This document shows positions 1-64,000 of a stretch of DNA of 64,000 bases, piece by piece. Positions within the stretch are counted from its first letter, which is position 1. Each line of letters opens with the position of its first letter. The DNA comes from Anaeromyxobacteraceae bacterium (GTDB taxonomy: Bacteria; Myxococcota; Myxococcia; Myxococcales; Anaeromyxobacteraceae), in contig JASGHJ010000002.1 of the NCBI GenBank assembly GCA_047602405.1, positions 1,472,001 through 1,536,000 of the forward strand, written 5' to 3'. Made by a program: the position numbers and the translations under genes. The notes beneath the pieces were generated by a model. It was given only the letters and a program-made list of their open reading frames with translations, ran no database searches and had not been told where the DNA came from.

Positions 1-1
1 C

Positions 2-229
2 CGGCCGCGCCCGAAGGGCGTGGTCGAGAAGTGCACCTTCTGCGTGCAGCGCACGCGCAAGGGGCTCTACCCGGCCTGCGCGGAGGTCTGCCCGGTGGGC
101 GCGCGCAAGTTCGGGAACCTGCTCGACCCGGAGAGCGAGATCCGCAAGGTGATGGAGACGAAGCGCGTCTTCATCCTGAAGGAGGAGCTCGCGACGCACC
201 CGCAGTTCTACTACTTCTACGCGACCTAG
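2..229 (+). CDS. C-terminal part (5'-truncated by window edge) of a 4Fe-4S dicluster electron-transfer subunit, NrfC/DsrO/QrcC type
   Basis: KGVVEKCTFCVQR...PACAEVCPVGARKFGNL motif; directly upstream of an NrfD-family membrane protein. Confidence 0.85.
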   Translation, partial: RPRPKGVVEKCTFCVQRTRKGLYPACAEVCPVGARKFGNLLDPESEIRKVMETKRVFILKEELATHPQFYYFYAT

Positions 230-241
230 AGAGCCCGCCCA

Positions 242-1498
242 ATGTCCGGAATCCTCGACTTCGTGAAGGGCTGCGTCCGCCAGGTGCTGACGGGCGGCCG
301 CGCCTACTGGGCGTGGATCGCGCTCCTGTTCGTGATGATCGCGGTGGGCGTCACCGCCTACGTGCACCAGGCCACCACCGGCCTCATCGCGACGAACATG
401 CGCGATCAGGTCTCCTGGGCGTTCTACATCGGCAACTTCACGTTCCTCGTCGGCGTGGCGGCGGCCGCGGTGCTGCTCGTCGTGCCGGCCTACGTCTACC
501 AGTGGAAGCCGATCAAGGAGGTCGTCGTCCTCGGCGAGCTCCTCGCGATCTCGGCGCTCATCATGTGCCTCCTGTTCATCACCGCGGACATGGGGCGCCC
601 GGACCGGGTGACGCACATGATGCCGCTCCTCGGCACGCCCAACTGGCCGCGCTCGATGCTCACCTGGGACGCGCTGGTGCTGAACACGTACCTCGCGGTC
701 AACCTGGTGCTGGTGGTCTACCTGCTCTTCAAGACCTACCGCGGCCAGTCGTACGACAAGCGGATCTTCCTCCCGCTCGTGCTCCTGTCGATCCCGGTCT
801 CGATCTCGACGCACACGGTGACGGCGTTCCTCTACAACGGCATGGCCGCCCGCCCGTACTGGAACGCGTCGATCCTGGCCCCGCGCTTCATCGCCTCCGC
901 GTTCTGCTCGGGGCCGGCGGTGATGATCATCCTCTTCCAGGTGCTCCGGAAGACGAACAAGCTGCCCATCAAGGACGAGGCCATCTGGAAGATCGCCGAG
1001 CTGATGGCGTACGCGATGTTCGTGAACCTGTTCCTGCTGGGCGCCGAGCTCTTCAAGGAGTACTACTCGGCGACCGAGCACCTCCTGTACACGCAGTACA
1101 TGTGGACCGGCATCGGGGAGCACCGCACCCTCGTGCCGTACGCCTGGCTCTCGCTCGCGGCGAGCACGGCGGCGTTCTTCCTGTTCCTCGTCCCGAGGAC
1201 CCGGAAGAACTACGTCACGCTCAACATCGGCGCGCTGCTCATCTGGGCCGGCGCCTACATCGAGAAGGGGATGGGGCTCCTCGTCCCCGGGTTCACCCCC
1301 GACACCCTGGGGGAGATCTACGAGTACTCGCCGTCCTTGACCGAATGGTCCCTCGCGGCGGGCGTCTTCGGCATCGGCTTTTTGGTCTTCACGATCCTCG
1401 TGAAGATCGCGACGCCGATCCTCGTCGGTACGTTCAGGGCCGAGGGGGCCCCCGCCCCTGGCGAGGACCCGCACTCCGCGGCCGCTCCGGCCGCATGA
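242..1498 (+). CDS. NrfD/PsrC/DsrP-family polytopic membrane subunit (polysulfide-reductase-like quinone-interacting anchor)
   Basis: About 10 hydrophobic segments; WAFYIGNFTFLVGVAAAA, DMGRPDR, HTVTAFL and PRFIASAFCSGPA motifs. Confidence 0.85.
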   Translation: MSGILDFVKGCVRQVLTGGRAYWAWIALLFVMIAVGVTAYVHQATTGLIATNMRDQVSWAFYIGNFTFLVGVAAAAVLLVVPAYVYQWKPIKEVVVLGELLAISALIMCLLFITADMGRPDRVTHMMPLLGTPNWPRSMLTWDALVLNTYLAVNLVLVVYLLFKTYRGQSYDKRIFLPLVLLSIPVSISTHTVTAFLYNGMAARPYWNASILAPRFIASAFCSGPAVMIILFQVLRKTNKLPIKDEAIWKIAELMAYAMFVNLFLLGAELFKEYYSATEHLLYTQYMWTGIGEHRTLVPYAWLSLAASTAAFFLFLVPRTRKNYVTLNIGALLIWAGAYIEKGMGLLVPGFTPDTLGEIYEYSPSLTEWSLAAGVFGIGFLVFTILVKIATPILVGTFRAEGAPAPGEDPHSAAAPAA

Positions 1499-1544
1499 CG
1501 TGACCCGCGGCAGGGACGCCGCGGGAAAGAAAGGGAAGGACACC

Positions 1545-1856
1545 ATGAAGAAGTTCGCGTTCGGCTTCGCGCTCCTCGCCGTCCTCTCCGTGGGCGCCGC
1601 CCGCGCCGACGATGCGAAGGCGGTCTTCGAGAAGAAGTGCGCCGTGTGCCACGGCAAGGACGGCCACCCGACGCCGATGGGCCAGAAGATGGGGGCGAAG
1701 GACCTGACCTCGCTGGCCGACCCGAAGGCCGACGTCGCCCCGGTCGTCGCGTCGATCACGAACGGCAAGCCGCCCAAGATGCAGGCGTTCAAGGGCAAGC
1801 TGACCGACGCGGAGATCGCCGACCTCGCGAAGTACATCCGCAACGGGATGAAGTAG
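1545..1856 (+). CDS. Small periplasmic class I monoheme cytochrome c (c6/c553-like)
   Basis: Signal peptide MKKFAFGFALLAVLSVGAARA, CAVCH heme motif, distal Met in KMQAF; purine-rich RBS before ATG 1545. Confidence 0.9.
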   Translation: MKKFAFGFALLAVLSVGAARADDAKAVFEKKCAVCHGKDGHPTPMGQKMGAKDLTSLADPKADVAPVVASITNGKPPKMQAFKGKLTDAEIADLAKYIRNGMK

Positions 1857-1920
1857 CTCCGGCGGCCTCGGGGCGCCGGGCCCTCGACCGGCGGGGTGCG
1901 TGGCACCCCGCCTCGGTGGT

Positions 1921-3030
1921 ATGTCCCGGCGCCTCGTGAGCCCCGCCGTCGCCCCAGCCCCGGCCTCGCCCCGCCTCGCCGCCCTCGACGCGGCGCGCGC
2001 GCTCGGTGTCGTCGCGATGGTGGTGGGGCACACCCTCGACGCCCTCCTCTCGCCCGCGGCCCGCCTCGAGCCCGCCGTCCAGGCCTACTGGTCCGCGCGC
2101 GGCTTCACGCTGCCGCTCTTCCTGACCGTCTCCGGCTGGGCGGTCGCGATGGCCCTCGGCCGGTCGCGGGCCACGGGGCTCGCGGTCCCGCGCGCGCGCC
2201 TCCCGCGCGTGCTCCTCCTGCTCGCGATCGGCTACGCCCTGCGCTGGCCCGGCTGGGACGCCGCGGGGCTCCGGGCGCTCTCGCCGGCGCCCTGGGCGCA
2301 CCTGCTCGCGTTCGACGCCCTGCACCTCATCGCGCTCTGCCTGCTCGCCGCCGCGCTGGTCTTCGCGCTGCCGCTCCGGACCCGCCCGCGCGCCCTGCTG
2401 TTCCTCGCGCTCGCCGTGCTCGCCGCCTCGCTCGGCCTCACGCCGCCCCGGCCCCTCGTCCCGCCCCCGGAGGCGCTCCCGCGCGGCGCCGCCCTGGCGC
2501 TCGCGCAGGCCGTCGGCGGCTCCTCGCCGTTCCCGCTCGTGCCCTGGGCGGCGCACTTCTTCGTGGGGGCGATCGTGGGGCTCGCCGCGCTCCACGACCC
2601 GCGGCGCACGCTCCGCGCGCTCGCGGCCGGCGGCGCCGCGCTCGTGCTCGCGACCGCCTGGACCGGGGTCGGGACGATGCCCGTCGGCCACCCGCTGCTC
2701 CTCGCCTACCGCACCGGCGTCGTGTCGCTCGCGCTCGCCGCGCTGTTCGCGGTGCCCGCCGGGGTCGCGCGCGCCGTGGCGCCGCTCGGGAAGGCCTCGC
2801 TGGCGGTGTACGCGGTGCACGTGCCGATCGTCTACGGCTGGTCGACGACGCCGGGCCTCGCCTGGCGCGTGGGCCCGGCCCTCGGCCTGCCGGCCGCGCT
2901 CGCCGTGGCGGCCGCCGTGCTCGCCTCGAGCTACGCGCTCACGCTCGCGTGGGGCACGGCGCGTCGCGCGGCGGCCGCGACGCTCGCCCGCGGCCGGGCG
3001 GGCGGAGCGGGTGATCCCGGCGCCGCGTGA
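1921..3030 (+). CDS. Membrane acyltransferase-like protein (DUF1624 / heparan-alpha-glucosaminide N-acetyltransferase-like)
   Basis: RLAALDAARALGVVAMVVGH N-terminal motif, FPLVPW and SLAVYAVH motifs, many TM helices. Confidence 0.7.
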   Translation: MSRRLVSPAVAPAPASPRLAALDAARALGVVAMVVGHTLDALLSPAARLEPAVQAYWSARGFTLPLFLTVSGWAVAMALGRSRATGLAVPRARLPRVLLLLAIGYALRWPGWDAAGLRALSPAPWAHLLAFDALHLIALCLLAAALVFALPLRTRPRALLFLALAVLAASLGLTPPRPLVPPPEALPRGAALALAQAVGGSSPFPLVPWAAHFFVGAIVGLAALHDPRRTLRALAAGGAALVLATAWTGVGTMPVGHPLLLAYRTGVVSLALAALFAVPAGVARAVAPLGKASLAVYAVHVPIVYGWSTTPGLAWRVGPALGLPAALAVAAAVLASSYALTLAWGTARRAAAATLARGRAGGAGDPGAA

Positions 3031-3069
3031 GGCGTGGCGGGCCGGCGGGCGCTCGGGTAGCTTGCGCGG

Positions 3070-4752
3070 ATGCCGCGCGCCCCGCTCCTCCCGGTCACGT
3101 TGCTCGCGTCGCTCCTCGCCGCGCCCCCGGCGCGCGCCGCCGAGGCCCCCGGGCGACCGGGCGCGCCCGTGGCGGTCGCGATCGTCGTCGACCAGCTCGG
3201 CGGCTGGCTCGCGGCGGAGCGGTGGCCCGCGCTGCCCGGGGACGGCGGGTTCGCGCGCCTCCGGCGAGAGGGCGCGTGGGTGCGGCAGCTGGAGTACCTG
3301 CACGCGAACACCGAGACCGCGCCCGGCCACGCCTCGCTCTTCACCGGGCGCACGCCGCGCGAGCACGGCATCCTCGCGAACGAGGTCGTCCGGGAGGATT
3401 TGCCGGGCAGGCCCCGGGGCTCGCTCCTCGAGGACCCGGCCACGCGCCTCGTGGGCGTGGCGAAGGAGCCCCCGGGGATCTCGCTCGCCCGGCTCGACGG
3501 CGACACGCTCGCGGACGCGCTCGTCGCCCGGGACCCGGCCGCCGTGGTGGTGGCGCTCTCCCAGAAGGACCGCGGCTCGCTGTTCGCCGCGGGCCGGCGG
3601 CCGCGGCTCGCGGCCTGGCTGGACCGCGACGGGAAGGGCGGCGCCGCCTGGGTGACCACGAGCGCATACCCGCCGCTGCCGGCCTGGCTCGTCGCCACCG
3701 CGCCCGACGTCACGAAGGCCTCTCCGCTCACCTGGGACCTCTCCGACCGCGGCTGGGTCGCCTCCCACGCCGGGACGCCCGACGACGCGCCCGGCGAGGA
3801 TGCGTCGGCGTGGGGCAGTCCCCGCTTCCCGCACGCGCTCGCGTCGGCCGTGGACGGCTGGCGCGCGTACCGGGCCGCGCCGTTCTCGAACGACCTCGTC
3901 GTCGACGCCGGCCTCGCGGCCGTGGCGCAGGTCCGCGATCCGGCGCACCCGATGCTGCTGTCCCTCTCGCTCTCCGGGCTCGACTACGTCGGGCACGCCT
4001 TCGGCACCGACTCCTGGGAGCACTGGGACGCGCTCCTCCGGCTCGACCGCACCCTCGCGCGGCTCCTCGACGGCCTCGATCGCGCGGTGGGGAAGGGCAG
4101 GTACACGGTCGTCCTCTCCGGCGACCACGGCATGGGCCCGATGCCGGAGGCGGTCCGCGCCCACCCGGCCGCGGCGTGCGGCGCGAGGGACCGCTGGGAG
4201 CGGCCCTGCGCGCCCGGCGCGCGCGTGCAGCTCGAGCCGGTGCGGGCGGCGCTCGACGCCGCGGTCGCGCGGGCGCTCGGCGCCCGGGGGGCGCCGGCGG
4301 GCCGGTACGTCGAGCGCTTCGTGGATCCGCTCGTCTGGCTCGGGCCGGAGGCCCTCGCCGCGCTCCCGGGCGCGCGCGGGACGATCGAGGCCGCGCTCGT
4401 GGAGGCGGCCGGGCGGATCCCGGGGGTCGCCGGCGCGTTCCCGGTCCACGAGGGGCCGTGCCCGGCGCCCGCGGACACCTCGCTCGCGGCGCTCGCGTGC
4501 CGTTCCACCCGGCCGGGGGTGGGCTTCGCGTACCTCGCCCTCGCGCCCGGCGCGAGCTTCGGGTACGAGGACGGCATGGGCCACGGGTCGCCGTGGCGCT
4601 ACGACCGGGCGGTGCCGCTCCTCGCCTCCGGCCCGGGGATCGCCCGCGGGAAGGCGATCGAGCGCGGCACCTTCGGGAGCTACCGCGCGACGCTCTGGTG
4701 GGCGCTCACCGGCGAGGCGAGCCCCGACCCGTACGGCGGGGTGGTCCGGTAG
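3070..4752 (+). CDS. Secreted alkaline phosphatase / nucleotide pyrophosphatase superfamily protein (PafA-like)
   Basis: Signal peptide; IVVDQL, TETAPGHASLFTG (Thr nucleophile), DYVGHAFG, SGDHG and HGSPWRYDRAVP motifs. Confidence 0.85.
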   Translation: MPRAPLLPVTLLASLLAAPPARAAEAPGRPGAPVAVAIVVDQLGGWLAAERWPALPGDGGFARLRREGAWVRQLEYLHANTETAPGHASLFTGRTPREHGILANEVVREDLPGRPRGSLLEDPATRLVGVAKEPPGISLARLDGDTLADALVARDPAAVVVALSQKDRGSLFAAGRRPRLAAWLDRDGKGGAAWVTTSAYPPLPAWLVATAPDVTKASPLTWDLSDRGWVASHAGTPDDAPGEDASAWGSPRFPHALASAVDGWRAYRAAPFSNDLVVDAGLAAVAQVRDPAHPMLLSLSLSGLDYVGHAFGTDSWEHWDALLRLDRTLARLLDGLDRAVGKGRYTVVLSGDHGMGPMPEAVRAHPAAACGARDRWERPCAPGARVQLEPVRAALDAAVARALGARGAPAGRYVERFVDPLVWLGPEALAALPGARGTIEAALVEAAGRIPGVAGAFPVHEGPCPAPADTSLAALACRSTRPGVGFAYLALAPGASFGYEDGMGHGSPWRYDRAVPLLASGPGIARGKAIERGTFGSYRATLWWALTGEASPDPYGGVVR

Positions 4753-8435
<3,683 letters not shown>

Positions 8436-8456
8436 CTAGCACGCCCCGCGCCCGCG

Positions 8457-9662
8457 CTACATCCGGTACCGCCGCACCGCCTCGCCGAGCCGCTTCGAGA
8501 CCTCGGTGAGCGCGAGCGTGCCGGACTCGATCTTCCGGGTGCCCTCGGCGCTCTCGTGGATTGCGCGGGAGAGCTCGGTGATGGCCGAGACCATCTGGTC
8601 GACGCCGATGGTCTGCTGGCGGGTGTTGTTGGCGATCTGGCGCGCGGCGACGGCGGACTCGCGGATGACGGTCGCGAGCCCCTCGATGGCCTCGCCGGCG
8701 CTCCGGGCGAGCGCCATCGCGCCGCCGGCGCGCTTCGAGCCCTCGTCGGTCGCGGCGGCGGCCTCGCGGGCGCTGCGCTGGATCTCCTGGAGGATGGCGC
8801 GGATCTGCACCGCCGCCTGCTTCGACTGCTCGGCGAGGTTGCGCATCTCCATCGCGACCACGGCGAAGCCGCGCCCGTGCTCGCCCGCCTTGGTCGCCTC
8901 GATGGAGGCGTTGAGCGCGAGGAGGTTCGACTGCTCGGCGAGATCCTTCACCGAGGTGATGATCTCGCCCACCTGCAGCGTGCGCTCGGCGAGCCCGGAC
9001 ATCGTCGCCGCGATCCGGTTCACCTGCTCGCCGAGGCTCGCGCTCGCCGACACCGCCTCCTCGACCGTCTCGAGGCCGGCGTGGGAGAGCTCGTCGGACC
9101 GCTTCGTCATCTCGATGACCGAGTCGGCGTGCTGGGTGGCCTGCTTGGAGGTCTGGCTGATCTCGAGGGCGGTGGTGGAGGTCTCGGTGATGGCCGCCGC
9201 CTGCTCGGCCGACATCGCGGCCTGGCGGGAGAGCGAGCCGAGGATGTCGTGGGCGCCCTGATCGAGCGCCTGCGAGGACTGGCGGAGGTCGCCGAGCGTC
9301 GCCTGGAGCTGCTCGATCATCGCCGCGAAGGAGGCCGCGAGGTCGGCCACCTCGGCGGTCCCCTCGGTCCCGACCCGCGCGGTGAGGTCGCCGGCGGCGA
9401 CGGCCGCCGCGGCGTTGCGGAGATCCTCGAGCGGCCCGGTCACGCGCCGGGCGAGGATCCAGGCGGCGAGCGTGGCGGCCGCGCAGGAGGCGACCGCCAC
9501 GGCGACGGAAGACCAGAGCGCGCCGTCCGAGACCCCGCCCGCGGAGGCGAGCCGGATGGCGAGCTGGATCGCGGAGGCGAACGCCGCGGCGAGGGCGGCG
9601 AGGCCGGCGATGCGGAAGCGGAGGCCCAGGCGGCGGCCGGCGGGCACGGCGGAGGACGCCAT
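8457..9662 (-). CDS. Methyl-accepting chemotaxis protein with two TM helices, HAMP domain and no periplasmic sensor domain
   Basis: [40 protein letters not shown] signalling hairpin; HAMP GDLTARV...EVADLA. Confidence 0.93.
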
Positions 9663-9723
9663 GCCCGCCCTTCTACCAGGGCCGGACCCCGCCCGGAAGT
9701 TCGAGACCGCGCCGGACGGGTCC

Positions 9724-11205
9724 TCAGGGCAGGACGCGGAGCGCGGCCGCCCCGGCGCCGGTCGCCACGTGGAGCGTGGGCGGGTTCGCCATCCGGTCCA
9801 CCTCGAGCGACTGCACGTCGTCGGAGGGCAAGAGGCCGTTCGCCGCGTTCACCGGCGCGGAGGTGCCCTTCGCCGGGTCCCAGATCACGACGCCGGTGCG
9901 CGCGCCGGCGAGGGCGAGGCGCCCGTCGGGCAGGCAGGCCAGGTCCTGCACCCCCGCCTCCGCGAGCCCCGCCGCCGAGGGCGGGTAGGGGGTGAGCGTG
10001 CGGCCGTCCCAGACCGCGATGGCGTGGCCGAGGTCGCGGGCGAGCCCGTCCTGGACGCCGGTGCTCGCGAACCAGACCCGGCCGTCCGGGCAGACGCTGA
10101 CCGCCGAGAGGTGCACCTCGTGGCCCTCCTTCGCGACCTCGAAGATGGGCGTGCTCCCGCCGCCGCCCGGCCCGTAGTACGGGTCGCCGAAGGCCGCCGC
10201 GAACGCGGCGCCGTCCCGGAAGTGCCAGTTGGCGGGGTCGGGGTCCCAGGTGATGAGGCCGGCGGTCCACTTCCCCGCGTGCCAGAGCGCGCCGTGCGCG
10301 TCGACGTCGAGCCCCATCCAGTCGCCCATCCGGGAGTCCTCGCGCACCGCGCACGCGACCTCGAAGCAGACGCGCGCGTGGAGGTGGTCGCCCATGTACT
10401 CCTTCTGCTGCGCGTCGAACCACTCGCCCGGGAGCGGCGCCCGCCACTTGTCGGGGAAGAGGATGTCCACGCCGTGCTCGGTCGCGGCGTAGAGCGTCCC
10501 CCGGTTCACGAAGTGGTCGAAGGCCATCCGGTTCACGGTCCGATCGTGCCAGTACTTCCCGCCCATCCCGGTGGTCGCGAGGTTGAAGCGGATCACCTTC
10601 AGGGTGCCGTCGGGCTGCAGCCGGACCCAGTCGATCTTGCCGGTGTGGCGGAGCGGATCGCAGTCGTCCCACTCCTGGCCGGCCTGGCAGAGGAGCGGAT
10701 CGGTGTGGGCGCCCCAGTAGCCCACGAAGACCTCGCCGGCGCGGCCGCCCTCCACCGAGCGGATGCCCGGGTCCACCGCGGCGCCGCTCGAGAGGGAGCC
10801 GCCGGCGCACGCCTCGCCCGGCTGCAGCTCCCGGTTGTCGCAGTACCGGGCGGGGTTCGACTGCAGGTGAAGCCCGTCCGCGGCGTCGTAGCGCCGCGCG
10901 GCCGTCTCGCCGGGCTTCACGAGGTAGAGCGCCGACTCCGTCGCGATCCACCGGTTCTGGGCCTCGTCGGTGGTGAGCCCCACGACCGGGTGTTCCCGGA
11001 TGCCCTGGGCATCGCCGTAGGTGACGTTCGCGACGTCCCACGGGCCCTTCGTCCCGAAGGTGAAGCCGCCGCCGCCGGACCCGCCGCCGTCCCCGGGGCC
11101 GTGCCCGCCGCCAGGCCCGCCCGGCTTCGCGGGGTCCGCGCCACACCCCGCGAGCCACACGCCCACCACCGCTCCGACCACCTGCCCGATCCCTCGCATC
11201 CCCAC
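9724..11205 (-). CDS. Lipoprotein, probable beta-propeller, myxobacterial type
   Basis: Lipobox WLAGC followed by a Gly/Pro linker; repeated beta-rich blades ([21 protein letters not shown]). Confidence 0.6.
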
Positions 11206-11407
11206 CCCCCGTTCGCCCGGTCACCGGGCGGCGCGCCCACGCCATGCGACCGCCGGGCCAGCGGCGAACCGCGCGGAATTGCACCCGGGCGCGTGGAAGC
11301 GGATGGCCACGGAGGGGAAGCGCGCTTCCTCACGGTGGGCGAACGCCGCGCGATCGAGGGACGTGCCGCTCGGTGCGCGGGCGGGCGGCCTTTGCTACCC
11401 TCCCGGT

Positions 11408-12439
11408 ATGCTGCCGCCGCTGCCGCCGCGGATCCCGCTCGCCCGCCTGCCCACGCCGGTCGAGCCGTCGCCGCGGCTGGGCGCGGCGCTCGGCGTCGAC
11501 CTCCTCTACAAGCGGGACGACCTGACCGGGCTCGAGCTGTCCGGCAACAAGGCGCGCAAGCTCGAGTTCCTCGTCGCCGAGGCCGAGGCCGTGGGCGCCG
11601 ACACGCTCGTGACCTGCGGCGGCGTGCAGTCCAACCACTGCCGCGCCACCGCCTTCGCCGCCGCGAAGCGGGGGCTCCGCGCGGTGCTGCTCCTGCGCGT
11701 GCCGGACCCGGCGCACCCGCCCGCGCCGGAGGGCAACGTCGTCCTCGACCGGCTCTCCGGCGCCGAGCTGCGCTACGTCACCGCCGAGGCGTACGGGCGC
11801 CGCGACGAGGTGATGGCCGGGGTCGCGCGGGAGCTCCGCGCCGCGGGGCGGAGGCCCTACGTCATCCCGGAGGGCGGCTCGAGCGCGCTCGGCACCTGGG
11901 GCTACGCGCTCGCCGTGCAGGAGCTCCTCGAGCAGCTCCCGCCGCCATGGCGGGAGGGGCCGCTCACCCTCGCGTACGCGACGGGCTCCGGCGGCACGGC
12001 CGCGGGGGTGGAGCTCGGCGTGCGCCTCGCGGGCTGGCGGCACGCGCACCCGGTCGCCTTCGCCGTCTGCAACGACGCCCCGTACTTCCGCGCCGTGGTC
12101 GGGCGGCTCTGCGCCGAGGCCCGCGCGCGCTGGCCCGAGCTCCCCGAGGTGCCCCCGCAGGAGGTCCGGATCGACGACGGCTTCGTCGGGCCGGGCTACG
12201 CGCAGGCGACCGAGGAGGGGCTCGCCCTGATCCGGCGCGCCGCCCGGGAGGACGGCGTGCTCCTCGATCCGGTCTACACCGGCAAGGCGCTCCTCGGCGT
12301 CGCGGGCCGCGCCCGCCAGCCGGGCGGGCTCCCGTCCCCCCGGGTCGTCCTCTTCCACACCGGCGGGGCGTTCGGGGCGTTCCCCTGGGCCGCCCGGCTG
12401 CTGGCCGATGGCGCCGGGTCCACCGGGGGTGCAACTTGA
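11408..12439 (+). CDS. PLP-dependent D-cysteine desulfhydrase / ACC deaminase family protein
   Basis: KRDDLTGLELSGNKARKLEFL, GGVQSNHCR, IPEGGS, GSGGT, LDPVYTGK and FHTGG motifs. Confidence 0.9.
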   Translation: MLPPLPPRIPLARLPTPVEPSPRLGAALGVDLLYKRDDLTGLELSGNKARKLEFLVAEAEAVGADTLVTCGGVQSNHCRATAFAAAKRGLRAVLLLRVPDPAHPPAPEGNVVLDRLSGAELRYVTAEAYGRRDEVMAGVARELRAAGRRPYVIPEGGSSALGTWGYALAVQELLEQLPPPWREGPLTLAYATGSGGTAAGVELGVRLAGWRHAHPVAFAVCNDAPYFRAVVGRLCAEARARWPELPEVPPQEVRIDDGFVGPGYAQATEEGLALIRRAAREDGVLLDPVYTGKALLGVAGRARQPGGLPSPRVVLFHTGGAFGAFPWAARLLADGAGSTGGAT

Positions 12440-12447
12440 AGAACGGC

Positions 12448-13647
12448 ATGGAGCGCACCGGCCTCGTCCTCTCCGGCGGCGGCGCCCGGGCGGCCTACCA
12501 GATCGGCGCGCTGCGGGCGATCCAGGAGATCGTCGGGCCCGGGCAGCTCCCGTTCGACGTCGTGACGGGGCTGTCGGCGGGCGCGATCAACGCCGTCGGC
12601 CTCGCCACGATGGCCGACGACTTCGAGGCGGTGATCGGGCGGCTCACGGAGGTCTGGAGCAACCTCACCCCGGATCAGGTCTTCCGCACCGGCACGTTCC
12701 GGCTCGCGGGCATCGGCTCGCGCTGGATCCGCGATCTCTCGGCGGGCGGGCTCCTGGGCTCCTCCGGGATCAACTACCTCCTCGACCCGGCGCCGCTCCG
12801 GTCGCTCGTCACCTCGGTGATGCCGCTGGGGCGGATGCGGCGGAACCTCCGGGCCGGGCGGGTCCACGCCGTCGCCGTCTCCGCGACGAGCTACCACACC
12901 GGCGCGGGCGTCACCTTCTTCGAGGGCTCCTCCGAGGTGAAGCCGTGGGCCCGCTCGACCCGGCTCGGCGTGCGCTCGCGGATCACCATCGACCACGTCA
13001 TGGCGTCGGCGGCGATCCCGGTCTTCTTCCCGCCGGTGCGGATCGGGGAGCGCTTCTACGGCGACGGGTGCGTGCGGATGAGCCACCCCCTGTCGCCGGC
13101 GATCCACCTCGGCGCCCGGCGCATCGTCGCGGTCACGGTGAAGTACCTCCGCCCGCCGCACGAGACGCGCAGCCGCGAGGCCGAGGACGGCGCCCCGGAC
13201 CCCGCGCTGTCGCTCTCCGACATCGCGGGCGTGCTGCTCAACGCGGTGTTCCTCGACTCGGTCGACTCCGACCTCGAGCGGCTCGACCGCATCAACAAGA
13301 CCCTCGCGCTCGTGCCCGAGGACCGGCGCACGCCCGGTGACGTCGAGCTGCGCGAGATCCCGGTGCTGGTGCTGCGGCCGTCGCTCGACCTCGGGAAGCT
13401 GGCGAAGGACGAGTACCTCCGCTTCCCGCGCATGCTGCGGTTCCTCCTGCGCGGCATCGGCGCGTCCAGCTCGGGCGGGGCCGACCTCCTCTCGTACCTC
13501 GCCTTCGAGCCCTTCTACCTGCGGCGCGTGATGGAGCTCGGGCGCTCCGACACGCTGGCCCGCAGGGACGAGGTCGAGGCGTTCCTGCTCGGCGGCGAGG
13601 CGACGCGGTCCCGCCCGCGCCCGCGGGTGGTCGAGCCGGCGGGGTAG
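12448..13647 (+). CDS. Patatin-like phospholipase
   Basis: LVLSGGGARAAYQIG, GLSAG nucleophile motif, MASAAIPVFFP, DG(C) motif. Confidence 0.9.
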   Translation: MERTGLVLSGGGARAAYQIGALRAIQEIVGPGQLPFDVVTGLSAGAINAVGLATMADDFEAVIGRLTEVWSNLTPDQVFRTGTFRLAGIGSRWIRDLSAGGLLGSSGINYLLDPAPLRSLVTSVMPLGRMRRNLRAGRVHAVAVSATSYHTGAGVTFFEGSSEVKPWARSTRLGVRSRITIDHVMASAAIPVFFPPVRIGERFYGDGCVRMSHPLSPAIHLGARRIVAVTVKYLRPPHETRSREAEDGAPDPALSLSDIAGVLLNAVFLDSVDSDLERLDRINKTLALVPEDRRTPGDVELREIPVLVLRPSLDLGKLAKDEYLRFPRMLRFLLRGIGASSSGGADLLSYLAFEPFYLRRVMELGRSDTLARRDEVEAFLLGGEATRSRPRPRVVEPAG

Positions 13648-13654
13648 CGTCCGG

Positions 13655-14074
13655 TCAGGGCCGCACCCCGGGCGCCGGCGCGGGCGGCTTCGAAGCCGGC
13701 TCCTGGTGGAGCTCGATCCGGCCGCGCCGGGCGCTCCCCTCCGGGCCGGCCTCGGCCGCGAGGTAGACCGGCCGCGCGGACGGCGCCATCGCGAGGCTGT
13801 CCTTGTTGCAGACCTCCACGCACACCCCGCAGGCGACGCAGCGCAGGTGCTCGAGGGCGAAGGTGCGGGCCTCCTTCGAGACCGCGATGGCGGCCGCCGG
13901 GCAGCGGCGAGCGCACAGCCCGCAGAAGACGCAGGACGCGATGTCGACGGCCACGTGGCCGCGGGCCAGCGGCACGGGCGGCCGGACCTCGGCCGGGTAG
14001 CGCCGGGTCGCGGGCCTCGAGACGAGGTTCCTGAGCGCGAGCGGCAGGAGCGGGAGCTTCAGCGGGTTCGCCAT
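13655..14074 (-). CDS. echF: Ech hydrogenase 2x[4Fe-4S] subunit
   Basis: PATRRYP; CVFCGLCARRCP and CVACGVCVEVC motifs; last gene of the ech operon. Confidence 0.85.
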   Translation of the reverse strand: MANPLKLPLLPLALRNLVSRPATRRYPAEVRPPVPLARGHVAVDIASCVFCGLCARRCPAAAIAVSKEARTFALEHLRCVACGVCVEVCNKDSLAMAPSARPVYLAAEAGPEGSARRGRIELHQEPASKPPAPAPGVRP

Positions 14075-14076
14075 CG

Positions 14077-15168
14077 TCAGCGCTCCGTGCAGCTGATGCA
14101 GGGGTCGATCGTGAGGATGATGTTCGGGACGTCGGCGAGGTCGCAGTCCTTGAGGAGCTGGATCATCGCGGGCAGGTTGCCGAACGTGGGCGTGCGCGCC
14201 CGGAAGCGCTCCAGGAACTTCGTCCCGTTGCCGCGCAGGTAGTAGACGACCTCGCCGCGGGGCTGCTCGAGCCGGACGAAGGCCTCGCCCGACGGCGTGC
14301 CGCGGACCTTCGCGACGAGCGGCCCGTCGGCGGGCGGGATGCGCGCGATGGCCTGCTTCACGAGGTCGATGGCCTGGTCGAGCTCGCGCACGCGCACCTT
14401 GCACCGCGCCAGGCAGTCGCCGTCCTGCTCGAGGACGGGCTCGAAGGCGAGCTCGTGGTAGCGCGGGAAGTCCTCGTCCCCGCCCATCCGGACGTCGAGC
14501 GCCACGCCGGAGGCGCGCGCCATCGGCCCCACCGCGCCGGTGCGCACGGCCTCCTCGCGGGAGAGGTGGCCGACGCCGGCGAGGCGGTGGTGGATCGAGG
14601 CGTCCTCGAAGAAGACCTTCCTGACCTCGCGGAGGTCCTCGCGGAGCTGGTCGAGCGTCCGCTCGATGTGCTGGAGGGCGTCGGGCGCGACGTCCCGTGC
14701 CACGCCGCCGATCCGGTTGACCGAGAAGATGATGCGCCCGCCGGTGGTCTGGTCGAAGAGGTCGATGACCCGCTCGCGCAGCCGCCAGCAGTGCATGAAC
14801 AGGTTCTCGAAGCCGAAGCCGTCCGCCGCGAGCCCGAGCCACAGGAGGTGGCTGTGGATCCGCGAGAGCTCCGCCCAGATCAGCCGGAGCCACTGGGCGC
14901 GGGCCGGGACGTCGACCTTCATGATCCGCTCGACGCCCATCGCGTAGCCCATGCCGTGCATGAAGCTGCAGATGCCGCAGATGCGATCGGCGACGTTGCC
15001 GAAGTCGGTGAACTCGACCTTCTCGACCATCGCCTCGAGGCCGCGGTGGACGTAGCCGATGGCGGGCACCGCGTCGACCACGCGCTCGTCCTCGAGGACG
15101 AGGTCGAGCACGATCGGCTCGGGCAGCACGGGGTGCTGCGGGCCGAACGGGATGAACGTGCGCTTCAT
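14077..15168 (-). CDS. echE: Ech (group 4) [NiFe] hydrogenase large subunit
   Basis: PFGPQHP, GYVHRG, L1 RICGICS and L2 DPCISCTER at the extreme C-terminus with no cleavable extension. Confidence 0.93.
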   Translation of the reverse strand: MKRTFIPFGPQHPVLPEPIVLDLVLEDERVVDAVPAIGYVHRGLEAMVEKVEFTDFGNVADRICGICSFMHGMGYAMGVERIMKVDVPARAQWLRLIWAELSRIHSHLLWLGLAADGFGFENLFMHCWRLRERVIDLFDQTTGGRIIFSVNRIGGVARDVAPDALQHIERTLDQLREDLREVRKVFFEDASIHHRLAGVGHLSREEAVRTGAVGPMARASGVALDVRMGGDEDFPRYHELAFEPVLEQDGDCLARCKVRVRELDQAIDLVKQAIARIPPADGPLVAKVRGTPSGEAFVRLEQPRGEVVYYLRGNGTKFLERFRARTPTFGNLPAMIQLLKDCDLADVPNIILTIDPCISCTER

Positions 15169-15546
15169 GACACCTTGCCCCGGGCGGCGAGCCGCTCCTT
15201 GATGGCCTTGCCGGAGAACGGGACCTTCCGGGAGGTCCGGTAGAGCTCGCCGCGGAAGTCGACGGTGAGCCCGGTCACGTCCACGCCGAAGAAGCTCGCG
15301 GATCTCGTTCTCGTAGAGGAAGGCGGACCCGAAGAGGGCCGACAGGCTCGGCACCCGCGCGCCGTGCTCGACCCGCTCGCGCAGGTGCTGGAGCTTGCCG
15401 CCCTGCTCGAAGGTCCAGACGAGGTCGACGTCGCCCTCCTCCTGGCCGGCCGCGGGCGGCAGGCCGGTCGCGTTGATGAGGACGAGCCGCCAGCCCGCCT
15501 TCGCGAGGCGCTCCGCCTCCCCGAGGAACCGCTCCGCGTCGATCAC
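15165..15546 (-). CDS. echD: Ech hydrogenase subunit D (NuoC-like); one extra base near 15291
   Basis: VPSLSALFGSAFLYENEIREL continues as FGVDVTGLTVDFRGELY in the +1 frame; span is 3n+1; start and stop overlap the neighbouring genes. Confidence 0.8.
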
Positions 15547-15965
15547 GACTCCCTCCGCTTCCGCTCCAGGATCTCCACGCCCCGCAGGACCCCGTCGATG
15601 ATGCTCTCGGGGCGCGCGGCACAGCCGGGCACGTACGCGTCGACCGGGATCACCTGGTCGATGCCGCCCTTCACGTTGTAGGCCCGGGCGAAGATGCCCC
15701 CCGAGCTCGCGCAGGCGCCGACCGCGACCACGACCTTGGGGTCGGGCATCTGCCGGTAGAGGTTCTGGACCACGTCGACGTTCCGCTCGTTGACGCTGCC
15801 GGTCACGAGGAGGATGTCGGCGTGCCGCGGGTTGCCGGTGTTGATCACGCCCAGCCGCTCGGCGTCGTAGAGCGGCGTGAGGCAGGCGAGCACCTCGATG
15901 TCGCAGCCGTTGCAGCTCGAGGCGTCGTAGTGCAGCACCCACGGGGACTTCGACAGGGAGGACAC
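15543..15965 (-). CDS. echC: Ech hydrogenase small subunit (NuoB-like)
   Basis: KSPWVLHYDASSCNGCDIE, GACASSGG and YVPGCAARPE motifs. Confidence 0.92.
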   Translation of the reverse strand: MSSLSKSPWVLHYDASSCNGCDIEVLACLTPLYDAERLGVINTGNPRHADILLVTGSVNERNVDVVQNLYRQMPDPKVVVAVGACASSGGIFARAYNVKGGIDQVIPVDAYVPGCAARPESIIDGVLRGVEILERKRRES

Positions 15966-15966
15966 G

Positions 15967-16822
15967 TCACCACCCCCGGAGGGAGACGAGGAGGGCGTTG
16001 CCGCCGGCGAGGAGCAGCGTCGCCGCCCAGGCCGAGCGCAGCATGAGCTGCCACGTCGCGCGCGCGGTGACGTTGTCCACGAGGATCTCGAGGAAGAGCG
16101 CCAGGAGGGCGGCGCCGATCGCGAGGGGCACGCTCCAGTTGAAGAAGAGGCAGGACGAACAGCCCCAGCAGCACGGTCTCGATCCAGTGGCCGAGCTCGA
16201 CCCAGGCGAGGAGGCGCGCCGACATGTCGGAGGTGAGCCCGCGCACGAGCTCCTGGTGGGCGTGGTGCGAGGTCGAGAGGTCGAAGGGCGACTTGCGCAG
16301 CTTGATGGTGACCACGACGAGGAACGCGAGGAGCACGCCCGGCAGCGCGAGCGCCACCTTGACCGGCGAGGCGAGGACGCCGGGCAGGGTGCTCGCGCCG
16401 GTCACGCGGCAGACGAGCGCCGCGAGCAGGATGAGGAGCGGCTCGGTCGCGAGCAGCGCCACGAGCTCGCGCTCGGCCCCCGCCGAGCCGAACGGCGAGT
16501 CCGCCGACCCGGCCGCGAGCGTGAGCAGGAGGGAGGAGAGGGCGAAGACGAAGGTGGCGAGGAGGAGGTCGCCGCCGCCGACGACGAGCGCGCCGGCGAG
16601 GGCCATCGTGACCACGTGCCCGAGGAGCAGCGGCTCGGCGAGGCCGTTCACCGTGCGGACCTCCTTCGAGAGGAGCTTGCCGAGGTCGAAGAACGGCTGC
16701 AGGAGCGGCGGCCCGATCCGGCCCTGCATGCGGGCGGTGACGACCCGGTCGGCGCCGGCGAGGAGGCCGCCGGCGAGCGGGGCGAGGAGGACGAACGCGA
16801 GGGCGGACAGGAGCGGGCTCAC
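15967..16822 (-). CDS. echB: Ech hydrogenase membrane subunit B (NuoH-like); one extra base near 16150
   Basis: DRVVTARMQGRIGPPLLQPFFDLGKL, KSPFDLSTSHHAHQELVRG; the C-terminal ILVDNVTARATWQ lies in the +1 frame; span is 3n+1. Confidence 0.85.
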
Positions 16823-18744
16823 GGCTTCACCACCGCGCCGAGGAGGAGGGTCGCGGCGACGACCACGGCACCGAGGGCCGCGCCGGCGCGGAACACGCGC
16901 CCGCCGTCGAGGAGGCCCCGCAGGTAGAAGTTGCGCGTCGAGAGCTCGCGCGCGCCCCCGCGCGGGGACGAGACCGTGTGCGAGGCGGAGACGGTCCGGC
17001 CCGAGACGTAGATGCCGCCGAGGTCGTGGGTGGGCCGCACCGTGAGACGCCACGCGGCGAGGGGCAGGAACGCGGTGGCCACCACCAGCGCCGGGGCCAT
17101 CCAGGGGTCGAGCGCGAGGAGCGGTCCCTCGCCCCCGGGGAGCGCGGCCTGGACCCACGGGGACACGACCGCGCTCGAGAGCACGCCCACGCCGCCGGCG
17201 AGCCCGAGCACGAGCGCGGCGTGGGTGGTCTCGGCGAACCACTCGAACCCGCTCACGCGGGCCTCGATGGCGCGCTCGGGCTCCGGGATCGCCCGGGTCG
17301 CGAGGACCTTCAGGAGCAGCTTCGCCCAGTAGTAGAGGGTGCAGCCGCTGCCGAACGAGAGCACGAGGAGGGCGACCGCGCCCGCCCACCCCGGGAGCAT
17401 CAGGAAGGCGCGGATGGCGGTCCACTTCGCGATCACCACGCCGAAGGGCGCGATGAACATGCCGGCGATGCCGGTGAGCGCGAGCACCGCCACCCGGGGG
17501 AGCCGCGAGACGAGGTGGTCGAGGTTCTCGAGGTCCTTCGTGTAGAAGCGGTTCTCGAGGGTGCCGACGACGAGGAAGAGCAGGCTCTTCGCGACCGCGT
17601 GGAAGATCACGAGCATCACCGCCGCCCAGAGCGCCACCGCGTTCGCGAGGCCGGCGCACGCGACGATGAGCCCGAGGTTCGCGAGGGTCGAGCAGGCGAG
17701 CACCTTCTTCGCGTTCTGCTCCCCGACCGCCACGAGCGAGGCGGTGAGGAACGTGAGGAGGCCGACGGTCGCCACGCCGCCGCCGACGACCGTGCCGGCC
17801 ATGGCGGGGGCGAGCCGGATGAGGAGGAAGACGCCCGCCTTCACCATGGTCGAGGAGTGGAGCAGGGCGGAGGTGGGCGTGGGCGCGTACATGGCGCCGA
17901 GGAGCCAGGACGAGAACGGCAGCTGCGCGCTCTTCGTGAGCCCCGCGAGGGCGAGCAGGCCGAGCGCCGGGACCGCGGCGGGGCCGAGCGCGCCGGAGGC
18001 GAGCGTGGCCACGTCGAGCCCGCCGGGGATGCGCGCGAGGAGGAGGATGGCGACGGCGAAGCCGAGGCCGCCGAGGAGGTTCAGCTCGAGGGCCCGGAAC
18101 GCGTACCCGATCGTCTCCTCGGTGCGCGTGTAGCCGATGAGGAGGAACGAGCAGAGCGTCGTCACCTCCCAGAACAGGTACAGGTGCGGCAGCTCGTTCG
18201 CGACGACGAGGCCGAACATCGCCGAGACGAACACGAACAGCAGGAAGAAGAACGAGGTGCGCCGGCCGGCGACCTGCGGGTGCTGCCGGTGGTAGTCGCG
18301 CATGTAGCCGAGCGCGTGGACGCAGATGAGCGTCCCCAGGATCCCGACGATCGCGATCATGACCACAGAGAGGTGATCGACGCGGAGCGCGCGGCCCTCG
18401 ACCGCCTCGGGGTGGCCGGTCCACTCGAGCCAGGCGCCGATCCCGAACTGCGCGACGGCGAGGGCCGGGGCGAGGGGCCGGCGGTGCCGGAGGCCCAGGC
18501 CGACGACGAGCAGGGCGAGCGCGGCCTCCACCGCGAGGACGAGGTGCGGCGGCAGCTCTACCGGCGCCGCGAGGAAGGCCGGGCCGGTCCCGGCGAACTC
18601 GACCGCGACGGCGAGCGTGGCCGCCGCCACAGTCACGCAGGCGGCGAGCACCACCGCGGTGCGGCGCGCCGGCCGGGTGGTGAAGAGCAGCGCGGCGCTC
18701 GCGGCGAGCGGGACGAGGAGGAGCGTGACGAGGAGCGGGAGCAT
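16819..18744 (-). CDS. echA: Ech hydrogenase membrane antiporter-like subunit A (NuoL/MrpA-like)
   Basis: FWEVTTLCSFLLIGY, KSAQLPFSSWLLGAMYAPTPTSALLHSSTMVKAG, HAVAKSLLFL. Confidence 0.9.
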   Translation of the reverse strand: MLPLLVTLLLVPLAASAALLFTTRPARRTAVVLAACVTVAAATLAVAVEFAGTGPAFLAAPVELPPHLVLAVEAALALLVVGLGLRHRRPLAPALAVAQFGIGAWLEWTGHPEAVEGRALRVDHLSVVMIAIVGILGTLICVHALGYMRDYHRQHPQVAGRRTSFFFLLFVFVSAMFGLVVANELPHLYLFWEVTTLCSFLLIGYTRTEETIGYAFRALELNLLGGLGFAVAILLLARIPGGLDVATLASGALGPAAVPALGLLALAGLTKSAQLPFSSWLLGAMYAPTPTSALLHSSTMVKAGVFLLIRLAPAMAGTVVGGGVATVGLLTFLTASLVAVGEQNAKKVLACSTLANLGLIVACAGLANAVALWAAVMLVIFHAVAKSLLFLVVGTLENRFYTKDLENLDHLVSRLPRVAVLALTGIAGMFIAPFGVVIAKWTAIRAFLMLPGWAGAVALLVLSFGSGCTLYYWAKLLLKVLATRAIPEPERAIEARVSGFEWFAETTHAALVLGLAGGVGVLSSAVVSPWVQAALPGGEGPLLALDPWMAPALVVATAFLPLAAWRLTVRPTHDLGGIYVSGRTVSASHTVSSPRGGARELSTRNFYLRGLLDGGRVFRAGAALGAVVVAATLLLGAVVKP

Positions 18745-19212
18745 CTAGCGGCCTCGACGGTGGGGCGCGCCGGCCGGGGCGCGGGAGGTCTCTTCCAGGA
18801 GGTGCTCGACCGCCTCGACGAGGACGGCGGGGGCGAGCGGCTTCTCGACGTAGCGGTGCACGGGGAGCCAGCCGTCGCGGTCCTGCGCCTCGAGGTCGGC
18901 CTCGTCGAGGTGGTCGTCCACGCCCGTGAGCATCAGGATTGGCGTGGCCGGGTGGGCCTTCGCCATCCAGCGCGCGAGCTCGAAGCCCGCGTCGAAGCGC
19001 TCCATCATCACGTCCAGGATCAGGAGGTCCGGGCGGAGCGCTTCCACGGCGGTGCGCCCCTCCGCGGCGGAGTGGGCGACCGAGGCGCGGTGGCCCGCCG
19101 CCTCGAGGACCGCCCGGTGCCGGGCGACGAGGTCGACGTCGTCGTCGACGATCAGGACGTGGGCGTGCGGGGCTTCGTGGACCGCGGACACGTGCGTGCC
19201 TTTCTCGGCCAC
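18745..19212 (-). CDS. Stand-alone response regulator (receiver domain only)
   Basis: VLIVDDD, DLLILDVMM, LMLTG and EKP motifs; abuts echA. Confidence 0.88.
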   Translation of the reverse strand: MAEKGTHVSAVHEAPHAHVLIVDDDVDLVARHRAVLEAAGHRASVAHSAAEGRTAVEALRPDLLILDVMMERFDAGFELARWMAKAHPATPILMLTGVDDHLDEADLEAQDRDGWLPVHRYVEKPLAPAVLVEAVEHLLEETSRAPAGAPHRRGR

Positions 19213-19280
19213 GGAGGGTGGCCAGGAGGTGGTGCGGAGCCTCCACGCGGACCGGACGCCGGGCCGCCGCCGGGCCCTGG

Positions 19281-19297
19281 AGCAAAGTTCCGGCCAA
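19281..19297 (-). promoter_or_regulatory. Putative sigma54 (-24/-12) promoter for the receiver-echABCDEF operon
   Basis: Minus strand reads TTGGCCGGAACTTTGCT: GG-N10-GC with TTGC, close to consensus YTGGCACG-N4-TTGCW, about 70 nt upstream of the first gene. Confidence 0.6.
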
Positions 19298-19542
19298 CGC
19301 GAGGGCCCGGGCAGACCTGGGGCATTTCACCCAGGCCCGGCCGCGATCGGCGTCTGGCGGGCCGCGACCGGCGACGCGGGCCGTGAACCGGGACGCGCGA
19401 CCGCTCCACGGGTCATGGCGCGGAGGTGTGGCGTTGCGCCGCGCCACGGCGCGCGCTGCGCGATCACGCAGAATCCGCGCGTCCCGCACCCGTTTCGCGG
19501 TGGGTGCGGGCATTGCAGGGCACGACGTGAGGAGGATTTCGC

Positions 19543-21558
19543 ATGGAAACCGGGGTCTCGGATCGGAGGGCCGGCGCACGCGATGCGGAGCCCGCGCTCG
19601 TCTTCACGGCCGGGGACCGCTGCCGCCTCTGCTTCACGTGCCTGCGCGAGTGCCCGGCGAAGGCCATCCAGGTCAAGGGAGGCCAGGCGGCGGTCGTGTC
19701 GGAGCGCTGCGTCGCCTGCGGCCACTGCGTGCGGGTGTGCAGCCAGGGGGCGAAGCAGTACCGGCGGGACGTCGACGAGGTGCGGGCCCTGCTCGCCTCC
19801 GGCGCGCGCGCGGCGATCTGCCTCTCCCCCGTGTTCCCCGTGGAGTTCGACGACGTCCCGGAGCCGCGCCTCCTGGGCCGGCTCCGTGCCCTCGGCTTCG
19901 CGTTCGTGGTGGACGCCGGCTTCGGCAACGACCTCGTCGCGCGCGCCTACCGCGAGCTCCTCTCGCCGGAGGGGGGCGGGCGGCGCCGCATCGCCACGAC
20001 CTGCCCGGCCATGGTCGGCTACGTCGAGCGGTTCCACCCGGCGCTCGTCCCGGCGCTCGCGCCGGTGGTGTCGCCGATGGTGGCGATCGCGCGGTGGCTC
20101 CGCGCGGAGCACGGCGAGGACCTCCAGGTCGTCTACGCGGGCCCGTGCGTGGCGAAGAAGGCCGAGCGCCGGGCCCCGGACGTCGCGGGCGACGTCGCCC
20201 GGGTGCTCACCTTCGACGAGCTGCGGGAGCTGTTGCGGGGCGCGCCGGGCGACGCACCGGACGGCGGGTTCGACGGCCCGGCCGGCTTCGGCGCCCCGCT
20301 GAAGGTCCAGCTCGGCAGGCCGGGGGCGCGGCCGCGCCCGCCGCACGCGGTGGTCTCGGCCGACGGCCGGCTCCGGGCCTACGAGGCGGTCGAGGAGGCC
20401 GCCTCCGGCGCGGTCGAGGCGGAGCTCCTGCACCTGCTCTCCTGCCGCGGCTGCGTCGAGGGCCCGGGCTGCACGACCCGGGCGCCGCACTTCGCGCGGG
20501 TCGGGGCGCTCTCCCGCCACGCGCGGGAGCGGCTGACCCGCTTCGACGAGCCCGCCTGGACGCGCCGGCTGGACGCGGCCGAGGCGCTCCCGCTCGACCG
20601 GACGTTCGCCGCGCGCGACGTGCGGCAGAGGGCGCCGAAGGACGCGGTGCTGGACGGGATCCTCGCTCGCCTCGGCAAGGCGCGGCCGCAGGACGAGCTC
20701 AACTGCGGCGCCTGCGGGTACGAGACCTGCCGCGGCCTCGCCCGGGCGATCCACGCCGGGCTGGCCGAGCCCGACATGTGCCTCCCGTCGAGCGTGGAGC
20801 ACCTCCGGGCGGCCCTCTCCGACCTCGCCGACGCGAACCAGCGGCTCGCGAGCACGCAGGACGCGCTCGCGCACGCGGAGCGGCTCGCCAACCTCGGCCA
20901 GCTCGCCGCGGGCGTGGCCCACGAGCTCAACAACCCGCTCGGCGTCATCCTCGTCTACGCGCACCTCCTCCTCGACGCCTGCCCGCCCGAGCGACCCGAC
21001 CGCCCGGATCTCGCGCTCATCGCCGAGCACGCCGACCGCTGCCGCCGGATCGTGAGCGGCCTCCTCGACTTCGCCCGGCAGAACAAGCTCGTGGTGCAGG
21101 CGGTGGACCTCCCCCGGCTCGTCGCGAACGCGCTCCGCGCCGCGCCCCCGCCCGCCGGGATCGAGGTGGTCACGGCGCACGCGGGCGACCCGGTGGCCGC
21201 GCTCGACCGGGACCAGCTCGCGCAGGTGCTGGCGAACCTCGTCGGGAACGCCTACGACGCGATGCCCGAGGGCGGGCGCCTCACCGTGCGGACCTCGGGG
21301 GACGCGGATCGCGTGCGGATCGAGGTCGAGGACACCGGCACCGGGATCCAGCCCGAGCACCTCGGCCGGGTGTTCGAGCCGTTCTTCTCGACGAAGCCCA
21401 TCGGGCGGGGCACCGGCCTCGGGCTCGCGGTCTGCTACGGGATCGTGAAGGTCCACCGCGGCGAGCTCGCGGTGCGCTCGAACGCGGACCCGGCCCGCGG
21501 GCCGCGGGGGACGACCTTCAGCGTGGTGCTGCCCCGCCGGGTGGAGGCGTCGCCGTGA
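19543..21558 (+). CDS. [FeFe]-hydrogenase-like (group C/HydS-type) Fe-S sensor histidine kinase
   Basis: Two ferredoxin motifs (CRLCFTCLRECP, CVACGHCVRVC); H-cluster-like motifs TTCP, GPCVAKKAE, LSCRGCVEGPG; FeS motif LNCGACGYETC...MC; H-box AHELNNPL; HATPase N/G1/F/G2 boxes. Confidence 0.85.
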   Translation: METGVSDRRAGARDAEPALVFTAGDRCRLCFTCLRECPAKAIQVKGGQAAVVSERCVACGHCVRVCSQGAKQYRRDVDEVRALLASGARAAICLSPVFPVEFDDVPEPRLLGRLRALGFAFVVDAGFGNDLVARAYRELLSPEGGGRRRIATTCPAMVGYVERFHPALVPALAPVVSPMVAIARWLRAEHGEDLQVVYAGPCVAKKAERRAPDVAGDVARVLTFDELRELLRGAPGDAPDGGFDGPAGFGAPLKVQLGRPGARPRPPHAVVSADGRLRAYEAVEEAASGAVEAELLHLLSCRGCVEGPGCTTRAPHFARVGALSRHARERLTRFDEPAWTRRLDAAEALPLDRTFAARDVRQRAPKDAVLDGILARLGKARPQDELNCGACGYETCRGLARAIHAGLAEPDMCLPSSVEHLRAALSDLADANQRLASTQDALAHAERLANLGQLAAGVAHELNNPLGVILVYAHLLLDACPPERPDRPDLALIAEHADRCRRIVSGLLDFARQNKLVVQAVDLPRLVANALRAAPPPAGIEVVTAHAGDPVAALDRDQLAQVLANLVGNAYDAMPEGGRLTVRTSGDADRVRIEVEDTGTGIQPEHLGRVFEPFFSTKPIGRGTGLGLAVCYGIVKVHRGELAVRSNADPARGPRGTTFSVVLPRRVEASP

Positions 21559-22724
21559 CGCCGGCCGCCGCCGACGGGCCGCTCACCCTCTCGGTGCTCG
21601 TCGTGGACGACGAGCCCGGGATGCGCCTCGGGGCGGCCCGGGTGCTCGCGGGCTTCCGCTGCGCGCCGCCGGAGGCCGAGGGGCGGGAGGTCGCGCTGCG
21701 GGTCGAGGCCGTCGAGACCGGCGAGGCCGCGCTGGAGCGCATCCGGGCGGAGCGGCCCGACCTCGTGCTCCTCGACGAGCGGCTGCCGGGGCTCTCGGGG
21801 CTGGAGGTCCTCGCCCGCCTCGCGGCCGAGGCGCCCGAGGTGCTCACGGTCATGGTGACCGCCTACGCGACGCTCGGGGCCGCCGTCGCCGCGACGAAGC
21901 GCGGCGCGTTCGACTTCCTCGCGAAGCCGTTCACGCCCGACGAGCTCAGGGCCACCGTGGAGAAGGCGGTCCGGCACGCCCTGCTCCTGCGGCAGGCGCG
22001 CCGCCACGCCGACGAGCGCCGCCGCATCCGGTTCGAGTTCGTGTCGGTGCTGGCGCACGAGCTCAAGGCGCCGCTCTCCGCGGTGGAGGGGAACCTGCTC
22101 GACATGGAGGCCGGCGTGTTCGGCCCGGACCTCGCGAGCTACCGGGCCTCGGTCGCGCGCGGCGTCGAGCGGCTGCGCGGGATGCGGCGGCTCGTGGCGG
22201 ACCTGCTCGACCTCACCGCCATCGAGTCCGGGGAGCGCCGCCGCGCGCTCGTCACCCTCGAGGTCGGCGCGGTGGCGGCGGCCATCCTCGACGGGTTCTC
22301 GCGGGCCGCTGGGGAGGCGGGCGTCGCGCTCCGGCTGGCCCCCGCGGACCCGGTCTGGGCCGAGGTCGACCGGCGCGAGCTCGAGCTCGTCCTCACGAAC
22401 CTCGTCGACAACGCCATCAAGTACAACCGGCGCGGCGGCCGCGTGGAGGTCGCGGTGGCGCCGGTCGATGGCCGGGTCCGCGTGGTGGTGGAGGACACCG
22501 GCATCGGCATCGCGCCGGAGGAGGCCGCGGGCCTCTTCAAGGAGTTCGTCCGCGTGCGCACCGCCGAGACCCGGCACCTGCCCGGCAGCGGCCTCGGGCT
22601 CGCCACGGTCCGCAAGGTCGCGCAGCTCTACGGGGGCGACGCCACGCTCCGGAGCGAGCCCGGCGCGGGCACGCGCGTCGAGGTCGAGCTCGGCCCGGTC
22701 GCGGCAGGGCCCCGGGGGAGCTGA
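21555..22724 (+). CDS. Hybrid receiver-histidine kinase
   Basis: VVDDE...LLDERLPG...TAY...KPF receiver; AHELKAPL H-box; NLVDNAIKY, DTGIG and GSGLGL boxes; GTG overlaps the upstream TGA. Confidence 0.9.
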   Translation: MTPAAADGPLTLSVLVVDDEPGMRLGAARVLAGFRCAPPEAEGREVALRVEAVETGEAALERIRAERPDLVLLDERLPGLSGLEVLARLAAEAPEVLTVMVTAYATLGAAVAATKRGAFDFLAKPFTPDELRATVEKAVRHALLLRQARRHADERRRIRFEFVSVLAHELKAPLSAVEGNLLDMEAGVFGPDLASYRASVARGVERLRGMRRLVADLLDLTAIESGERRRALVTLEVGAVAAAILDGFSRAAGEAGVALRLAPADPVWAEVDRRELELVLTNLVDNAIKYNRRGGRVEVAVAPVDGRVRVVVEDTGIGIAPEEAAGLFKEFVRVRTAETRHLPGSGLGLATVRKVAQLYGGDATLRSEPGAGTRVEVELGPVAAGPRGS

Positions 22725-22757
22725 GGCCCCCGGAGCGCGCCCGCGCCGCCCGGGAGC

Positions 22758-24494
22758 TCAGGGCGTGTAGACGCCCGCGGTGAGCCCCTTCGCCGCGCCG
22801 TCGACGGTCACGGTCCCGTGGCTGCCCGCGGGCGTACCCGTCGCCCCCTTCACCGAGAGCGCGCCGGCGAGCGTGGAGGTGCCGCCGGAGCTGTGCACGG
22901 TCACGAGACCGCCGTTGCCGCCGGCGCCGCCCGCTCCCGGCGGCCCGCCGTTCGCGAGCACCTTCGGCGCCGCGACGGTCTTGCCGCTCAGCCAGACCTC
23001 GTTCCCGTGGCCACCCTGACCGCTCGCGGCCGTGGCCCTGCCGCCGAAGGACTCGATCCCGGGCTCGATGCTCAGGGTGCCCGCGGGGGAGGGGGCCGCG
23101 CCCGCCACGGCCTGCGAGTACACCGAGAGCGGCCCGGCGTCGCCGCCCGCCTGCGCGCCGTCGCCGCCGTTCGCGAGGAGCGCGTCCAGGCCGGTGACGA
23201 CGAGGGGACCGGAGGTGCCCGGCGCGACCTCGTTCTGCCAGACCTGGAGCTCGCAGAGGCCGCCGCTCCCACCCACCTGGCCGTCGCCACCGGTGGCGTC
23301 GAGGCCGGCGTGCACGTACGCCGCGAGCGTGCCGCCCGAGCGGGCGGAGAGCGTGCGGCTCTGGAGGCCGATCTCGCCGCCGTCGCCGCCCTGGCCCACG
23401 GTGGCGCTGCCGTCGCCGCCCGCGGAGCGCGCCTCTCCCAGGAACCAGAGCGCGTCGTTCACCGCCTGGACGTCGATGTCGCCGCCGTTCCCGCCCTGGC
23501 CCGCGGAGGCGGCGCCGCCGCGCGTGTCGAGCGCGCCGGTCACCACGACGAAGCCCGCGCAGCTCGCGACCCGCAGGGACCCGCCGGGTCCGCCCGCGAC
23601 CGTGCCCGCGCCGCCGCGGTTCTCGACGGGGCCCGTGACGGCGACGTCGCCCTCGCCGGGCGTGTTGGAGTAGCAGGGGATGATGAGGCTGACGTAGCCC
23701 GCCTCACCGCCGGGCCCCGCCGTGCCCGCGCCGCCGCTCGCGCGGATCGTGCCCGCCTGGAGCCACGCCACCGAGCCCGCCTCGAGGACGATCTGGCCGC
23801 CTTGCCCGCCGGAGGTCCCGTCGCCGCCCCGGCCGTCGATGAGGCCCCGGTTCGTGATGCCCTCGACCGTCTCCACCTGGAGGGAGCCGCCCGTGCCGCC
23901 GGGGGCGCCGGTCAGCTCGACGACGCCGGTCTCGCTCACGTGCAGGGCGCGCGCGACGAGGCGCACGAAGCCGCGGTTCGCGGGCTGGGCCGCGCGGTAG
24001 TGCAGCCGGAGCGTGCCGTCGACGACGATCCCGTCCGCGAGGCGGATCGTCGCCCAGTCGCCCGCGTTCGGCGCGAGCGTGACGGTCGCGCCGGCCTTCA
24101 CCCAGAGCCCGGTGGCCGCGCCGGCCTGATCGCCCGGGACGTGGTCCGACAGGTCCGGCTGGAGGGTCGTGCTCGCGGCGAGGGTCCGCGGGTTCGCGCC
24201 CAGGCCCGGGACGCCGGGCGAGAGCGTCGGGGCGGCGGGCACGGTGGTCGACTTCTTCACCTGGATGTCGCCGCCGTACGAGACGATCCTCACCTCGCCC
24301 CCGGGCCCGCCGGCCGTGGCGCCGTCTCCACCGCGGGTCCAGCCACCGGCTGACGCGGTGGGATCCGAGCCGCCTCCGCCCCCTCCGCCCCCTCCACCTC
24401 CACCTCCGCCCCCTCCTCCTCCGCCGCCCCCGCCCCCACTGCAGGCGGCGAGGAGCGCGAGGGCGAGGGTGACGACGGCCGCATGGCGGGGCAT
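22758..24494 (-). CDS. Glycine-rich lipoprotein with poly-Gly linker and GGxGG repeats (PE_PGRS-like)
   Basis: Lipobox LLAAC followed by 23 Gly codons; recurring GGxGG-x-beta-strand units; AAGGAG RBS. Confidence 0.75.
   Translation of the reverse strand: MPRHAAVVTLALALLAACSGGGGGGGGGGGGGGGGGGGGGGGSDPTASAGGWTRGGDGATAGGPGGEVRIVSYGGDIQVKKSTTVPAAPTLSPGVPGLGANPRTLAASTTLQPDLSDHVPGDQAGAATGLWVKAGATVTLAPNAGDWATIRLADGIVVDGTLRLHYRAAQPANRGFVRLVARALHVSETGVVELTGAPGGTGGSLQVETVEGITNRGLIDGRGGDGTSGGQGGQIVLEAGSVAWLQAGTIRASGGAGTAGPGGEAGYVSLIIPCYSNTPGEGDVAVTGPVENRGGAGTVAGGPGGSLRVASCAGFVVVTGALDTRGGAASAGQGGNGGDIDVQAVNDALWFLGEARSAGGDGSATVGQGGDGGEIGLQSRTLSARSGGTLAAYVHAGLDATGGDGQVGGSGGLCELQVWQNEVAPGTSGPLVVTGLDALLANGGDGAQAGGDAGPLSVYSQAVAGAAPSPAGTLSIEPGIESFGGRATAASGQGGHGNEVWLSGKTVAAPKVLANGGPPGAGGAGGNGGLVTVHSSGGTSTLAGALSVKGATGTPAGSHGTVTVDGAAKGLTAGVYTP
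24369..24437 (-). repeat. (GGN)23 poly-glycine coding tract
   Basis: 23 consecutive Gly codons with mixed third positions directly after the lipoprotein Cys-Ser. Confidence 0.9.
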
Positions 24495-24688
24495 GGACTT
24501 CTCCTTCACCCAGGGTTCCCGCGAGTGTAAAGGCGCCGGCGCGGGGCCGCACGGCCGCGACCTCGGAGGGTGCCCTGTGACGGGCGTCACGGCAGGCGCC
24601 TTCTCGGGGCGTGCATTTGCGGTCACTCGGCGGCGCTTCGTAGGATCGGGCCTCGCGTCCCTGCCCCTGCGGGCGCCTCGGGGGAACC

Positions 24689-25585
24689 ATGCGCCGCCTG
24701 CTCACGCCCTTCCTCGCCGCCGCGCTCGCGACGGCGGCCTGGCCGTCCCGGGCCTCCGGCCCCGCCGACGGCGACCGCGGCCCGGTCATCGATCGCGCCG
24801 ACGCCGACGCCGCGAAGGCGCACCTGTTCATCCGCGGGCGGAACCTCGGGCGCCACGGGCCCACCGTCACGCTCGGCAACGTGCCGCTCGAGATCGAGAG
24901 CGCGTCGCCGACCGACGTCGTCGCGCGGCTGCCGTCGCCGCTCCCCGACGCGAGCTACCGGCTCGTGCTGACGACCGGTGGCCGGCGCGAGGAGCGCTCG
25001 TTCCACGGCGGCGGTGGGAGGGACGCCTGGGGCGAGGCGGTGTTCGAGGTCGCGATCGGCGCCGGGGAGCCGGGGCCGGTCGGGCCCACGGGCCCGACGG
25101 GGCCGGCGGGCCCGCAGGGCGCGAAGGGAGACAGGGGCGATCCGGGCCCGCAGGGCGCCCAGGGCCTCGCGGGCGCGCCCGGCGCGAAGGGCGATCCGGG
25201 GCCGGCCGGGGCCGCGGGCGCCACCGGCCCGACCGGCCCGACCGGCCCCGCCGGTCCGCAGGGGCCGAAGGGCGACAAGGGCGACCCGGGGTCCGGGACG
25301 GTGGACGCGCGGTTCGGGAACGACACGAACACCTTCGCGGAGGGGCGCGGCCGGGAATGCACGCTCGGCGAGATCATCCTGAGCGCGAGCGCCGTCGTGA
25401 ACGGGGTGCCCGCGAACGGCCAGATCCTCTCGATCAGCCAGAACACGGCGCTCTTCTCGCTGCTCGGCACGATGTACGGCGGGGACGGCCGCACCACCTT
25501 CGCGCTCCCGGACCTCCGCGCCGTCGCGCCGAACGGGCTCACGTACTCGATCTGCGTGAGCGGGATCTTCCCGAGCCGGAACTGA
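24689..25585 (+). CDS. Secreted collagen-like protein with an Ig/TIG-like N-domain and a C-terminal phage tail-collar domain
   Basis: Signal peptide; 25 Gly-X-Y triplets; [34 protein letters not shown] tail-collar motif; C-terminal [11 protein letters not shown]. Confidence 0.85.
25064..25288 (+). repeat. Collagen (Gly-X-Y)25 coding repeat
   Basis: [27 protein letters not shown] ... GPK GDK GDP. Confidence 0.9.
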
Positions 25586-25798
25586 CCCGCTGCCCTCGGG
25601 CAGCCACCGCGTGTGGTCGTCGTTCCCGGACGAGCGAGCTCGCGCGGGAAATCACGCGGCCACGGGGGTTCCAGGGGTACCGCCCACCGCGACGCCGCCC
25701 AAGGGATCCACGGCCCGCGCTTCCTCGAGGATCCGGGAGCGCTGGACACCGCTGCGGTGGCGTACGGCGTCCCCCCGGATGGACCCCACGGACCCGGC

Positions 25799-26689
25799 TC
25801 AACCCGGTCGGCCCGCGAGCCGCTCGCGGATCATCGCGAGCACCGCCTCGCGCTCGGCGCCGGCGATCGCGAGGCGCGGCGCACGGACGCGCTCCGAGCC
25901 GAGCCCGACCACGTCCTGCGTGAGCTTGATGAGCTGGACGAACTTCGGGACCACGTCGAGCCGGAGGAGCGGCAGGAACCACCGGTAGAGCGCGTCGGCC
26001 TCGGCGTGCTTACCGGCGCGCGCGAGGTCGAAGAGGCGGACCGACTCCTCGGGGAGCGCGTTCACGAGGCCGGCGACCCAGCCCGTCGCGCCCGCGGCGA
26101 TGCCCTCCACGATGAGGTCGTCGACGCCCACGAAGAGCGCGAGCCGGTCGCCGATGAGCGCGCGGATCGCGGCGAGGCGGCGGACGTCGGCCGAGGACTC
26201 CTTCACCGCGGCGAGGTTCGGGTGGCGCCGGGCGAGCTCGGCGACCTGCTCGGGGCGCACGTCGGTCCCGTACGCGATCGGGTTGTTGTAGAGCATGCAC
26301 TCGAGCGGGGTCGCCTCGATCACCGCCGAGAAGTGCGCGAGGGTCTCGCGGTCGTCGCCCCGGTAGACGTACGGGGGCAGCACCATCAGGCCCTCGGCGC
26401 CGACCTCCCGGGCGCGGCGGGCGAGCGCGACCGCCTCGTGCGTCGAGAGCGACGCGATGCCGGCCACGAGCGGCGCCCTGCCGCGGAGCGCCTTCGCCGA
26501 GAGCTCGAGGATCCGGACCTTCTCGTCGAAGGAGAGCGTCGCCGACTCGCCGAGCGAGCCGAGCGCGACGAAGCCCTTGCAGCCGGCGGCGAGCATCGCC
26601 TCGAGGTGGCGAGGGATGAAGCCCTCGTCGATCGAGAGGTCCTCCTTGAAGGGGGTGGTGAACGCGGGGAAGACGCCTTGCCAGTTCAT
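25799..26689 (-). CDS. DapA-family protein, probable 1-pyrroline-4-hydroxy-2-carboxylate deaminase
   Basis: GSLGE, YNNP and Schiff-base VKESS, GVDD, GWVAGLVNA; last gene of a hydroxyproline operon. Confidence 0.8.
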   Translation of the reverse strand: MNWQGVFPAFTTPFKEDLSIDEGFIPRHLEAMLAAGCKGFVALGSLGESATLSFDEKVRILELSAKALRGRAPLVAGIASLSTHEAVALARRAREVGAEGLMVLPPYVYRGDDRETLAHFSAVIEATPLECMLYNNPIAYGTDVRPEQVAELARRHPNLAAVKESSADVRRLAAIRALIGDRLALFVGVDDLIVEGIAAGATGWVAGLVNALPEESVRLFDLARAGKHAEADALYRWFLPLLRLDVVPKFVQLIKLTQDVVGLGSERVRAPRLAIAGAEREAVLAMIRERLAGRPG

Positions 26690-26696
26690 TCGGGGT

Positions 26697-27989
26697 TCAC
26701 TCCTCGAGGAGGGTGGAGAGGGCGACGGGGACGATGGGGCTGCGGGGCGTTGCGGGCTCGAGGCCGCGGAGCCGCTCGAGGGCGGCGCCGCAGACCCGGC
26801 CCTGGCACGGGCCCATGCCGGTGCGCGTCGCGAGCTTCGCCTCGCGGGCGGAGGTGGCCCCGGCGGCGTCGAGCTCGCCCGCGCGGACGTCCTCGCACCG
26901 GCAGACGACGAGGTCGGGCGCGAGCGGGCGGAGGAGCTCGGGGCGGAGGGCGTAGGCGCGGTCCATCGCGCGGGCGAAGTCGCGGCCCGTTCGGCGCTCG
27001 GCCACGGGCGCCGGCTCGGGCGGGAGGCCCGCCGCGGCGAGCCCCGCGAGCTGGCCCTCGGCGAGCGCGACCTCCACGCCGGCGACGCCGCAGAGCTCGC
27101 CCGCGGCGAACAGGCCCGGCACCGAGGTCTCCTGGTGATCGTTCACGGCCACCGCGCCGCCGGAGGCGGCGGCCCCGAGGAGGCGCGCGGCCTCCGCGGA
27201 GGGCACGAGGCCGAAGGACACCCCGAGGAGCTCGCAGGCGAGCCGCTCCTCGCGCCGGCCGTCGGTGAGGACCACGGCCTCGACGCCGCCCGTGCCCTCG
27301 GCGCGCACGATCCAGGTGCCGGCGCGGAGCCTCGACCCGAGGGTGCGCCCGAGGCGCAGCGCCTGGCCGAGCTTGCCGGGCTTGCCGAGGAGGCGGAGCC
27401 CGAGGCCCGCGAGCGCGGCGGTCCCGGCCTGCTCGGCGACGGCCACGACCTCGGCGCCCGCGTGCTCGAGCGCCTCGGCAGCGGCGAGGAGGAGCGGCCC
27501 CGTGCCGCCGAGCACGATCCGCTTGCCCCGCACCTCGAGGCCCCCCTTCACGAGCGCCTGCAGCCCGCCCGCGCCCGCGACGCCGGGCAGGGTCCAGCCC
27601 GGGAAGGGCAGGAGGAGCTCGCGGGCGCCGGTCGCGAGCACGACGGCGCGGGCGTCCACGTCGAGGCGGACGGGGCCGCCGCCCTCGCGGTGCTCGGCGG
27701 AGAGCCGGAAGCCGTCGCCCGCGCACCGCGCCTCGAAGAGGGCCGCGTGTCGCAGGACCTCGGCGCCCGAGCGGGAGAGGCGCTCGAGCCAGGGGCGCGC
27801 CTCGGCCGGCGGCGCGCCGGCCGGCGCGTGGCGCCAGATCTGGCCGCCCGGCCCGAACCCCTCGTCGAGCACGGCGACCTTGCGGCCGCCCTCCGCGGCG
27901 CGGCACGCCGCGGCGACGCCGGCCGGGCCGGCGCCCACCACGCAGACGTCGGCCGCGAGGCGGCGTCTCGAGGGGCGGGCGGCGCTCAT
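26697..27989 (-). CDS. FAD/NAD-binding subunit (alpha) of a D-hydroxyproline dehydrogenase-type complex
   Basis: VVGAGPAG, GGQIWR, LATGAREL, FPGWTLPGV, CRCEDV and GMGPCQGRVCG motifs. Confidence 0.8.
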   Translation of the reverse strand: MSAARPSRRRLAADVCVVGAGPAGVAAACRAAEGGRKVAVLDEGFGPGGQIWRHAPAGAPPAEARPWLERLSRSGAEVLRHAALFEARCAGDGFRLSAEHREGGGPVRLDVDARAVVLATGARELLLPFPGWTLPGVAGAGGLQALVKGGLEVRGKRIVLGGTGPLLLAAAEALEHAGAEVVAVAEQAGTAALAGLGLRLLGKPGKLGQALRLGRTLGSRLRAGTWIVRAEGTGGVEAVVLTDGRREERLACELLGVSFGLVPSAEAARLLGAAASGGAVAVNDHQETSVPGLFAAGELCGVAGVEVALAEGQLAGLAAAGLPPEPAPVAERRTGRDFARAMDRAYALRPELLRPLAPDLVVCRCEDVRAGELDAAGATSAREAKLATRTGMGPCQGRVCGAALERLRGLEPATPRSPIVPVALSTLLEE

Positions 27990-28258
27990 CCGGTCACGAC
28001 CTCCATGCCGGCGCGCACGGGCTCGAGGCAGGCGCGCCGGTCGCGGGCGCCGTCCACGGTGACGCGGCACTCGTGGCAGATGCCCATGCCGCAGACCGGG
28101 CCGCGGGGCTCGCCCGAGGCGGAGCGCCGGAATGCCGTGACGCCGGCGTCGAGGAGCGCCGCGGCGAGCGTCTTCGCCGGCGAGACGCTGAGCGCGCGCC
28201 CGTCGACGTGGATCACCACGTGCGGCGGCGCGGGGGCGGGTGGCGTGCGGTCAGGCAT
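27986..28258 (-). CDS. [2Fe-2S] subunit (gamma) of a D-hydroxyproline dehydrogenase-type complex
   Basis: PRGPVCGMGICHECRVTVDG...RAC motif. Confidence 0.85.
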   Translation of the reverse strand: MPDRTPPAPAPPHVVIHVDGRALSVSPAKTLAAALLDAGVTAFRRSASGEPRGPVCGMGICHECRVTVDGARDRRACLEPVRAGMEVVTG

Positions 28259-29363
28259 GGGCGGTGGGCGTGCGGATGGGCGAGTACGGCGCGGGATCGA
28301 GCGGTCCGCGCCGGCCGAGCACGAGGTCGGCGACGAGCTCGCCGGTGCCGGGCGCGGTCGTGATCCCGAGCCCCTCGTGGCCGGCGGCGACGAGGAGGCC
28401 GTCGATGGCCGGGTACCAGCCGACGAGCGGCAGGTTGTCGGGCGTGCACGGCCGGAAGCCGCACCACGTGCGGAGGGCGGGCACGCCGGCGAGCCCGGGC
28501 AGGAAGTCCATCGCGCGCGCCAGCATCCGCGCGCGCAGCGGCGCATTGAGCGAGGCGTCGAGCCCCACGAACTCGCGGGAGGAGCCCACGAGGAGCTGCC
28601 CGGTCGCGCGCGGCTGCACGTTGAACGCGACGCTCTCGGCGCCGCCGCCGTGGGCGCTCTTCAGGTACCCGAGCTCGACGAGCTGGTGCCGGACCATGCC
28701 CGGGACCCGCCCGGTCACGACGAGCTGGCCCTTGCGCGGCCGGAGCGGCAGGGTCGGCACGAGCCGCGCCGCGGCGAGCCCGGCCGCGAGCACGACGGCC
28801 CCCGCGTCCATCCAGCCCGCAGCGGTCCGCACGCGCCGCGGGCCCAGCTCGAGCACCTCGACGCCGCCGCGCACCTGCGCGCCGAGCCCGACCGCGCGCG
28901 CGAGGAGGAAGCGGGCGGCGGCGGGCGGGTAGAGGACCCGGTCGCCGGGGACGAGCATGCCGCCCGCGAGCCCCGCCCGGAGGGACGGCTCGGCCTCGGC
29001 GAGGGCGCGGGCGTCGAGCAGCTCCGCGGCGACGCCCGCGGCGCGGTAGGCGGCGGCGCGCGGGGCGACGAGGCGGAGCTCCTCGTCGTCGGAGGCGACC
29101 CAGAGCGTGCCGCAGGCCGAGTCCTCGGCGCCGCGCGGGAGCTCGGGCGCGAGCGCTGCCCAGAGGTCACGGCTGCGCCGGGTGAGGGCGAGCTGGGCCG
29201 GGCCGTCGTCCATCACGACCACGTGCCCCATCGCGGCGGCGGTCGCGCCGCCCGCGGGGAACCCCGCCTCGAGCACGAGCACGCGCAGCCCCGCGCGCGC
29301 GAGCGCGTCGGCGCAGGCCGCGCCCACGATGCCGGCGCCCACGATGACCGCGTCGGGGCTCAT
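28251..29363 (-). CDS. D-amino-acid oxidase-family flavoprotein (beta subunit of D-hydroxyproline dehydrogenase)
   Basis: IVGAGIVG, PRKGQL, ELGYL, GFRPCTPDNLP and AGHEGLGITTA motifs. Confidence 0.82.
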   Translation of the reverse strand: MSPDAVIVGAGIVGAACADALARAGLRVLVLEAGFPAGGATAAAMGHVVVMDDGPAQLALTRRSRDLWAALAPELPRGAEDSACGTLWVASDDEELRLVAPRAAAYRAAGVAAELLDARALAEAEPSLRAGLAGGMLVPGDRVLYPPAAARFLLARAVGLGAQVRGGVEVLELGPRRVRTAAGWMDAGAVVLAAGLAAARLVPTLPLRPRKGQLVVTGRVPGMVRHQLVELGYLKSAHGGGAESVAFNVQPRATGQLLVGSSREFVGLDASLNAPLRARMLARAMDFLPGLAGVPALRTWCGFRPCTPDNLPLVGWYPAIDGLLVAAGHEGLGITTAPGTGELVADLVLGRRGPLDPAPYSPIRTPTAHA

Positions 29364-30342
29364 CGCGCCGAGGCGGGCTCCAGGATGCCCTCGGCGCCCA
29401 GCCCCGCGCGGAAGGGATCCGCGGGATTCGAAGAGGAGGGTCGTGCGCCCGGTCACGAAGGCCCGGCCCTGGATGCGGGGCCAGAGCTGCCCGTCCCGCT
29501 CCTCGAGCCAGCCCACGAAGCGGCTGCCGGTGATGCTCTCCTGCCGCCAGCGCTCGCCGGGGCGGAGCTTCCCGTGCGCGTGCAGCGCCGCCATCTTCGC
29601 GCTCGTGCCGGTGCCGCAGGGGCTGCGGTCGTACTCGCCACCGGGGCAGAGCACCCAGTTCCGGGCGTCGGCGTCCGGCCGCGAGGGCGGGCCGAAGAAG
29701 CTCGACGTGGTCGATCTCCGCGCCGTCGGCGCCGGTCACGCCCTGCACGCGGAGCGCGCGCATGATCGCGGAGGACACGTCGAGGAGCCGGTGGCGGTTC
29801 TCGAGCGCGAGCCGCTCGCCCTCGAGGTGCGCGAGGAAGAACCAGTTGCCACCCCAGGCGACGTCGCCGCGGATCCGCCCGAGGCCGGGCACCTCGACCT
29901 CGACGTCCGTCCGGTGGCAGCGGGCGGGGACGTTCTCGATCGTGACGAGGCCCTCCGCGGCGAGCTCGGCGGCCACGGAGCCGGCGGGCGTGTCGACCGC
30001 GATCCGCCCGGGGCCGATGCGCCCGAGGAACTCGAGCGTGCGGACGAGGCCGATGAGGCCGTGGCCGCACATCCAGAGCGGGCCGACGTTGTTGAAGAAG
30101 ACCACCCCGCAGTGGGCGCCGGGCGTCACGGGCGGCGTGAGGAGCGCCCCCACCACGGCGTCGTGGCCGCGGGGCTCGAGCACGACCCCGCGGCGGAGCG
30201 CGTCGAAGCGGGTCGCGACCTCCTCGCGGCGCCCCGGCATCGTCGGGGAGGCGAGCGCCGGCCAGCCGTCCACGACCACGCGCGTGGGCTCGCCCTCCGT
30301 GTGCGAGTCGACGACGTCGATCCGCGCGGGCAACCCGGTCAC
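29360..30342 (-). CDS. Proline racemase family, probable 4-hydroxyproline 2-epimerase; two single-base insertions near 29697 and 29427
   Basis: DSHTEGEPTR, FFNNVG..MCGH and LCPGGEYDRSPCGTGTSAK (Cys/Cys pair) across frames; span is 3n+2; corrected C-terminus LFDPADPFRAG. Confidence 0.82.
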
Positions 30343-31775
30343 GGGGTCACCTGCACCGTGCGGAGCTCGGTGTAGAACTCGCGCGCCGCGGGCCCCTGCT
30401 CACGGCCGCCGGCGGAGGAGCCCTTCACCCCGCCGAACGGCGCGTGCGGGTCGACGCCGGTCGTGTCGCCGTTCACGCGGACCATGCCGGCCTCGACGCG
30501 GCGCACGTAGCGGAGCGCGGCGGCGAGGTCGCGGGTGAAGAGCGCGGCGGAGAGGCCGTACGGCACGGCGTTCGCGGCCGCGATCGCCTCGTCGACGCCA
30601 TCGACCGGCACGACCGCGAGCGCCGGCGCGAAGAGCTCCTCGCCGAGGAAGGCGCTCGTCGGCGAGAGGTCACAGACCACGGTCGGGGTGAGGTAGTGGC
30701 CCCGGCCGAAGGCCTCGCCGGCGGGCGCATCGCCGCCCGCGAGCACCCGCGGGCGCTCGGCCTCGACGAGCGCCCGCACCCGGTCGACCTTCGGCCGCTG
30801 CACGAGCGGCCCGACCGCGCACGCGGCGTCGGCCGGCGGCAGCAGCGGGAGCGCCGCGACCGCCTTCACGAGCGCCGCCAGGAAGGGCTCCTCGACCTTC
30901 CGGTCCACGAGCACGCGGGAGGTCGCGGTGCACTTCTGGCCGGCGAAGCGCATGGCGCCGCCGGCGACGAGCGCCGCCGCGCGGCCGAGGTCCGCGTCGG
31001 CGAGCACGATGGCGGGGTTCTTCCCGCCCATCTCGGCCTGGTAGCGGACGTTCCGGCGGGAGCAGACGTCGGCCACCCGCGCGCCCACCTTCGCGGAGCC
31101 GGTGAAGCTCACCGCCCGGACGAGCGGATGCGCGAGGAGCGCCTCGCCCGCGGCGGCGCCGCCGGGGACCATGTTCAGGACGCCCGGCGGGAGCGCCTCG
31201 GCCGCCGACTCGCACAGGAGCCGCGCGCACTCGCTCGAGAGCTCGGAGGGCTTCCAGACCACGGCGTTGCCGAACGCGAGGGCGGGGGCGGCCTTCCAGA
31301 GCGGGATCGCGACCGGGAAGTTCCACGGGGTCACGAGGCCGACGACGCCGAGCGGCTCGCGGAGCGTGAACTGCAGGGTGCCGTCGAGCTGGGACGGGAT
31401 GACGTCGCCGGCATTCCGGACCGCCTCGCCGGCGTAGTACCGCAGGATCGCGACGGCGCGGGCGGCCTCGCCCCGGGCCTCGAGGAGGGGCTTGCCGACC
31501 TCGCGGACCATCGCCTTCGCGAGCTCCTCCCTCCGGGCGTCGAGCACGTTCGCCCAGCGCTGCAGGGCGTCGGCCCGGCCCGGGCCGGGGAGGTCGCGCC
31601 ACGCCGGCCAGGCCTGGGCGGCCGCCTCGGCCGCCGCGACGACGTCGGCGGGGCTGCCGGCGGGGACCTGCGCGACGAGGTCGGAGGTGTCGGACGGGTT
31701 GCGCGCCTCGAGGAGGGCGCTCGACGCGCTCTCGCGGAAGGAGCCGTTCACGAACGCGGGGATGGGGGTGGGCAT
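30339..31775 (-). CDS. Aldehyde dehydrogenase, probable 2-ketoglutarate semialdehyde dehydrogenase
   Basis: TPWNFP, KPSE, FTGS, EMGGKN, GQKCTA and EELFAP motifs; first gene of the hydroxyproline operon. Confidence 0.85.
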   Translation of the reverse strand: MPTPIPAFVNGSFRESASSALLEARNPSDTSDLVAQVPAGSPADVVAAAEAAAQAWPAWRDLPGPGRADALQRWANVLDARREELAKAMVREVGKPLLEARGEAARAVAILRYYAGEAVRNAGDVIPSQLDGTLQFTLREPLGVVGLVTPWNFPVAIPLWKAAPALAFGNAVVWKPSELSSECARLLCESAAEALPPGVLNMVPGGAAAGEALLAHPLVRAVSFTGSAKVGARVADVCSRRNVRYQAEMGGKNPAIVLADADLGRAAALVAGGAMRFAGQKCTATSRVLVDRKVEEPFLAALVKAVAALPLLPPADAACAVGPLVQRPKVDRVRALVEAERPRVLAGGDAPAGEAFGRGHYLTPTVVCDLSPTSAFLGEELFAPALAVVPVDGVDEAIAAANAVPYGLSAALFTRDLAAALRYVRRVEAGMVRVNGDTTGVDPHAPFGGVKGSSAGGREQGPAAREFYTELRTVQVTP

Positions 31776-31854
31776 GGCGGTCCTCCGGATCATGCCCCGG
31801 CGCGCGCGCGTCCGCTTGTCGTTTCGCGCAGCCCGTGCTTCGCTTTCGGCACAG

Positions 31855-32613
31855 GTGGCCCGGGACGGTTCCATCGCGGAGAAGGCCCGCCAGGCCGGGT
31901 ACCTGCTCGAGCTCCTCGACCGGGTGCCCGACGTCGTGGTGTTCGTGAAGGACGCCGCGGGGCGCTACGCGGCCGTGAACGAGACGCTCGTGCGGCGGCT
32001 CGGGCTCACCCACCGCCGGGAGGCGCTCGGGCGGACCGCGGCGGAGCTGTTCCCGGCGCCGCTCGGGGAGGCGTACCTCGCGCAGGACCTCGCCGTGCTC
32101 CGGGGCGGCGCCCCCATCGCCGACCTCCTCGAGCTGCACCTGTACCCGAACCGCGCCGAGGGGTTCTGCCTGACGAGCAAGGTGTGCCTGCGCGACGAGG
32201 GCGGCGAGGTGATCGGGCTCGCCGGCATCTCCCGGGACGTGCACGAGCCGGGCCCCCCGCGCAGCGGGTCGGCGCTGGATCGCGAGGGGACCTTGCCCGG
32301 GCTCGCCCGCGCCGTCCGGGAGCTGCAGGAGCGGTTCGATCGGCCCCTGCGCGTCGAGCGGCTCGCGGCGCTGGCGGGGCTCTCGCCCTGGCGGTTCTCG
32401 CAGCGGATCCGGCGGCTCTTCGGGCTCACCCCGGCGCAGCTCCTCAAGAAGCGCCGCCTCGAGGCGGCCTGCGCGCTGCTCCGGGGCGGCGACCGGCCGG
32501 TCGCGGAGATCGCGCTCGCCTGCGGCTACGGAGACCAGTCCGCGTTCACGCGCCAGTTCAAGGCGGTGGTGGGGCTCTCCCCGGTGCGGTACCGGGAGCG
32601 GGCGCGGGGCTGA
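31855..32613 (+). CDS. PAS-domain AraC-family transcriptional regulator (start uncertain; alternative ATG at 31792)
   Basis: FVKDAAGRYAAVN PAS-like region; IALACGYGDQSAFTRQFKAVVGLSP AraC HTH; divergent from the catabolic operon. Confidence 0.85.
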   Translation: MARDGSIAEKARQAGYLLELLDRVPDVVVFVKDAAGRYAAVNETLVRRLGLTHRREALGRTAAELFPAPLGEAYLAQDLAVLRGGAPIADLLELHLYPNRAEGFCLTSKVCLRDEGGEVIGLAGISRDVHEPGPPRSGSALDREGTLPGLARAVRELQERFDRPLRVERLAALAGLSPWRFSQRIRRLFGLTPAQLLKKRRLEAACALLRGGDRPVAEIALACGYGDQSAFTRQFKAVVGLSPVRYRERARG

Positions 32614-32803
32614 GACGAGGCCGGCTGCGTCCTCCCACGCCTCGTCACCCCACCGCGCTGGCCTTCACGACGCCGCTCCGCCAGAGGGCGCCTGCGGCTC
32701 GGGGTCGCGGCGACGGTGCTCTTCTTCGGCGCTATGAAGCGAGACGCGCCGTTCCGTACGTGGTCGGGTGCTCCGCCGTGCGGACGTGGGAGGGGCCGTG
32801 CCG

Positions 32804-33298
32804 ATGAGCGGACGTGTTCGTGAGCGGTTGCGCCCGGCGGGGCGCCTGGGCGCACTCTGCGCGGTGGCGGCGTGCCTCGTGGCGACGAGCACCACGCACC
32901 CGACGACGCTCCCCGCGAGGTTCGAGGCGGCGACCTCCTGCGGTCCCTCGGGGACGATCGCGCTGCGTCCCGACGACTGCACGCATGGCTGCGGGCACTG
33001 TGGCGACGGCATCACCGTCGAGGGTGGCGCGGCGGTCGGCCTGCCCGGCGTCGGCGCGCTCGCGCCGCCGCGCGATGGCGAGGAGGCCGTGCCGCGCCTG
33101 GACTACCTCGCCCGGGGCCGGTTCATCCTCTCCGGCCTGCTCTCCCTCCCGGGCTCCGATCCCGCCGTGACCGTCGATCGGACCTGCACCGTGAAGGAGG
33201 AGGGCGCCGGCGCGCTCACCATCGCCTGCGGAGGTGACCCGCCCGAGCTGGCCACCTGCTCGGGCACGCTCACGCTCCTCCCGGAGGTGGTGCCGTGA
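32804..33298 (+). CDS. Hypothetical exported Cys-containing protein
   Basis: Hydrophobic N-terminal segment, several Cys, GC3-biased codons; stop overlaps the next start. Confidence 0.5.
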   Translation: MSGRVRERLRPAGRLGALCAVAACLVATSTTHPTTLPARFEAATSCGPSGTIALRPDDCTHGCGHCGDGITVEGGAAVGLPGVGALAPPRDGEEAVPRLDYLARGRFILSGLLSLPGSDPAVTVDRTCTVKEEGAGALTIACGGDPPELATCSGTLTLLPEVVP

Positions 33299-34386
33299 GC
33301 GCGGCGCGGTCCGCCGCGGCCGCGCTGGTCCTCGTCCTCTCCACGTCCGTCGCCCGGGCGCAGGAGCCGGCGGCGGGGGCGCGGCAGCCGGACGCGCCGC
33401 CGCTGGCCCGTCTTCGCGCCGAGCTCCACCTCTCCACCGGCGGGATGGACGGCCGGAGCGTGAGCGCGATCGGTGGAGAGCTCTCGGCGCGGGCCTCGGC
33501 GCTGGTCGTCGCGGTGGGCCTGGAGCACGACGGGGTGCCCCGGCCGCAGCCCGACTTCACCGACGTCTTCTTCCTCGGCGCCGGCCTCGCGCACGACCTC
33601 GGCCCGGACTGGTCCGTCCAGGCCCTTGCGGTGACCGGTGGGGCCCAGTTCCGGCTCCGCGACGTGTACGGCGCGCGCTGGGGAGACTGGGTCTGGGAGC
33701 CGTTCATCGGCCTCCGCCTGGACGGCTCGCTGCGCCTGCCCGAGTTCACCGCGGGCCTCCTGCGCCTGCGCCCCTTCGCCGGGCTCACGGCGACGGGCCT
33801 CCTCGTCAGCCGCGACGACGACACCTTCCGGCGCATCGCGTGGGGCGGACCGGCCCTGCTCGTCTCGGCGACCCTCGGGCTCGAGACGACCGGCTTCCTC
33901 CCGCCGCCGCTGGTGGAGCCGGAGCGACCGCCTCGCCGGTTCGGGTTCGCCGTGGAGCTCGCCGGGACCGGCGGAGGCGGGCGCCAGGGCGAGCTCGCGC
34001 CCGGCTGGCGCCTGTCGTGGCGAGGGGCCGGCGTGATGGTGCTCGCGAGCGCCGATTACCCGTTCGCCCCGGGGGTCGTCCACGGCCGGGCCCTCGGCGG
34101 GGTCGGGCTCGTCCGACCGATCGGTCACTTCGACGGCTACGCGCTCGTGCTCGGGGGGGTGGACTACGTCTCGGCCGACGTCCGCGACCCGCCCACCGAG
34201 CGCGAGCTCCTGGCGGTCGGCCTGCGGGCGGGCCTGGAGCGGTTCCCGGTCCGGCACGGGGTCGCGCTCGTGTACGGCTTCGCGCTCTCGGTGCTCGTCG
34301 AGCAGTCCGAGCGCGACGAGCGGATCGGGCACAGGGTGGGAGGCGTCCTCGCGCTCGCGTCCGTCTCCCTCGGGCTCGGGCTGTGA
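33295..34386 (+). CDS. Hypothetical exported protein, possibly an outer-membrane beta-barrel
   Basis: Signal peptide ending VARA; alternating amphipathic beta-strand pattern. Confidence 0.5.
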   Translation: MSAARSAAAALVLVLSTSVARAQEPAAGARQPDAPPLARLRAELHLSTGGMDGRSVSAIGGELSARASALVVAVGLEHDGVPRPQPDFTDVFFLGAGLAHDLGPDWSVQALAVTGGAQFRLRDVYGARWGDWVWEPFIGLRLDGSLRLPEFTAGLLRLRPFAGLTATGLLVSRDDDTFRRIAWGGPALLVSATLGLETTGFLPPPLVEPERPPRRFGFAVELAGTGGGGRQGELAPGWRLSWRGAGVMVLASADYPFAPGVVHGRALGGVGLVRPIGHFDGYALVLGGVDYVSADVRDPPTERELLAVGLRAGLERFPVRHGVALVYGFALSVLVEQSERDERIGHRVGGVLALASVSLGLGL

Positions 34387-34408
34387 GGCGTGAGCGGGAG
34401 CTGCGCCG

Positions 34409-35255
34409 TCAGGCCCCCGGGGTGCGCATGGCGCGTGCGCGCGCCATGACGAGCGCCGGGGCGATCGTCCGCCACGCGGTCGCCGCGAGCACGACGGCGC
34501 CGCCGAGGAGCGCCCAGGGGCCGGGGCGTTCACCCGTGGCGAGGTAGGTCCAGACCGGGTTCAGGATGGGCTCGAGCAGCACGAGCAGCGCGCCCTCGAC
34601 CGCCGGGGTCGCGGTGATGCCGCGGGTGAAGACGAGGTACGAGACCCCGAGCTGGAAGACGCCCAGGTAGCCCACGAGCGCGAGGTCGAGGCCGGTCGGG
34701 GACGGGCCCGCGCCGAAGGGCAGCGCGATCGCGGCGGCGAGGAGGTTGCCCCAGGCCAGGGAGGCCGGTCCGTCCTCGCGGAGCTTGCGGAGGCCCACGA
34801 TGGTGAACGCGAAGGCGACGCCGGAGGCGAGCGCGACGAGGTTCCCGGTGAGCTGGCCCCCGGAGAGCTCGTCCAGGAAGAACATGGACAGGCCGATCGC
34901 ATAGACCGGCACCGCCAGGAGCTCGCCGCGGGTGGGGCGCTCGCCGAGGAGGAGCGGCGAGAGGAGCAGCACCCAGAGCGGCGCGATGTCCTGGATGAAG
35001 ATCGCGTTCGCCGCGGTGGTGAGCTTCGTCGCGTTGACGAAGAGGACCACCGTGAAGGCGTAGGCGATCGAGACCAGGAGGACGGTCCGGGTCGGGCGGC
35101 GGCGGGTCGCCGGGACCGCGAGCAGCAGGAACACGCCGGCCACGAGCGAGCGGCCGCCGGCGATCTGCCAGCCGTCGAGGGCGCAGCGCTTGATGGCCGC
35201 GCCGGCGGTGGACCAGAGGAGCGCGGCGAGGAGGATTCTGGAGGCGGGGCTTCAC
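34409..35255 (-). CDS. EamA/DMT family transporter; one extra base near 35236
   Basis: LLWSTAGAAIK, ATKLTTAANAIF, LLGERP and LLEPILNPVW motifs; GTG at 35255 is restored if GAATC is read as GATC; span is 3n+1. Confidence 0.82.
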
Positions 35256-35272
35256 GAGGGGGCGGGAGCCTA

Positions 35273-36400
35273 CTACGCCGTCACCCAGTCGCGCAGCACC
35301 GCGTCGATCTGCTCCTCGGAGAGCTCGCCCTTGTCGGCGAGCTCCTTGATCTGCCGGGTCAGCGCCTTGAGCTCGTGCTCGCCGAAGGTGATGCCCATCT
35401 CGCGGGCCCGGTAGGCGATGGCGTGCTTGCCGGTGAGCCGGCTGCCGACGATGAGCCTGCGGGTCAGGCCGAACGCCTCGGGCGGGATGACCTCGTACGA
35501 CCCGGGGTTCGTGGTCATGGCCTTGAGGTGCATGCCGGCCTTGTGGCTGAACGCGGTGTCGCCGGTGACCGGGTTGTTGAACGGGATCTCGATCCCGCAC
35601 ACCCGGGCGACGAGCCGCTCGAGCTCGCGGAGCTGGCCGAGCCGGTAGCGCTCGCCGACCCGCTGCGGCTCCACCGAGAAGAGCCGGGCGATCATGCCGC
35701 CGAGCGGCACGATGCCGTTCCGCTCGCCGATGCCGAGCACCGACACGTCCACGTGCGTCGCCCCCGCGGCGAGCGCCTCGTAGGCGTTCGCGACGGAGCA
35801 GCGGGTGTCGTCGTGGCCGTGGAAGCCGATGTCGCAGCGCACCGCGCTCCGCACCTCGCGCACGAGCGCGTAGACCTGGCGCGGGGTCGCGATGCCGACG
35901 GTGTCGGCGATCCCCACCCGGTGGACGCCGAGCTTCTCGGCGGCCCGGTAGACCGCGAGGAGGTCTGCGACGTCGGTGCGGAAGGCGTCCTCGGCGGAGA
36001 AGCGGACCTCGAGCCCGGCGGCGAGGGCGGCCTCCACCGGCGGGCCGATCGCGTCGATGATCTGCTGGATCGACTTGCCGTGCGACGACTCCCGGAGGAT
36101 GCGGCTCGTCGCGAAGAAGAGGCCGATGCCGCGGACGCCGGTGTCGAGCGCGGTCCGCACGTCGTCGAGGAGGCAGCGGGAGTGCGTGATGATCCGGGCG
36201 TGCAGCCCGAGCTTCACGATCGCGGCGAGGTCGCGCTGCGACTGGGGGGAGGCCGCCGGGGAGGTGACCTCGATGTAGTCGACGCCGAAGGTGTCGAGGG
36301 CGCGGGCGATCTCGAGCTTGTCCTCGAGGCGGAAGCTCGCCTTGGCGAACTGCTCGCCCTCGCGCAGCGTCGTGTCGATGAGCTTCCAGGAGCGGAGCAT
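35273..36400 (-). CDS. Homocitrate synthase (DRE-TIM metallolyase, fungal/Thermus-like)
   Basis: [59 protein letters not shown]. Confidence 0.82.
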
Positions 36401-36421
36401 GCGGTCTCTTTTGTCGGTTCC

Positions 36422-39400
36422 TTAAGCGACCCCGAAGACCTCCGCCCCGAGATCGCGCACGAGCCCGCCGGAGAGCGGGTCCGCGCGGAAGCCGAAGCGG
36501 CGCAGGTACTCCGGGTGGAAGAAGCCGGTGCCCAGCTGGCGGTAGTACCGGGCACGCAGGCGCCGGGCGAACTCCCGCATCAGCCCGTCGGCCACCCCCT
36601 TGCCGCGGTGCCGGCGGGCGACCACGAGCTTGTCCATGTGGGCGCGCTCCGGGCTGACCTGGTGCCAGTAGATGCCGCCGATGCAGACGTCCTTCGCGTC
36701 GATGGCGAGCAGGAACTCGTGCTCGGCGGTGAAGGTGGGCTGCAGGTTGGACTCGTGAAAGATGCCCAGCAGCTTCGAGACCTCGCGCGGGGACGCGGGC
36801 GCGCGCACGACGTAGCGGTTGCCCTCCTCGTCGATGAGGCCGGTGACGACCTCGGCGACGAGGTGGCCGCCGGAGGGGACCGCGAGGAGCGTGACGTCGT
36901 CGCCGGGCGCGAGGTAGCGGTAGGTCATGCGGGCGAGGAAGTAGTCCTCGTCGGGCCCGGTGCGGATGGCGGCCCGCACCTGGGCGACCTGCTCGGCGAG
37001 CTCGCCGCCCGCGTGCAGCGCGCGGGCGCGGGACATCAGGCGGTCGAGCGAGGTGCCGAGCTCGGGCCGGGCGTCGGCGAACACGGTCATGCGGAAGAAG
37101 CGGATGCGCGTGTCCGGCCACGCCTCCTCGAGGTCGGCGAGGTGGTAGGTGTCCCACAGCTCGAGCAGCATCCGGCCCTGCGCCTCCACCGTCGCGCCCG
37201 GCGCGGCGGAGAGCCAGCGGCGGAAGCGGCGCGCGGCGAAGCGGACCCGGTGCGGGGTGAAGCCCTTCTCGGGCAAGGCGTCGAGGAACTGCCGGATCTT
37301 CGCCTCGCGCTTCGACCCGGGCGCGGAGAGCTCGAGGAGCGCGGTCCCGCGCTCGAGGCCGAGCGCCTCGACGACCGCCTCGCAGGCCTCGCGCGGCTCG
37401 AGCTCGTCGCGCAGCGCCGGGTGCGCCGACTCGATCGCCCCGCGGAAAGTGTCGTCGAAGCGGTCGAGGAGGTCGTCGAGGGTCCTGCAGGTCGAGCGGT
37501 CGGAGACCGAGAAGAAGCCGGGCGCCCACCTGGTAGTCGTGCGACGGCACGACGAACGCCGCGGGCGAGGGCTCGCGGAGCGCGAGCATCCGCCCGGCGC
37601 GGTCCCAGAAGAGGACGTGCAGCTCGAGCGCGGTGCGCACCCAGAACGGCCAGAGCGGCGCGAGCCGGCTGGCCTCCCCCTGCGCGGTGATGCGGCCGAT
37701 CTGCTGCTGCACGGTGAGGCCCGGCACGTACTCGGAGGTGAAGATGCCCCACTCCGAGAAGTAGCCGCCGAACGCCTCCACGAGGGAGGGCGGCGCGCCC
37801 GCGGCGAGCAGCCAGGAGATCTCCCGGCGCAGCTCGGCGAAGCTCATGCCCTCGGCGGAGTGCAGGGCGAGATCGAAGGTCTCGCGCGAGCGGGTGGTGA
37901 GCGTGAGCCGGTAGACCGCGATGCCGTGGTGGCGGCCGAGGAGGCTCACCGACGCGCCGCCGGGCGGGAGGTCGGCGAGGGAGAGCAGGACGCCCTTGCC
38001 GAGCAGGAACACCGAGGCCCGCACCACGGTGGCGTCCTCGAGGGCCTGCTGGAGCTGCATGCGCGCCTCGGCGGGCACCGAGGGGTCGAAGGTGAGGACG
38101 TCGCTCCAGCCGTACTCCTCGCCGGTGGCGGGATCGATCGCGAGCCGGAGGTTCGGCCCCACCCAGTTCGCGAAGCCGCGGCGCAGCCGGTCGACCTCCT
38201 CGGCGGCCCGCGCGGCGATCTCGGCGTCGTCGTGGAGGCTGAGGCGCGCGAGCGGGACGCGCACCGGCGCGAAGTGCACCGGGTGGGCGATGGCGGTCGC
38301 GGTGAGGATCCGCATCGCGCCGACGAGCACCCGCCGGTCGCTCGGCGACGACGGCGGCCCGGCCACCGCCTCGGCGGCGAGGTGCGCGAGCAGGGCGTGG
38401 ATCAGCGGCTCGGGCAGCCCGCGCTCGCCCAGCAGGGCGAGGTCCTCGTCGCGGAGCGCGATCGGCCCCATGCGGTCGAGGTAGCGGCGCAGCGTGCCGA
38501 CCGCCTCGCCGGGGTCCTCGCCCGGGAAGAGCACCCGGAACGCCCGCCGGCGCACGTCCTCGTCCGGCGCGTCGGTCCCGCGCCGGAGCGCGGCCCGGCA
38601 CAGCGCCGCGACGTCGGCCTGCGGGCTCGAGAGCCCGTGCGCGAGGTGCGCGACCGCCCTGCGGGCCTCGGGCCGCTCCGCGCGCAGGAGCTCGGCCGCG
38701 GCGTGGATCGAGCGGAGGGTGACCTCCGGCGCCTCGACCACCTCGAGGAGCTCGGCGGCGCGCTCGGAGGCGGGCGCGCGCCAGGCGCGGGGGTCGAGCC
38801 GCAGGGCCGCGCCGCCGCGCCGCCTGCGGCCGGCGAGCGCGTCGAACGCCTCGTCGCCGAGGAACCGCGCGAAGCCGGCGTTGCCGACCCAGAGCGCGGG
38901 CTGGGAGGCGAGCACGCCGAGATCGAGCGGGGCCCCGGCGCCCTCGTAGGCGAGGTCGCCCGCCCGGACGGCGCCGGGCGCGTCGGGGTCAGGGCCGGCG
39001 TCGAGCACGCGCTCGCGCGCGATCACCCGGGTGCCCTCCACCCGCACCTCGTGCTGGAGCACCCCCATCTCGCGCAGCAGCCAGTTCGGCAGCTTCAGCG
39101 TCACGCCCTCGACCGAGAGGGTGAGCTGGCGCTGCTCGTACATGCGGTCGATGAGCTCCTTCCAGTTCTTCTCGACCACCTCGCGCTTGTAGGTGAGCTT
39201 GTGGGTGAGCTCGCCGTGCTCGGCGTCGAGCGCCCGCGGCAGGATCTGGAACGCGACCACGCGCTCGTACGGCGCGAGGAACCGGTTCGCGCTCGCCACC
39301 ATCGAGGAGACGAGCGCGCGCACCGCCTCCGGCGCGCTCGCCTTCACCGCCGGGGACTCCGGGTTCGGCCAGACGAGCAGGGTGTTGTACTCCCGGTGAT

Positions 39401-41069
39401 CGCCCACCAGGAACGCCTGGGAGAGGGCCTCGAAGTCGCGGAAGAGGTTCTCCACGCGCGCCGGCGCGATCGTCTGGCCCTGGCGGTTCTTGTAGATCTC
39501 CTTCTTGCGCCCGACGATCCGGAAGTGGCCGGCGGGGTCGAGGGTGACGAGATCGCCGGTCGCGAACCAGCCGCCGGCGTCGACGCCCTGGTCGTCGGGC
39601 CCCGGCCGGTGGTAGCCGGGCGAGACGTACGGCCCGCGCACGAGCAGCTCGCCGTCGTCGGCGCGGCGGCACTCGACGCCGGGGAGCGCCACGCCAATCG
39701 AGTCGTCGGCGTACTCGCCGGGCGGGGTCATGGTGATGCCGCCGGTCGCTTCCGTCATGCCGTAGCCGGAGCAGAGCTGCACGCCGGCCCGGTGGAAGCC
39801 GCGGAAGATGACCGGGTCGAGGTAGCCCGCGGCGGAGAGGCCGAAGCGCAGCCGGCCGCCGGTGAGGACCTTCAGCGCGGCCGCCACCTCGTCGGGATCG
39901 TCGGTCGCGGCCGCGGCGGTGGCCGACTCGTGGAGCTCGATCCACTTCTTCGGCACCGAGATGAAGATCGTGGGCCGGACCCGCCGGAAGTCCTCGAGGA
40001 GCGAGGCCTGGGCCGGCGAGCGCGCGAAGACGTAGGTCGCGCCCCAGAACAGCGTCCCGAGCATCTCCAGCCACCGGCCGAACGTGTGGTAGAGCGGCAG
40101 GTACGCGAGGAAGACGTCGCCCTCGCCGACCTCCGGCAGGGCGAAGGCGCGGCAGAAGCGCTTCGAGACGAGGTTCTCGTGGGTGAAGACGATGCCCTTC
40201 GAGCGCCCGGTCGTCCCCGACGTGTACATCACCGTCGCGACGTCCCCGATCCGGACCGACGCCGCGCGCTCCGCGCGCGCCTCGTCGTCGTAGTCGGCGC
40301 CCTGGCTCACCATCTGGTCGAGCGAGAGGAGCCCGTTCCGCTCGGCGGCGGGGCCGGAGAGCACCACGATCTGCTCGAGCTCGGGCAGGGCCGGGAGCGA
40401 GGGCAGCACCTTCGCGACCTGCTCGTCGTCGGACGCGAGGAGGATCCGCGCGCCCGAGTGCTTCAGCATCTCGACCACCTGCTCCGCGACGGCGTTCGCG
40501 GGCAGCTGGAAGACGACGATGCCGTTCGTGAGGCAGGCGAGGTCGCAGAGCGCAGGCGCGAGGCCGTTGTCGGCGAGGATCGCGACCGTCGTCTCCCGGG
40601 CGCCGCCGCCGAGGGCCAGGATGCCGCGCGCGATCGCGCGGGTCCGGCGGGCGACCTCCGCCACCGTGACGTCCACGCCGCCCTGGCCGAGCACGCGGAA
40701 CGCGACCGTGCGCGGGTCGGACTCCTCCCGCGCGCGCAGGAGCGCCCCCACGGTGTGGTCGGTCCTCCGGATCGCCTCGAGCACGATCGCGACCCACGGC
40801 TCCACGGCGGAGGGCACGAGCCGTCCGAGGAAGGCGCGCCGCCGGACGGCGTCGAGCAGGCCGCCCAGGGCGCGGCGCGCGGCGTCCCCGCGGCCGGGGT
40901 CGGCGGTCCACGCGAGCAGCGCCGTCACGAGGGGGCGCAACCCGTCGAGCTCCTCGGGGGCCACCGCGGCGAGCGCGGCGCGCGTCGCCTCCACGTCCGC
41001 GCGGGTCGGCTCGCCCTGCCAGGCGCGCAGGAGGGGCTCGAAGTGCGTCTCGGGTCCCGGGTGGAGCAT
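36422..41069 (-). CDS. Large multidomain protein (about 1548 aa): acyl-CoA-synthetase-like AMP-binding domain, helical region, kinase-like segment and C-terminal GNAT; one extra base near 37515
   Basis: YTSGTTGRSKG, YLPLYH, GYGMTE, WFATGD, GRKKE adenylation motifs; C-terminal VVARRHRGKGVA...RFGF GNAT motif; span is 3n+1 and removing one T in CTTCTTC joins the two ORFs. Confidence 0.78.
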
Positions 41070-41182
41070 GCGTCGAGGTAAGCACGGAACACCTGCGAAG
41101 TCGACGCGCGTCTACCCGGTTGGGGCCTGCGGCGAACTCTGCTGGCTCGACGCGGGGTTCCGCGACAAGGAACCGCCCGCAA

Positions 41183-41801
41183 GTGAACGCTCCGCCTCCC
41201 ACCGCCGGCCTCGGGGCCATCGTGCTCGCCTCCGATCCGGTGCCGTCGATCGGGCTGCCGCGCGGCCTCGCGGAGGTGGACGGCGAACCGCTCGTGCGGC
41301 GCGCGGCGCGCACCGCGGTCGACGCGGGGCTGTGGCCGGTGGTCGTGGTGGTCGGCGACGCGGGGGATCGCGTCCGCTCGGTGCTCGCCGGCATGCCGCT
41401 CGTCACGGTGCGCGACACCGCGTGCCGGGCGAGCGCGATCCGGGCGGGCCTCAAGAGGCTCAAGGTCTGCTGCCCCGACCTCCGGGGCACGTTCGTCATG
41501 GGCTGCGACCCGCCGTTCGCCGACGAGCACCACCTCGACGCGCTCGCCGCGGCCACCGCGCGGGAGGGGAAGCCCATCGCGGCCTCCTCGGTCGCGGGCG
41601 CGTTCGCCGGGCCGGCGGTCGTGCTCGCCGAGGCCTTCGAGGAGCTCGCGGCGCTCTCCGGCGACGACGGCGCGGCCGAGCTCGCCGCCGGGCACCGCGC
41701 CCGCGTCGCGGAGGTGCCGCTCGATTGCGCGACGGCGGCGCCCCGGGGCCGGCACGAGGGCCCCACCGAGAGCGGTGCGGGCGGGCCGGACGCGACGTTA
41801 A
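41183..41801 (+). CDS. Degenerate MocA/MobA-like nucleotidyltransferase-family protein (3' end uncertain; as given it reads through into the next gene)
   Basis: GAIVLA, DGEPLVRR, SAIRAGL, GCDPPF and LSGDDGA resemble NTP_transf_3, but the LAAGxSxRMG loop is altered. Confidence 0.5.
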
Positions 41802-41812
41802 GAAGGGGTGGC

Positions 41813-42337
41813 ATGGGTCTGTCGGTGGTCGGCAAGGCGCACGAGGCGGGGGCGGGCGGCCCGTTCACGTGGTTCGTCTACGGGTCGTCGCTCGACCGGG
41901 GCTCGTTCGAGTCCTGGGCGCGGGATCACGGGTACGAGGTGCCGTCGTTCCAGGGCGCCCGCCCGGCGGTGCTCCGCGGGTTCCGCCTCGCCTTCGACGT
42001 GGCCTCGCGGTCCTGGGGCGGCGCGGTGGCGAGCCTCGCGGAGTCGCCCGGCGATCACGTCGAGGGGCTCGCGGTGCCGATGCCCGGGCTCTCGCGCGGC
42101 CTCGTGGAGCACAAGGAGGGCGTCATCTCCGGGCTCTACACGGCCTTCCCGGTGACGCTCGAGCCGGTGGGCGGCGGCGCCTCCATCGCGGCGATCGCGT
42201 TCCGCGCGGCCGAGTCCCGCCGGCTGCCGGTCGAGGGGCGGCCCGTGCCCGCGTACCTCGAGGCGATCGTGCGGGGCGCCGCGTCGGCCGGCCTCTCGAA
42301 GGCCTGGGTCGACCGCCTCGGCTCGCTCGGCCGGTAG
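41813..42337 (+). CDS. Gamma-glutamylcyclotransferase family protein
   Basis: WFVYGSSLD, LRGFRLAF, VEG, HKEG and PAYLEAIVRGA motifs; purine-rich RBS before ATG 41813. Confidence 0.7.
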   Translation: MGLSVVGKAHEAGAGGPFTWFVYGSSLDRGSFESWARDHGYEVPSFQGARPAVLRGFRLAFDVASRSWGGAVASLAESPGDHVEGLAVPMPGLSRGLVEHKEGVISGLYTAFPVTLEPVGGGASIAAIAFRAAESRRLPVEGRPVPAYLEAIVRGAASAGLSKAWVDRLGSLGR

Positions 42338-42449
42338 CGGCCGCGCGCAGCAGATGGCCCCCGCGCTCGATATCACCGCCTCGCGGCGCGGGGCCGGCCT
42401 CGCCGCCGGAGGTTCGTGGTATGGGACCTCCGGGGGGAACGTCGCGCTC

Positions 42450-42752
42450 ATGGATCCACTCGGCCACATCGCGCCCGGCCGGCTCTCGGAGCGGCTCGAG
42501 GAGGGCCTGCGGGGGCACCACCTGCTCTTCGAGGCCGAGGCGATCCGCGAGGCGTTCGCGAACCCGGACCACGTGGTCTCGAAGGACGAGGCCGACGAGC
42601 TCGGGCGCGTCCTGCTCGCGATCTGCAAGGAGCCGCTCGCGGAGGCGCGCACCGCGGTCGACGGGCTCACGCCGCAGATCCGGACCTCCCTCATCCGCCT
42701 CTACTTCCGGCTCCTGCAGCGGGCCGAGGAGGAGCGCGGGCAGAAGCACTGA
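42450..42752 (+). CDS. Small hypothetical protein
   Basis: 100-codon ORF with typical codon bias (GHHLLFE...LIRLYFRLL). Confidence 0.6.
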   Translation: MDPLGHIAPGRLSERLEEGLRGHHLLFEAEAIREAFANPDHVVSKDEADELGRVLLAICKEPLAEARTAVDGLTPQIRTSLIRLYFRLLQRAEEERGQKH

Positions 42753-42758
42753 ACTTCA

Positions 42759-42821
42759 CGGGGGGCTCGGCGCCCCCCGCCCCGCCGAGCGAAGCTCGTC
42801 GGGGCCCCACCCCGGCAGCAG
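42759..42821 (+). repeat. 63-bp palindromic dispersed repeat, copy B (intergenic, upstream of cca)
   Basis: 58/63 identity to the reverse complement of 5734-5796. Confidence 0.8.
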
Positions 42822-42874
42822 CTGCTCGAGGGGGGGGGCAACACCCCCATCCCGGCAGCGAGGGTGATCGCTGG

Positions 42875-44179
42875 ATGACCGACCTCCCCGACGCCCTCGC
42901 CCGCGCGGCGCTCCCCGCCTCGATCCTCGACGTGCTCCGCCGGCTCGGCGAGGCCGGCCACCGCTCGTGGCTCGTCGGCGGGGCGGTCCGCGATTTGCTG
43001 CTCGGCCGCGTCCGGGAGGGCACCGACTTCGACGTCGCGACGCCGGCGACGCCGCAGGCGGTGAGCGCGCTCTTCCCGAAGGTCATCCCGACCGGCATCG
43101 ACCACGGCACCGTGACGGTGATCGCGCGGGGCGAGCACGTCGAGGTGACGACCTTCCGCGGGGAGGGGGCCTACGAGGACGGCCGGCGCCCGTCCTCGGT
43201 CACCTTCCACGGCGATCTCGAGGCCGATCTCGCGCGCCGGGACCTGACCATCAACGCGATCGCCTGGGACCCGCTCGCGGGCGAGCTCCGCGACCCCTTC
43301 GGCGGGCAGGCGGACCTCGCCGCGCGCCGCGTGCGCGCGGTGGGCGACCCGGCCGCCCGCTTCGGCGAGGACGGCCTGCGCGCGCTCCGGGCGGTCCGCT
43401 TCGCGGCGCAGCTGGGCTTCGCGCTCGATCCCCCGACCGAGGCCGCGATCCCCGGCGTGCTGCCGGTCGTGCGGAAGGTCTCCGTCGAGCGGATCGCCGA
43501 CGAGCTCGTGAAGACCGCCACCGCGCCCGACCCGGCGCGCGGGCTCGCGCTCCTCGCGTCGACCGGCCTCCTCGGCGCCGTCCTGCCGGAGCTCGCGGCG
43601 GTGCCCGCCGCGGCGCGGGAGCACGCGGGCCGCGTCGCGGGGGCGCTCGCGCCCGAGCCGTCCCTGCGCCTCGCCGCGCTCCTCCACGTGCTGCCGGCCG
43701 CCCGGGTCGGCCCGCTCCTCCTCGCGCTGCGCCTCTCCCGGAGGCTCGCCGACGAGGCCGGGGCGCTCGCCGCCGCGCACCGCTGCCGCCTCGCCAACAC
43801 CACGCCCCCGGCCGCGGGCGAGCCGGTGCGGCGCTGGCTCTCCGCCGCCGGCCGGGCGCGCGGTCCTGCGCTCGCCGCCCTCGCCCGGGCGGAGGCGGAG
43901 GCGTCCCCGCCGGGCGCGCGCGCGGCGGCCCTCGCGGAGGCGAGCGCGCTCGCGGCGGCGGTCGACGCGCTCGGCCCCGGCGTGCCGCTCGAGCCCCGCG
44001 ATCTCGCGCTCGACGGGGGCGCGCTCATGCGGCTCCTCGGCATCCCGCCGGGGCCGGAGGTGGGGCTCGCGCTGCGGCACCTGCTCGACCGGGTGCTCGC
44101 GGATCCCGGCCTCAACTCGGCGTCCGCGCTCGAGGCGGAGGCGAGGGCGTGGTGGGCGGGGCGCGCCGGCCGGTTATGA
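42875..44179 (+). CDS. CCA-adding tRNA nucleotidyltransferase / poly(A) polymerase family
   Basis: LVGGAVRD, DFDVAT, EVTTFR, DLARRDLTINA, EDGLRALRAVRF, SVERI. Confidence 0.9.
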   Translation: MTDLPDALARAALPASILDVLRRLGEAGHRSWLVGGAVRDLLLGRVREGTDFDVATPATPQAVSALFPKVIPTGIDHGTVTVIARGEHVEVTTFRGEGAYEDGRRPSSVTFHGDLEADLARRDLTINAIAWDPLAGELRDPFGGQADLAARRVRAVGDPAARFGEDGLRALRAVRFAAQLGFALDPPTEAAIPGVLPVVRKVSVERIADELVKTATAPDPARGLALLASTGLLGAVLPELAAVPAAAREHAGRVAGALAPEPSLRLAALLHVLPAARVGPLLLALRLSRRLADEAGALAAAHRCRLANTTPPAAGEPVRRWLSAAGRARGPALAALARAEAEASPPGARAAALAEASALAAAVDALGPGVPLEPRDLALDGGALMRLLGIPPGPEVGLALRHLLDRVLADPGLNSASALEAEARAWWAGRAGRL

Positions 44180-44190
44180 TCGGGGGACCG

Positions 44191-44964
44191 ATGGACTCCG
44201 ACGACGACGCCCGCCGGGCCTTCATGCGGAACCTCGCGCACGAGCTCTCCGGGCCGCTCACGCCCATCGCGGGCTACCTGCGCATCCTGCAGGGCGAGAA
44301 GCTCGGCGCGCTCTCGCCGCAGCAGCGGCGCATCGTCGAGGCCATGCTGCACGCGTCGGTGCGGCTCACCCGGATCGTCGAGAACCTGTCCGACTTCGCC
44401 ACCCTCGGCGCGCCGGAGACGCGGCTGCACGCCGAGCCGTTCGACCCGGACCGGCTCGCCGAGGAGGTCGTCGAGGAGCAGCGGGGGGCCATCCGGGACG
44501 GCCGGCTGCACGTCGAGGTGGTGCCCTCGGGGCAGGGGCCGCTCCTCGGCGACGGCAAGAAGCTCCGCCAGGCGCTCGGCAACCTGGTGTCGAACGCGGT
44601 GAAGTTCTCGCCGCACGGCGCCGAGGTGCGGGTGGAGGTGCTCCGGGCCGGCGGCCGCCTGCGCTTCCGGGTCTGGGACCAGGGCCCGGGCATCCCGCTC
44701 GGCGCGGGGGACGGGCTCTTCGAGCCGCTCCGCCACGCGCGGCGCCGCGCCGGCGACGACGCCGGCCCGCCGGGCTCCGGCCTCGGCCTGCCGGTCGCCC
44801 GCCGCATCGCCGAGGCCCACGGCGGCACGGTCACCTTCGAGTCGCCTCCGCGCACGCAGCCCGTCGCCGCCGGGCACGCCTACGCCGGCGCGCTGTTCGT
44901 GCTCGACGTGGCGGCGGCGCCGGCGGACGACGCCGGGTTGCCGGCCGGCCCCGGTCTCCGCTAG
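44191..44964 (+). CDS. Cytoplasmic histidine kinase (HisKA + HATPase only)
   Basis: [13 protein letters not shown]-box; [15 protein letters not shown] and GSGLGL boxes; no sensor domain. Confidence 0.85.
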
Positions 44965-44974
44965 GTACCCGCCC

Positions 44975-46033
44975 GTGCGCGTGCTCGTGGCCATGTCCGG
45001 CGGGGTCGACTCCTCGACCGCGGCGGCGCTCCTGAAGGGCGAGGGGCACGAGGTGCTCGGCGTCGCCATGCGCGTCGCGGACCACGCCGACCCGGCCCGA
45101 GGCCGCTCCTGCTGCGCGCCCGACGACCTCGACGACGCCCGCGCCGTCGCGCGGCGGCTCGGGATCCCGTTCTTCGTCGCGAACGTGGAGGCCCGCTTCA
45201 AGGAGCGGGTGATCGACCCGTTCGTCCAGGACTACCTCGAGGGCCGCACCCCCAACCCCTGCATCGCCTGCAACGTCGACGTGAAGTTCGACTGGCTGCT
45301 CGCGCGCGCCCGCGCGCTCGGCGCGCGGCTCGCGACCGGGCACTACGCCCGCGTCGAGCGGCGGGGCGGACGCTGGGCGCTCTGCACCGCGGCCGACCCG
45401 GCGAAGGACCAGACCTACTTCCTCTACGGGCTCGGCCAGGCGGAGCTCGAGCAGGTCCTGTTCCCGGTCGGCCACCTCGGGAAGCCGGCGGTGCGCGAGG
45501 CGGCCGCGCGGGCCGGGCTGCCCACCGCTGCGAAGGCCGAGTCGCAGGAGATCTGCTTCGTGCCCGACCACGACGCCGCCGGCTTCGTCGCGCTGCGCGC
45601 CGGGGCGGCCGCGCGCGGGGGCGAGCTCGTCTCCACCTCGGGCGAGGTGCTGGGCCGGCACGACGGCGTGCACCGGTTCACGGTCGGCCAGCGCAGGGGG
45701 ATCGGGCTCTCCGGCCCGGCGCCGCGGTACGTCGTGCGGCTCGAACCCGGGGCCGGGCGGGTCGTGGTGGGGAGCGCCGAGGAGGCGAGCACGAGCCGGT
45801 TCCGGGCGGTCGAGGCCCGCTGGACCGCGGGCGCGCCCCCGGCCGCCCAGGTCGAGGTGACCGTCAAGGTCCGCCACCGCCACGAGGGCGAGCGCGCCAC
45901 GATCCGCGCCGCCGGGGCGGGGATCGTGGAGGTCGTCCTCGCCCGTCCGGTGCGCGGCGTCGCGCCCGGCCAGGCCGCCGTCTTCTACGACGGGGACGAG
46001 GTGCTGGGCGGGGGTCGGATCCAGGCCGGCTGA
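44975..46033 (+). CDS. mnmA: tRNA-specific 2-thiouridylase
   Basis: [57 protein letters not shown]. Confidence 0.96.
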
Positions 46034-46086
46034 CGCTCCACCCGGAAGCTTGCTCCGCGGGCGGGGTCGGCCTATTCCTCCGCGCC

Positions 46087-47682
46087 ATGCGCCTCGCCGA
46101 CGGCCGCCAGGTCCCCGACCTCCACATCGATCCCGAGCTCGTCGCCCGCTGCCGGAGCCTGGCCGACCAGGTGACGGCCCAGGTGCTCGAGATGGTGCGG
46201 CGGCACACCACCGTCTCGATCGAGCGGACCGTGCTGCGCCTCTTCGGCCTCCACGACGCGGGGCCCCGCGGCGTGCCGCTCGTCAACCTCGCGGTGGACG
46301 CGCTCCACGAGCGCAAGCTCCTCGGCAAGGGCGCGGCCTACTGGCTGGGCTGGGCGCTCCGCCACGGCGCCACCGACCCGCTCTCCATCGTCGACCGGCT
46401 GACCGCGCTCCCGCCGAACCCGGAGCCTGTCCCCGCCGCCGAGGAGCGGGCGATGCTCGAGGACGTGCGCCGGGAGGCCCGCGCGGCGGTGGCCGAGCTC
46501 GGGCGCCGGGTCGAGGAGCGCAACGCGCTCAAGCAGCAGCTCGGGGTCGGCCCGCGGCCCCACCGCTACCTCATCGTCGCGACCGGCAACATCCACGACG
46601 ACGTCGAGCAGGCGGTCGCCGCGGCGCAGGCCGGCGCGGACGTCATCGCGGTCATCCGCTCCACCGCGCAGTCCCTCCTCGACTACGTGCCGCACGGCGC
46701 GACCACCGAGGGCTACGGCGGCACCTACGCCACCCAGGAGAACTTCCGCATCATGCGGGCGGCCCTCGACGAGGAGTCGCGCCGGCTGTCGCGGTACGTC
46801 CACCTGACGAACTACTCCTCCGGCCTCTGCATGCCGGAGATCGCGTTCTCGGCGGCGTGGGAGCGGCTCGACATGCTCCTCAACGACGCGATGTACGGGA
46901 TCCTCTTCCGCGACATCAACATGAAGCGGACGCTGTGCGACCAGTACTTCTCGCGCCGGATCTGCGCGCTCGCGGACGTCATCATCAACACCGGCGAGGA
47001 CAACTACATCACCACCGCCGACGCCGACGAGGCCGCTCACACGGTCATCGCCTCGCAGTTCGTGAACGAGAGCTTCGCCCACCGGGCCGGGCTTCCCGAC
47101 CGCCTCATCGGGCTCGGGCACTCCTTCGAGATCGACCCGGCCCGCGAGGACACCATCGCCCGCGAGTTCGCGCAGGCGCTCCTCGTGCGCACGCTCTTCC
47201 CGGACGCGCCCATCAAGTACATGCCGCCCACGAAGCACAAGCAGGGCGACATCTTCTTCAGCCACGCCTACGACGTCATGGCGAACGTCGTCTCCTGGAC
47301 GACGGGGCAGGGCATCCAGCTCCTCGGCATGATGACCGAGGCCATGCACAACCCCTTCCTCATGGACCGGTACGTCGCGCTCAAGGGCTCGGCCTACGTC
47401 TACAAGGCCTGGAAGTCGATGGGCGGCGAGATCCAGTTCCGCCCGGGCGGGATGGTCGAGACCCGCGCGAAGGAGACGCTCGCGAAGGCCCTCGAGCTCC
47501 TCGAGGAGGTCGCGCGGGACGGGCTGATGCAGGCGATCGGCAACGCCCGGTTCGGCGACGTGTCGCGCAGGGAGGACGGCGGGAAGGGGCTCGCCGGCGT
47601 GGTGGAGCGCGGGCCCGACTACTTCAACCCGTTCCTCGAGCTCATGGAGGCGGGCGGCGCCGCGGGGGCGCGGGCCCGGTGA
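46087..47682 (+). CDS. kamD: Lysine 5,6-aminomutase alpha subunit
   Basis: [58 protein letters not shown]. Confidence 0.92.
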
Positions 47683-48200
47683 GGCGGCTCCTCCAGGCCG
47701 CCGCGCTCGCCGCCCTCGCGGGCTGCGCCAGCGTGGCGAGGATCTTCGAGTCCCCGCCCGCGCCGGAGCCGGCCACGCGCGAGGGGTGGGTCGCGTACCG
47801 CGTGGCGGACCTCAGGGTCGAGGCGCCCGCCGCGTGGAGGGCCTCGGGCGGCCCGCGGGCGCTCACGCTCGAGGAGCCGGACGGGCAGGCGAAGCTGGCC
47901 GTGAGCGTCTCGGAGGAGCGGTTCCAGGACGCGAAGGCCTGCCTCGCCGCCGGCGACGCGTCGCTCCAGCGCGGCGCGGCCGGCCTCGAGCGCGTGCGCC
48001 GGCACGCGTCGACCTTCGCCGGGGCGCCGGCGGTGGAGCAGGAGGCCGACCAGGGCGCCTGGCACGGCTGGGCGTGGGCGGTGTGCGACCGTGGCACGCA
48101 GTACCGGATCTTCTTCACCGCGCCGGCGACGGCGCCCGCGAGCGTGCTGGAGGTCCACAGGGCCCTCCTCGCCGCCCGGCTCATCGGAGGTGTCTCGTGA
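47679..48200 (+). CDS. Hypothetical lipoprotein
   Basis: Lipobox ALAGC; GTGA overlaps with both kamD and kamE. Confidence 0.65.
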
Positions 48201-48968
48201 GACCGCACGACTGGGAGCCCGGGCAGGTCATCCGGCCCTACGGCGACCGCCGCGACGACGGCGTCGTCCAGCTGAGCTTCGTCCTGCCGGTGCCCCCGGG
48301 CGAGCGCGCCCGCGAGGCGGCCGGCGAGCTCGCGAAGAAGATGGGGCTCGAGCAGGTGCACGTCGCGGCCATGGAGCCCGCGGCCGAGCGCTACACCTTC
48401 TTCGTCGTCTACGGCCGCACCGGCGTCACCGTCGACTACGGGAAGCTGCAGGTGCCCGAGGTGGTGGTCCGCAAGAAGGGCTTCGACGAGCTCAACGCGT
48501 ACGCGCAGAAGGAGGTCGGGCGCCGCATCGTGGTGCTCGGCGCCTGCACGGGCTCCGACGCGCACACCGTCGGCATCGACGCGATCGATGAACATGAAGG
48601 GCTTCTCGGGCGACTACGGGCTCGAGCGCTACGCCTGCTTCGAGGCCCAGAACCTGGGTGCGCAGGTCGAGACCGCGCGGCTGGCGCGGCTCTGCAAGGA
48701 GCGGAGCGCGGACGCGGTGCTGGTCTCGCAGGTGGTCACCCAGCGCGACGTGCACAAGGAGAACGCGCGCGAGCTCATCCACGAGCTCGAGAAGCTCGGC
48801 ATCCGCGAGCGCACCATCACGCTCCTCGGCGGCCCGCGCATCGACCACCGGCTCGCGGTCGAGCTCGGGTACGACGCGGGCTTCGGGCCGGGCACGAAGC
48901 CCTCCGAGGTCGCGAACTTCATCGTCGGCGCGGTCCTCAAGAAGATGGGCAAGGAGATGCACGCGTGA
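48197..48968 (+). CDS. kamE: Lysine 5,6-aminomutase beta (cobalamin-binding) subunit; one extra base near 48587
   Basis: [17 protein letters not shown]12 motif DAHTVG; corrected GIDAIMNMKG containing the PLP lysine; span is 3n+1. Confidence 0.9.
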
Positions 48969-49375
48969 GCGCCCCGGTCCCGAAGGTCGGGCAGAAGGTC
49001 GTGCACCGCCTGCGCCTCTCGCAGGCCGACGCCCACTACGGCGGCAACCTCGTCGACGGGGCGCGGGTGCTCGCGCTGTTCGGGGACGTCGCGACCGAGC
49101 TCCTCGTGCGGTCCGACGGCGACGAGGGGCTCTTCCGCGCCTACGACGCGGTCGAGTTCCTGGCCCCGCTCCACGCCGGCGACTTCGTGGAGGCGGAGGG
49201 GGAGATTGTGAAGGCGGGCAACACCTCGCGGGCGATGCGCTTCGAGGCGCGCAAGGTGATCTCGCCGCGCCCGGACCTCAACGAGTCGGCGGCCGACGTG
49301 CTCCCGGAGGTGGTGGTGGTCTGCCGGGCGACCGGCACCTGCGTCGTCCCGAAGGACAAGCAGCGGAGGGGCTGA
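48965..49375 (+). CDS. kal: 3-aminobutyryl-CoA ammonia-lyase (hotdog fold)
   Basis: [33 protein letters not shown] and CVVPKDKQR motifs. Confidence 0.88.
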
Positions 49376-49376
49376 C

Positions 49377-50204
49377 ATGCCCGAGAAGGTCATCGTCACC
49401 GCGGCGGTGGTGGGCGCCGAGGTCACCCGCGCGCAGAGCCCGGCCGTGCCCTACACGCCGGCCGAGATCGCGGCGGCCTCGGTCGCCGCCTGGCGCGCGG
49501 GCGCCGCGGTCGTGCACCTCCACGCCCGCTGGCCCGACGGCCGCCCCTCGCAGGAGGCCGCCCACTTCCGGGAGATCGTGGAGCGCATCCGCGGGGCCGG
49601 GTGCGACGTCGTGATCCAGTGCTCGACCGGCGGCGCGGTCGGGATGTCGGTCGACGAGCGGCTCGGATCGCTCGTCCCGGGCGCCGAGATGGGCACGCTC
49701 AACCTCGGCACCATGAACTTCGGGGACGAGGTCTTCCAGAACACCCGCCCCGACATCGTGAAGATCGCCGCCCGGCTGCGCGAGCGGCGGCTCGTCCCCG
49801 AGTGCGAGCTCTACGACGCCGGCATGCTCGACACGCTCCGCTGGCTCCTCGAGAAGGGCCACCTCGCGCGCCCGTACCAGGTGCAGTTCGTGCTGGGCGT
49901 GCCCGGGGGCATGGCCGCGAACGAGCGGAACCTCCGGTTCCTGCTGGAGGGGCTGCCGGAGGCGGTGCACTGGAGCGTCGCCGGGGTGGGGCGCCACCAG
50001 CTCCCCATGGCCGAGCTCGCGCTCGCGCTCGGCGGCCACGTGCGGGTCGGGCTCGAGGACAACCTGTACGCGTCGAAGGGCGTGCTCGCGCGCGGCTCCG
50101 ACGAGCTCGTGGAGCGCGCGGCGGCGCTCGCCGCGGCCGCGGGCCGGGCGCTCGCCTCGCCCGGGGAGGCCCGGGCGGCGCTGGGGATCGCGCCGCTCGC
50201 TTGA
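49377..50204 (+). CDS. kce: 3-keto-5-aminohexanoate cleavage enzyme
   Basis: TAAVVGAE, PYTPAEIA, HLHAR, STGG, GTMNFG and HVRVGLEDN motifs; lysine-fermentation context. Confidence 0.88.
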   Translation: MPEKVIVTAAVVGAEVTRAQSPAVPYTPAEIAAASVAAWRAGAAVVHLHARWPDGRPSQEAAHFREIVERIRGAGCDVVIQCSTGGAVGMSVDERLGSLVPGAEMGTLNLGTMNFGDEVFQNTRPDIVKIAARLRERRLVPECELYDAGMLDTLRWLLEKGHLARPYQVQFVLGVPGGMAANERNLRFLLEGLPEAVHWSVAGVGRHQLPMAELALALGGHVRVGLEDNLYASKGVLARGSDELVERAAALAAAAGRALASPGEARAALGIAPLA

Positions 50205-50246
50205 CGCGGGCGGCCGCGCTGCTACGGTCGCCCCGAGGGAGACCCG

Positions 50247-50732
50247 ATGAGCCTCGGCGAGTGGCTGTCCAGGTTTCGCGAGATGCACGAGAAGGCGCGT
50301 CGGAAGCAGCTCAACCCGACGGACCTCTCCGCCTACCGCAAGGGGCGCGACGAGCTCGCCTTCGCGCTGCTCGCCGCGCAGCGCCTCACGCTCAAGCCCG
50401 GTGAGACGCCGCGCCGCGCCCTGCGCGTCGCCCGCGCCCTGCAGGTCGATCTCGACCTCATCACCTCGCGGGACCGGGCCATCACCATCGACATCTCGAC
50501 CGGCGGCTTCTCGTGCCTGCTCGCGAAGTCGCCGCCCCTCGGGGACGAGGTCTCGATCCAGATGCGGATGCCGGCGAGCGATCCGCTCGTGTGCAAGGTC
50601 CGGATCGCCGACGTGAAGCCGCAGTCGGGCAACGTCCGGGTGGCCTTCCAGTTCCTGGGGCTCTCCGAGGACGAGAAGGAACGGCTCGAGCTCTTCGTGT
50701 TCGACACGGTGCTCGCCCAGCTGAGTGGTTAG
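50247..50732 (+). CDS. PilZ-domain protein
   Basis: RxxxR (RRALR) and DISTGG motifs, VAFQF. Confidence 0.82.
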   Translation: MSLGEWLSRFREMHEKARRKQLNPTDLSAYRKGRDELAFALLAAQRLTLKPGETPRRALRVARALQVDLDLITSRDRAITIDISTGGFSCLLAKSPPLGDEVSIQMRMPASDPLVCKVRIADVKPQSGNVRVAFQFLGLSEDEKERLELFVFDTVLAQLSG

Positions 50733-50823
50733 CGGGGGGCGTCCCTCGACTCCGGCCCCGCTGCCGCGGGACCTGCGCTCGGGATGACCGGCCCGGCGCA
50801 GGCCCGCAGCGTTCGGCCCCGGA

Positions 50824-51579
50824 CTACTTCGTCGGGATGTCGACGTCGAGCTGGACCGTCCACATCCACTTCGCGCCGTAGCCTGCCGAGTAGTAGTCGG
50901 AGTCGAGGAAGAACACCGGCCCCGTGATCAGCGCGACGTTGGAGTTGAAGTAGGCGCACAGGCCGCCGCCGACCGCGCCCATCCAGTTCTTCCCGGTGGA
51001 GAGATCGCCGACGACGTTGAGCTTGTCGAGGCCGGGGAGGCCGACCTTGATGTCGGGGCTCACGTAGCTCACCATCGCGCCCGGCCGAGCGACCTTGCCG
51101 GTGCTGCCGGTCCACAGCGCCTTCGAGCCCGCGCCGTAGTAGCCGCCGAGGCCGAAGGTGCCGTAGGGCGTGGTCTTCCCGAGGGCGAGGTACGCGAGGT
51201 CGAGGTTGGACACGTCGCTCTTGAACCCGACGTTCATGATCCCGACCGAGACGCCCGGCGACCACTCGCCGAGGGCACCCTCCACGAGCGTGAGCTTCGC
51301 GTTGAGCTGGAGCCAGTCCTGCGTGTAGCCCGGGTAGAAGAGATCGAACCCGACCTCGCCCTGGAGCTTGTCGCCCGGGAGCACGCCGATCGTCAGGCCG
51401 TAGGTGTTCGCGAGCGCACCACCCTCCGCGACGTACGTGTCGTAGGTCAGGTGCGGCACGGCGAACGGCTGCGTGTAGGTCGTCGCCGGGGTCCAGTAGA
51501 CCGTCGACGGCGTGGCGTGCGCCGGGCTGGCCACGGCGAGGCCGGCGGCGACGAGCGCCGTGGCGAGAAGCTTCTTCAT
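50824..51579 (-). CDS. Hypothetical outer-membrane (beta-barrel-like) protein
   Basis: Signal peptide MKKLLATALVAAGLAVASPAHA, aromatic-rich amphipathic strands, GGAGGAG RBS. Confidence 0.7.
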   Translation of the reverse strand: MKKLLATALVAAGLAVASPAHATPSTVYWTPATTYTQPFAVPHLTYDTYVAEGGALANTYGLTIGVLPGDKLQGEVGFDLFYPGYTQDWLQLNAKLTLVEGALGEWSPGVSVGIMNVGFKSDVSNLDLAYLALGKTTPYGTFGLGGYYGAGSKALWTGSTGKVARPGAMVSYVSPDIKVGLPGLDKLNVVGDLSTGKNWMGAVGGGLCAYFNSNVALITGPVFFLDSDYYSAGYGAKWMWTVQLDVDIPTK

Positions 51580-51620
51580 GGACTCCTCCAGGATTCGCGG
51601 TGAGTGATGCCGTCGGGTGT

Positions 51621-51637
51621 TGCAGCCGACGTGCCGC
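51621..51637 (-). promoter_or_regulatory. Putative sigma54 promoter for the outer-membrane protein gene
   Basis: Minus strand reads GCGGCACGTCGGCTGCA (GGCACG at -24, GC at -12, GG-N10-GC) about 40 nt upstream of the ATG. Confidence 0.45.
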
Positions 51638-51753
51638 GAGGCCCGGGCGGGGTTCGCGCCGTGTTCGGGGAGGTTTCGCGCGGCGCGCGCGGCCGGGCGC
51701 CCGCCGGGCTGCGCGGGCTCCGGTCACCGGGTGCGCGCCGCGCGGGCAGCGGC

Positions 51754-53085
51754 TCAGCGCGTGGTGCGGGTGGTGGTGGCCGGCTTCTTCACGGCCTTCA
51801 CCGGCTTCTTGGCGGCGGTGGCCTTCCTCGTCGCCTTGGCCTTCGTCGTGGTCTTCGCCTTGAGCGAGGTCTTCGCGCCGGCCTTCGCCACCGCGGCGGT
51901 GGCCTTCACGACCCTGCCGCCCTTCTTCGCGACGATCGCGGGCTTCGGCGGCGGCGCGGGAGGAGGCGGCGGGGGCGGACGCCAGGGTGGGAGGTCCGCC
52001 GGGTCGTCGTCGCTCGCGCTCTGGAGCGGCGCGGGCGCGCCCTCGACGGCGCGGTAGGGGCCCTCGTGCTCGGCCGCGGCGCGCGCGGCCGCGGCCGCCC
52101 AGTCGCGCGCCGGCCCGGTGATCCCCGCCTTGTCGAGCGGGGCGAACGGGTTCGGCTCCTTCGCGCGGAGGAGCAGGGCGGACAGGTGGAGCGCGGCGCG
52201 GCCGCGCTCGGCGCCCGGCGTGCCGTTCCGGTCGTCGAGCAGCCGCTCGAGGGCGGCGCGGGCCGTCTTCGGATCGCCCGCGCCGGAGAGGGCGAGCTTC
52301 CCGAGCCCGAGGGCAGCCCGGGGGTGCAGCGGTGAGGCGACGAGGGCGGCCTCGTACGCGGCGCGGGCGCCGGCGAGGTCCTTGCGGGACCGGCGCAGGA
52401 GGTCGCCCTGCGCGGCGAGGCCGGCGGGCAGCTCGGCGGCGGCGGCGCGCGCGGCGGGCTCCTGGCCCGCCTCCAGGTTCCCGGCGAGGAGCGCGACGCG
52501 CGCCTCGATGGCGAGCGCCATGGGGGCGTCGCCCGCCCGGGAAGCGGCGGTGGCGGCGTTGCCCGCCTCGCGCCGACCGAGCGCCAGCGCCGCGTACGCG
52601 AGGCTCGCGTGCGCCGGGACCTTCTCGGCGCGGCCGGGCGTCACGAGCAGCGCCTCCGCCTGATCCTCGGCCGCGGGGTCGCGGTAGTCGGCGAAGAGCA
52701 TCGCGAGGGCGAACGCCCGCACGCTCGCCGCGCCGACGTCGTCGATCTCGGCGAGCGGCTCGAGCTTCGCGGCCGCGTCCCGGTAGCCCGCGGCGGTGTC
52801 GAGGCGGAGGAGGGCCTCGGCCTTGGCGATCCCGTCGGCGACCACCTGCCGCTTGTGGTGCGCCCGGTAGGCCCACAGCGCGCCGCCCACGAGGACCACC
52901 ACGGCGATCGCGATGCCCGCCTTCAGCGCGCTCCCGCCGCCCCCCACCGCCTTCTTCACGAGCGCGGGGTCGAGGTCCTCGTCGGGCTCCGGCAGCGGAC
53001 GGTCCGGGTTCTCCGGGAGCTCCGGCGGCAGCTCGTACGGATCGGGCGTGGGGACGGGCTCGTCGTGATCGTTCGGCTTCGTCAT
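51754..53085 (-). CDS. Membrane-anchored TPR-like protein with a Lys/Ala/Thr-rich C-terminal tail
   Basis: Acidic Pro-rich N-terminus, single TM helix, Ala-rich helical repeats (ARAAYEAAL...P.HPRAALGLGKL), poly-Pro, then KAKATRKATAAKKPVKAVKKPA. Confidence 0.7.
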   Translation of the reverse strand: MTKPNDHDEPVPTPDPYELPPELPENPDRPLPEPDEDLDPALVKKAVGGGGSALKAGIAIAVVVLVGGALWAYRAHHKRQVVADGIAKAEALLRLDTAAGYRDAAAKLEPLAEIDDVGAASVRAFALAMLFADYRDPAAEDQAEALLVTPGRAEKVPAHASLAYAALALGRREAGNAATAASRAGDAPMALAIEARVALLAGNLEAGQEPAARAAAAELPAGLAAQGDLLRRSRKDLAGARAAYEAALVASPLHPRAALGLGKLALSGAGDPKTARAALERLLDDRNGTPGAERGRAALHLSALLLRAKEPNPFAPLDKAGITGPARDWAAAAARAAAEHEGPYRAVEGAPAPLQSASDDDPADLPPWRPPPPPPPAPPPKPAIVAKKGGRVVKATAAVAKAGAKTSLKAKTTTKAKATRKATAAKKPVKAVKKPATTTRTTR

Positions 53086-53173
53086 GCGTGGGCTCGGTCA
53101 GAGGGCGCTTCAAACGCAAACGCCCGTGCCGGCGGCCGGCACGGGCGTCAGGAGCGGTGAGGCCACCGAGGGC

Positions 53174-53389
53174 CTAAGGGCCCTTCTCCTCGCGCTCGTC
53201 CTCGCGGGCGACGCCGGAGAGCACGTCGTTCACGGAGGGGAAGCGCATGATCTCGTTCCGGGCGATCCTCCAGGCCTGCTGGACGATCCAGGAGAGCGAG
53301 CGGTCCTGGCGGGTCGCCTCGGCCTGGATCTCGTTCAGCATGTCCTCGGGGAAGTACAGGCTCTGCTTGCGCTTGTCGGTTCCGGGCAT
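53174..53389 (-). CDS. cdbA: MXAN_4361/4362-family (TIGR04563) ribbon-helix-helix protein, CdbA-like c-di-GMP-binding nucleoid-associated protein
   Basis: TDKRKQSLYFPEDMLNEIQAEATRQDRSLSWIVQQAW signature; located next to tilS-ftsH. Confidence 0.82.
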   Translation of the reverse strand: MPGTDKRKQSLYFPEDMLNEIQAEATRQDRSLSWIVQQAWRIARNEIMRFPSVNDVLSGVAREDEREEKGP

Positions 53390-53421
53390 CACGTCTCCAG
53401 GCTTGGGAACAAATCTCGCAC

Positions 53422-53450
53422 CTTGTACGCCGACCGCATCCCTGGGTCAA
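53422..53450 (-). promoter_or_regulatory. Sigma70-type promoter of the cdbA-like gene
   Basis: Minus strand TTGACC-N17-TACAAG, about 33 nt upstream of the ATG. Confidence 0.6.
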
Positions 53451-53519
53451 GCAAATGGCCCCACGAACGGGGGATGGTTACACGCACCGTGATCGCGTGA
53501 CGCCCACGGGGAGCGCGCG

Positions 53520-53554
53520 AAAAAAAGAGAGAGCCGGCATCGCTGCCGGCTCTC
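53520..53554 (-). terminator. Rho-independent terminator on the minus strand
   Basis: 11-bp perfect stem GAGAGCCGGCA/TGCCGGCTCTC followed on the minus strand by TC and a run of 7 T. Confidence 0.8.
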
Positions 53555-53635
53555 CGAGGGCTCGAGGGGGGAGGGGGAATCCCCGAGCCCACGCTGTTGA
53601 GCTCCCTGACGAGATCCAGAACCCTCCACCCTCGG
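53520..53635 (-). ncRNA. Candidate small RNA with a C-rich (anti-Shine-Dalgarno-like) loop; 5' end approximate
   Basis: Terminator with no minus-strand CDS upstream; preceding hairpin GGGCUCGGGG-AUUCCCCCUCCCC-CCUCGAGCCC whose G.U pair forms only on the minus strand. Confidence 0.5.
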
Positions 53636-53674
53636 GGAACATTCCGCGTGAGAGAATCCCGGGCGCCGACGCCC

Positions 53675-54997
53675 ATGAAGGCACGCCTGAGCCCCTTCGC
53701 CGCCGCCGTGCGGACGACCCTCGAGAGCCGCCACCTCGCCGGCCCTGCGGACACCGTGCTCGTCGCCCTCTCGGCGGGTCCCGACTCGACCGCGCTCGTC
53801 GCCGCCCTCGCGGAGCTCCGCGACGCCGGGGCGCTCGGGGCGGTGCTCGCCCTCCACGTCGATCACGGCCTGCGCCCCGGCGGAGAGGCCGACGCCCGCT
53901 CGGCCGGGGCGGCCTGCGAGGTCCTGGGGGTGTCCTTCCGCTCGGTGCGGGTCGAGGTGGGGTCCGGCAACGTCCAGGCCGCGGCGCGCCGGGCGCGCTA
54001 CGCGGCGCTGCGGCAGGCGGCGGCGGACGCGGGTGCGACCCGCATCGCGACGGGCCACACCCGCACCGACCAGGCGGAGACCGTGCTCATGCGCCTCCTG
54101 CGCGGGGCGGGCGCCCGCGGGCTCGCCGGCATCCCGCCGCGCCGCGGGGCGGTCATCCGGCCGCTCATCGACCGCTCCCGCGCGGAGGGGCTCGCGCACC
54201 TCGTGGCGCGCGGGCTCGCCTGGCGGGACGACCCCACGAACGCGACCCCGCGCTACCTCCGCAACCGCATCCGCCAGGCGCTCTGGCCGGCCGCGCTCGC
54301 GCTCGCGCCGCGCGCGGAGGAGGCCCTCGCGCGCGCCGCCGACCTCGCTCGCGAGGACGAGCGCGCGCTCGCGGCCCGCGCCCGCCGGCTCGTCGCCGCG
54401 GGGGATCTGGGCGCCGCGCGGCTCGCCCGGGCCCCGGCCGCGGTGCGCCGGCGCGTGGTGCGCGCGCTCTGGCGGGCCGCGGGCAGCCCGGCCCCGCTCG
54501 GCGCGGCCCACGTGGAGGCGGTGCTCGGGATCCTGGGGCCCGGGCGTCCCCGCCGCATCCGGCTCCCGGCGGGGCTCGAGGCCCGCGTGCGCGCGGGCCT
54601 CCTCGAGCTCGGCCCCCCCCGCGAGCCGGTCCGGGCGCCCCGCCCGGCGCGGGTGGAGGGGCCCGGGAGGCTGCGGTCGGGCGAGCTGGAGCTCGAGATC
54701 GAGGCGCGGCATCCGGCCGCGGTCCCCTGGCCCCTCGAGCTGCGCGGCCGCCGCCCCGGCGATCGGTTCCGGCCCGAGGGTGGCGCCGGGGCGAAGAAGC
54801 TCGCGGCCTGGCTCGTGGACCGGAAGGTGCCGCGGGACCTGCGCGACGGGCTCGTCGTGCTCGCGGCGGGCGCCGAGGTGGTCGCGGTTCCGGAGCTCGG
54901 GGTGGTCGCCGAGGGCTACGGGGCGCGCGGGGCAGGGCTGCGGGTGCGGGTGGCACACCTGCCCGGCGGGGCTCCGGACGGCCTGCAAAGCACCTGA
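53675..54997 (+). CDS. tilS: tRNA(Ile)-lysidine synthetase
   Basis: VALSAGPDS, HVDHGLR, ARRARY, TGHTRTDQAETVL, IRPL, DPTN, RNRIR. Confidence 0.93.
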   Translation: MKARLSPFAAAVRTTLESRHLAGPADTVLVALSAGPDSTALVAALAELRDAGALGAVLALHVDHGLRPGGEADARSAGAACEVLGVSFRSVRVEVGSGNVQAAARRARYAALRQAAADAGATRIATGHTRTDQAETVLMRLLRGAGARGLAGIPPRRGAVIRPLIDRSRAEGLAHLVARGLAWRDDPTNATPRYLRNRIRQALWPAALALAPRAEEALARAADLAREDERALAARARRLVAAGDLGAARLARAPAAVRRRVVRALWRAAGSPAPLGAAHVEAVLGILGPGRPRRIRLPAGLEARVRAGLLELGPPREPVRAPRPARVEGPGRLRSGELELEIEARHPAAVPWPLELRGRRPGDRFRPEGGAGAKKLAAWLVDRKVPRDLRDGLVVLAAGAEVVAVPELGVVAEGYGARGAGLRVRVAHLPGGAPDGLQST

Positions 54998-55011
54998 TGG
55001 GCTGCTATAAC
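54983..55011 (+). promoter_or_regulatory. Putative sigma70 promoter of ftsH (extended -10)
   Basis: CTGCAA-N17-TATAAC with a TG extension (TGCTATAAC). Confidence 0.4.
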
Positions 55012-55132
55012 CACCGGACGGGCCTGGAAGACTCGGCTCCGCTGGGACCAGGAGAGGCTTCGAGGGCGCGGGCTGGAACACCCGCGCCCGCCCGGCGGTT
55101 CCGAGACGGCGCTCCAGGAAAGGGAACCTCGC

Positions 55133-57037
55133 TTGCGACAGTCACACAAGACCGCGCTGCTCTGGGTCTTCCTCATCGTCATGGTGCTCGCGCTGTTCAG
55201 CTACATGAGCCAGAAGCAGGCCGATCCGTACAAGGACTGGTCCGAGTTCATGAAGCGGGTGGAGGCGGGCGAGGTCGAGTCCGTCGCCGTCAAGGACCTC
55301 GAGTACATCGCGACGATGAAGGACAAGGCCGCGAAGCCGATGAAGAGCATCGGCCCGCCCGACCTCTCGGCGAACATCTCCGAGCGGCTGCGCACCGCGG
55401 GCGTCGCGGTCAAGTACGAGAAGAGCGACCAGGGCTCGATCTGGGTCACGGTCATGCTGCAGTGGCTCCCGCTCGTGCTGCTCATGCTGCTGTTCTTCTT
55501 CTTCATGCGGCAGCTGCAGTCGGGCGGCGGCAAGGCCATGAGCTTCGGCAAGTCGCGCGCGAAGCTGATGACCGAGCACCACAACAAGATCACCTTCGCC
55601 GACGTCGCGGGCATCGACGAGTCGAAGGACGAGCTCGAGGAGATCATCTCCTTCCTGAAGGACCCGAAGAAGTTCACGCGCCTCGGCGGCCGCATCCCGA
55701 AGGGCGTGCTGCTCATGGGCCCCCCGGGCACCGGCAAGACGCTGCTCGCGCGCGCGGTCGCCGGCGAGGCGGGCGTGCCGTTCTTCTCGATCTCCGGCTC
55801 CGACTTCGTGGAGATGTTCGTGGGCGTCGGCGCCTCCCGCGTCCGCGACCTCTTCGAGCAGGGCAAGAAGAACGCCCCCTGCATCATCTTCATCGACGAG
55901 ATCGACGCGGTCGGCCGCCACCGCGGCGCCGGCCTCGGCGGCGGGCACGACGAGCGCGAGCAGACCCTCAACCAGCTCCTCGTGGAGATGGACGGCTTCG
56001 AGTCGAACGAGGGCGTCATCCTCATTGCCGCGACGAACCGGCCCGACGTGCTCGACCCGGCGCTGCTCCGGCCCGGCCGCTTCGACCGCCGCATCGTGGT
56101 GCCGCGCCCGGACCTCAACGGCCGGCTCGGCATCCTCAAGGTCCACACCAAGAAGACGCCGCTCGAGCCGTCGGTCGACCTCGTGCAGATCGCCCGCGGC
56201 ACGCCCGGCTTCTCCGGCGCCGACATCGAGAACCTCGTGAACGAGGCGGCGCTCTACGCGGCCCGCCGCAACCGCGAGCGGCTCGCGACCGACGACTTCG
56301 AGTTCGCGAAGGACAAGGTGCTCATGGGCACCGAGCGCCGCTCGATGTTCATCTCCGAGAAGGAGAAGCGCACCACCGCCATCCACGAGGCGGGCCACGC
56401 GCTCGTCGCGCGGGTCATCCCGGGCACCGACCCGGTGCACAAGGTGACGATCATCCCCCGCGGCCGGGCCCTGGGCCTCACCCAGCAGCTCCCGCAGGAG
56501 GATCGGCTCAACCTCTCCCAGGAGTTCGCGACGAACCAGGTCGCGATCCTCATGGGCGGCCGGCTCGCCGAGGAGATCACCTTCAACCAGCGCACCACCG
56601 GCGCGGGCAACGACATCGAGGTCGCCACGAACCTCGCGCGCTCGATGGTCTGCGAGTGGGGCATGAGCGAGAAGATGGGCCCGCTCGCCTTCGGCAAGAA
56701 GGAGGGCGAGGTGTTCCTCGGCCGCGAGATGGGCACGGTGCAGACCTTCTCCGAGCAGACCGCCCGCGACATCGACGCGGAGGTCCACCGGATCGTGACC
56801 GAGCAGTACGACCGGGCGAAGAAGATCCTCCTCGAGCACCAGGCGATCCTGAACGCCATCGCCGACGCGCTCATGGAGCACGAGACCCTCGACACGAACG
56901 ACATCGACGTCATCATGAAGGGCGGCAAGATCGACCGCCCGCCGCCCGCGAAGCCCGTCGCGGCCGCGCAGGGCGAGAAGAAGAAGCTCGGCCTCCTCGA
57001 CACGGCCGCGGCCGTCCCGGCCGCCGGCAAGGCCTAG
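55133..57037 (+). CDS. ftsH: ATP-dependent zinc metalloprotease FtsH
   Basis: Two TM helices, GPPGTGKT Walker A, FIDEIDA, second region of homology, HEAGH zinc motif; TTG start. Confidence 0.97.
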
Positions 57038-57053
57038 CGGGCGGGGAGCGCGC

Positions 57054-57908
57054 GTGGAGCTGCGCATGCGGGCCCGGACCCTCGCGGGGCCGGGCCCGTT
57101 CCTCATGGGCGTCGTGAACGCGACGCCCGACTCGTTCTCCGACGGCGGGCGCTACCTCGCCGCCGCGGACGCGGTCGCCCACGGGCTGCGGCTCGCCGGG
57201 GAGGGCGCCGACCTCCTCGACGTGGGTGGGGAGTCGACGCGCCCGGGCTCGGCGCGGGTGCCGGAGGCCGAGCAGATCGCCCGGGTGGTCCCGGTGGTGG
57301 AGGGCCTGAGGGCCCGGGGGCTCGCGCTCCCGATCTCGGTCGACACCACCCGCGCCGCCGTCGCCCGCGCCGCCCTCGAGGCCGGCGCGGACCTCGTGAA
57401 CGACGTCTCCGGGCTCTCCGACGACCCGGCGCTGGGGGCGGTGGTGGCCGCGGCGGGCGCCGGGCTCGTGCTCATGCACATGCGGGGGACGCCGGCCGAC
57501 ATGCAGACCCGGGCGGTGTACGGCGACGTCGTCCTCGAGGTCGCGGCCGAGCTGCGCCTCGCGCTCGGCCGGGCGGAGGCCGCGGGCGTCCCGGCGGACC
57601 TCGTCGTGCTCGACCCGGGGATCGGCTTCGCGAAGACCGCCGCCCAGAGCGTGGAGCTCCTCGCGCGCGTCCGGGAGCTCAGGGCGCTCGGCCGGCCGCT
57701 CCTCGTCGGCCCCTCCCGCAAGAGCTTCATCGGGCAGCTCACCGGGGCCCCGGTGGAGGACCGGCTGCCCGGGACGCTCGCCGCCGTCGCACAGTGCGTG
57801 CTCGCGGGGGTGGAGCTCCTCCGGGTGCACGACGTCGCACCCGCACGGCAGGCGGCCCGCGTGGCGCGCGCCGTCCGGGACGCGACCCCGGGGCCGGACC
57901 CGGGCTAG
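57054..57908 (+). CDS. folP: Dihydropteroate synthase
   Basis: [43 protein letters not shown]. Confidence 0.96.
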
Positions 57909-57921
57909 ACTGCGCGCGCCC

Positions 57922-59382
57922 ATGGCCACCACGACCTCGATCCACAGGAACGGCGCCGCCCCGGCGCCGGCCCGGAACACCGTCTCCGCCGCCGCGCCCG
58001 CCCCGAAGCCCGTCGTCCGCGAGCGGAAGCTCTTCGGCACGGACGGCGTCCGGGGCGTCGCGAACGTCCACCCGATGACCTCGGAGATGGCGCTCTCCCT
58101 CGGCCGGGCCCTGGCGTTCATGGTCCGCAACGGCCCGCATCGCCACCGCATCGTGGTGGGGAAGGACACCCGGCTCTCCGGCTACATGCTCGAGCAGGCC
58201 ATCGCCTCGGGCATCTCGTCGATGGGCGTCGACGTCATGCTCTCCGGCCCGCTCCCGACGCCGGGCATCGCCTTCCTGACCGAGTCGATGCGCGCCGACG
58301 CCGGCGTCGTCATCAGCGCGAGCCACAACCCGTACCAGGACAACGGCATCAAGTTCTTCTCCCGGGACGGCTTCAAGCTGCCCGACGAGGTCGAGCTCGA
58401 GATCGAGCGGCTCGTGCTCGGCGAGGACCGGCAGGAGGCGTTCCACGGCTTCAGGCCCACCGCGAACCGCATCGGCAAGGCGAAGCGCATCGACGACGCC
58501 ATCGGCCGCTACGTGGTGTTCCTGAAGTCCATCTTCCCGAAGGACCTCACCCTCGACGGCATGACGGTGGTGGTGGACTGCGGCCACGGCGCCGCCTACC
58601 AGGTCGCCCCGGCGGTGCTCGAGGAGCTCGGCGCGAAGGTCGTGCCGCTCAACGTGAAGCCGGACGGCAAGAACATCAACGACGGCTGCGGCGCGGTGCA
58701 CCCCGAGGGCATGGCGAAGGCCATCCAGCGCCACGGCGCCGACCTCGGGCTCGCCCTCGACGGCGACGCCGACCGCGTGATCCTCGCCGACGAGAAGGGC
58801 CGGGTGGTCGACGGCGACGCCATCATGGCGATCGTCGGGCGCGCGCTCGCGTCCCGCAAGCTCCTCGCGAAGAACACCGTGGTCGCGACCGTCATGTCGA
58901 GCCTCGGCCTCGAGCGGGCGCTCGCGCCGGTGAAGGCGAAGGTCGTCCGCACCCCCGTCGGCGACCGGTACGTCGTCGAGGCGATGCGCAAGCACGGCTA
59001 CAACTTCGGCGGCGAGCAGTCCGGCCACCTCATCTTCCTCGACCACGTCACGACCGGCGACGGCGTGGCGGCCGCGCTCAACGTCCTCGCGGTCATGCGC
59101 CGCGAGGGGAGGTCGCTCTCCGAGCTCGCCCGGTGCTTCGAGCCGGTCCCCCAGGCGCTCGTGAACGTCCCCGTCCGGGAGCGCCGGGCGCTCTCGGCGC
59201 TGCCGGCGGTCGGGAAGGCGATCTCCGCCGTCGAGAAGGCGCTCGGGAAGGACGGCCGGGTGCTGGTCCGGATGAGCGGCACCGAGGCCAAGGTGCGGGT
59301 GCTCGTGGAGGGGCCGGAGGCGAAGAAGGTGAAGGCCCACGCCGAGACCATCGCCGAGGCCATCCGCAAGGAGATCGGGTAG
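57922..59382 (+). CDS. glmM: Phosphoglucosamine mutase
   Basis: [35 protein letters not shown]. Confidence 0.96.
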
Positions 59383-59391
59383 GCTCCCCCC

Positions 59392-60120
59392 ATGCCCGCT
59401 CGCCTGGGAGTCAACGTCGACCACGTCGCGACCCTGCGGCAGATGCGCCGCACGCCGTACCCGGACCCGGTCGCGGCCGCGGTGCTCGCCGAGCTCGCCG
59501 GCGCCGACCAGATCACCATCCACCTGCGGGAGGACCGCCGGCACATCCAGGACCGGGACCTGCAGGTGCTGCGGAAGACCGTCTCGACCCGCCTCAACCT
59601 CGAGATGGCCGCCACCCAGGAGATGGTGCGGGTCGCCTACGAGGTGAAGCCGGACATGGTGACGCTCGTGCCCGAGCGGCGCGAGGAGCTCACCACCGAG
59701 GGGGGGCTCGACGTCGTGGGCGGGCGCGACGGCCTCCGGAAGATCGTGAAGACGCTCCGCGACGCGGAGATCACCGTCTCGCTCTTCATCGACCCCGACC
59801 TCGACCAGGTGAAGGCCGCCCACCGCGCGGAGGCCCAGGTGGTCGAGCTCCACACCGGACGCTTCTGCGACGCCCGGCTCGCCACCGACCGGGCGCGGGA
59901 GCTCGAGCGCATCGTGGACGCCTGCAAGGCCTCCTCGAAGCTCGGCCTGGGGGTCGCGGCCGGGCACGGCCTCCACTACGGCAACGTGCAGGACGTCGCC
60001 CGCATCGACGAGGTGGAGGAGCTCAACATCGGCCACTCCATCGTCTCGCGGGCGGTGCTCGTGGGGCTCGAGCGGGCGGTGCGGGAGATGAAGGAGCTCA
60101 TCGCCGCCGCGCGGGGCTAG
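59392..60120 (+). CDS. pdxJ: Pyridoxine 5'-phosphate synthase
   Basis: [47 protein letters not shown]. Confidence 0.97.
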
Positions 60121-60135
60121 GGGAGGGAGCGTCCG

Positions 60136-60512
60136 GTGATCGTGGGCCTGGGCCTGGACCTCGTCGAGATCGCCCGGATCCGCCGGATCCTGGAGGGTCC
60201 GCCCGAGACCGCGGAGCGCTTCCTCGCGCGCTGCTTCACGCCCGGGGAGCGCGCCTACTGCGAGACCGGCGACCGCGCCGCGCGCCTCGCCGCGCGCTTC
60301 GCCGCGAAGGAGGCCGCCTCGAAGGCGCTCGGCGTGCCGAAGGGGATCGGCTTCCTCGACGTGGAGGTCGTCCCGGCCGAGGGCGGCCCGCCCGCGCTGC
60401 GCCTCGACGGGGTGGCGTCCCGGGCGGCCGCGGCGCTCGGCGTCTCCCGCGCGCTCCTCACCCTCACGCACGACGGCGGCGTGGCCGCGGCGGTGGTGGT
60501 CCTGGAGGGGCG

Positions 60513-60516
<4 letters not shown>
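60136..60516 (+). CDS. acpS: Holo-[acyl-carrier-protein] synthase
   Basis: GLGLDLVEIARI, ARFAAKEA, LTLTHDG. Confidence 0.93.
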
Positions 60517-62044
<1,528 letters not shown>

Positions 62045-62048
<4 letters not shown>

Positions 62049-62581
62049 CCGCCGTCGAGGCCGCGCTCCGGACCCGCTCCGCCGCCGCCACCCGGGCGCT
62101 GGGGGAGCGGCTCGGGAAGCTGCTCCGGCCGGGCGACGCCGTGGCCCTCCTCGGCGACCTCGGCGCGGGGAAGACCCAGCTCGTGCGCGGCATCTGCCGG
62201 GGCGCCGGCGTGCCGGATGACGAGGTCTCCTCGCCCACGTTCGCCATCGTGGCCACCTACCGGGGCCGGCTGCCGGTCTTCCACGCCGACCTCTACCGCA
62301 TCGCCGACGAGGACGAGCTCTTCGCGACGGGCTTCGGCGATCTCGTGGGCGGGGAGGGGGCGCTGCTCGTGGAGTGGGCGGACCGGATCCCCGGGGCGCT
62401 CCCTGAGGAGCGGCTCACGCTCCGGCTCGCGCACCACCCCCGCCTGCCCGACGTGCGGACCGTGGCCGTGGAGGGGCGGGGCACGCGCCACGCCGCGCTG
62501 GCCCGGGCCCTCGCGGCCCCGCCTGCGCGCACGCGCGCGCGGTCCTCGACCGCCCGTCCGCGCCGGCCGAAGAAGCGGTAG
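62045..62581 (+). CDS. tsaE: tRNA threonylcarbamoyladenosine biosynthesis ATPase
   Basis: GDLGAGKT, VSSPTF, HADLYR, VEW. Confidence 0.94.
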
Positions 62582-62628
62582 ATCCTTTTCGCGGTCCGCG
62601 CGTCTCTCTCCCGCAGGAGGAATCACCC

Positions 62629-64000
62629 GTGAGAACTGCCCTCGTGCTCGCCCTCGCCACCGCCGCCGGCGCCAGCCGGATGGCCGGCGCCAGCGACATC
62701 CCCGCCGCCTCCCGCGTCGACGCGGTCACCGTCTACCGCCAGGGCGCGCGCGTCACGCGCGTCGCGAAGGTCGAGCTGCCGGGCGGCGCCGCCCGGATCC
62801 TGCTCGACGGCCTGCCGCTCGAGCTCGACGACGACTCGATCCGCGTGGACGGCCGGGGCACCCGGGCGAAGGTCTTCGGCGTCACCGCGGAGGTGATCAC
62901 GGCCGCCGGGACCGTCGCGGCGGAGGCCCGCGCGCTCGAGCAGCGGCTCGAGGCGCTGCAGGACGAGGACCGGGGCCTCGTCGACCGCATCCAGGCCGCC
63001 CAGGCCCGCGCGCGGTTCGTGGAGTCGCTCCGCTCGACCTACTCCGAGGAGCGGGCGAAGAACCTCGCCGTGCGCCCGGTCACGGCGAAGGAGTGGAGCG
63101 ACCTCGCCGGGTTCGTGGAGTCGGCGCTCGCCGGGTCCTCCGGCCAGGTCCGCAAGGCCGAGGCCGCCCGCCGGGAGCTCGCGCGGAAGCTCGAGCAGGC
63201 CCGGGCCGACCTCGAGAAGGTGAACGCCAAGCGCGGCGCCGCGATGAAGCGCGTGGCGGTGGAGGTCGAGTCCGACCGGGCCGGCCCGCTCGAGCTCGCG
63301 ATTCTCCTACGCGGTGGGGCAGGCCGGCTGGCAGCCGATCTGGGACGCCCGGCTCGACGCCGACGCCTCGACGATGAACCTCGCGTTCCTCGGCTCGGTC
63401 TGGAACCGCACCGGCGAGGACTGGGCGAGCGTCGCCCTCGCGGTCTCGACGGCGCAGCCGCAGCGCGGGCTGTACGTGCCGGAGGTCGCCTCCCGCTGGC
63501 TCGAGCGGTTCGTGCCGCCGCCCCCGTACGCCGCCGCGCCGGCGGCGCCGATGGCGAAGGCGGCCCGCAAGGCCACCGCCCCCGTCGCGGCCGAGGCCGC
63601 ACAGGACCGGCTCGAGGAAGAGGAGGGCGGCGTCGTCGGCCGGATGCAGGCCGCGCCGGCCACGGCGGAGGCCGGCCTGCTCTCGGCGACCTTCAAGGCC
63701 CCGCGCCGCGAGACCGTCGACGGCGCGGGCCAGGCCCGCAAGGTGTCGCTCGCGACCTTCCCCCTCAGGGCGGAGCTCGTCCGCATCGCCGCGCCGCGGA
63801 ACGAGGAGGCGGCCTTCCTCGTCGCGAAGGCGGTCAACGAGACCGGCTTCCCGCTCCTCGCGGGGTCGGCGGGCGTGTACGTCGGCGACGAGTTCGTCGG
63901 CCGCGCCGCCCTGCCGGCGACGCCGCCCGGCGGCGAGATCGAGCTCGCGTTCGGCGCCGACGATCGCGTCGAGGTCGCGCGCAAGGTGCTCGAGCGCCGG
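62629..64000 (+). CDS. DUF4140/DUF4139 (MuiA-like) exported protein, 3'-truncated by window edge; one extra base near 63302
   Basis: AGGAGG RBS, signal peptide, SRVDAVTVYRQGARVTR, coiled coil; corrected SYAVGQAGWQPIWDARL...NRTGEDW...VSTAQP...PLLAG...FVG. Confidence 0.8.
   Translation, partial: MRTALVLALATAAGASRMAGASDIPAASRVDAVTVYRQGARVTRVAKVELPGGAARILLDGLPLELDDDSIRVDGRGTRAKVFGVTAEVITAAGTVAAEARALEQRLEALQDEDRGLVDRIQAAQARARFVESLRSTYSEERAKNLAVRPVTAKEWSDLAGFVESALAGSSGQVRKAEAARRELARKLEQARADLEKVNAKRGAAMKRVAVEVESDRAGPLELAILLRGGAGRLAADLGRPARRRRLDDEPRVPRLGLEPHRRGLGERRPRGLDGAAAARAVRAGGRLPLARAVRAAAPVRRRAGGADGEGGPQGHRPRRGRGRTGPARGRGGRRRRPDAGRAGHGGGRPALGDLQGPAPRDRRRRGPGPQGVARDLPPQGGARPHRRAAERGGGLPRREGGQRDRLPAPRGVGGRVRRRRVRRPRRPAGDAARRRDRARVRRRRSRRGRAQGARAP

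Follow-up and report, generated by a model that had tools for sequence, protein, structure and literature searches.

The window analysed, 64,000 nucleotides of contig JASGHJ010000002.1 from an Anaeromyxobacteraceae bacterium (GCA_047602405.1), contains an Ech [NiFe] hydrogenase operon that faces a divergently transcribed sensor kinase with an [FeFe]-hydrogenase-like domain (Table 1). On the minus strand a gene for a lone receiver is followed directly by echA to echF, with abutting or overlapping junctions throughout, and on the plus strand a 671-aa sensor kinase precedes a 389-aa REC-HisKA-HATPase hybrid kinase, the two genes overlapping by GTGA. The initial annotation had placed a lone receiver ahead of echABCDEF, and every gene was found at its given position; domain searches likewise agree with its description of a divergent kinase carrying 2x[4Fe-4S], an H-cluster-like domain, an extra Fe-S motif and HisKA-HATPase next to a receiver-kinase hybrid, and the motifs TTCP, GPCVAKKAE and SCRGCVEGPG are all present in the sensor. 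GC3 across the cassette is 0.98–0.99, with no sign of recent transfer.

Table 1 Features of the sensor–ech locus (window coordinates)
Feature	Coordinates	Strand	Evidence
echF, 2x[4Fe-4S] ferredoxin-like subunit	13655–14074	-	Fer4_7 and NuoI-like matches
echE, [NiFe] large subunit, RICGIC and DPCISC motifs	14077–15168	-	Motifs and relatives
echD, with +1 base at ~15292, probably an assembly error	15165–15546	-	Frame compared with related contigs
echC, small subunit	15543–15965	-	Oxidored_q6
echB, membrane subunit, with +1 base at ~16151, probably an assembly error	15967–16822	-	NADHdh
echA, antiporter-like membrane subunit	16819–18744	-	Domain matches
Single-domain receiver, first ech-operon gene, D67 intact	18745–19212	-	Domain, alignment, tree
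Divergent intergenic region, 330 bp	19213–19542		No sigma70-like or sigma54-like site found
Sensor kinase: 2x[4Fe-4S], H-domain, Cx2Cx4Cx16C cluster, signalling helix, HisKA, HATPase	19543–21558	+	Domains, alignment, AlphaFold
REC-HisKA-HATPase hybrid kinase (D74, H168), overlapping sensor stop codon	21555–22724	+	Domains

The hydrogenase has the standard A–F subunit order, six subunits and [NiFe] L1/L2 motifs of group 4e as outlined in HydDB (PMC5037454), with hyp genes located elsewhere as in that group, while the single-domain receiver as first operon gene distinguishes it from group 4e generally. EchE, which carries both nickel motifs, ends three residues past its last Cys and has no cleavable tail; many of its closest relatives bear the name 'ech hydrogenase subunit E', and among 363 genomes of the order only two, the present one included, have it at E ≤ 1e-120. 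The absence of hyp genes reported initially is confined to the window, as HypA, B, C, D (two copies) and F are encoded elsewhere in the genome; that of hydEFG extends to the whole genome. The single extra base in each of echB and echD was overlooked previously. The sequences used for comparison, a 93%-identical contig or contigs of sequencing run X1, lack both bases, and of 139 genes tested in the assembly 11 are frameshifted, with errors falling at GATC and GCTCTTC words, so the two ech frameshifts are probably assembly errors. A pseudogene operon was rejected on this basis with residual doubt, since coding sequence across the genome averages about one shift per 14 kb and the ech operon, with two in ~5 kb, is somewhat denser.

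The sensor matches Fe_hyd_lg_C at 98.9 bits (cut-off 22.1) and also holds PF04060 FeS, HisKA and HATPase domains. Its N-terminal 2x[4Fe-4S] cysteines (C27–C66), the [4Fe-4S]H ligands of the H-domain (C154, C202, C301 and C304) and the Cx2Cx4Cx16C cluster (C388–C413) are all present, and the phosphorylatable His and Asp sites are intact in all three signalling proteins (H460 in the sensor, D74 and H168 in the hybrid kinase, D67 in the receiver, numbered from the GTG at 19212 as the true receiver start is uncertain). The AlphaFold model adopts a hydrogenase fold (VIA Z 38.5, rmsd 2.9, 354 aligned). Uniting 2x[4Fe-4S], H-domain, Cx2Cx4Cx16C and HisKA-HATPase in one chain, and nesting phylogenetically within them, the sensor belongs with the kinase-fused group C [FeFe] hydrogenases; its three-gene module is common and known. 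HydDB lists the family as group C1, 'histidine kinase-linked (putative)' (PMC5037454), while another classification assigns forms with HisKA to C3 and those with HATPase alone to C1, with the His-kinase type C3 'BfuT' downstream of BfuABC (PMC11406978). Domain order and hybrid-kinase partner here are those of the family, but its neighbour is HydABC, whereas here it is Ech, HydE, HydF and HydG were not found and the diiron pocket is remodelled; the accessible text of these two sources describes no such variant and no biochemical test.

Changes in the sensor concentrate where the diiron subcluster would sit. Cavity residues are numbered as in CpI and were assigned by motif via group A HydA, the placement of I268 being provisional; the 15 cavity positions comprise a published list plus G418 and G422, added here. 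Among 189 ordinary family rows (not all independent; seven broken or paralogous rows dropped), the equivalents of A230-P231-S232 are A, P and S/T in 189/189 each, whereas this sensor has S-P-V, with L and R at the equivalents of F417 and V423. Residues seen in <5% of the family occupy 6/15 cavity positions, against a maximum of three in any ordinary row, and this exceeds the background (24/305, Fisher p=0.001). The relative P0002 is altered at 8/15 positions (p=5e-5) and P0003, the third member of the clade, at only 3/15 (p=0.12). The FP..G(L/M) segment is also altered, and its predicted helix is lost: residues ~247–266 are modelled at pLDDT 55–70, while the equivalent model of an ordinary member shows a helix in that segment at 92–95. 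The distal-cyanide residues (Lys, Ser-Pro-Met) are kept. Two other signs did not survive comparison. The missing P1 proton-transfer Cys, which had been advanced as an argument for cofactor loss, is a family-wide feature (T, S, P, D or N at this position in 182/189 rows), and group C/D enzymes without it are described as still binding the H-cluster (PMC10407848); the CxGC spacing of P3 and the short P2–P3 stretch, considered as peculiarities of this sensor, are family-wide relative to group A.

The host genome (98.4% complete, 2 contigs) has the sensor as its sole PF02906 match, with no other [FeFe] hydrogenase found, and whole-genome searches did not find HydG, HydF (best model match 69.6 bits, cut-off 325.6) or HydE (30.8, cut-off 254.6). 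HydG is present in 56 of 64 genomes with ordinary family members, a count in which one genome appears twice (G051 and G448), including 14/14 of the same phylum. Maturase absence is nevertheless not decisive for cofactor loss, because most archaea encoding [FeFe] hydrogenases are reported to lack maturases (PMC11216029) and neither HydG nor HydF was found in five actinobacterial MAGs (completeness not known) with ordinary sensors, three of which adjoin a HydA with intact motifs. Taken with the pocket-specific changes, the genome-wide absence backs the earlier suspicion of an H-cluster-less sensor, and the protein has likely lost the diiron half of the cluster, though it keeps all of its Fe-S cysteines. 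The rival view, that it still senses H2 with a full H-cluster obtained through an unrecognised maturation route or as scavenged cofactor and so tunes Ech to the H2 level, would be in keeping with H2 as the product of Ech, with the retained four Cys ligands, K358 equivalent (K205) and SP motif, with active [FeFe] hydrogenases reported in maturase-less organisms (PMC11216029) and with the five MAGs. We consider it unlikely: those MAGs keep the ordinary pocket, whereas the otherwise invariant APS and the FP..G(L/M) segment with its helix are changed here, and the genome holds no catalytic [FeFe] enzyme.

The lone receiver is encoded by an ech-operon gene, which immediately precedes echA in 23 of 24 related ech loci. 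In the tree it groups with ech-locus receivers at 99/96, which nest among receivers of [FeFe]-sensor loci at 99/97, indicating descent from receivers of the same sensor module; an Atlas search returned generic response regulators only. The phospho-site is Glu in 23/23 ech-locus receivers, beside which no sensor was found, and Asp here, as in 93 of 94 receiver matches from sensor loci. As the Glu receivers form one clade, they count as one event. The functional tie between sensor and Ech proposed initially draws support from this Asp; sensor and ech were seen together on no other single contig. HydA (normally as HydABC) neighbours the sensor in 59/80 sensor loci and Ech in 0/80, none of 13 long ech loci has the sensor, with hypB in the divergent position in 12/13, and a close EchE occurs in only 1 of 64 sensor genomes. 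This distribution would suit a sensor pair that acts on another target and adjoins ech by chance, with the receiver served by one of the many other kinases in the host genome, and the two parts do have separate affinities, the sensor with Myxococcota-type sensors and the receiver with ech receivers. We judge such a coincidence improbable, given a receiver whose Asp is retained here next to a kinase but is Glu in the related ech loci in which no sensor was found, its apparent descent from the same module, and run X1, whose ~90% alike contigs tile the ech genes, receiver, sensor and hybrid kinase at similar depth, with no contig bridging receiver and sensor among the eight pieces listed. The sister sensor P0012 (support 97/88) and a 73%-identical EchE, P0125, share a longest contig value of 131,602, which is a hint only.

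The sensor forms a clade with P0002 and P0003 (100/100 support from the kinase part alone), 65–76% identical over the sensor part, while the closest ordinary members are 50–54% identical over it. None of 91 other genomes of the host's family carries the sensor, and 13 other matches among 401 phylum genomes reach no more than 54% identity. A word-indexed search for further members returned only the three, a profile search of 1.84 billion representatives gave 64 matches with no clade member among the 13 examined, and none of 273 pattern matches from a metagenome scan with a segment specific to the clade was a relative. This rarity, and the unlike loop lengths of the three members (26, 23 and 29, against 29–30 in ordinary members), could be taken to mean that the sensor is a decaying, functionless leftover of a HydABC regulatory module with a drifting pocket. 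Decay of this kind is hard to reconcile with the conservation observed and we regard it as a poor explanation: all 16 cluster Cys and H460 are retained in all three members, here both Asp sites remain and the two reading frames are unbroken, the ferredoxin, FeS and kinase domains are 75–94% identical within the clade, and among the 18 X1 differences displayed for the sensor gene (40 of 128 differences being displayed), 11 fall at third codon positions. Sensor residues 223–310 are gap-free in the X1 contigs.

We propose, with roughly an even chance of being right, that the protein is an H-cluster-less Fe-S sensor of the ferredoxin redox state, possibly of O2, which signals to Ech at the protein level through the receiver. 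Electrons from the ferredoxin pool, the substrate of Ech itself, would enter through the N-terminal 2x[4Fe-4S], reach the Cx2Cx4Cx16C cluster, where the signalling helix begins, by way of the [4Fe-4S]H that is left, and switch autophosphorylation of H460; O2 damage of an exposed cluster is the main alternative input. The host encodes heme-copper oxidase-family genes and 2-oxoacid:ferredoxin oxidoreductases. Phosphate would then move to D74 of the hybrid kinase, switching its H168, and onward to D67 of the receiver, which may act on Ech activity or assembly. It is likely that the module originally worked with HydABC and was taken over for a [NiFe] enzyme after HydABC and HydEFG had gone. Of the three-protein phosphorelay envisaged initially, the relay itself is consistent with the intact His and Asp sites and the receiver–Ech tie, but transcriptional control of ech is unsupported; since sensor, hybrid kinase and receiver contain no DNA-binding domain, a protein-level output of the receiver is favoured, and protein-level control of Ech fits better than control of ech transcription. 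Divergent regulator–operon layouts usually do signify transcriptional control, and a GAFTGA-type activator lies within 10 kb in 2/80 sensor loci, but a module working through a DNA-binding regulator encoded elsewhere (e.g. a sigma54 activator), with the receiver only as phosphate sink or relay, is improbable, as no DNA-binding partner conserved with the module was found among the sensor loci, the intergenic region yielded no promoter-like site (sigma70-like or sigma54-like) and no convincing repeat, and a Glu receiver, unable to serve as sink or relay, is nonetheless kept with ech in 23 loci.

Several known systems share parts of this design. A regulatory [NiFe] hydrogenase with its HoxJ kinase (group 2b in HydDB) likewise connects a hydrogenase-like sensor through a His kinase to another hydrogenase. 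The output of the HoxJ system is the DNA-binding activator HoxA. There the sensor is a separate [NiFe] enzyme, whereas here a single [FeFe]-type chain combines sensor and kinase, with no DNA-binding output. TmHydS (group C, M2f) and TamHydS (group D, M2e), as described in PMC8163306 and PMC10407848, have the same N-terminal 2x[4Fe-4S], lack of a C299 equivalent and C-terminal Cx2Cx4Cx16C as this sensor; they are putative sensory hydrogenases, both with low H2 turnover, and [2Fe]adt has been used to mature TamHydS. A PAS domain is present in TmHydS and no output is fused to TamHydS, while here HisKA-HATPase is fused directly and there is probably no diiron site. A precedent for a hydrogenase fold with [4Fe-4S]H and without [2Fe]H in maturase-less organisms is Nar1/IOP1/CIAO3, and the clusters of Nar1 are described as O2-labile and the protein as a proposed redox or O2 component (PMC12621388). 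The role of Nar1 is in cytosolic Fe-S assembly, and it lacks a kinase. The sensor, likened to it by description, would be an analogue and not a member, and its phylogenetic placement suggests that it arose independently, from within the bacterial sensor family. We put forward only tentatively, and as a rather doubtful possibility, that the Nar1 transition was repeated in a bacterial lineage, in which shedding of the diiron site gave a pure Fe-S redox or O2 sensor kinase that switches Ech directly via the single-domain receiver, an accessory part of this Ech type that other lineages would have locked by an Asp-to-Glu change. The open-access literature searched yielded no account of an Ech-linked sensor lacking maturases, or of this receiver.

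If a repeated Nar1 transition of this kind is correct, it would constitute a post-translational switch on an energy-converting hydrogenase, and would imply that the whole widespread module regulates hydrogenases at the protein level. Group C hydrogenases are called H2 sensors, with no signal output demonstrated in the parts of the literature surveyed. Together, an ordinary member that has the maturases and the pocket and a derived one lacking both, each with the same kinase, form a natural control pair with which to distinguish a kinase response to H2 chemistry from one to the redox state of an Fe-S wire only, and the Asp/Glu split of the ech-linked receiver offers a concrete, testable output in protein-level control of Ech. 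Metagenome counts of 'sensory [FeFe] hydrogenases' also include proteins that are probably unable to bind the H-cluster.

The three-gene sensor module itself is widespread. Of 7994 sequences scored against the sensor part, 3199 are relatives at E ≤ 1e-20. A sample of 80 GTDB loci from approximately 1900 matching stretches, several of them short contigs, contained the hybrid kinase in 69, a lone receiver in 65, HydA in 59 and HydG in 23; none of the 80 had Ech. HydG is encoded in 56 of 64 genome entries with the sensor family; of these 64, 50 come from the 80 loci and 14 are genomes of the same phylum, with one counted twice. As described in the available parts of PMC5037454 and PMC11406978, kinase-linked group C of HydDB and the kinase-bearing BfuT both match the module, although BfuT adjoins BfuABC whereas the neighbour in the window is Ech. 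Two Bacteroidales loci (L013:3375-5246; L071:3521-5470) present a second, divergently oriented sensor paralogue with altered pocket motifs (DPSI, GPCID).

The receiver, echABCDEF, sensor and hybrid kinase all lie where the initial annotation had placed them.

Features of the window, with strand and arrangement
Feature	Position	Strand	Remarks
Single-domain receiver	19212-18745	minus	abuts echA
echABCDEF	downstream of receiver	minus	junctions abutting or overlapping
Sensor, 671 aa	across 330-bp gap from receiver	plus	2x[4Fe-4S], Fe_hyd_lg_C, Cx2Cx4Cx16C cluster, HisKA, HATPase
Hybrid kinase (REC-HisKA-HATPase)	overlaps sensor gene	plus	
One long frame	5724-8375	minus	resembles what we take, from motifs, to be a tRNA-guanine transglycosylase fused to an MnmD-like methyltransferase
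Gly-rich 622-aa frame; divergent collagen-repeat protein	22758-25585		no Pfam match for the frame; phage tail-collar domain in the collagen-repeat protein

In the window assembly, echB and echD carry one extra base each, both absent from a 93%-identical contig and from contigs of sequencing run X1. Frameshifts appear in 11 of 139 tested genes of the source genome (~8%), with errors concentrated at GATC and GCTCTTC words. Both ech sites lie in a GCTCTTC context, and the systematic +1 insertions at the two words (e.g. C2:1617261, C2:3585096 and C2:851420) suggest methylation-linked long-read errors. Ech is accordingly read as apparently intact, with some doubt left. The search for hyp genes beyond the window located HypA, B, C, D and F on the other contig. 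Besides EchE, the genome encodes two more [NiFe] large subunits; a HoxEFUYH-like NAD-linked [NiFe] hydrogenase lies at C2:833300-838100, and a probable uptake hydrogenase with a hyp cluster containing two hypD copies at C1:1938800-1951000.

Together with its closest relatives, P0002 (76% identity over the sensor part) and P0003 (65%), the window sensor forms a clade supported at 100/100 from the kinase part alone, with the ordinary member P0012 as sister. The APS/T motif, invariant in 189 ordinary rows, reads SPV, SPV and APV in the clade. Fifteen positions of the CpI diiron cavity were compared, the placement of I268 being our assumption. Thirteen are listed in the available part of PMC10147833 and were placed by motif through a group A HydA (profile alignment, probability 99.7), while G418 and G422 are our additions. 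The window sensor has rare residues at 6 of the 15 positions (5 of the 13 listed), compared with at most 3 in ordinary rows, an enrichment over the background of 24 in 305 conserved sites (p=0.001); the same test gave p=5e-5 for P0002 and p=0.12 for P0003. None of the 16 cluster cysteines is lost, and the cyanide-binding Lys and phospho-His also remain. AlphaFold predicts a hydrogenase fold for the sensor, with a confidence drop and a lost helix in the FP..GLL segment, where an ordinary member retains the helix. This segment is presumably the plug closing over [2Fe]H. A plug-lock-lid system is described in PMC12933642, whose available part gives no residue numbers. A ~90% similar relative in X1 has the ech genes, the receiver and the hybrid kinase, and aligns over the shortened pocket segment without a gap. 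The missing P1 Cys, taken initially as a sign of cofactor loss, is uninformative, because group C and D enzymes lack the C299 equivalent according to the parts of PMC8163306 and PMC10407848 available. We consider the diiron site probably absent from the sensor. In another genome of Anaeromyxobacteraceae, a group D-like H-domain protein (L225:1210-2550) upstream of a NuoE-like gene has a P2 motif without Lys and LPT for APS, and is possibly another cofactor-less hydrogenase derivative.

The absence of hydEFG extends beyond the window, as HydE, HydF and HydG were not found in the 98.4% complete, two-contig source genome, in which the sensor is the sole H-domain protein; the sensor is absent from all 91 other genomes of Anaeromyxobacteraceae. 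The suspicion that the sensor lacks an H-cluster gains from these missing maturases and the altered pocket, while the pocket test of P0003 counts against it. Missing maturases are no proof of a missing cofactor (PMC11216029, available part). Seven MAGs with closely related sensors (L014, L015, L018, L019, L020, L022 and L025, from G430, G431, G434, G435, G436, G438 and G440; six actinobacterial and one Bacteroidales by title) gave no HydG match, and the five tested gave no HydF. Five actinobacterial MAGs of unknown completeness without HydG and HydF keep ordinary sensors, three of them (L014, L015 and L019) with an adjacent HydA of intact H-cluster motifs. The HydG-less MAGs are explained either by incomplete binning or by a bacterial lineage whose [FeFe] hydrogenases come without known maturases. 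The only group A-type H-domain match among the 91 genomes is a group A [FeFe] hydrogenase preceded in the same chain by a glutamate-synthase-like flavoprotein domain (L224:1-2832), in a genome of the same genus.

Synteny of sensor and ech, raised in the initial annotation, was not seen in other loci: Ech is missing from the 80 sensor loci and the sensor from all 13 ech loci that extend 3 kb or more upstream (12 of which have a divergent hypB), and the adjacency was seen on the window contig only. Of 64 sensor genomes, one encodes a close EchE, as do 2 of the 363 genomes in the order. It is the receiver that accompanies Ech, directly preceding echA in 23 of the 24 metagenome loci, among 79, that extend far enough upstream. 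Metagenome contigs L117-L189 (e.g. L119:829-6384) share a conserved layout in which a Glu pseudo-receiver gene precedes echABCDEF and lies divergent to ppdK, hypB and hypA. The window receiver is sister to the ech-locus receivers (99/96), and both fall within the receivers from [FeFe]-sensor loci (99/97; supported tree of 42 of the 113 rows in the quick tree); the window EchE likewise falls outside the metagenome loci in the EchE tree. The phospho-acceptor position is Glu in 23/23 ech-locus receivers, a change representing one evolutionary event, and Asp in the window receiver and 93/94 receiver matches of sensor loci. The Glu receiver is kept with ech yet not phosphorylatable, and therefore likely acts on Ech itself, while the window receiver keeps Asp beside the kinases and is therefore likely their target. 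Searches of open-access papers gave no description of a maturase-less, Ech-linked sensor. The module is ordinary; this derived form and the Asp/Glu split make it testable which signal group C kinases perceive and which target they regulate.

Neither the module nor any conserved neighbour has a DNA-binding domain, so Ech would be controlled at the protein level; of the proposed control of ech by the module, the tie between receiver and Ech is supported, while a DNA-binding output is unsupported. Ordinary members would oxidise H2 and thereby reduce the cluster next to the signalling helix; a signalling role for this cluster is proposed in PMC8163306 (available part). Without a diiron site, the same Fe-S wire could be charged from its ferredoxin-like end, and for this reason we favour the ferredoxin pool used by Ech as the input, followed by O2 damage to an exposed cluster, for which Nar1 offers a precedent (PMC12621388, available part). 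The whole reading, an H-cluster-less Fe-S sensor with ferredoxin-pool or O2 input and protein-level control of Ech, we regard as evenly balanced. The host encodes oxidase-family and ferredoxin-reducing enzymes.
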